In this document: one piece after another, positions 1-32,000 of the stretch | How positions within the stretch are numbered: the first letter of the stretch is position 1 | How the letters are laid out: the number at the start of each line of letters is the position of its first letter | Assembly: GCA_008932965.1 (NCBI GenBank) | Contig: WBXG01000004.1 | Span: forward strand, 1-32,000 | DNA: 32,000 nucleotides | Origin: Verrucomicrobiota bacterium | GTDB taxonomy: Bacteria > Verrucomicrobiota > Verrucomicrobiia > Chthoniobacterales > UBA6821 | Direction: 5' to 3' | Made by a program: the position numbers and the translations under genes | Notes under the pieces: model-generated | The model's database searches: none | The model's input: only the letters and a program-made list of their open reading frames with translations | Told to the model about the DNA's origin: nothing

Positions 1-1
1 A

Positions 2-544
2 CATGGCAATGATTACATCTACCACGGAACAACACAGTTTCAGGGAATCCATAAAAAAGATACGCTTCAGCTCAGCGATAAGGAAAAAGAACATTACCCA
101 TCACACATCAATCATCTTTCGAACATCTTTCCAGAATATTATCTTCTTAAGATTAGTGGCTTTGATTTGAAAATTAGAAGTACTCTTGATGAGTGGGTGT
201 ATGCATTGAAAGAGGCTGAGGTACGACCTGAATTTCAAGCAAAAGGGATTAAAGAGGCAGGAGAAAAACTAACGCTTCTCCATCTTTCACAAGAAGAGCG
301 CTCTGCCTATGACCGCTATATTGGTGATATTAGAATTTCACGCAGCACCTTAGAATCCTCTTTCTATGATGGCCTTTCCCAGGGTGTTGCTCAGGGAGTT
401 GCTCAGGGCGTCGCTCAAGCAAAAGCTGAAATCATCTTAAATCTCTATCGCTCTGGATTACCGGCTGAGAAGATTGCACAGCTTGCAGACCTCAACCTTC
501 GCGAGGTCCAAGGAATTATTCAAACAAGTTCAGAGCACAATTAG
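2..544 (+). CDS. PD-(D/E)XK nuclease family transposase-like protein (Rpn/YhgA-like), C-terminal part; 5' end runs off the window
   Basis: Frame 2 is open from nt 2 with no stop before the tracked ORF at 167, which only begins at an internal TTG. The translation ..FPEYYLLKISGFD..STLDEWVYALKEAE.. plus a (QGVA)x3 helical tail fits the C-terminal half of this family. TAG stop at 542-544. Confidence 0.55.
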   Translation, partial: HGNDYIYHGTTQFQGIHKKDTLQLSDKEKEHYPSHINHLSNIFPEYYLLKISGFDLKIRSTLDEWVYALKEAEVRPEFQAKGIKEAGEKLTLLHLSQEERSAYDRYIGDIRISRSTLESSFYDGLSQGVAQGVAQGVAQAKAEIILNLYRSGLPAEKIAQLADLNLREVQGIIQTSSEHN

Positions 545-549
545 TAGGG

Positions 550-1623
550 TTAAAAAGGAGCTGATAGCTCTAACCACTCGGGATGCGCCTCCGCGTGTTT
601 TGCGATCTCTTCTAAAATTTCTTCACTCTTCCATGTTGGCTTCCATCCCCAAACCTGCTCCGCTTTTCTAGAATCAAGAATCATCCAGGGAATATCAAAA
701 GTTCTTATCTCCTTACTAGAAACAATCTCATGAGCTCCAAAACGTTTGGAGCACCATGCTGAGAGCTGTCGCAGCGACATGGCTGAATCACGACCACCCG
801 AAGCGTTGATCACTCGATTTTTCATGGAGGGATCGTTTCCATAGAGTTGTTGCGAAATCAATGCCGATACATCACGCGGATGAAGGCAGTCGCGAACTTG
901 ATATCCTTTCCCCTCAAAACCAATATATTGGAGAGGTTTTCTCCTCAAACAACTGTTGATCCAGTAAGCAAAAATTCCTTGATCTGCCCTCCCAAACTGC
1001 CCAGCTCCTGCAAGGACACCACAACGATTGATCAAGACAGGAAAATCAAAACTTTCTCCATACTCCAATGCTAACAACTCCGAAGCCCGCTTTGTCGAAC
1101 CATAGAGTGAAAGAGGTGGTTCCGTAGAGAAGGATTCATCAACACCATGCTTGGAAATTCCCATTGGCAGCAAATCCTGCTCTTTTAAAGAAAAAGCATC
1201 TTCTGCTTCTTGAACTGGTAAGGCCGCTAGCGGAAGGATTGAATAGACGCGACTCGTGCTCAGTAAAATAAATTTGGCCTGATGTTGTTTGCAATATTCA
1301 AGCAGGTTGATTGTTCCGCTTAGGTTGTGCTCGATGAGTTGACGCGAACTCGTTTTCCCATCGACTCCAGCAAGCACGCTTGGGTTGGCCGCAGCATCAA
1401 TAACCCCATCAACCCTTGGTAACTGCTCTAGATCGCTGGCACTGCGAAGGTCGCCATGGAAAAGCTGGATCCCTAATTTCTTTAAGGAGGTCCGATTTGA
1501 TTCACTCCCAGGGCGAATGAAATTATCGATACCCATGAGCTCGAGGTCTTCATGGCGTTCTTTCAAGGCTTGCGCCACAGCATGACCTACAAATCCACAG
1601 ATGCCGGTGATGAGAAGTTTCAT
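550..1623 (-). CDS. NAD-dependent epimerase/dehydratase (extended SDR, CDP-paratose 2-epimerase-like)
   Basis: 357-aa ORF. N-terminal Rossmann motif MKLLITGICGFVGHAV, a YGSTK catalytic YxxxK motif, and overall collinearity with RfbE-type sugar-nucleotide epimerases. Confidence 0.8.
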   Translation of the reverse strand: MKLLITGICGFVGHAVAQALKERHEDLELMGIDNFIRPGSESNRTSLKKLGIQLFHGDLRSASDLEQLPRVDGVIDAAANPSVLAGVDGKTSSRQLIEHNLSGTINLLEYCKQHQAKFILLSTSRVYSILPLAALPVQEAEDAFSLKEQDLLPMGISKHGVDESFSTEPPLSLYGSTKRASELLALEYGESFDFPVLINRCGVLAGAGQFGRADQGIFAYWINSCLRRKPLQYIGFEGKGYQVRDCLHPRDVSALISQQLYGNDPSMKNRVINASGGRDSAMSLRQLSAWCSKRFGAHEIVSSKEIRTFDIPWMILDSRKAEQVWGWKPTWKSEEILEEIAKHAEAHPEWLELSAPF

Positions 1624-1632
1624 TTTTAAAAT

Positions 1633-2691
1633 CTAACGACTCCGCTGTTGCCACGCCTCTACAATCTGATGCATGGTCTCAGCTAGAGTTTGAGTAATCC
1701 CCCAGGAAGGATAATGGTGCTGCATTTTTCGAAGATCAGAATAGTAGCAAATATGATCTCCAAGGCGGGCTTGATCGAGGTAAGAAAAAACCTGCTTTTT
1801 TCCTGTGAACTCTTCCGCGAGCTTAAAAGCTTCTAAAATGGAAATGCTATTTTCTTTTCCTCCTCCAAGATTATAGACCTCAGCAACGCACGGTGCCTCA
1901 ATAAAGGCAGCCATAAACCGTGCCACATCCAGGGAATGGATATTATCACGGACTTGCTTCCCTTTGTATCCGTAAATGTTGTACTCACGCTCTTCTAAAT
2001 TGCACTTTACCAAATAAGAGAGAAACCCGTGAAGCTCCACTCCTGCATGATTGGGACCGGTAAGACATCCCCCGCGCAAACAACAGGTTGGCATTCCAAA
2101 ATAGCGTCCATATTCTTGAACCATCACATCAGCGGCAACCTTCGAGGCCCCAAAAAGAGAATGCTTTGACTGGTCAATGGTGAAATCTTCTGCAATTCCA
2201 TGTTCGTACTTGAGATCATCATAATCGTAACGAGACTCCAGCTCCTTCATCGTGATATGATTAGCAGCATCTCCATAAACCTTATTCGTCGACATATGAA
2301 TAAAAGGTGATTCTGGGCAAAACTGCCGAGCCGCCTCCAACAGATTCATGGTCCCCACTGCATTCGTATCAAAATCATCAAAAGGAATCGCAGCCGCACG
2401 ATCATGAGAAGGTTGCGCCGCTGTATGGATAATGACATCGGGCTTTATCTCCTTTACTAGCTCAAGTATCCCCTGACGATCCCGAATATCAAGCTCATGA
2501 TGAACAAAACCAGGCACTTTTTTTACAAGCCGCTCCTGATTCTACCTCGTATCCCCCTGCACCCCAAAAAAAATTGCCCTCTGGTTATTATCAATACCGT
2601 GAATTTTATAACCAAGTTCTGTTCCAAAATAGCGCACAACTTCGGAACCGATCAGGCCAGATGAACCAGTGACAAGAAGTTTTTTAGTCAT
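1633..2691 (-). pseudogene. NAD-dependent epimerase/dehydratase (extended SDR) interrupted by an in-frame TAG at 2542-2544
   Basis: The tracked ORF 1633-2517 lacks the Rossmann N-terminus. The same frame continues upstream through a single TAG to an ATG at 2691, giving [58 protein letters not shown] counted 49 codons between the ATG and the TAG. YxxxK is present as FGASK. Confidence 0.75.
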
Positions 2692-2704
2692 ATTTTAGTT
2701 AGGC

Positions 2705-4283
2705 TCAATAAGGAGCTGAAGAATTATTCATATAAATGTCAAAATAACCTAACTGTATTACGCTATTTAAATTGCTGTGAGCATTTAAAAAAGTTTTAAG
2801 AATCTCTATGTTTTGCAAGGAGATTTTTTGACTTTGATTAACTACAACAGCAGAAACATCGAGCCCTCCATAAACTTGATTGTTTTGTAAAACTTCAAGG
2901 GCTTTTTCTGAGCTAATCCAATTAGGAATCATAAGAGACTTTCTTTCAGCGTAAAAAGGAATTTCAGCACTCCAATCTTCTCCAAATAATACAATAATAG
3001 AATTACTTGGAGTAGAGTTGCGAATTTTTTTGGTAATATCTAATCGGTCTTGATTGCTAGCATCATTTCGTGCTGCGTTAATATCTACAATATATTTTTT
3101 GTAATTCTGTTGAAACCGAGAAAAATCAGACCAACAAACAAAAATAAATAAAATAAGAAACAACAAATTTGATGCTCTTATTTTAATAATATACAAAGAA
3201 AATGACAGACATAAAACCAACCAAAAACTATTAGCATATTGATAATAATCATGAACAATATGCAAGTTAGTGAAAATTAATATAGGCGCCACAAATAATA
3301 ATAGAAGAATAACAATGAGTGCTTTTTGTTTATTACTTCCAACTAATATTCCAACCGCTATGATAAACAAACAAGATATGGAGCCTACAGCATGAGGAAT
3401 AATTCGATCAATAACAGTCTTCTTCAATAAGCCGCTACTAAAACGCTGTGGCAAACTTCCGAAATTCTATCCTTGGAGATTTTTGGAGGTTAAAGCTCTT
3501 CCAATCTCATTAGTTAATTTTAAATCATCGGCCTGTTCCGTCCATAATTTTACAGCAATAGAACAAAGTATAAGCACTACAAATAGCGGAACCATTTTTA
3601 AAATAATCCCCCTAATATTAGCAGCTGAAAAATTACTGCTATTTAACATTACTAATGAAAAGAAAGCTGCTAGAACAAAGGAAGGAAATGTCGTAATTTT
3701 AATAAGAGAACATAACACCCCAAAAACAAAAATCCAAAATATCCATCGAATATGATTTGTTTTACTAAAACGAATCGATGCCCATAGAAATAAAAATCCC
3801 GTTAATAGAGCACTTGACTCTATAAGAAATGCTCTGCTCCAATATAAATAGATTGGCGACAACAAGATCAGTATCGCCGATATATAAAAATATTCCTTAT
3901 CAAGATCAATTTCTTTAATGATTTTATATAATGGAATGAAACAACAAAAATATAATAACGTACTTAGCCACCTTCCTGATTTATCCAAAGGGATTCCTGT
4001 TATAGAATGAATGCCAGCTGCACCTAATTGAAACAAAGGAAACTCAAAAGGAATGGACCAAGGCGATCCAAATAAGGGTGTTTCATAAAAAAACAAACTC
4101 TTAAAAAGATGATGGAAGTCAAACCAATAGGCTGTTATTGCCGTTTGCACCTCCCTGCTCCCATACCAACCCAAGAGAGGCTCACTAGCATACTGAAGGT
4201 AAAAATAGATAATTCCAATAAATAGAGCCAGAATAGCTATGTGGTACCCTATATTAATATCGTTTTTTTTTATAGAAAATCAT
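2705..4283 (-). pseudogene. GT-C fold polytopic membrane glycosyltransferase (ArnT/PMT-like), disrupted by a homopolymer frameshift near the start and an in-frame TAG at 3467-3469
   Basis: ORFs 3467-4174 and 2705-3454 are in the same frame, separated only by TAG plus 4 codons (..KNLQG*NFGSLPQRF..). Together they give about 12 TM segments plus a C-terminal soluble domain. The frame stays open upstream to 4279 and encodes a first TM segment (IGYHIAILALFIGIIYFYL) with no canonical start. An ATG at 4283-4281 is one nt out of frame across an A9 run. Confidence 0.55.
4263..4271 (-). repeat. Homopolymer tract (T9 on +, A9 in gene sense) at codons 5-7 of the GT-C gene
   Basis: Counted directly: cg ttttttttt atag. 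Loss of one nt (or gain of two) joins ATG 4283 to the long ORF as MIFYKKNDINIGYH... Confidence 0.8.
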
Positions 4284-4408
4284 TGCTATTTTAGTAGTAC
4301 ACTGCAGGTTAATGAGAAATCAATTTTTGCGCCAAAATTCGAACCATAGGTATTGAAGTAATTTTGGGGCTGTACCAGATAACACAATAAAGTGATTTCT
4401 AATACAAC

Positions 4409-4849
4409 ATGAGAATAAGCAGATTAAAAGGCAAGAAGCAAAAGAAGTTGATGGAGCATTTTGTAGCCGTAACTACAGCACGATGCGCGAGTAATCTGGT
4501 TGGAATAAATGTTAAGACAGCTTGCTATTATTTTCATAGACTTCTCGAACTAATTTTTGAACAACTAGAGGATAAATCGAAAGATGTTTTTTGTGGTGAA
4601 ATTGAAGTGGATGAATCTTATTTTGTGGGAACTCGTAAAGGCAAACGTGGAAGAGGAGCTGGTGGTAAGGTGCCTGTCTTTGGTCTTCTGAGGAGAGGGG
4701 GAAAGGTTTATACAAAAATAATTTCTGATGCATCATCAACAACTCTTATTCCTATTATCAAAGAAAAAGTGATTCCCGATAGTATTGTTTACTCAGGCGC
4801 TTTCAACGGCGAAGTGCAACAGCGAGTAAAAAATAGAATGGCTACATGA
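4409..4849 (+). mobile_element. IS1595-family (ISXO2-like) transposase, 3'-truncated remnant
   Basis: ..HFVAVTTARCASNLVGINVKTACYYFHRL..GEIEVDESYFVGTRKGKRGRGAGGKVPVFGLLRRGGKVYTKIISDASSTTLIPIIKEKVIPDSIVYS matches the N-terminal two thirds of IS1595 transposases. Similarity ends near nt 4797 and the rest of the DDE domain is absent. Confidence 0.75.
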
Positions 4850-4889
4850 TGTTGGTAATCTCAGAGGTGTCAAAACCGAGGAGATTATC

Positions 4890-5329
4890 ATGGCCAGAGG
4901 CTATCATCATGTAACCAGAGACCAACGATGCCAAATTTGTGCATTAAGAGCAAGAGGATGTTCAATACGTTCCATAGCCAAACAACTTGGCTGTCATCCA
5001 TCAAAAATCAGTCGAGAAATAAGGCGCAATAAGGGGAAGCGAGGTTATCGTATTGAGCAAGCTGATAAAAAGCAAGAGAACGTCGGTCTAGGGCCTGCCA
5101 AGGGGCAAAGAAGATGAAGCGTGATTTGATAAAGCAAATCAAAGAAGAGATTCAAGCGAAGTGGAGTCCAGAGCAGATTAGTATTCGTCTGAAAGAAAAA
5201 GGAATCTTGATTAGTCATGAGACCATTTACAAAATGATATGGTCAGGCAAGCAAGGTGTAGGCATTCTTTACAAACATCTGCGGCATCTATCAATGAAAG
5301 ATTCTAACTGCTTAAAAGGAATAAATTGA
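4890..5329 (+). mobile_element. IS30-family transposase N-terminal (HTH) remnant, frameshifted and 3'-truncated
   Basis: ..HVTRDQRCQICALRARGCSIRSIAKQLGCHPSKISREIRRNKGKRGYR.., then in another frame ..WSPEQISIRLKEKGILISHETIYKMIW..LYKHLRH. This is the typical IS30 N-terminus. No DDE catalytic domain follows. It abuts the truncated IS1595 fragment, suggesting nested insertion. Confidence 0.7.
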
Positions 5330-5359
5330 CTTGGAATATATTTTCTTTATTAAAATAAC

Positions 5360-6133
5360 TTATACTCTCTTAAGAATGTATAAATCTTGATGACTCCACC
5401 AATAGCCAATTTTAAGTGAAATAAGTTTGCATTTATTGATTTTATCAATTTCTTTTATCACAAATAATGGTGAAGTAGCGGTCAGTCCGTAATCTGTTAT
5501 TGCAAGATCTTTTTGTTCACTATCACTTCTAAAAAAGAATCCATCCTGATCTAAGCTAGGACAATTAAGATATTTTAAACTTTCAAATCCATGGGTAGTA
5601 AAAATAATATACCCACCAGGATTGCACCTATTTACTAATGTATTTAACCATTTTGTCCAGGTAGAACGAGGCATATGACTAAAAAAAGATAGCGCAAATA
5701 TGATATCAAATATTTCATTTGGATAATCATCTGGATTTGTAGTCGATTGAATAAAAGAACACCCAAAGTTATCTTTAATAAATTGACTCGCTTCAAGGTG
5801 AATATCAGAAGCAGTAAGATTTAATCCTGGAATAATCGAGCTAATATGCCTTGTCACACAACCATACCCTGATGCAAATTCTAATAGTTTGATATTTTTT
5901 AAGGCATCCATTAAAAAAAGTTCTTCAAAAAGTATTTTTCTAAGTAAATTTGCTGATTTTAAACCGTCTTCAAAATAGTAATTACTCGCTTCTTTAATAT
6001 TTGAAAAACATGGATTAGAAACAAGAAAATCAAAAATAAAATCATTTTCATGTATTTCTGTATTTACTAAAAATTTTTCCCTATAAAAAGTTTTTAATTT
6101 TGATTTATATTCTTCGATTTTTTTATTCTTCAT
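5360..6133 (-). CDS. Class I SAM-dependent methyltransferase
   Basis: 257-aa ORF in ~30% GC DNA. Motif I-like LLEFASGYGCVTRHI and post-I/II segments (DIIFALSFFSHM, PGGYIIFTTH). Confidence 0.7.
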   Translation of the reverse strand: MKNKKIEEYKSKLKTFYREKFLVNTEIHENDFIFDFLVSNPCFSNIKEASNYYFEDGLKSANLLRKILFEELFLMDALKNIKLLEFASGYGCVTRHISSIIPGLNLTASDIHLEASQFIKDNFGCSFIQSTTNPDDYPNEIFDIIFALSFFSHMPRSTWTKWLNTLVNRCNPGGYIIFTTHGFESLKYLNCPSLDQDGFFFRSDSEQKDLAITDYGLTATSPLFVIKEIDKINKCKLISLKIGYWWSHQDLYILKRV

Positions 6134-6152
6134 TATTTTTTAATTTAGTTTT

Positions 6153-9100
6153 TTATTCTACTGATTTCATAAAGTTTTCTCTGTTTTTTTGAATAATTCT
6201 TTCTACCTCTTTCATCACAATTGGACCTTCCAAAGATTCAAGAACTCCTTTTTTACTATTTCTAGCATTCCCCGAACCAATTCTCCAGTAATTTAAGGGA
6301 TTAGTAATATATGCTATATTCCCGTGCTCCAATAACCGTACCCAAAGTAACCAATCGGCGCAGAAGCGCATTTGATCATCAATGAGCTGAGCTAAGCCAT
6401 CAAAATTACGCATAATGACACCACTTGCATTGAGAATTGTATTTTTCTTGCTTAAAAAGTGCCGAATTTCTTCAACTCCATTGTTTATGTAGTCTGATTT
6501 CCAACGATCAGAATGAAATTCACGAAGCCATTCATCCGGGGTTCCTAGAGAAGATCCACTCTTATCAATCATTATCAAATTAGAGGTTGCAAAAGCTAAG
6601 GAGGAATCAGATTCCAAGCGTAAGACTAATTCTTTTATAAAAGAAGAATCTGCTATGTCATCTGATTCAGCAATCCAAATATATTTACCAGAAGCGAGTT
6701 CTATCCCTTTTTGCCATTGCTTAAAAGTCGAACCACTATTTTTCTCGTTAAAAAATGCTTTTGCTCTGGGCTCTCTTACTAAAAGTTGATCAATGATTTC
6801 TTTGCTATTATCTTCTGAAGCATCATCTAAGATAATAATTTCAATGTTTCTGTAATTCTGATTGATAATACTTTGAAAACGCTCCTTTAAATAATTTTCG
6901 TGATTATAATTTGGAACAATAACCGTAACAAGCGGTTCATTATTTGTGTTAATAGAAGGAAGCAAAATAGGAAATCGCTTTTTAAATAGGTTAAAGATTT
7001 CCTTGGCGGCATTGATGCTACTATGAAGAGCATGGACTCGCTTTTTAGCCACATCCCCTAGAGAGACTCTTATTTCTTTATCTTTAGCTAAGAAAAGAAT
7101 AGCTTCTGTTGCTGCGGTCGTATTTTCAAATGGAACAGTGATTCCTGCATCTTCTCTAACGAAAGAAGGAATATTTCCCGTCTCTGAAAAACAAATGATC
7201 GGCAAGCTTGCATCTGCAGCTTCAAGTGCGACAAGAGGACAAGGATCCTCTCTTGAAGAAAGAAAGAAAATATCTCCAATATAATAATAGCGCCTTGACT
7301 GTAGCTGACTACCCAAAAACAAAATATTTTCTTCAAGAGATACTTGTTTTACTATTTGCATATAGGAAGAGGGATCTCCACCTATCCATATAAACTTTAA
7401 TAGCTTATTTTTTTTACATGCTTCAATAGCCGTTTTTAAAAAAAGGTCAGGGCCTTTTCTCCAATCTGTTGTTCCACAGCCAAAAACAACAATGTTATCC
7501 GGCGAAATTCCTAGTTGTTGTTTTAACTCTTTTTTTTCTTCTTCCGTGGGAATTTGTTCTATTGTTAAACACTCGATAAAATCAGGCAAATAGCCTGACT
7601 TCTCTAAAGAAAGCATATGCTCCTTTTGGAGGTTTTCAATGACTTGAGGAGCTCCTCCCAAAATTAAATCACTATTTTTTAAGGTCTCTTTGATAATTTC
7701 CCCAGGAGCCCATCGTTCAATGGCTTTTTGTAACTCATGAGCATGAGTAATAATAGGTACTTTTAAAAAACGCAGTCTTTTTAAAAATAATCCATTAACA
7801 ACAGTGCTTGAGTAAACGCCAATAATATCTTCTGACAGAAAAGATGTTAATACTGCTTCTTGCTCTTTGGCATCCCTATAGTCTTCTAAAACCAATGTAT
7901 CGCCTAGTAACTCAAAATTATTGCGGAGTTCTCCACTTTTAATAAGAATTACTTTGAATTTTGTTATCTTTGTTCGAGTCCATTCTTTTAAAAGATTTAA
8001 AGTTAATATTTGAGCTCCTGCTAAAGCTGCATCATGACTAACAACTAATATATTAGAATCTGTATTCGCAGTCTCAGTAGAGTATGAATACAGGTTCTTA
8101 GAATCTTTCTCATTTTGATTATAATATTGAAGCGCGCGTTTTGTGGCATTCAGAAAAACATATCCATTCTTTTTATCAGGTTCTAAATGACACCCCTCTC
8201 CCCATTCATTCCATGCATTAATAAAAAGTAGTCGTTCGCTTTCTTTAAAATTTTTCCTGGTTTTGGCAATCGCATCGACTAACCATTTATAGTAGTTATT
8301 TGGGGTAGACTTAATCCATGATGTCGCCCTTTCCATGCGTCGAGCTGTATTATCCCATGAAGGACATACGGCTCTTATTAGTCGATAAGATTCTTTTTCT
8401 TGAGAATAAAAAGAAATCATTTCTTCCATATTATAGATATAACCGGAAAAATTTTTCTTTATTCGTGATATAGGTTTTAGAAAAATATTTTCTGCGGGTA
8501 CATTAGCAGGGGGAAACTGAATGGCTGCATCTAGACCATTTTTGAGAGGATCAATAATTTCTAATGATCTCATGCATGCGAGATAGATCTCTCCAATTCC
8601 TTCACTTTTACATACCTTGCGCCAATGCTCAGCAGTAGCCGTCATATTAGGAAGTAAACCTGGTCGATAAATAATCAACAGCGGTTTATTGTTAATCCTG
8701 ATATATCTTGGATCTTTTAAAGCAGGAATAATATCATAAATAAATTTTTCATCGTTTTCATAAGAGTGAACCTGCTCTATTAACACTTCGCTATCTCCAC
8801 CATCCCATGTTCGCGTCCAGTTCTCATTAGCCCAGCAGAAACAAAATGGAAAATCGGGTTTTCCAGTTTCAAGAAGACGATTTAACGGTTTTTCCAACAG
8901 CTTTTTCCCATTAAACCAGTAATAATAATAACAAAATCCATGAATTCCATGTTGACGAGCTAATTCTACTTGCTTTTCTAAAATTGACGGATCATCGAGA
9001 TCATAATAACCAAGATCGGGATGAGGAATGTGAGGTTGATAATGACCTGGATAAAAAGGACGACCTCTTTTTACATTAGTCCACTCAGTAAAGCCTTCAC

Positions 9101-16281: not shown

Positions 16282-17019
16282 TTATTTGTTGTTGCTTACT
16301 AGCGTTCCGATCTGTTCTCCACAAACGACACGCATGATGTTGTTGGGTTCTGACATGTTAAATACGACGATAGGCATGGAATTATCCATGCAGAGACTAA
16401 AGGCAGTAGAATCCATAATATTTAACCGGCTCTTGAGAGCATCGATGAAGGTAATATGGTCAAATTTTTTGGCATCAGGATTTTTTAAAGGATCGGAATC
16501 ATAGATGCCATCTACCTTTGTTGCTTTGAGAATAATCTCAGCTCCTATTTCATTGGCACGCAGAGCAGCCGTTGTGTCGGTTGAAAAGAAAGGGTTTCCT
16601 GTTCCTGCCACAAAGATAACGATATGACCATTATCAAGGTGACGCATGGCTCGGCGTAAAATAAAGGGTTCTGCAACATGGTTGATATGCAATGCAGTTT
16701 GCACGCGTGTAGAAAATCCGAGTTCTTCTAGAGCGCTCATGAGAGCCATACCATTGATCACTGTAGCCAGCATTCCCATATAATCAGCCGTCGCCCGGTT
16801 CATCCCACGATGACTTGCGGCAAGCCCGCGCCAGATATTTCCGCCTCCTACAACAACGGCAATTTGAACACCCATGTTGCGAATGAGTCCAATTTCCTGC
16901 GCCATGCGCTGTACAATTGGAGGTGAAATGGTATCGTGGCTGCCAGGTTCACGAAGCGCCTCACCACTGATTTTAAGGACAATGCGACGGTACTTGGGTG
17001 ATGGATCTGGTGAACTCAT
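16282..17019 (-). CDS. pyrH: UMP kinase
   Basis: YRRIVLKISGEAL..VVVGGGNIWRG..ADYMGMLATVINGMAL..GTGNPFFSTDTTAALRA.. is canonical PyrH. I prefer the ATG at 17019 (245 aa); the tracked 290-aa N-terminal extension is not PyrH-like. Confidence 0.95.
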   Translation of the reverse strand: MSSPDPSPKYRRIVLKISGEALREPGSHDTISPPIVQRMAQEIGLIRNMGVQIAVVVGGGNIWRGLAASHRGMNRATADYMGMLATVINGMALMSALEELGFSTRVQTALHINHVAEPFILRRAMRHLDNGHIVIFVAGTGNPFFSTDTTAALRANEIGAEIILKATKVDGIYDSDPLKNPDAKKFDHITFIDALKSRLNIMDSTAFSLCMDNSMPIVVFNMSEPNNIMRVVCGEQIGTLVSNNK

Positions 17020-17139
17020 GAATAGCTGCGATGCTAGCAAGAGATCAGAAAAAGACAAGAATCTCAAATAAGGGAGTAGTTTTCTTTGTTTTGTTACCTT
17101 TTCAAAAGCAAATTTACATTTGGGAACCTGTGCGCAATC

Positions 17140-18963
17140 ATGTCTGCTTTTCAAGAAACACCCCGAGTGAAATTCCTTTTTTATTTTTTTTTCTATCCTC
17201 TACAACGAAAGCTACGCGATCATTTTAAAAATCGTTCCTATCGTCGCTGGATCGCTTCTTATGGGCCTCGCGAGGATGCAAGGAAACAAGAACTCCTCGG
17301 CACTTTAGCGACCCTTGATCCGGCATCAATACCGACGGTTTCTCTTCTTCTTCCCGTTTGTAATCCTCCACTCCGTTTTTTAAAGGAAGCAATCCATTCT
17401 GTGAAGCAGCAGGGATGGCCTTATTGGGAGCTTTGTATTGTTGATGATGGCTCGAGCGACCGCTCTCTTATTGAGTATCTCACGGAACTTTCGACACAAG
17501 ATCCCCGTGTGAAGCTCTCATTGCATAAGGAGCAAGAAGGAATCGCTTCCACGACTAATGATGCTCTTGCCCTAGCTTCAGGTGCATTTGTGGCTTTTTT
17601 AGATCATGACGATCTCCTTGCTCCCACGGCTCTTGCCGAGGTTGTGATGGCACTTATTAAACAGCCTGACGCCAGCTTTCTCTACACGGATGAGGATAAA
17701 ATTGATACTCGGGGACGTCGCTGCGATCCATTTTTTAAACCCGATTGGAATCCCGATCTCTTAACAAGCCTGAACTACTGTTGCCACTTAAGTGTGCTAC
17801 GTCGTTCTTTAGTCATCGAGTTAGGAGGCCTCGATAGTCGTGTTGAAGGAGCCCAAGATTGGGATCTTTTACTTCGAGCCACAGAACAACTTGCACCTCC
17901 ACAAATCGTTCATATTTCAAAAGTCCTCTATCATTGGCGTATCTCGTCTCGCTCCACAGCTCGTTCGATCAAAGCCAAGCCACACGTTACTGCTGCAAGC
18001 AGGCGTGTGTTAGAAAATCACTTAAGGCGCCAAGAAAGAGCGTTTCTTGAGATGAAGCATGTGCACCTCGGTGGTCATTGGCAGGTGAAGTACGCCTTAC
18101 CCTCTCCTCCTCCCCTTGTCTCAATTATTATTCCTAATCGTGATCAAATAAAACTTTTGCAATCGTGTTTAGAGAGTATTGAAGCAAAAACCGACTACCC
18201 TTGTTATGAAATTCTCATTGCTGATAACGACTCTCAAGATGGAGCTCTTTTAGCCTACTACCGCAAGCAAGAGGCCAAGAAGAATATTCGTATTATCAAA
18301 ACACCTGGGCCTTTCAATTATTCTTCCATCAATAATCGTGCTGTCCGAGAAGCACGTGGCGATATTTTATTACTCCTCAACAATGATATTGAAGTAACGC
18401 ATTCCTCATGGCTTCACGAAATGGTCTCCCATGCAATCAGACCTGAAATCGGAGCTGTGGGGGCCCTGTTACTCTATCCTGATGGTCGTATTCAACATGC
18501 AGGGGTTGTCCTAGGTATTGCAGGACCGATGAAAGTAAATGGGGTAGCAGGACATGTGGGAAAATATTTTAAAGGAGATGAAGCTATCGGCGGAAATCGA
18601 ATGAAGGTTGTTCAAAATTTTTCGGCTGTCACAGGGGCCTGCCTTGCGGTGCGTAAAAAATTGTATGAAGAGGTTGGAGGAATGGACGAGAGGGATCTTC
18701 CTGTCGCTTTTAACGATGTCGATTTTTGTTTAAAGCTTCATATGGCTGGCTATTTCAATGTTTGGACTCCCTTTGCAAGACTCCTCCATCATGAATCCCA
18801 AAGTCGCAAGAGTGATACTACTCCGGCCAAGAAAAAACGATTTCGTTCAGAAATAGAGACGATGCGTACTCGCTGGGGGTGGCTCTTAGATCACGATCCT
18901 GCCTACAATCCGAACCTAACGCTCGAGCATGAGAATTGGGGATTGGCCTGGCCACCACGGTGA
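17140..18963 (+). CDS. Glycosyltransferase with two tandem GT2 domains (rhamnosyl/galactosyl-transferase-like)
   Basis: Two GT-A modules: VSLLLPVCNPP..ELCIVDDGSSD..FLDHDD and VSIIIPNRDQ..EILIADNDSQD..LLLNNDIEV. Start taken at ATG 17140. Divergent from pyrH. Confidence 0.8.
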   Translation: MSAFQETPRVKFLFYFFFYPLQRKLRDHFKNRSYRRWIASYGPREDARKQELLGTLATLDPASIPTVSLLLPVCNPPLRFLKEAIHSVKQQGWPYWELCIVDDGSSDRSLIEYLTELSTQDPRVKLSLHKEQEGIASTTNDALALASGAFVAFLDHDDLLAPTALAEVVMALIKQPDASFLYTDEDKIDTRGRRCDPFFKPDWNPDLLTSLNYCCHLSVLRRSLVIELGGLDSRVEGAQDWDLLLRATEQLAPPQIVHISKVLYHWRISSRSTARSIKAKPHVTAASRRVLENHLRRQERAFLEMKHVHLGGHWQVKYALPSPPPLVSIIIPNRDQIKLLQSCLESIEAKTDYPCYEILIADNDSQDGALLAYYRKQEAKKNIRIIKTPGPFNYSSINNRAVREARGDILLLLNNDIEVTHSSWLHEMVSHAIRPEIGAVGALLLYPDGRIQHAGVVLGIAGPMKVNGVAGHVGKYFKGDEAIGGNRMKVVQNFSAVTGACLAVRKKLYEEVGGMDERDLPVAFNDVDFCLKLHMAGYFNVWTPFARLLHHESQSRKSDTTPAKKKRFRSEIETMRTRWGWLLDHDPAYNPNLTLEHENWGLAWPPR

Positions 18964-18973
18964 ATTCACTCAT

Positions 18974-19738
18974 TCACTTTGTTTCAGGAACCAATGGCTG
19001 GAGTGCCGAGGTAGCAATCCAGCCTTTCTGGCCAGATTCCATCTTGACGTAGGACCAGACTCCATGACGTGATTGCAAGAGAAGGAGGGAGCCTGTGGGA
19101 ATGGAAGCAAGAATCGGTCCATTTTCGACTGGATTGGAACGAAGCGGTGTTGTTGCTGGCCTCTCCTCACGATGCTCTGGACTTGTTTTGAAATCGTATT
19201 TGGGAAGCACTATCACGATCTTGGCAGCCCTTGTTCGAGGATCGAGTGTTGTTCCTAAGAAAGCCAGAGCACTTCCTAATAAAAAAATGAAGGAGAGAGA
19301 AAGCAAGAGAAAATAGGACCTCTTCTTAGAGGATTCTTGTGCTCCAAGATAGCGTGTAAAAAAAATCCAGACTACTAGGAAAGAAGCACTCCATGCGAGG
19401 AGGGAGCCGATGATCACAAGAAAATCGGGAGAGCAGAGGGACACGAGTTTTGTTCTCCAGGTTGCTTGAATTGGAATTCCCATTTTTCCAAGTAGTTCAT
19501 TTAATTTTTCTCTAGCCTGAGAAAAATGAGGGTTGAGGACGAGTGCACGGCGTAAGGCTAAGGAGGCATCAGCAAGATCTCCTCGTGCTTCTGCTTCTAA
19601 ACCATCGTTGTAGAAGTGCTCTGGAGAATTGATGATCTGTGGTCCCGATGTGGAGGGAGGGTTCGATGCATCAGCAGCACGGAGTGGAGTGATTCCGTAG
19701 CCAAATAAAGCTATTAAAAAAAAGAGAGACCATTTCAT
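18974..19738 (-). CDS. batE: BatE-like protein (signal peptide, TPR, TM segments, C-terminal SH3b-like domain)
   Basis: TPR-like YNDGLEAEARGDLADASLALRRALVLNPHF. C-terminal ..LLLLQSRHGVWSYVKMESGQKGWIATSAL is typical of bacterial SH3 domains. Last gene of the bat operon, with a 4-nt overlap with batD. Confidence 0.65.
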   Translation of the reverse strand: MKWSLFFLIALFGYGITPLRAADASNPPSTSGPQIINSPEHFYNDGLEAEARGDLADASLALRRALVLNPHFSQAREKLNELLGKMGIPIQATWRTKLVSLCSPDFLVIIGSLLAWSASFLVVWIFFTRYLGAQESSKKRSYFLLLSLSFIFLLGSALAFLGTTLDPRTRAAKIVIVLPKYDFKTSPEHREERPATTPLRSNPVENGPILASIPTGSLLLLQSRHGVWSYVKMESGQKGWIATSALQPLVPETK

Positions 19739-21549
19739 GAGTGATGACCATGTTGAAAAACATTCAAGATCTGTACTATTTTCTGCCGCTCTTGAGGACG
19801 CAGTACAGTTTCACGTGCCCCATAATTCATTTCATCACGACGCTTAAAGATTTCCTCTAACTCAGAAAATCGAGAGGGATCTTTTTTTAATAATTCCTCC
19901 GCATAGAGGACTGCTGTTTTATAAAAGAGATCGGGAGCAAGCTGATGGTCTTGAAGTTCAGACCACATTTTTTTGAGGTGTTGTTGTAGCACTAATGATT
20001 CTCTTTTTTGATACCTCTGAAAGCCGAGATAAGCGCTCCATACAAGCAGGGCCAAGAAAAGAGCTCCTGTGGCTAGGAGGTATTCTTTACGCTGCAGAAG
20101 AGGCTGCCATGATCGTGGCGAGTAATCCTTCACCATTAAAGTCTGTGGTGCAGGAGGGATAACTGGTGGTGATGAAACTGGGGCAACAGCATTCATTGCC
20201 GATGAAGGAGTAGCTGCAGCAACTGCAGATGGAATGACTTTGAGTGGTTGTGGCTTTGTGCTCAGCGTTACATATTTTCCACTAGTGGGATTAAAATAGG
20301 AAAATAGCGAACCGGGAGTCGATGTTTTTGGCTCCTGAGCAATCATTGATATTTCAAAGGTTTTGACTCCATGGAGGGAGCCTGGATCGGGAGCATCAAC
20401 TCGATCTGTCGGAGGATATATTTTCCAACCATTGGTATCAGTGAGCTCTGGCATGCTAATAGCTTTTACATTTCCATCTCCGTCGATGGTGATAGCCAGG
20501 GTTACTGGATCTCCGAGAGTATATTTTTTAGGTAATGCCATGGCATCGATATGGAATTCTCCTATAGCTCCCGAAAAATGATCAGGACGACCTTCACTTG
20601 GAAGCGATATTGCCTCCAAGGAAATTGTATTCGATTTTAATGTTAAGGAGTGCTGTTGCATCATTCCAGCATGCCCCATTAATTGAGCCACAATATCGGG
20701 AACGTCAGCAGGAGTTGATGCAGGAAGATCAATAGCAAGATCGAGCTTTGCAGGACCTACATTGATAGGACCTGGCTTTACAGCAGAAATGAATGTATGG
20801 AAAGTAGCAACATTGTAGAGAATTCCGTTCCGTTCTTCGGTGCTAGAGAGGGGGTCACTGAGGCGTTCTACTAAAAGGCCTTCATTACTAAAATCGATAC
20901 CATGACGTGGAGAAGCATTGTAATGGGCATCGACATAAAAGCGAATTTCCGCTGGAACTACCTCTCCGACATAGAGCCTCTTTTTGGGAACAATAAGTTC
21001 ACTAAAGGCAATTTGGTTATTGGATGAGGGCTTTGTGTTAGGTGTTGTCCGAACAGGAGGAAGAGTCGCGGCAGCACCCGGTGATAAGGGGGTTTGAATG
21101 CTGTTGTTCGAGGTAGTTGAAGATCCCTCAATGGTGAGCTGCTGAGGTGATGTCCGAAAATATTTTCCATCGGCACGTACTTGAATCGATGGAATCGTAA
21201 ATGTTCCAGAGCGAAGCGGTATAATAATGTACGAGTAAAGTGAAGAAGAGCTCACTGCAAAGTTGACTATTTGCACTTGCTTGGATTGACCTGCAAGGTT
21301 GATTTGAAGACCATCTACAGCGATTTTATGGGGGACATCTGCCTCTTGAGCCCCTGTGACTTTTAGGTCCATCTGAACCATCTCACCAGCAGCAGCACGA
21401 TGACGGGATAATTCTGCTGAAACTTGAACCTCCGAAGCAGCGAAGAGAGAACTGATAAAGAACAAGAGGAATCCAAGAAAAAGGGGAAGGAAGGGCTGAC
21501 GCAGCCTAGTAAAGAGCAATGAGTAACGGGTCATGGGTAAAAGGCACAT
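19735..21549 (-). CDS. batD: BatD-like oxygen-tolerance protein
   Basis: 604 aa: signal peptide, a large beta-rich ectodomain, one C-terminal TM segment and a cytoplasmic tail. Its position after batB/C fits the BatD family. Confidence 0.7.
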   Translation of the reverse strand: MCLLPMTRYSLLFTRLRQPFLPLFLGFLLFFISSLFAASEVQVSAELSRHRAAAGEMVQMDLKVTGAQEADVPHKIAVDGLQINLAGQSKQVQIVNFAVSSSSLYSYIIIPLRSGTFTIPSIQVRADGKYFRTSPQQLTIEGSSTTSNNSIQTPLSPGAAATLPPVRTTPNTKPSSNNQIAFSELIVPKKRLYVGEVVPAEIRFYVDAHYNASPRHGIDFSNEGLLVERLSDPLSSTEERNGILYNVATFHTFISAVKPGPINVGPAKLDLAIDLPASTPADVPDIVAQLMGHAGMMQQHSLTLKSNTISLEAISLPSEGRPDHFSGAIGEFHIDAMALPKKYTLGDPVTLAITIDGDGNVKAISMPELTDTNGWKIYPPTDRVDAPDPGSLHGVKTFEISMIAQEPKTSTPGSLFSYFNPTSGKYVTLSTKPQPLKVIPSAVAAATPSSAMNAVAPVSSPPVIPPAPQTLMVKDYSPRSWQPLLQRKEYLLATGALFLALLVWSAYLGFQRYQKRESLVLQQHLKKMWSELQDHQLAPDLFYKTAVLYAEELLKKDPSRFSELEEIFKRRDEMNYGARETVLRPQERQKIVQILNVFQHGHHS

Positions 21550-21618
21550 CGTTCGAATACTATTTTTTATAAATGGAAATGTTATGATTATTATACTTTA
21601 AAAGAATTCACAAACTTT

Positions 21619-21667
21619 ACTCATCACTCATCACTCATTACTCATTACTCATTACTCATTACTCATC
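21619..21667. repeat. Heptanucleotide microsatellite (ACTCATC/ACTCATT) x7
   Basis: Read directly: actcatc actcatc actcatt actcatt actcatt actcatt actcatc. It lies in the 161-nt batB-batD spacer, 44 nt after the batB stop and 70 nt before the batD start. Confidence 0.95.
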
Positions 21668-21710
21668 ACAGATTAGGTAAATATGCTTTGTAATTTCCAC
21701 TCATCCCCTT

Positions 21711-23915
21711 TTACCAATCCTTCATCGTTTCTTCTGTTTCTTTGCGGTGTTGAAATTGCACCTGCTGCTCTTCATCCTTCATCGATTGAAGAACCGCTTC
21801 TGCTTGAGCTCGAGACATCATTCCCCCCTCACCATCTTGCGAAGGGACTGCGGCAGCGGCTTTTTGTTCTCCTCCAGAGAGAGCCCCTTGCTTTTTCTCT
21901 TGAGGTGATGGTGCAGCTTTCTCATTTTCCGAGGCAGCATTATTGAGATTTCCAGAACCTGGACTAGGAGCAGACGGATTCTGATTCTTGTTTTGAGATT
22001 GCTGGTTAGAAGACTGTTGCTGAGGAGGTGTTGGAGATTCTTGTTCACCTGATTGAGGTTGCTGCTCTTGAGCGGGGGGAGGCGATGATTTTTTTTCTTT
22101 TTGCGAATCAGGAGTAGAGGCCTCATTTTTAGCATCACTAGGAGAGGGAGAAGGGGAGGCCTCAGGATTGGAATTCCTATTAGGAGGGACCCCATTGGAA
22201 TTTTTGGGGTCTGGCGAAGGGGACTCTTTTTTTGGATCTTGAGAGGAGGATTGATCTTGATCTCCCTTGTTTGAAGGATCCTGGGAAGAATTACTATTCT
22301 GCTGAGCATCTGATTTTTGTTGGTCTTGATTTTTTTGCTGCTGGTTTTGAGCATTGTTCCCTTGCCCATTGTTGCTTGGATTTTGCTGTTGATTTTGATT
22401 GTTTTGGGGGTTCTGTTGTTGATTTTGATCCTTCTGAGGATTTTTTTTCTTTTCTTCTTCTTGTTTGTTAAAATCATCAATCATCTTTTTAACAATCGCT
22501 TGATTTTCTTGAGCCTGTTTGTTTTTAGGGTCTGCTTTGAGCACAGTGTCATAGTGTTCGAGTGCGCTCTTCCAATCTGAAAGTTTTTGAGCTCCGTCAC
22601 TGATCCCTTCCCCCTCTCTCACAAGGGAGTTTGCTAGGTTGTAGGTAGCAGCTTGTTGAATTTTTGAAGAAGAGGAGGTCATTGCTCCTGTAAAATAATC
22701 GATCGCTTTTTTATAATTCCCTTCTTTGTAGGCAGCAGCACCGGCATCAAAACGGGCCTCATCCGAGGCGTTACCATGCTTGAGTTGCTGCTCAAAAGTG
22801 GTGAGTGCTGCTCCGTAGTTACCTTGGTTATAGTCATTTAATCCAGGTGTTGTTTTTCCTAATGCAGGAAATAAAAATAAAACTAGAATCGCAACACCAC
22901 GTGGAAGGCGCCGTCTCTCATCAAGAAGCCACCAGAGCGTGAGCAGAGCAATGGCCATGCTCAAAGGCCACTCATAACGTTCAATCGGACGCCGGGTGAT
23001 CTGTACTTTTCCATTAATTCCTGAGAGAGGAAGAATTCCTTTTTGAACAATGCTTCGTGCTGCATCACTTCCGAAGGGCTCATAAAACCCACCTGTTAGG
23101 GAGGCAATCTCTTGTAACCGCTTCACATCAAGTTTTGAAAGGACCGGTTTTCCATGTTCGTCACGGACAAAATCATTCTGATAATGCTCGTTAGAAATGG
23201 GAATTAAAGAACCGTCAGGAGAGCCGATCCCAATAGTAAAAATTTTAATACCTGCTTCTTTTGCTTCTTGTGCAGCTTCCATCGAATCTCCCGCAAGATC
23301 CTCTCCGTCGGTCATCAGGATGAGGGCACGTTCTGAACCCTCCCCTTTCCCAAGCGCAGTGATGGTAAGACGAATCGTTTCAGAAATATTAGTACCCCCT
23401 TTAGGAATAATATTCGTATCTAATTCATTGAGGGCATCACGAACGGCACCATGATCGAGTGTCATGGGAGCCTGTAAAAAAGGCTTTCCAGCAAAGGCAA
23501 TGAGTCCGATACGATCCCCAGGAAGCAACTCTAGGACATCTTGTGCAAGAAGCTTTGCCCGAGCAAGTCGAGTAGGAGCGACATCGGTAGCTAACATGCT
23601 CCGTGATGTATCAATGGCGAGCATAATATCCCGACCGTGGCTCGGCGTAGCATGTTCCTCATAACCGAGACGCGGTTTTGCAAGTGCAATCAGTAAGAAG
23701 CCTATGGCAAGGAGAAGTAGTAGAGACCGTACTACTCGTTTAGTCATGCTCACACGACCTACAAGGGAGGAGCGTAACCTCACTGCGACTATTTTGGAAA
23801 TAAGCTCTCCTCTCTTTCTCTGTGCATAGAAAAACAGCATCGCTAAGGGCACTAAAAAAAGAAGAGACCACAACCACAAAGGATATTGAAAATGGAGCGT
23901 AGAATCAGATGGCAT
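21711..23915 (-). CDS. batB: BatB/BatC fusion-type protein: TM + VWA domain + TM + TPR + long Q/N/P/S-rich tail
   Basis: N-terminal FQYPLWLWSLLFLVPL. VWA MIDAS motif AIDTSRSM..LMTDGED. TPR-like segments (GNYGAALTTFEQ.., EGNYKKAIDYF..). About 200 aa of low-complexity sequence precede the conserved ..MKDW end. Confidence 0.85.
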   Translation of the reverse strand: MPSDSTLHFQYPLWLWSLLFLVPLAMLFFYAQRKRGELISKIVAVRLRSSLVGRVSMTKRVVRSLLLLLAIGFLLIALAKPRLGYEEHATPSHGRDIMLAIDTSRSMLATDVAPTRLARAKLLAQDVLELLPGDRIGLIAFAGKPFLQAPMTLDHGAVRDALNELDTNIIPKGGTNISETIRLTITALGKGEGSERALILMTDGEDLAGDSMEAAQEAKEAGIKIFTIGIGSPDGSLIPISNEHYQNDFVRDEHGKPVLSKLDVKRLQEIASLTGGFYEPFGSDAARSIVQKGILPLSGINGKVQITRRPIERYEWPLSMAIALLTLWWLLDERRRLPRGVAILVLFLFPALGKTTPGLNDYNQGNYGAALTTFEQQLKHGNASDEARFDAGAAAYKEGNYKKAIDYFTGAMTSSSSKIQQAATYNLANSLVREGEGISDGAQKLSDWKSALEHYDTVLKADPKNKQAQENQAIVKKMIDDFNKQEEEKKKNPQKDQNQQQNPQNNQNQQQNPSNNGQGNNAQNQQQKNQDQQKSDAQQNSNSSQDPSNKGDQDQSSSQDPKKESPSPDPKNSNGVPPNRNSNPEASPSPSPSDAKNEASTPDSQKEKKSSPPPAQEQQPQSGEQESPTPPQQQSSNQQSQNKNQNPSAPSPGSGNLNNAASENEKAAPSPQEKKQGALSGGEQKAAAAVPSQDGEGGMMSRAQAEAVLQSMKDEEQQVQFQHRKETEETMKDW

Positions 23916-23927
23916 CGTGTTTAGAAA

Positions 23928-24968
23928 TTAGGGGATTTTTCTCCAGAGTGTTTGGGAGAGTAACGTTTCGATCACGAGTAAGAGGGAACCTAAAGCAATC
24001 AACCACAAGAAAAAATCCCGATGATTCACATTTTTTTCAATTTCGATTTTGGTTTTTTCTAACCGATCAATTTCTTGGAAGGTTTTGTCTAACGAGGCAG
24101 AATCAGCAGCTCGGAAGTATTTTCCATCTCCAATTTTTGCAATCTCTGCCAATAGTTTTTCATCAAAATCAAAAATGACCGTTTGATAGAATGTCCTTCC
24201 AAAACGATCCTGAACGGGAACAGAAACTGGTCCTGAACTGCCAGCTCCAATAGTATAGATGCGAATACCAACGGCTTTGGCTGCCTCTGCTGCAGTCAAG
24301 GGCATGATTTTTCCAGCATTGTTGGCTCCATCGGTAAGGAGGAGAATGAGCTTGGTTTTAGCATTTCTATTTTTGAGGCGTGCAGCAGCAGATGCCAATG
24401 CCGAGCCGATAGCAGTTCCATCCTCCACGAGGCCGAGCTGAACACGATCCAGGTTATCAATGAGCCATTCGTGATCCAGCGTGATTGGACTCACGAGATA
24501 GGGACGTCCTGCAAAGGCAATGATTCCAATACGATCATTGGGTCGTGCTTCAATAAATTGTTCTGTCACCCGTTTTACTGCTTCAAGACGGCTCGCACGC
24601 TGATTTCCAATAGTATAATCCTCGGTGGACATCGAGCCAGAAACATCCAATACCAGCATAATGTCAATCCCACTTGCTTTGACATGTTGAGTAGTTTGAC
24701 CTAATTGAGGACGTGCTAGAGCCACAATAAAAAGCCCCATAGCAAGATAAAAAAAAGTGGCAAGAAAACCTCCAGCACGGGCTCGCCGCTCCTTACCTAA
24801 ATTTAGGAGCGGTTGTATTGAGGAAAAGAGCACCCCTGGAGTTCCTCCAAAACGGCCTTTCAGCCATGCAAAAAGCGGTAGCACCAGTAATCCGAATAGA
24901 ACCCATGGATGAGCAAAGGAGAATTCACCCCAGTGAGTATTAAAAAAGTGGTGCAGAAAAGAGGTCAT
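23928..24968 (-). CDS. batA: BatA-like VWA domain membrane protein
   Basis: FAHPWVLFGLLVLPL N-terminus, VWA MIDAS motif VLDVSGSM..LLTDGANN, and a C-terminal TM segment. Confidence 0.85.
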   Translation of the reverse strand: MTSFLHHFFNTHWGEFSFAHPWVLFGLLVLPLFAWLKGRFGGTPGVLFSSIQPLLNLGKERRARAGGFLATFFYLAMGLFIVALARPQLGQTTQHVKASGIDIMLVLDVSGSMSTEDYTIGNQRASRLEAVKRVTEQFIEARPNDRIGIIAFAGRPYLVSPITLDHEWLIDNLDRVQLGLVEDGTAIGSALASAAARLKNRNAKTKLILLLTDGANNAGKIMPLTAAEAAKAVGIRIYTIGAGSSGPVSVPVQDRFGRTFYQTVIFDFDEKLLAEIAKIGDGKYFRAADSASLDKTFQEIDRLEKTKIEIEKNVNHRDFFLWLIALGSLLLVIETLLSQTLWRKIP

Positions 24969-25612
24969 GATACGACCTCCTCTTCGGTTTTTGGAGCCTG
25001 TTCTACGATCTCTCCTCGAACAAACTCCTCGGCCGCTTCAATGAGGGAGAGCCGGTCGCTTTCGCTGGCTTCTCCATGAGCGAATTTTAAAAAATCAGAG
25101 CGTACCAAAAACGCCTCTAACGACTCTCTTTCCATAGGAGTAAAGCGATTGTGGTCACGTAGCGACAGGAGGAATTCCTCTGTTGTTTGGCGTGGAGCAG
25201 CTAACCCAAAAGCCGTCCCCAGATAGCCGCGCAGCAGTCCAGAAACAAAGATTCCAAAGCTATCATCACTCCCTTCCATGAGGTTTTCTTTTATTTTAAG
25301 AAGGCTTTGCAAACAGGCCTCACGCGGAGTTAGAGGTGCTTTTTGACGTAATTTTCGAATTCCAAAAAAAAGGAGAAATAGAAACAGAATAAATACAACA
25401 AGGGTAAAAATTACCTGCATCGGAGTGTAGGCAAAAAAAGAAAAAGGGCCGACGATATCATGAAGTGGGGCTGGAGCGACCTGAGGCACTTGCGGAATCG
25501 ATGCTCCCTGGAGCGCCTGCGGCAAGGAAGTGAGTGATGGCATACTTCCTAATGAGGGAGGAGGGATCTGAGAATTTGTAGGAGCGATGACTGCTAGGAG
25601 AGGAATGTTCAT
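24965..25612 (-). CDS. DUF4381-like membrane protein of MoxR/Bat operons
   Basis: Small single-TM protein in the conserved position between DUF58 and batA. 4-nt overlaps at both ends. Confidence 0.55.
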   Translation of the reverse strand: MNIPLLAVIAPTNSQIPPPSLGSMPSLTSLPQALQGASIPQVPQVAPAPLHDIVGPFSFFAYTPMQVIFTLVVFILFLFLLFFGIRKLRQKAPLTPREACLQSLLKIKENLMEGSDDSFGIFVSGLLRGYLGTAFGLAAPRQTTEEFLLSLRDHNRFTPMERESLEAFLVRSDFLKFAHGEASESDRLSLIEAAEEFVRGEIVEQAPKTEEEVVS

Positions 25613-26499
25613 CTTGTTTTACGGCGTTCGCGTGATGCAAAAAATGATCGTAGTGTAGGCAGGTAATCCTCGTTTGTTCGCAAAGGAACCATATCAATAC
25701 GGCGTGCTCCAAAGAGATGCAGGAGCTTGGAGGCATGACTCCTTGCTTCCTCTTGATATGCTTCACGAACTTTTTTTGAAGCAGTGTTGACTTCGATTTG
25801 AGCTCCTGTTTCAGGGTCCTCTAAGGTAATCACCCCCACATCAGGAAGCCTCTCCTCTACGGGATCAATCATGGGAAGAGCAATAAGATCGTGGCGTTTT
25901 GAAGTCACGTTCAAGGGCCGAGAAAAATCGTGCTCATCTAAAAAATCTGAAATGACAAAGACAATGGCTTTGCGATGCATCACTCTATTGAGATAATCCA
26001 ATGCCCCATGAATATTGGTCTTACATCCCTGAGGCTGAAAATAAAACATTTCACGCAGAAGCCTTAAATGATGCATGCGTCCTTTTTTAGGAGGCAAGAA
26101 GAGTTCAATCTGATCGGAAAAAAGAAGTAATCCTACTTTGTCATTGTTGTAAAGAGCGCTCAAAGCAAGCACTGCTGCTACTTCCGCAGCCACTTCTCGT
26201 TTACTTTGCTCCACACTTCCAAAGTTTCCTGAAGCACTCACATCCAAAAGAATCATGACCGTTACTTCCCGCTCTTCTTTGAATTTTTTGATATGGAGGT
26301 CCCCAGTACGTGCACTCACATTCCAGTCAATCGAGCGAATTTCATCTCCTGCAGCGTACGGGCGCACCTCTTCAAAATTCATACCCTGTCCTTTGAAGAC
26401 ACTTTGATATTGGCCTGCAAAGGAAGATTCTACCAAGCGCTTGGTTCGAAGCTCTAGTCGACGGATTTTACGCGTCATTTCTTGGGAGTCTTTCATCAC
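25609..26499 (-). CDS. DUF58 domain protein (VWA-like, MoxR partner)
   Basis: ..YAAGDEIRSIDWNVSARTGDLHIKKFKEEREVTVMILLDVSASG.. is the hallmark DUF58 motif. It follows moxR. Confidence 0.85.
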   Translation of the reverse strand: MMKDSQEMTRKIRRLELRTKRLVESSFAGQYQSVFKGQGMNFEEVRPYAAGDEIRSIDWNVSARTGDLHIKKFKEEREVTVMILLDVSASGNFGSVEQSKREVAAEVAAVLALSALYNNDKVGLLLFSDQIELFLPPKKGRMHHLRLLREMFYFQPQGCKTNIHGALDYLNRVMHRKAIVFVISDFLDEHDFSRPLNVTSKRHDLIALPMIDPVEERLPDVGVITLEDPETGAQIEVNTASKKVREAYQEEARSHASKLLHLFGARRIDMVPLRTNEDYLPTLRSFFASRERRKTR

Positions 26500-26544
26500 A
26501 CTAATAAAAAATGATCATGAGAAGATTGAAATTTATTTTTCCTT

Positions 26545-26576
26545 AAAAAAGAGGAAGCAAGAAGAATCGTGCTTCC
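26545..26576 (-). terminator. Intrinsic-terminator-like hairpin directly after moxR, inside the operon
   Basis: In minus sense: GGAAGCA (10-nt loop) TGCTTCC followed by TCTTTTTT. The 7-bp stem is at 26553-26559/26570-26576 and the A-run on the + strand is at 26545-26552. It starts 6 nt after the moxR TAG. Confidence 0.45.
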
Positions 26577-26582
26577 CCGTGG

Positions 26583-27572
26583 CTAAGGAACAGGGAGCCC
26601 CTCAAAAATTCTCCCAATAACCTCCTCTGAGGTGATCGAATCTGCCTCTGCTTCGTAGCTTACGGCAACACGATGGCGCAAGACATCAAGACCCACAGAT
26701 TTCACATCATGAGGAGTGACATAACCACGACCATGGAGAAAAGCGTGGGCCTTGGCTGCAAGCGTAAGAAAGATGGTAGCACGCGGGGAGGCTCCATAAC
26801 GAATCAACCCATCGAGTTTTAGCTTGTAGACCGCTGGCTCTCGTGTGGCCCAAACAAGATCCACGATGTAATCTTTCACCTTTTCATCCACATAGATCTC
26901 ATTGACCACATCCCTAGCTCGAAGAATTTGCTCTTTAGAAACGAGGCGCTCCACATGGAGTCGTGGAGAGGAGGTTGCCATGGCATCTAAAATCTGTCGC
27001 TCCTCTTTACGCGTAGGATACCCAACCACAATCTTGAGCATGAAGCGGTCTAATTGAGCCTCTGGCAATGGATAGGTCCCCTCTTGCTCTAAAGGATTTT
27101 GTGTGGCCAAGACAAGGAAGGGATCAGGGAGAGGGAAAGTCTCATCACTAATGGTCACATGCCTCTCTTGCATGGCTTCTAGCAAAGCGCTTTGCACCTT
27201 GGCTGGAGCCCGGTTGATTTCATCGGCCAAGATCAGATTGGCAAATAGAGGGCCTTTGCGTGTCGTAAAAACACTCTCTTTAGGATTGTAGATAAGCGTC
27301 CCAACAAGATCAGCTGGAAGAAGGTCTGGAGTGAATTGCAAACGTTGAAAGGAGGCATCAATACAGGAGGAGAGGGTTTTGACCGTTAATGTCTTAGCAA
27401 GGCCTGGAACACCTTCTAGTAACACATGCCCATTACTCAGCAAGCCGATCAGCAATCCTTGAACGAGCCCTTGCTGACCGATGACAACGCGACTGATTTC
27501 TTTTGTGAGTGGAGGCACCCAAGAGCCTGTTTCTTGGACCCGACGATCAAGTTCTTGAACAGAATGATTCAT
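26583..27572 (-). CDS. moxR: MoxR-family AAA+ ATPase
   Basis: Walker A LLEGVPGLAKT and Walker B LILADEINRAPAKVQSALLEAMQE. 329 aa, which is canonical MoxR length. Confidence 0.92.
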   Translation of the reverse strand: MNHSVQELDRRVQETGSWVPPLTKEISRVVIGQQGLVQGLLIGLLSNGHVLLEGVPGLAKTLTVKTLSSCIDASFQRLQFTPDLLPADLVGTLIYNPKESVFTTRKGPLFANLILADEINRAPAKVQSALLEAMQERHVTISDETFPLPDPFLVLATQNPLEQEGTYPLPEAQLDRFMLKIVVGYPTRKEERQILDAMATSSPRLHVERLVSKEQILRARDVVNEIYVDEKVKDYIVDLVWATREPAVYKLKLDGLIRYGASPRATIFLTLAAKAHAFLHGRGYVTPHDVKSVGLDVLRHRVAVSYEAEADSITSEEVIGRIFEGLPVP

Positions 27573-27676
27573 AGACTGGAATTTTAAATGAAGTTGGAAA
27601 AAAAGGATTTTATTGAATCGACACTAAAAATAAAGAAATGTTCAAAAAAAATTAAAAATTTTTTTCTATTTCCTGC

Positions 27677-27857
27677 TAGCCCGGATATTTCATACTGATC
27701 GTGACGAGGAGGCAGCGAAGGCTGATGGGGCAAGGCGAGCGATGAAGTCTGACGACGGCTGTATGAGTACATACTGCCCGAGGAAGACTTCGAGATCAAC
27801 GCAGCATCCATCTGACTTCCCGGTCTCCGTAGTAGATCAGAATGAAATATTTGGGCT
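27677..27857 (+). repeat. Structured TIR-bounded ~180-nt element, copy 1
   Basis: Starts tagCCCGGATATTTCAT and ends ATGAAATATTTGGGcta. About 100 central nt (27721-27818) are identical to copy 2 (27901-27998). Confidence 0.9.
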
Positions 27858-28038
27858 AACCCGGATATTTCATACTGATCGTGACGAGGAGGCCGCGAAA
27901 GCTGATGGGGCAAGGCGAGCGATGAAGTCTGACGACGGCTGTATGAGTACATACTGCCCGAGGAAGACTTCGAGATCAACGCAGCATCCATCTGACTTTC
28001 CAGCTTATGCAGGTGATCAAGATGAAATACCTGGGTTA
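27857..28038 (+). repeat. Structured TIR-bounded ~180-nt element, copy 2 (head-to-tail with copy 1, 180-nt period)
   Basis: Starts taaCCCGGATATTTCAT and ends ATGAAATACCTGGGttaa. Its right arm contains the last codons and stop of purD. Confidence 0.9.
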
Positions 28039-29303
28039 AAAGAAGCTCCTCCAATGTCCCGTCGATATTGCTTTCCTTCAAAGTTAATCAAATCGGTAGC
28101 GGCATACGCCTTTCTACGAGCCTCTTCGAGTGTTTCTCCCAGCGCAGTCACTCCTAGGACACGTCCTCCAGCAGTGTAAAGAGTACCATCTTCCTCTTTG
28201 GCTCCTGCATGAAAGAGCACCACTTCTGGGTCAGAGGCCAAAGCCGCTTCCATTCCGTTAATCACCTTTCCTTTCTCAATGGTTCCAGGATACCCACCCG
28301 AGGCTACGACAATACAAACGGCAGGGCGTGAATCCCAGAGAGGCTTGTGCGTGGCAAGCGTTCCATCGAGTGTCGCCTCTATAAGATCGAGTAGATCGCT
28401 CTTAAGACGTCGCATGAGGACTTGAGTCTCGGGATCTCCAAAGCGACAGTTAAATTCTAGCACTTTGGGGCCTTGAGGAGTGATCATCACCCCAGGGAAA
28501 AGCATCCCTTGAAAACCAAGACCATCGGTTTCAAGCCCACGTAAAAAAGGTTTTAAGAGGATACGTTGAAGTTCTTCCAGAATGCTTTGGGGACACACTC
28601 CGGAAGGGGAGATGGTTCCCATGCCTCCGGTGTTGAGTCCTTGGTCTCCCTCAAGCGCCCGCTTGTGATCGCGTGCATCAGGAAAAAGAAGGGCCTCTTT
28701 CCCATCTATGAGTGCGTGCAGAGAACATTCTACTCCCGTGAGGAATTCCTCAATGACAATGGTTGCTCCAGCAGCTCCAAAAATTTTCTCCTCCATCGAT
28801 TGCCGCACTGCTTCACATGCCTCTTTTAAATTCTGAGCAATCACGACCCCTTTTCCAAGAGCGAGTCCATCGGCTTTCACAACGATTGGATAAGAGGCAC
28901 TTCGAACATACTCGTAAGCAGAAGCAGCATCGGTGAATGTTTTTGAATCGGCTGTGGGAATTCCATGGCGTTGCATGAAATCCTTAGCAAACGATTTGGA
29001 AGATTCTAAACGTGCTCCGGAGGCCGTAGGGCCAAAAACACGAAGTCCTGCTTCTTTAAAAAGATCAACAATACCGAGTGCCAATGGATCGTCTGGACCG
29101 ACAATGGTGAGATCGATTTTTTTCTCTTTCGCAAAGGCGAGTAACCCTGCGCAATCGGAAGCTGCAATCGGAATATTCACTCCGAGGGCCGCTGTGCCCG
29201 AATTTCCAGGAGCAGTAAAGAGACGTGTGAGCCGAGGACTCTGTTTTAATTTCCAGGCGAGGGCATGTTCTCGGCCGCCGGAGCCGATGAGAAGAATATT
29301 CAT
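28017..29303 (-). CDS. purD: Phosphoribosylamine-glycine ligase
   Basis: MNILLIGSGGREHALAWKL..VVKADGLALGKGV..GGMG..EFNCRFGDPETQ.. is canonical PurD. I prefer the ATG at 29303; the tracked start at 29321 is a TTG. Confidence 0.93.
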   Translation of the reverse strand: MNILLIGSGGREHALAWKLKQSPRLTRLFTAPGNSGTAALGVNIPIAASDCAGLLAFAKEKKIDLTIVGPDDPLALGIVDLFKEAGLRVFGPTASGARLESSKSFAKDFMQRHGIPTADSKTFTDAASAYEYVRSASYPIVVKADGLALGKGVVIAQNLKEACEAVRQSMEEKIFGAAGATIVIEEFLTGVECSLHALIDGKEALLFPDARDHKRALEGDQGLNTGGMGTISPSGVCPQSILEELQRILLKPFLRGLETDGLGFQGMLFPGVMITPQGPKVLEFNCRFGDPETQVLMRRLKSDLLDLIEATLDGTLATHKPLWDSRPAVCIVVASGGYPGTIEKGKVINGMEAALASDPEVVLFHAGAKEEDGTLYTAGGRVLGVTALGETLEEARRKAYAATDLINFEGKQYRRDIGGASFNPGISS

Positions 29304-29360
29304 GTTGGAAAAATTAGCCAAGAGAGATAGCCTCGTCCATCTTCAACTTGTTCCATTTCT

Positions 29361-29705
29361 ATGACCCTCTGCCTGCTTAAATCTAAAATTCACCGAGCCA
29401 CAGTCACTGGTGCTTCGCTTGATTACGAAGGAAGCTTAACTATTGCTGCAGACCTCGCAGAACGTGTAGGACTCCTTCCTTATGAGAAAATCCTAGTTGG
29501 CAATATGGCTAATGGAGAGCGTTTTGAAACCTATGTCATTTATGGAAAAGTAGGGTCTGGAGTTATTGAACTTAATGGAGCTACCGCCTTGCTTGGAAAA
29601 ATTGGAGATCTTCTTACCATCATGTCCTTTGCATGGATAGAGGCTGCTTCTACACATCACCCTAAGATTATCACTCTTGGACGTAGTAATATTATTCAGT
29701 CGTAA
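29361..29705 (+). CDS. panD: Aspartate 1-decarboxylase
   Basis: LKSKIHRATVTGASLDYEGSLTIA..NGERFETYVI..LNGA collinear with E. coli PanD, including the G-S self-cleavage site. Confidence 0.92.
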   Translation: MTLCLLKSKIHRATVTGASLDYEGSLTIAADLAERVGLLPYEKILVGNMANGERFETYVIYGKVGSGVIELNGATALLGKIGDLLTIMSFAWIEAASTHHPKIITLGRSNIIQS

Positions 29706-29885
29706 CCCGGATATTTCATTCTAATCGTGACGAGGAGACCGCGAAGGCTGATGGGGTAAGGCAGAAGAGCATTTTGATGCCGGGCTGTATGTGTACATAC
29801 TGTCCAAATCAAAATGTGAGTCTAACGCAGCATCCACCCTTGCTTCCCGGCCTCCGCAGTAGATTAGTGTGAAATATCCGGGTTA
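29703..29885 (+). repeat. Structured TIR-bounded ~180-nt element, copy 3
   Basis: TAACCCGGATATTTCAtt...gtGAAATATCCGGGTTAA, with a perfect 15-16 bp TIR. The first three nt are the panD stop codon. Confidence 0.9.
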
Positions 29886-29910
29886 ACCCGCATATTTCAT
29901 TCTAATCGTG
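29883..29910 (+). repeat. Left-end stub of the same element (copy 4, ~28 nt)
   Basis: taacccgcatatttcattctaatcgtg matches the copy 3 left end with 1 mismatch, then diverges into tadA coding sequence. It shares the TTAA with the right end of copy 3. Confidence 0.75.
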
Positions 29911-30418
29911 CAGTGGTTGCTGCATTTAGATCCAAGCTATTTCGTTTTTCATTGAAGAATTTTTTGAGGAGGCGAGCGCACTCCTCCTCTCGTACTCCAC
30001 TTTTAATATCGCATTTATGATTGAGGGTTGGCATTTGAAGAATATTAAGAAGCCCTCCAGCTGCACCTCCACGAGAATCACCACAGCCAAAAATCACCCG
30101 CCTCACACGTGCATTTACGGAGGCTCCTGCACACATGGGGCATGGCTCTTTAGTGACATAGAGATCACACTCATTTAATCGCCAGTCCCCAATGACCGAT
30201 GCAGCTTGAGTAATTGCTAAGATTTCTGCATGTGCTGTGGCATCTTTCAACGCCTCTACTTGATTGTGAGCACGGGCAATGATGCGATCGCAATAGACTA
30301 TGACAGCTCCTACGGGGACCTCCTCCTTTTCATATGCATGTAGGGCCTGGCGCAATGCTTGCTGCATAAAATAATCGTCACTCTTAAGGTCAATCGTCTC
30401 TGTTTGATAAAAATCCAT
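29897..30418 (-). CDS. tadA: tRNA-specific adenosine deaminase
   Basis: ..VPVGAVIV..HAEILAI..EPCPMCAGA.. is the CDA-fold zinc motif (HAE / PCxxC). 173 aa. Confidence 0.9.
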   Translation of the reverse strand: MDFYQTETIDLKSDDYFMQQALRQALHAYEKEEVPVGAVIVYCDRIIARAHNQVEALKDATAHAEILAITQAASVIGDWRLNECDLYVTKEPCPMCAGASVNARVRRVIFGCGDSRGGAAGGLLNILQMPTLNHKCDIKSGVREEECARLLKKFFNEKRNSLDLNAATTARLE

Positions 30419-30442
30419 AAATTTAGTTTTAAAAGAAAAGTC

Positions 30443-30696
30443 TTAACCCGCATATTTCATACTGGTTCCTTGCAAGGCGCTGCGAATCCTGATGCAGAAA
30501 CCACCGGCGGTCGGGAGACCACGGTGGAGACTGCCCTGAAAGGGCGAGACGAGCGGGAGCGAGCGAGTCAACGAAGGTGATGGATTGCAACGACGGCTGT
30601 ATGTTTCATACTGCCCGAGGAGCAATTCGAAGCTGACGCAGCATCCATCTCACTTCCCGGCTTCCGTAGTAAATGAGTATGAAATATCCAGGTTAA
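30443..30696 (+). repeat. Long (254-nt) variant of the structured element, copy 5
   Basis: TTAACCCGCATATTTCAT...ATGAAATATCCAGGTTAA. It shares the core gacggctgtatg..catactgcccgagga and cgcagcatccatc, and carries extra GC-rich material in the left arm (about 30465-30570). Confidence 0.85.
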
Positions 30697-30775
30697 AAGA
30701 ACGACTCCTATTTTTGAACACCAATAATGTAGCTATTGTTGATATGAGAGGTCACAACAGCTACGGTATTGCGAT

Positions 30776-32000
30776 ATGAGAGCAAAACAGATCAGCCAAT
30801 ATACCCTTATTTTGTTAATTATCAGTGCGATTGATAATATTAGAAATCTCCCTCAGATAGCTCTTTTTGGAACGACATTAATTTTTTTCTTTGCCCTATC
30901 AGCTCTTTTTTTCTTGATCCCTGTGGCTTTAGTTTCAGCCCAACTCTCTGCTTCCTCGCAGGAACAGGGAGGAATCTATCACTGGACCTGTATGGCCTTT
31001 GGACCAAAAATTGGTCTTATTGCTGTCTGGCTTCAATGGATTAATACACTTGTCTGGTTTCCTTCCATTCTTTCCTTTATCGCTGCTACAGCGACCTATT
31101 TTTTTAATCCTGCATTAGCGAGTAATAAAACGTATCTCGTGAGTGTGATCCTTGTTGTTTTTTGGGGAATGACCTTTATGAACTTAGCTGGGGTTCGTCG
31201 CTCTGCATCACTAGCAACTATTTTTTCAGTCCTAGGGGCCCTGATTCCTATTGGCCTCATTATTGGCTTTGCAGTGCTGTGGGTTGTTACAGGAAGGCCT
31301 CTACAGATTCATTTTAACCTTCATAATTTACTACCTACCTTTAATCATGCTGAAAGTTTTTCTTCCTTAACGGCATTAACGGCAATCATGACCTCGTTTC
31401 TTGGAGTAGAGCTGGCAACTGTTCATATCAACGATGTTACAAACCCAGAAAAATCTTTCCCCAGAGCGCTCGGCGTGTCAGTGCTCATTATTCTAGGAAC
31501 AATGACACTAGGATCACTTGGCATCGCACTAGTCTTACCTCTCGATCAAATTAATTTAGTCGATGGAGTCATGCAAATCTTCACTCTTTTTTCAAAAACA
31601 TATCATTTCACAGTTCTTATTCCGGTCATTATGCTCATGATTATTTGTGGAGGATTGGGAGGTATGATTAGTTACATTATTTCACCAGTAAAAGGAATAT
31701 TACAGGTTGCGGAGAGCGGCTATCTACCTCCCTTTTTTACCTTCAAAAATCGTCATGGTGTTCCCACTCGATTACTAATCACTCAAGCCATGATTGTTAG
31801 TTTGGTCTGTTCTGCATGGGGGCTGATGCCAAGTGTCAATGGATCCTACTGGCTACTAACAGATTTGAGCACTGAACTCTACATTCTCATGTATGTTTTT
31901 ATGTTTCTGGCAGCATTAAAACTAAAAATAAAAATAATGCCGGCAGCACATCTTTTCAAAATTCCTGGTGGTATCTTCGGAACCGGAGTCATCTGTTTTT
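30776..32000 (+). CDS. APC-superfamily amino acid antiporter, GadC-like (glutamate:GABA antiporter family); 3' end runs off the window
   Basis: Hand translation from ATG 30776 is open to the window end, so it is not in the ORF track. MRAKQISQYTLILL..GGIYHWT..GVELATVHINDVTNPEKSFPRAL..INLVDGVMQIF..KNRHGVPTRLLITQ..FKIPGG aligns motif for motif with E. coli GadC. Confidence 0.8.
   Translation, partial: MRAKQISQYTLILLIISAIDNIRNLPQIALFGTTLIFFFALSALFFLIPVALVSAQLSASSQEQGGIYHWTCMAFGPKIGLIAVWLQWINTLVWFPSILSFIAATATYFFNPALASNKTYLVSVILVVFWGMTFMNLAGVRRSASLATIFSVLGALIPIGLIIGFAVLWVVTGRPLQIHFNLHNLLPTFNHAESFSSLTALTAIMTSFLGVELATVHINDVTNPEKSFPRALGVSVLIILGTMTLGSLGIALVLPLDQINLVDGVMQIFTLFSKTYHFTVLIPVIMLMIICGGLGGMISYIISPVKGILQVAESGYLPPFFTFKNRHGVPTRLLITQAMIVSLVCSAWGLMPSVNGSYWLLTDLSTELYILMYVFMFLAALKLKIKIMPAAHLFKIPGGIFGTGVICF

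Follow-up and report, generated by a model that had tools for sequence, protein, structure and literature searches.

Short hairpin repeats at gene ends in Chthoniobacterales: a probable MITE family with IS1380-type termini

Repeat copies around purD, panD and tadA

The window, which is the whole 32,000-nt stretch of DNA analysed here, carries purD, moxR, panD, tadA and an amino-acid permease gene. Among these genes lie four full copies of a repeat, together with a left-end stub of 24 nt; every one of them is on the + strand and inside 27676–30696. The body of a copy is 176 bp long (177 in one copy and 246 in a long variant), starts with CCCGGATATTTCAT and ends with ATGAAATATCCGGG. Each body is bracketed by a 4-bp YTAR direct repeat, and tandem copies have one YTAR in common.

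The body of the first copy, c1 (27680–27855, + strand, 176 nt, CCCGGATATTTCAT...ATGAAATATTTGGG; nhmmer E = 2.5e-62), lies between the 3' end of purD and the start of moxR, antisense relative to both. Its left flanking 4-mer, CTAG (27676–27679), given no strand like the other flanks, was taken as a target-site copy from the sequence and the YTAR statistics. CTAA (27856–27859) is common to c1 and c2 and forms their head-to-tail junction; tandem copies at other loci likewise hold one YTAR in common. The c2 body (27860–28035, + strand, 176 nt; E = 4.7e-61) is flanked on the right by TTAA (28036–28039). The exact 180-nt period claimed for this pair in the original prediction was recovered by TRF (period 180, 1.8 copies, 97% matches).

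The left flank of c3 is GTAA (29702–29705), where the G reflects a synonymous substitution, TCT>TCG, and strain L089 keeps TTAA. The c3 body (29706–29882, + strand, 177 nt; E = 9.5e-57) is followed by a TTAA (29883–29886) common to c3 and the stub, CCCGCATATTTCATTCTAATCGTG (29887–29910, + strand), which was retrieved as an nhmmer match at 29884–29922 (E = 2.5e-5). The fourth copy, c4, occupies the divergent spacer between tadA and the permease gene and is the long variant (30447–30692, + strand, 246 bp; E = 4.4e-50). Alignment places its extra module, GC-rich and about 73 nt long, internally in the left arm, and its flanks (30443–30446 and 30693–30696) form a perfect TTAA/TTAA duplication.

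A profile built from the four copies found nothing further in the other 27 kb of the window (next match E = 0.66). The 14-nt terminus, with up to three mismatches, occurs 10 times in the window against 3.3 expected, nine of the 10 in the copy region, and none of 100 shuffles attained 10. ORFs within the copies are only read-throughs of 40–165 codons with no family match, and none is a transposase gene. The five copies had been placed within 1–3 nt of these positions, and their termini, the common TAA/TTAA, the CTAG, CTAA and TTAA flanks and the gene-end locations are all as originally described. The description as TIR-bounded, transposase-less and MITE-like also stands, the bodies of 176–246 bp being far shorter than 600 bp, yet each copy is in addition one long conserved hairpin with a stop-free frame, as detailed below.

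A dispersed family that varies between strains

The core pattern of the repeat was found in at least 88 stretches and, among the matches listed, all were in six Chthoniobacterales/Spartobacteria MAGs. Profile searches retrieved at least 238 non-overlapping matches in 565 kb from at least six Chthoniobacterales MAGs, a density that gives no copy number per genome, as the 565 kb was fetched around pattern matches and each locus was picked for holding one. Full-length copies with flanks account for 131 of the 238. Dispersed copies thus number in the hundreds, in at least six species and in independent assemblies by several laboratories. The original prediction had named a lack of further copies or empty sites as an argument against mobility, and these copies, together with an empty site described below, clearly contradict that condition; the local density that it regarded as unusual proved to be ordinary in this lineage. 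Neighbours at related loci are housekeeping genes in mixed orientations, and copies lie both ways and inside genes. On these grounds integron attC sites, which share one orientation in a cassette array beside intI and have R''/R' core sites, were rejected. The element matched nothing among viral contigs, plasmids and phages, and we found no literature on Verrucomicrobia or Chthoniobacterales MITEs or on the terminal sequence.

Nine independent assemblies of the window locus are available, and copies occupy the same sites in them. Insertion sites vary among strains that are 95–99% identical, and a copy can be present or absent among strains about 99% identical while the surrounding genes are unaltered; the strains compared at the window locus encode identical PanD. 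At the moxR/purD site some strains have a dimer and others a monomer (a single copy in L090, L091 and L095–L097). The c3 site is filled, empty (L090 and L091) or occupied instead by a 272-nt long variant (L089, L092 and L093), the c3-less allele being most simply a secondary loss, and the stub is present in all strains examined. At the tadA/permease site the copy is long or short by strain, the short copy of L089 having the same right-hand ~60 nt as c4; long variants elsewhere measure 253–296 nt. Upstream of purD, the end of synteny in two strains coincides exactly with a copy, and many contig ends in freshwater Chthoniobacterales drafts fall in a copy. All of these strain polymorphisms could be explained by recombination or gene conversion rather than by fresh transposition.

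A 4-bp YTAR target duplication

In 127 of the 131 copies, the left TAR is preceded by a Y. Among solo copies (n = 78), the left and right 4-mers agree as direct repeats (TTAA/TTAA in 35, CTAG/CTAG in eight and TTAG/TTAG in eight), and TTAG/CTAA pairs number zero; in 12 of 12 copies from the Kiruna MAG, R is the same base on the left and on the right. Targets are mostly TTAA, and also CTAG, TTAG and CTAA. One clean pair of alleles is available, in which the empty site of L090, 'CAACA CTAG TATT', corresponds to 'CAACA CTAG [copies] CTAG TAAT' in L089, with CTAG duplicated. A nested insertion, 'GGCT TTAA [copy] TTAA GGGGG' against the intact GGCTTTAAGGGGG, likewise duplicates TTAA. At an orthologous empty site within a gene (L040 versus L045), the DNA is too diverged for the duplication to be read.

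The flanking 4-mers differ in about a quarter of the copies, including c1 (CTAG/CTAA) and c3 (GTAA/TTAA) in the window, which may reflect recombination, point mutation or assembly chimeras. Of the two duplications originally proposed, TA or YTAR/TTAA, the 131-copy statistics, the empty/filled pair and the nested insertions uphold the 4-bp YTAR and speak against TA. A MITE of the IS630/Tc1-mariner type with a TA-only duplication is ruled out, as the outer bases of the 4-mer co-vary and empty sites show 4 bp.

Termini in common with IS1380-family elements

Four autonomous elements of about 1.6 kb, retrieved from metagenomes (L146, L105, L188 and L150), have the same 15-nt termini as the repeat and YTAR flanks. 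In L146, the element spans 5166–6783 as TTAA|CCCGGATATTTCATC...GATGAAATATCCGGG|TTAA and contains a 450-aa ORF that scores 437 bits against NF033539, the IS1380 family transposase profile (cut-off 180), and 547 bits against PF13701 (DDE_Tnp_1_4). The elements of L105, L188 and L150 are organised in the same way, and the transposases of these other elements are 44–80% identical to the L146 protein, yet the 15-nt termini are alike in all four; the flanking 4-mers are non-identical in three of the four, which may have the same causes as in the repeat. IS1380-family elements are characterised in ISfinder by a 4-bp duplication and by ends beginning with CC, which agrees with the repeat described here. 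IS5- and IS630-type partners, suggested in the original prediction and first considered for their YTAR and TA targets, were dropped once IS1380 elements with identical ends had been found. An origin from IS5 meets the same objection; YTAR fits, but elements with these termini encode IS1380-family transposases.

The repeat has no transposase, is 176 bp long with a hairpin throughout and, unlike the IS1380 elements, has an interior unrelated to theirs. As only the terminal 14–15 nt, CCCGGATATTTCAT(C), are common to both, simple deletion within any of the autonomous elements found would not yield the repeat. A further difference from the IS1380 family is that the roughly 700 kb of host-lineage sequence searched contained no autonomous copy; tblastn retrieved no transposase homologue in the window or in 97 related Chthoniobacterales loci made up of draft-MAG fragments, and the sequences between TIR pairs at the Chthoniobacterales loci contained only housekeeping genes. 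MAGs commonly lose IS copies during assembly. More than 7,900 homologues of the L188 transposase were detected, mostly on contigs of 1.5–2 kb, with no link to the host lineage.

On the strength of the termini and the target duplication, we consider it very probable that the copies are non-autonomous DNA transposons (MITEs) that use IS1380-family ends. An IS1380-family DDE transposase whose gene lies at another place in the genome may move them in trans, which for these genomes we only infer, as the host-lineage sequence searched yielded no transposase homologue. No description of a link between a bacterial MITE family and IS1380-type ends was found in the literature searchable here.

A conserved hairpin and its orientation

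Predicted RNA folds are strong for c1 (−84.6 kcal/mol, z = −7.4), c3 (−81.2 kcal/mol, z = −7.9) and c4 (−95.3 kcal/mol, z = −3.7). When the c1 structure was imposed on a set of 100 copies, the entire element behaved as a conserved hairpin, with 87% of cells paired against 32–44% with slid partners and a terminal helix of 23 pairs that was 94% paired over the 100 copies. Compensatory cells numbered 271 against 106 in shuffles, and none of 500 shuffles attained the observed value. RNAalifold on a MAFFT alignment of the 100 copies recovered 10 pairs only, because subfamilies and chimeras are mixed in that alignment. The + strand folds better in 95 of the 100 copies, by about 15 kcal/mol, owing to many G.U pairs, and hardly any variation is seen in the loop GGCTGTATG...CATACTG or in the one-sided motif ACGCAGCATCCA.

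The compensatory changes, the better-folding + strand, the almost unvarying loop and motif and the location at gene ends would all suit an element whose main role is that of a structured RNA or a cis-acting hairpin (a small RNA, an attenuator or a stabiliser of mRNA 3' ends, for example), kept by the host for that role and using mobility only as a means of spread. We consider this improbable. No Rfam family matched at gathering thresholds and permissive ones gave nothing credible, so the absence of a known RNA family from the original prediction holds; the best below-threshold score was 21 bits against 38, for an implausible family. Searches for promoters and terminators in the element gave nothing above chance, and it has no terminator-like tail. 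Orientation shows no link with gene strand (35 versus 40), and between co-directional genes 22 copies are antisense and eight sense, so that read-through transcripts would mostly carry the weaker-folding strand. Copies are present or absent between nearly identical strains whose surrounding genes are unaltered, some lie within coding sequences, and the conservation of the loop may merely reflect young copies derived from few master copies.

The original prediction remarked on a single polarity whatever the direction of the neighbouring genes. This is not a rule, as related genomes have copies in both orientations; a bias of about 2:1 tracks local GC skew, arrays with the + strand on the locally C-rich strand numbering 117 against 59 contrary (p = 1e-7). 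We can only infer that it stems from the loss of copies with a strong hairpin on the lagging-strand template or from a replication-linked insertion bias. Single-strand transposons such as IS608 and ISDra2 also show an orientation bias relative to GC skew. This bias and the full-length, strand-asymmetric hairpin would suit a hairpin element, REPIN-like or of the IS200/IS605 type, that an HUH enzyme (RAYT or TnpA) moves in single-stranded form during replication, an origin that is nonetheless very unlikely. HUH elements make no target duplications, whereas the flanks here are 4-bp direct duplications; the 14–15-nt TIRs are identical to those of elements encoding a DDE IS1380 transposase, and the REP-type GTAG/CGTC head is missing. 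RAYT-mobilised REP/REPIN sequences were rejected on the same grounds, namely the target duplication and termini that match a DDE IS.

If one intergenic palindrome had been duplicated only locally, or its repetition were an assembly artefact, this would account for the 97% identical tandem of c1 and c2 and for five copies within 3 kb and none in the other 27 kb, but that reading is already refuted by the hundreds of dispersed copies in several laboratories' assemblies and by the nine independent assemblies of the locus.

Stop codons and reading frame

Several genes at the locus end in or at a copy. The purD ORF (28017–29321, minus strand) takes its last six codons (NPGISS) and its TGA stop from the right terminus of c2, the panD stop is the TAA at 29703–29705 within the GTAA flank of c3, and the end of the tadA ORF (29897–30418, minus strand), its last three codons (RLE) together with the stop, is encoded by the stub. 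Across the family, many copies provide the stop codon of a gene. Of the genes that end beside a copy, about a quarter use the target-site duplication as their stop, and in a second class the stop falls 22 nt within the element.

The majority of copies lie between genes or at stop codons. One insertion adds exactly 60 codons, usually with no stop; the length is divisible by three in 94 of the 131 copies, and a stop-free frame is found in 63–83% of copies against 3–9% of shuffles. Fourteen of the 131 copies are in-frame within long ORFs. One such copy is common to two orthologous proteins of about 1000 aa (L040 and L045), with the protein conserved on either side, and a further in-frame copy occurs in the L045 ortholog but not in that of L040. 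A search with the 60-residue read-through peptide gave 21 candidates, among which were only hypothetical ORFs of 57–104 aa and no large proteins. In a second scan, of metagenomes, 176 + 4 = 180 bp was the commonest size of MITEs with the same ends (15 of 46), and 12 of these 15 were open in at least one of two readings, against 20–25% of shuffles per strand, which does no more than suggest that a stop-free frame is kept in them.

These positions would follow from the target itself, as YTAR contains TAA or TAG and insertion would recreate YTAR on either side. In a first phase, where the TAR is the stop of a gene, the stop would be regenerated and the copy would lie exactly at the gene end, as at panD. 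In a second, the gene would read seven codons into the terminus and stop at a conserved TGA, as in purD; tadA reads into the stub and reaches its own TGA after about three codons encoded by the element. The third phase would see 60 in-frame codons added by an insertion of 180 nt that usually lacks stops, so that copies could survive within genes. Re-use of a YTAR beside an existing end would produce head-to-tail arrays with one common YTAR (c1/c2 and c3/stub), and recombination and gene conversion among copies would give rise to chimeras, stubs, deletions and synteny breaks.

Relation to known elements and significance

Enterobacterial hairpin MITEs such as ERIC/IRU are imperfect palindromes of about 130–180 bp that fold end to end, lie in transcribed intergenic DNA beside gene ends and also occur in longer forms with internal insertions. 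The present MITE resembles them in size, palindromic structure, gene-end location and long variants, and differs in sequence, host, target duplication and IS partner. Rickettsia palindromic elements are short palindromic repeats that lie in-frame in protein genes, adding a peptide and keeping the frame (PMC10969869). The in-frame, 60-codon insertions described above are alike in their working, not by homology; the host phylum is unrelated, no sequence relation was seen, the ends, target duplication and related IS family are all clear for the MITE, and its copies are mostly intergenic or at stops. IS5 also generates a 4-bp target duplication with the consensus 5'-YTAR-3' (PMC5009759), the same as that of the MITE, but it is IS1380-family and not IS5-family transposases that are encoded by elements with the MITE's termini.

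In eukaryotes, piggyBac elements insert at TTAA (with TTAG and CTAA variants), make a 4-bp duplication and have TIRs beginning with CCC, and IS1380 transposases serve as the prokaryotic outgroup that roots piggyBac trees (PMC10813416). The piggyBac superfamily and its MITEs thus resemble the MITE in target, duplication and TIR start, and differ in that the host here is bacterial and that CTAG and TTAG are common targets. The recurrent 180-bp size, the stop-free frame, the strand-specific G.U-rich hairpin and the replication-strand bias suggest a broader reading, in which hairpin elements of about 176 bp with CCCGGATATTTCAT ends would be, in bacteria, the widespread equivalent of piggyBac MITEs, with their size and structure themselves under selection. 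We regard it as unlikely. If it is true, a single-stranded hairpin would be the form on which an IS1380-type transposase acts or which the host selects, and the copies would also provide new gene ends and new protein segments of 60 residues.

The narrower reading, a MITE family with IS1380-family ends, makes the copies an undescribed family within an ordinary kind of element, frequent in the genomes of some uncultured freshwater Verrucomicrobia. It leaves the general view of mobile elements unchanged, and ties a bacterial MITE family to IS1380-type ends and to a TTAA/YTAR target like that of piggyBac. MITEs that sit exactly on stop codons acquire a simple mechanical reason, because the target contains TAA or TAG and its duplication restores it. 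For the lineage, the copies explain the fragmentation of freshwater Chthoniobacterales drafts into small contigs, mark sites of rearrangement such as the synteny breaks upstream of purD and, because they vary between strains about 99% identical, are usable as a strain marker.

Copies in the window

The repeats form a genuine family of MITEs (mobile elements lacking a transposase) whose ends are of IS1380 type (piggyBac-like) and whose target duplication is YTAR. The original prediction placed the copies at 27677-30696, and they are real: direct reading of 27400-31000, a repeat finder, TRF and profile searches concur. TRF reported a tandem repeat of period 180 (1.8 copies, 97% matches). A profile built from the alignment of the four full copies (A1) matched 27676-27859, 27856-28039, 29702-29886 and 30444-30696, with E-values of 1e-50 to 1e-62, as well as a left-end fragment at 29884-29922 (E = 2.5e-5). 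No further copies were found in the window by profile search, the next-best match having E = 0.66. With up to three mismatches, the 14-nt terminus occurs 10 times in the window against 3.3 expected, nine of them within the repeat region. Each copy comprises a 4-mer, a body and a 4-mer. The bodies of copies c1 (27680-27855, 176 nt), c2 (27860-28035, 176 nt), c3 (29706-29882, 177 nt) and c4 (30447-30692, 246 nt) and the left-end stub (29887-29910, 24 nt) are all on the + strand, and the flanking 4-mers are, in order, CTAG, CTAA (shared), TTAA, GTAA, TTAA (shared), TTAA and TTAA.

Neighbouring genes, named from Pfam labels at the same locus in other assemblies, are a MoxR-type AAA ATPase (26583-27572, - strand), purD (28017-29321, -), panD (29361-29705, +), a TadA-like deaminase (29897-30418, -) and an amino-acid permease starting at ~30776 (+), in agreement with the names initially assigned from sequence. 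Elsewhere in the window, an ORF of 1744 codons (6153-11387, -) lies amid otherwise ordinary genes.

A dispersed, high-copy family

One genome per species was scanned with a pattern from the most conserved core (the loop plus ACGCAGCATCC). At least 88 stretches matched and, among the matches listed, all came from six Chthoniobacterales/Spartobacteria MAGs (Tobar2m-G38, Kiruna_bin-02438, SRP286056_co2_229, Deming_bin.170, SMAG_U8253 and DASTOOL.2.5kb_122). The profile retrieved 238 non-overlapping hits in 565 kb from these six MAGs, so that the proposed refutation by a lack of further copies fails; this density is an upper estimate, since loci were picked for containing a match. The 131 full-length copies with flanks occur in both orientations, and many copies are located at contig ends. 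Clusters like that of the window, whose local density had been considered unusual, are common in the family (e.g. loci L040, L055 and L072). The standard form is 183 nt long when the left TAR and the right YTAR are included; other subfamilies are 186-190 nt, or 253-296 nt with an extra GC-rich module. Copies in the Kiruna MAG seem to come in two parts, a left half matching profile positions 3-104 and, ~90 nt away, a right half matching 100-185 (L023 3172-3440; L051 211-487 and 2373-2829; L056 572-854); this looks like a further variant, interrupted by an insertion at its apical loop. No matches to the element were found in Rfam, a search that had been proposed, or in plasmids, phages or viral contigs. 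No description of the family was found in the literature.

Target-site duplication

The duplication is 4 bp with the consensus YTAR, as direct-repeat 4-mers, an empty/filled pair and a nested insertion demonstrate. A pyrimidine precedes the left TAR in 127 of 131 copies. Among 78 solo copies, left and right 4-mers match as direct repeats (TTAA/TTAA 35, CTAG/CTAG 8, TTAG/TTAG 8, CTAA/CTAA 2), and TTAG paired with CTAA, expected if the 4-mers were part of the inverted repeat, occurs in none. Neighbouring tandem copies always have one 4-mer in common. A clean pair came from two strains that belong to the same population as the window, supplying the empty-site allele that had been sought: L090 reads CAACA-CTAG-TATTAATT, and the filled L089 reads CAACA-CTAG-[640-nt copy cluster ending ATGAAATATCCGGG]-CTAG-TAATAATT, with CTAG duplicated. 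One standard copy in the L089 cluster lies inside the extra-hairpin loop of a long variant, giving GGCT-TTAA-[copy]-TTAA-GGGGGCAGCC; L040 shows the site without an insertion, as GGCTTTAAGGGGGCAGCC. The original prediction had allowed a TA or a YTAR/TTAA duplication; the 4-bp form stands, and TA alone is excluded by co-variation of the outer bases.

The same loop was struck in at least three other copies, giving at least four insertions in all (L073 1687, L022 6768, L047 7248, L089 14513), with TTAG or TTAA as target within CTGCC-TTTAG-GCAG or GGCT-TTAA-GGGG. Together with the re-use of YTAR adjoining existing ends, these loop insertions suggest a preference for YTAR beside or within a stem.

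IS1380-family relatives

In the Chthoniobacterales loci, no transposase was found between terminus pairs. Metagenome contigs were then scanned with TTAA and the terminus followed by two bases excluding the known MITE subfamilies, yielding at least 119 stretches (GC 34-64%). In contig L146, inverted termini 1.6 kb apart (TTAA|CCCGGATATTTCATCCGCC...GCAGATGAAATATCCGGG|TTAA) surround a 450-aa ORF that matches NCBIfam NF033539 'IS1380 family transposase' with 437 bits (equivalog, cut-off 180) and Pfam PF13701 with 547 bits. A tblastn search with this protein retrieved three further full elements (L105, L188 and L150) and one fragment (L203), which all share these 15-nt ends and are flanked by YTAR, with transposases just 44-80% identical to that of L146. 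Homologues of the L188 transposase number more than 7,900, mainly on contigs of IS length. No homologue of the L146 transposase was detected by tblastn in the window or in 97 Chthoniobacterales loci, and MITE and IS interiors are unrelated past the terminal 14-15 nt. Judged by their termini and predicted proteins, the putative autonomous relatives of the MITE are IS1380-family elements, rather than the IS630- or IS5-type partner proposed at first. IS5 also duplicates YTAR (PMC5009759) but is not the family with these ends. Piggy­Bac trees have been rooted with IS1380 transposases as prokaryotic outgroup, and piggyBac duplicates TTAA (variants TTAG, CTAA) and has TIRs beginning with CCC (PMC10813416), the same duplication and TIR signature as in this MITE.

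Related MITEs with identical CCCGGATATTTCAT ends were observed in metagenome contigs L098-L216 (e.g. L168 1177-1352, L191 1501-1856, L099 1254-1429). Their commonest body is 176 bp (15/46), and there is similarity in some of the inner-arm motifs (CGTAGCGAGG...CCGCAGTAGA). Their presence across many other metagenomes of 34-64% GC indicates that these ends and this size occur far outside the lineage of the window.

Hairpin and orientation

Copies fold end to end, with -84.6 kcal/mol for c1 (z = -7.4) and -81.2 kcal/mol for c3 (z = -7.9); the long variant folds more weakly (z = -3.7). When the c1 structure was imposed on 100 copies, 87% of cells were paired versus 32-44% with partners slid, and 271 were doubly changed versus 106 in shuffles (0/500 shuffles reached 271), support that is good but not formal because copy kinship and a member-derived structure can inflate the control. 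Inner-stem modules are exchanged whole, compensatorily, between subfamilies. Owing to many G.U positions, the + strand folds better in 95 of 100 copies (mean -87.8 versus -72.6 kcal/mol for the - strand).

Orientation bears no relation to the majority gene strand (35 versus 40). It does follow local GC skew measured outside copies, 121 of 178 arrays having their + strand on the C-rich strand (p = 2e-6). This placement holds in ±3-kb flanks with all hits masked (117 versus 59; Wilcoxon 1e-7) and by locus (57/88; 4e-5); by MAG, the counts are 86/129 in Tobar, 6/6 in Deming, 7/8 in SRP286056, 3/3 in the window, but 12/26 in Kiruna. In most bacteria, the leading strand is the G-rich one. If so here, the weaker hairpin would tend toward the lagging-strand template, and the bias could arise if copies in the other orientation were lost more often or if insertion itself had a replication-linked bias. 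Skew in the window is weak (-0.01 overall; -0.055 in the last 4 kb), and three independent sites in one orientation are not significant alone. The shared polarity first noticed is this GC-skew bias and no general rule, both orientations occurring elsewhere.

Differences among near-identical strains

A look-up with the window's exact PanD protein gave nine other assemblies of the same locus (L089-L097), 95-99.9% identical. After panD, c3 and the stub are present in the window and L094-L097, the stub only in L090 and L091, and a 272-nt long variant plus stub in L089, L092 and L093. The moxR/purD site holds the dimer in the window and L094, a full copy and a 72-nt right-end remnant in L089, and in L090, L091 and L095-L097 a single copy with a c1-like left end, a c2-like right end and a different centre. 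At the tadA/permease site, the long variant of the window corresponds in L089 to a short copy that shares its right-hand ~60 nt. Such allele differences show that copies often recombine with and convert one another; alone, they are no proof of recent transposition.

The left 4-mer of c3, GTAA, arose from a TCT>TCG change in the last sense codon of panD; L089 retains TCT, hence TTAA. L090 has the TCG change yet no c3, so the allele lacking c3 is most simply read as a secondary loss, through either excision or a deletion across a 27-nt direct repeat, of which one unit is the left end of c3 and the other the stub.

In L093 (~8330) and L095 (~8495), corresponding to window ~27676, none of the genes upstream of purD corresponds to the window's moxR/bat operon. 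The synteny break is located at the left end of an element copy, which makes copies markers of rearrangement breakpoints. Separately, a heptanucleotide tandem repeat (TTACTCA / ACTCATC; 21617-21666) between BatD-like and VWA/TPR genes has 7 units in the window, ~10.5 in each of two arrays in L090 (2244-2317, 2418-2489) and ~6 in L089 (2365-2408), and may represent a site of variable repeat number or phase variation.

Gene ends and in-frame copies

With a YTAR target and a 180-nt increment, the outcome of insertion differs among the three reading phases. In the first, an in-frame TAR can only be a stop codon, which the duplication restores; panD is the case in the window, and the stop falls exactly at this TAR in ~10 of 41 genes entering the left end and ~10 of 55 entering the right. 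In the second, the gene enters the terminus and meets a conserved TGA stop after 7 codons. PurD accordingly reads ...GGASF-NPGISS before its stop, tadA enters the stub as ...TTA-RLE and ends at its own TGA, and six other cases stop at -21/-22. In the third, YTA is a Leu codon and the frame continues through the element. The frame is open in 63% of the 183-nt copies on the + strand and in 83% on the - strand versus 3-9% of shuffles, length is divisible by 3 in 94 of 131 copies, and 14 of 131 lie within stop-free frames of at least 60 codons either side. The clearest in-frame case is a ~1000-aa protein without a Pfam match in two species (L040 2866-6039, -; L045 2859-5912, -). These orthologues have one in-frame copy in common, L045 has a second (5480-5662) that is absent from L040, and protein sequence is conserved to either side of the inserts. 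Rickettsia palindromic elements show the same in-frame behaviour within genes (PMC10969869). The open frame, which a related subfamily keeps in one orientation only, may be under selection or may simply descend from a master copy.

Overall, the original prediction was essentially right, apart from the partner family, the duplication size and the meaning of polarity, and a clade of uncultured Chthoniobacterales carries the MITE family in abundance.

Follow-up and report, generated by a model that had tools for sequence, protein, structure and literature searches.

An abundant TA-flanked foldback repeat with modular complementary arms in freshwater Chthoniobacterales

Repeat copies at gene ends

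The window, which is the whole stretch of 32,000 nucleotides analyzed from contig WBXG01000004.1 of a Verrucomicrobiota bacterium, carries copies of a repeated element at the ends of purD, panD and tadA (Table 1). On the minus strand, purD ends inside the right terminus of copy 2, from which it takes its final codons and its stop (28017–28019). In tadA, also on the minus strand, the final codons and the stop are likewise encoded by the element, here by the solo left terminal repeat.

Table 1. Repeat copies and structural features in the window
Feature	Position	Strand	Remarks
MITE copy 1, subfamily A/A'	27677–27858	+	takes in TA 27677–27678 and TA 27857–27858, the latter in common with copy 2
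MITE copy 2, subfamily A/A'	27857–28038	+	in tandem with copy 1
MITE copy 3, subfamily B/B'	29703–29885	+	insertion site is the TA within the panD stop codon
Solo left terminal repeat ("copy 4")	29884–29910	+	found in all related strains
MITE copy 5, subfamily C/C', long form	30444–30695	+	
Additional 72-nt module, left arm of copy 5	30499–30570	+	own small hairpins; seen again in other long variants
Central palindromic hairpin, copy 1	27757–27776	+	conserved
Same hairpin motif, further occurrences	27937–27956, 29783–29802, 30595–30613		
Inner stem module A, gaagtct/agacttc	27744–27791	+	around the central hairpin
Inner stem module B	29770–29816		
Inner stem module C	30582–30628		

The element is mostly 183 bp long, with a range of 115–287 bp across copies, and is flanked on both sides by a TA target-site duplication; tandem copies have one TA in common. 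Its terminal inverted repeats span 21–25 bp and have the form TA followed by A/GCCCGGATATTTCATACTGATC..., and the termini read TA followed by ACCCGGATATTTCAT. The terminal repeat occurs eight times in the window (0.00 expected), and terminal helix 1 is 90.9% paired among 100 copies. A preliminary description of this DNA had pointed to a conserved central hairpin, and the motif GGCTGTATG-N3-4-CATACTG is indeed present four times in the window compared with 0.00 expected. When folded, whole copies form a single long hairpin (z = −7.4 and −7.9).

The only sequences common to all subfamilies are ACAAGG, ACGCAG(C/T)A, the central hairpin and the termini. Other conserved blocks had been described as looking single-stranded, a view that requires revision: gaaggctgatgg pairs with ccatctgacttc, and both gaaggctgatgg and gcccgagga are conserved only in some subfamilies. 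The proposal that the element is non-coding is borne out, because the indels in the apical loop are not multiples of three and the open reading frames that cross the tandem copies have no family match. Protein coding is therefore ruled out.

Copies are exceptionally numerous. We counted 269 matches in 764 kb in a first set of loci and 280 in 758 kb in a second, with at least 97 and at least 115 matches in two MAGs. Copy number reaches 100 or more per genome in freshwater Chthoniobacterales MAGs, and the element makes up 5–6% of the sampled blocks that bear copies. The host range comprises freshwater Chthoniobacterales only. Matches to the termini in other phyla (Nanoarchaeia, Prevotella, Alsobacter and others) are due to chance and mark no element there, as is the one match in a scan of viral contigs, from which the element is absent.

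A search of ∼1.5 Mb of loci, covering terminus pairs 0.5–4 kb apart and the flanks of solo termini, yielded neither an autonomous partner nor a transposase bearing these termini, although MAG assemblies often drop insertion sequences. Candidates for an autonomous parent proved to be ordinary genes between separate MITEs, namely a domainless ORF, an FGE-sulfatase and an ORF of 1022 aa. The ORFs near solo termini at loci L043 and L047 are uninformative in this respect.

Mobility, arm modules and recombination

Comparison of related strains reveals movement of the element. Between panD and tadA, the syntenic loci L002 and L003 lack copy 3 and retain an exact empty site, whereas the site is filled in the window and in L006. 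At the same TA, locus L001 carries an insertion of another subfamily. A nested insertion is also observed, with a B-type copy at a TA within a long C-type copy. The presence or absence of copies differs even among strains with identical PanD. Exchange between copies is visible in situ: copy 2 of the window and the copy at L006:8497 differ by a conversion patch, and the single copy in L002 consists of the left part of copy 1 and the right part of copy 2.

According to the preliminary description, the central hairpin is enclosed in every copy by a stem that differs in sequence yet remains complementary. The arms that it quoted are all in place. These are gaagtct (27744–27750) and agacttc (27785–27791), seen again in copy 2; cattttgat (29770–29778) and atcaaaatg (29808–29816) in copy 3; and ggattgc (30582–30588) and gcaattc (30622–30628), with one G-T pair, in copy 5. 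The same is true of the outer stems ctgatc/gatcag (27695–27700/27835–27840) and ctaatc/gattag (29721–29726/29862–29867). The arms do remain complementary through two-sided changes, but not in every copy, and the inner stems sort into a small number of distinct arm modules (A, B/B2, C and D, with further ones in more distant species). Chimeras with non-matching arms, at distinct loci, account for 20 of the 97 classified copies in the first set.

In a metagenome set, none of 25 fully classified copies is chimeric. Because the chimera fraction differs between sets, a classification-free measure of the inner stem was added, and this measure agrees between them: in two independent sets, 65–66% of copies form an inner stem of at least 7 bp from their own arms, compared with 30–33% for random combinations of left and right arms. 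About 35% of copies have no such stem. Chimeras are less stable than non-chimeras (−72.5 versus −86.4 kcal/mol). Internal arms show a complementarity of only 52–61% within a subfamily versus 44–57% across subfamilies, and left arms of different subfamilies are 63–82% identical.

Half-elements are exchanged at the central hairpin, and joins of two halves head-to-head at this palindromic center are found at L097:3457, L034:4341 and L016:2680. Other variants have had the center replaced or deleted (L061, L032:5552 and L068:3185). Compensatory variants of the inner stem also occur in more distant species (L085 and L032). Template switching is known to yield multi-base compensatory changes (PMC8794818). 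When a DNA palindrome undergoes template switching or gene conversion, clustered multi-base replacements of an arm arise in a single step (PMC8794818). Such replacements are not proof of a selected RNA. The complementary stem variants do exist, but most of them represent subfamily modules reshuffled by recombination.

Covariation, strand asymmetry and rival explanations

Since RNAalifold returned no consensus structure for a mixed alignment of 100 copies, the consensus fold of subfamily A was mapped onto this alignment for pair counting. Paired cells amount to 83%, compared with 31–45% when partners are slid, and double-change cells number 299 versus 166 in shuffles. These cell-based measures lie above all 500 shuffles. 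Neither of the two covariation measures that are robust to relatedness reaches significance (187/500 and 116/500 shuffles). The 100 column pairs that covary most strongly by mutual information all lie within the same arm, which indicates module linkage. Within subfamilies, stem changes are mostly pair-breaking.

The two strands do not fold equally well. The + strand has the lower MFE in 162 of 170 copies (113/117 in the first set and 49/53 in the second), with an average advantage of 13.7 and 10.3 kcal/mol in the two sets. Compared with A·C variants (p = 0.012) and with transversion variants (p = 0.00015), G·U variants are shared by more copies. Counted as events within subfamilies, G·U and A·C changes (68 versus 56) do not differ significantly. 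Oppositions of G·T and A·C in the consensus arms of the subfamilies are balanced (1/2, 6/5, 3/4, 5/4 and 6/7), and the energy asymmetry therefore stems from variants of individual copies rather than from the consensus. The G·U frequency signal hints at a constraint on one single strand, which would not be expected if only double-stranded DNA mattered, and together with the better folding of the + strand it keeps a strand-specific fold in contention. It might be that the + strand, as RNA or single-stranded DNA, must fold for the mobile element to propagate or act, such that variants keeping a G·U pair spread, A·C variants stay rare, and the host tolerates copies mainly in antisense orientation. 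We consider this doubtful.

A selected RNA structure had been proposed from the compensatory changes. Complementarity above that of shuffles supports part of this proposal, but module linkage and the null result for robust covariation weigh against it, and selection on an RNA fold is unproven. Under this proposal, the element would be a mobile structured RNA like bcr1. Its + strand would be transcribed and the fold held by selection, with G·U pairs tolerated, and the MITE would function in regulation, for instance as an antisense RNA, or in the stability of RNA. The strand asymmetry in MFE, the commoner G·U variants, the inner-stem variants of distant species, the conservation of asymmetric loops and the bcr1 precedent (PMC3184786) all speak for such an RNA. 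However, searches of Rfam gave nothing at gathering score and only chance-level matches at E values up to 10. Promoter-like sites number 3 versus 3.9 expected, none of them within the fold, and there are 0 terminator-like sites with a T-tract. Where the flanking genes are co-directional, the better-folding + strand lies antisense rather than sense to them by 71 to 37 (about 2:1). When the chimeras, the copies lacking an inner stem, the similar event counts, the replaced or deleted centers and the fast turnover among strains with identical PanD are also considered, this explanation appears unlikely.

The strand asymmetry and the G·U signal would equally suit a DNA hairpin that the element needs for its own propagation. 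An extruded or single strand, for example at the replication fork, could join the termini for a transposase, and selection would act on the element rather than for the host. The orientation bias could then reflect replication direction, and the ∼4:1 ratio of matched copies to chimeras is also in keeping with this model. However, the TA duplication and terminal inverted repeats point to cut-and-paste DDE transposition of double-stranded DNA, and the cut-and-paste mechanism of IS630/Tc1 elements requires no hairpin. Moreover, chimeric types such as aACc are present at at least four separate loci in two species, which shows that poor pairing is no bar to spread. We judge a DNA-level hairpin to be quite unlikely. 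Far less probable is recruitment by the host as a cis element acting after genes, whether as a transcription terminator, a stabilizer of mRNA 3' ends or an RNase III site. Copies do lie at gene ends, often over stop codons, and are enriched in convergent intergenic regions (26% versus 13% background), but insertion targeted to the TA of stop codons, and tolerance of insertions at gene ends, would lead to this location just as well. In addition, insertions are not kept between close strains, and because of the orientation bias it is mostly the weaker-folding strand that enters mRNAs. For want of a T-tract site, an intrinsic terminator was rejected.

Proposed origin, related elements and implications

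In anatomy and mobility the repeats are a TA-flanked foldback MITE, a type of non-autonomous DNA transposon, and the best explanation for the stem variants, one that we consider probable, is that they arose through subfamily modules, recombination and one-step palindrome events. The element inserts at TA with duplication of this dinucleotide, and is presumably mobilized in trans by a transposase of the IS630/Tc1-mariner type. Its two halves of ∼90 nt are old, imperfect inverted copies of each other, and a single long hairpin is therefore the fold of both DNA strands and of any transcript. Over time, the family has split into subfamilies that differ in their arm modules. Recombination and gene conversion between copies at common sequence blocks, chiefly the palindromic central hairpin, produce matched and mismatched arm combinations alike. 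The swap of a whole, perfectly complementary inner stem of 7–10 bp is best explained as a one-step quasi-palindrome event in DNA, in which the template was switched or one arm converted the other, and the altered master copy was then amplified. All subfamilies conserve asymmetric internal loops, with ACAAGG in the left arm and ACGCAGYA in the right, which counts against mechanisms that purely perfect palindromes, since these would tend to erase such loops. Copies whose + strand still pairs may also have a weak advantage in propagation.

Elements of this kind are already known. The ERIC/IRU and YPAL repeats of enterobacteria are full-length imperfect palindromes with internal insertion variants, and form RNA hairpins when co-transcribed. 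The first two traits are common to the present element, which would likewise fold as RNA if co-transcribed, but hosts and sequences differ, and the TA flanks and at least 100 copies per small freshwater genome are peculiar to it. Correia (NEMIS) elements of Neisseria are foldback MITEs of ∼100–155 bp with terminal inverted repeats, a TA target duplication and many intergenic copies, and their subtypes arise by combining different left and right ends. We know of no cognate transposase for them. The resemblance in short foldback form, TA duplication, high copy number and mixed-end subtypes is architectural only. Correia elements come from a different phylum and are probably unrelated in sequence, and no outward promoter was detected in the present element, which may also lack an IHF site. 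The NEMIS fold has been shown (PMC3184786).

The preliminary description had likened the element to bcr1, the group A repeats of the Bacillus cereus group, and this is a fair analogy. Both are mobile, measure ∼155–183 bp and occupy strain-variable positions. Compensatory changes are reported to preserve the RNA fold of bcr1, which has nonetheless been lost repeatedly (PMC3184786), and the same mixed picture is seen here. However, bcr1 is flanked by 5-bp direct repeats and forms a cruciform with two stem-loops (PMC3184786), whereas the present element has TA flanks, a single long hairpin and Verrucomicrobia as hosts. Transcription has been shown for bcr1. MITEs derived from IS630/Tc1-mariner transposons (Stowaway-like elements, and RUP and Nezha in bacteria) have the same TA duplication and terminal inverted repeats, and ISY100, of the IS630 family, needs just its transposase and terminal repeats (PMC2170065). 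For the present element, no IS630-type partner with matching termini was seen in the sampled loci.

The repeats thus constitute a previously undescribed and very abundant MITE family in uncultured freshwater Chthoniobacterales, of a kind represented by Correia, ERIC and bcr1. The element remodels gene ends, as the purD and tadA stop codons inside copies illustrate, and it breaks up MAG assemblies, since many contigs end within copies. It also calls for methodological caution. A palindromic mobile element can acquire "compensatory" stems through subfamily modules, recombination and template switching, so that covariation alone is insufficient to establish a structured RNA. Should the weak strand-specific signals be confirmed, this family would lend itself well to asking, in a natural setting, whether MITE proliferation is controlled by fold stability. 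Were folding of the + strand truly required, the element would be the equivalent of bcr1 in Verrucomicrobia, and its fold and copy number would be linked through fitness in a way that can be measured.

Identity of the element

The repeat is present in the window (G+C content 42%) as four complete copies and a solo terminus, every one on the + strand, and the adjoining genes are purD, panD and tadA. Each copy folds into a single long hairpin that extends from termini to centre (z = -7.4, -7.9 and -3.4). The window contains four instances of the central hairpin, GGCTGTATG-N3-4-CATACTG, versus 0.00 expected.

Coordinates of the repeat copies and of associated features (window positions unless a related stretch, L001 or L068, is named)
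Feature	Position	Strand	Remark
Copy 1	27677-27858	+	Tandem with copy 2, one TA in common
Copy 2	27857-28038	+	Tandem with copy 1, one TA in common
Copy 3	29703-29885	+	Full copy
Solo left terminus	29884-29910	+	
Copy 5	30444-30695	+	Long form, 252 nt
Long ORF across tandem copies	27584-28081	-	165 aa
Long ORF across tandem copies	27742-28179	+	145 aa
End of purD (...FNPGISS*)	28017-28038		Final codons and stop MITE-encoded
End of tadA (...ARLE*)	29897-29910		Final codons and stop MITE-encoded
Extra left-arm module, long variant	30499-30570		
Long variant with extra left-arm module	L001:10343-10612		
Long variant with extra left-arm module	L001:14414-14865		
115-nt derivative	L068:3185-3299		No inner stem or central hairpin; still a perfect foldback, termini intact
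MoxR-type AAA ATPase/DUF58/VWA/BatD gene row	19735-27572	-	Upstream, without elements
Two 30-nt tandem units in 734-aa VWA/TPR gene	22368-22427		77% identical

Element content varies among contigs with identical PanD. Between panD and tadA, two related stretches (L002 and L003) read TCG-TA-ACCCGC and carry the solo terminus only. At this TA, precisely one element and an additional TA are found in both the window and L006, and in L001 and L004 the same TA is occupied by a different element, a long C-type (letters refer to the inner-arm modules). L001 has a B-type copy nested within a long C-type copy, at a TA inside the latter's extra left-arm module. The ends are symmetrical directly inside the TA (A...T or G...C), and this terminal pair covaries (AU 56, GC 18 in a 100-copy alignment). 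Together, the strain polymorphism, the filled and empty TA-flanked sites, the nesting and the symmetrical ends establish the element as a foldback MITE that duplicates TA. The sampled loci yielded no autonomous partner.

All of the window's elements are grouped in its final 4.5 kb. The ends of purD and tadA are encoded by MITE termini in related strains too, and these insertions have thus become part of the genes. The long ORFs crossing the tandem copies matched no protein family and are probably repeat artefacts. The extra left-arm module of the long variants (~72-100 nt, ACCACCGGCGGTCGGGAG...GGGCGAGACGAGCGGGAGCGAGCGAGTCA) has small hairpins of its own.

Arm modules and exchange between copies

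The inner arms of 117 unique full-length copies sort into a few discrete modules: A (GAAGTCT/AGACTTC), B (CATTTTGAT/ATCAAAATG), B2 (CATTTTGAC/GTCACAATG; a single mismatch), C (GGATTGC/GCAATTC) and D (GGATTGTGAT/ATCACAATTC). More distant species have other inner stems, such as TTTGAGC/GCTCAAA (L085) and TTTTGGC/GCCAAAA (L032), and the outer arms are of three types (a, c and d). Arms are matched in 77 of the 97 classified copies and chimeric in 20, for example A/C', D/B' or C/A' (left/right). These chimeras occupy distinct loci, and their folds are less stable than those of matched copies (-72.5 versus -86.4 kcal/mol, p = 6e-6). By a classification-free measure, an inner stem of at least seven consecutive pairs is formed by a copy's own arms in 66% and 65% of copies in two data sets, versus 33% and 30% of random left/right combinations.

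Some copies consist of two left halves or of two right halves meeting head-to-head in the palindromic centre (L097:3457-3639, L034:4341-4523, L016:2680-2866), which implies that the central hairpin is a site of recombination of the inversion type or of strand switching. At the moxR-purD site, copy 2 differs from the orthologous L006:8497-8679 by a ~45-nt patch that spans the variant part of the central hairpin as well as the right inner arm, where A' is swapped for C'. In strains with a single copy, such as L002 (L002:8497-8679), that copy consists of the left part of copy 1 and the right part of copy 2. Inter-copy conversion and recombination are therefore directly visible, and the differences at this site are due to in-situ gene conversion and unequal recombination of the tandem copies.

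Covariation and a possible strand-specific fold

The stems quoted in the preliminary description are all present where it placed them. That they match while differing between copies is borne out; selection on an RNA fold, which it took them to indicate, is unproven. When the subfamily-A fold was applied to a MAFFT alignment of 100 copies, 83.2% of cells were paired (shuffles, 79.3%; slid partners, 31-45%), and double-change cells numbered 299 versus 166 in shuffles. Of the two measures resistant to relatedness, neither pairs with a double change (31 versus 29.7, reached by 187/500 shuffles) nor further pair types (94 versus 91, reached by 116/500) were significant. The top 100 column pairs by mutual information all lie within one arm, and the mean for structural pairs (0.25) does not exceed that for same-arm pairs (0.27).

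Away from the termini and centre, left/right complementarity is 52-61% within a subfamily versus 44-57% across subfamilies, and left-arm identity between subfamilies is 63-82%. The arms do therefore co-evolve, with the effect concentrated in the 7-10-bp inner stem. Changes there are clustered, multi-base and perfectly complementary; between C and D, the right arm goes from GGAGC to ATCAC and the left arm has two transitions. Template switching in quasi-palindromes yields exactly such multi-base complementary changes in one event (PMC8794818), and inner stems may have been replaced in this way.

Selection on the + strand fold as RNA is possible but unlikely. Compared with its complement, the + strand gives the more stable fold in 113 of 117 copies (mean difference -13.7 kcal/mol), and the same holds for 49 of 53 new copies (-10.3 kcal/mol). 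Every subfamily has kept ACAAGG and ACGCAG(C/T)A as asymmetric blocks. With a pair definition favouring neither strand and events counted within subfamilies, G·U and A·C events are similarly numerous (68 versus 56, p = 0.32). By mean frequency (0.135 versus 0.092), G·U variants are shared more widely among copies than A·C variants (p = 0.012), and they are also more widely shared than transversion variants (p = 0.00015). This signal is modest, because events are partly linked and consensus arms have no G·T/A·C imbalance. Against an RNA gene, a search of Rfam gave no match, promoter- or terminator-like sites do not exceed chance, insertions turn over among near-identical strains, and the centre is deleted or replaced in some variants (one form of 115 nt, others of 172-188 nt). 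Over all loci (L007-L104 and L106 onward), copies between co-directional genes have the + strand antisense to those genes in 41 versus 20 cases (p = 0.01) in a first set and 30 versus 17 (p = 0.08) in a second, independent one, or 71 versus 37 combined (p ~0.001, our own binomial calculation), so that read-through mRNA would mostly carry the weaker-folding strand. This bias might follow replication direction, arise from avoidance of mRNA hairpins, or come from an SD-like GAGGAGG with a mini-ORF on the + strand. Stems that match within a copy but differ between copies reflect subfamily modules together with palindrome dynamics at the DNA level.

Host range and abundance

A scan with the terminal repeat as query, using one genome per species, gave 98 stretches. 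Those bearing the element were all from MAGs of freshwater Chthoniobacterales/Spartobacteria (Kiruna_bin-02438, Tobar2m-G38, Deming_bin.170, SMAG_U8253 and one from Lac Pavin), and the terminal-repeat matches in other phyla contained no element. In 764 kb, a profile search recovered 269 non-overlapping matches, 121 of them full length, and a separate metagenome scan found a further 280 in 758 kb. Two MAGs hold at least 97 and at least 115 matches, which is 5-6% of the sampled blocks. Many contigs stop within a copy. The architecture is comparable to that of Correia/NEMIS, ERIC and bcr1 (PMC3184786, PMC2229807). The element represents a new and very abundant family of TA-targeting foldback MITEs in freshwater Chthoniobacterales.
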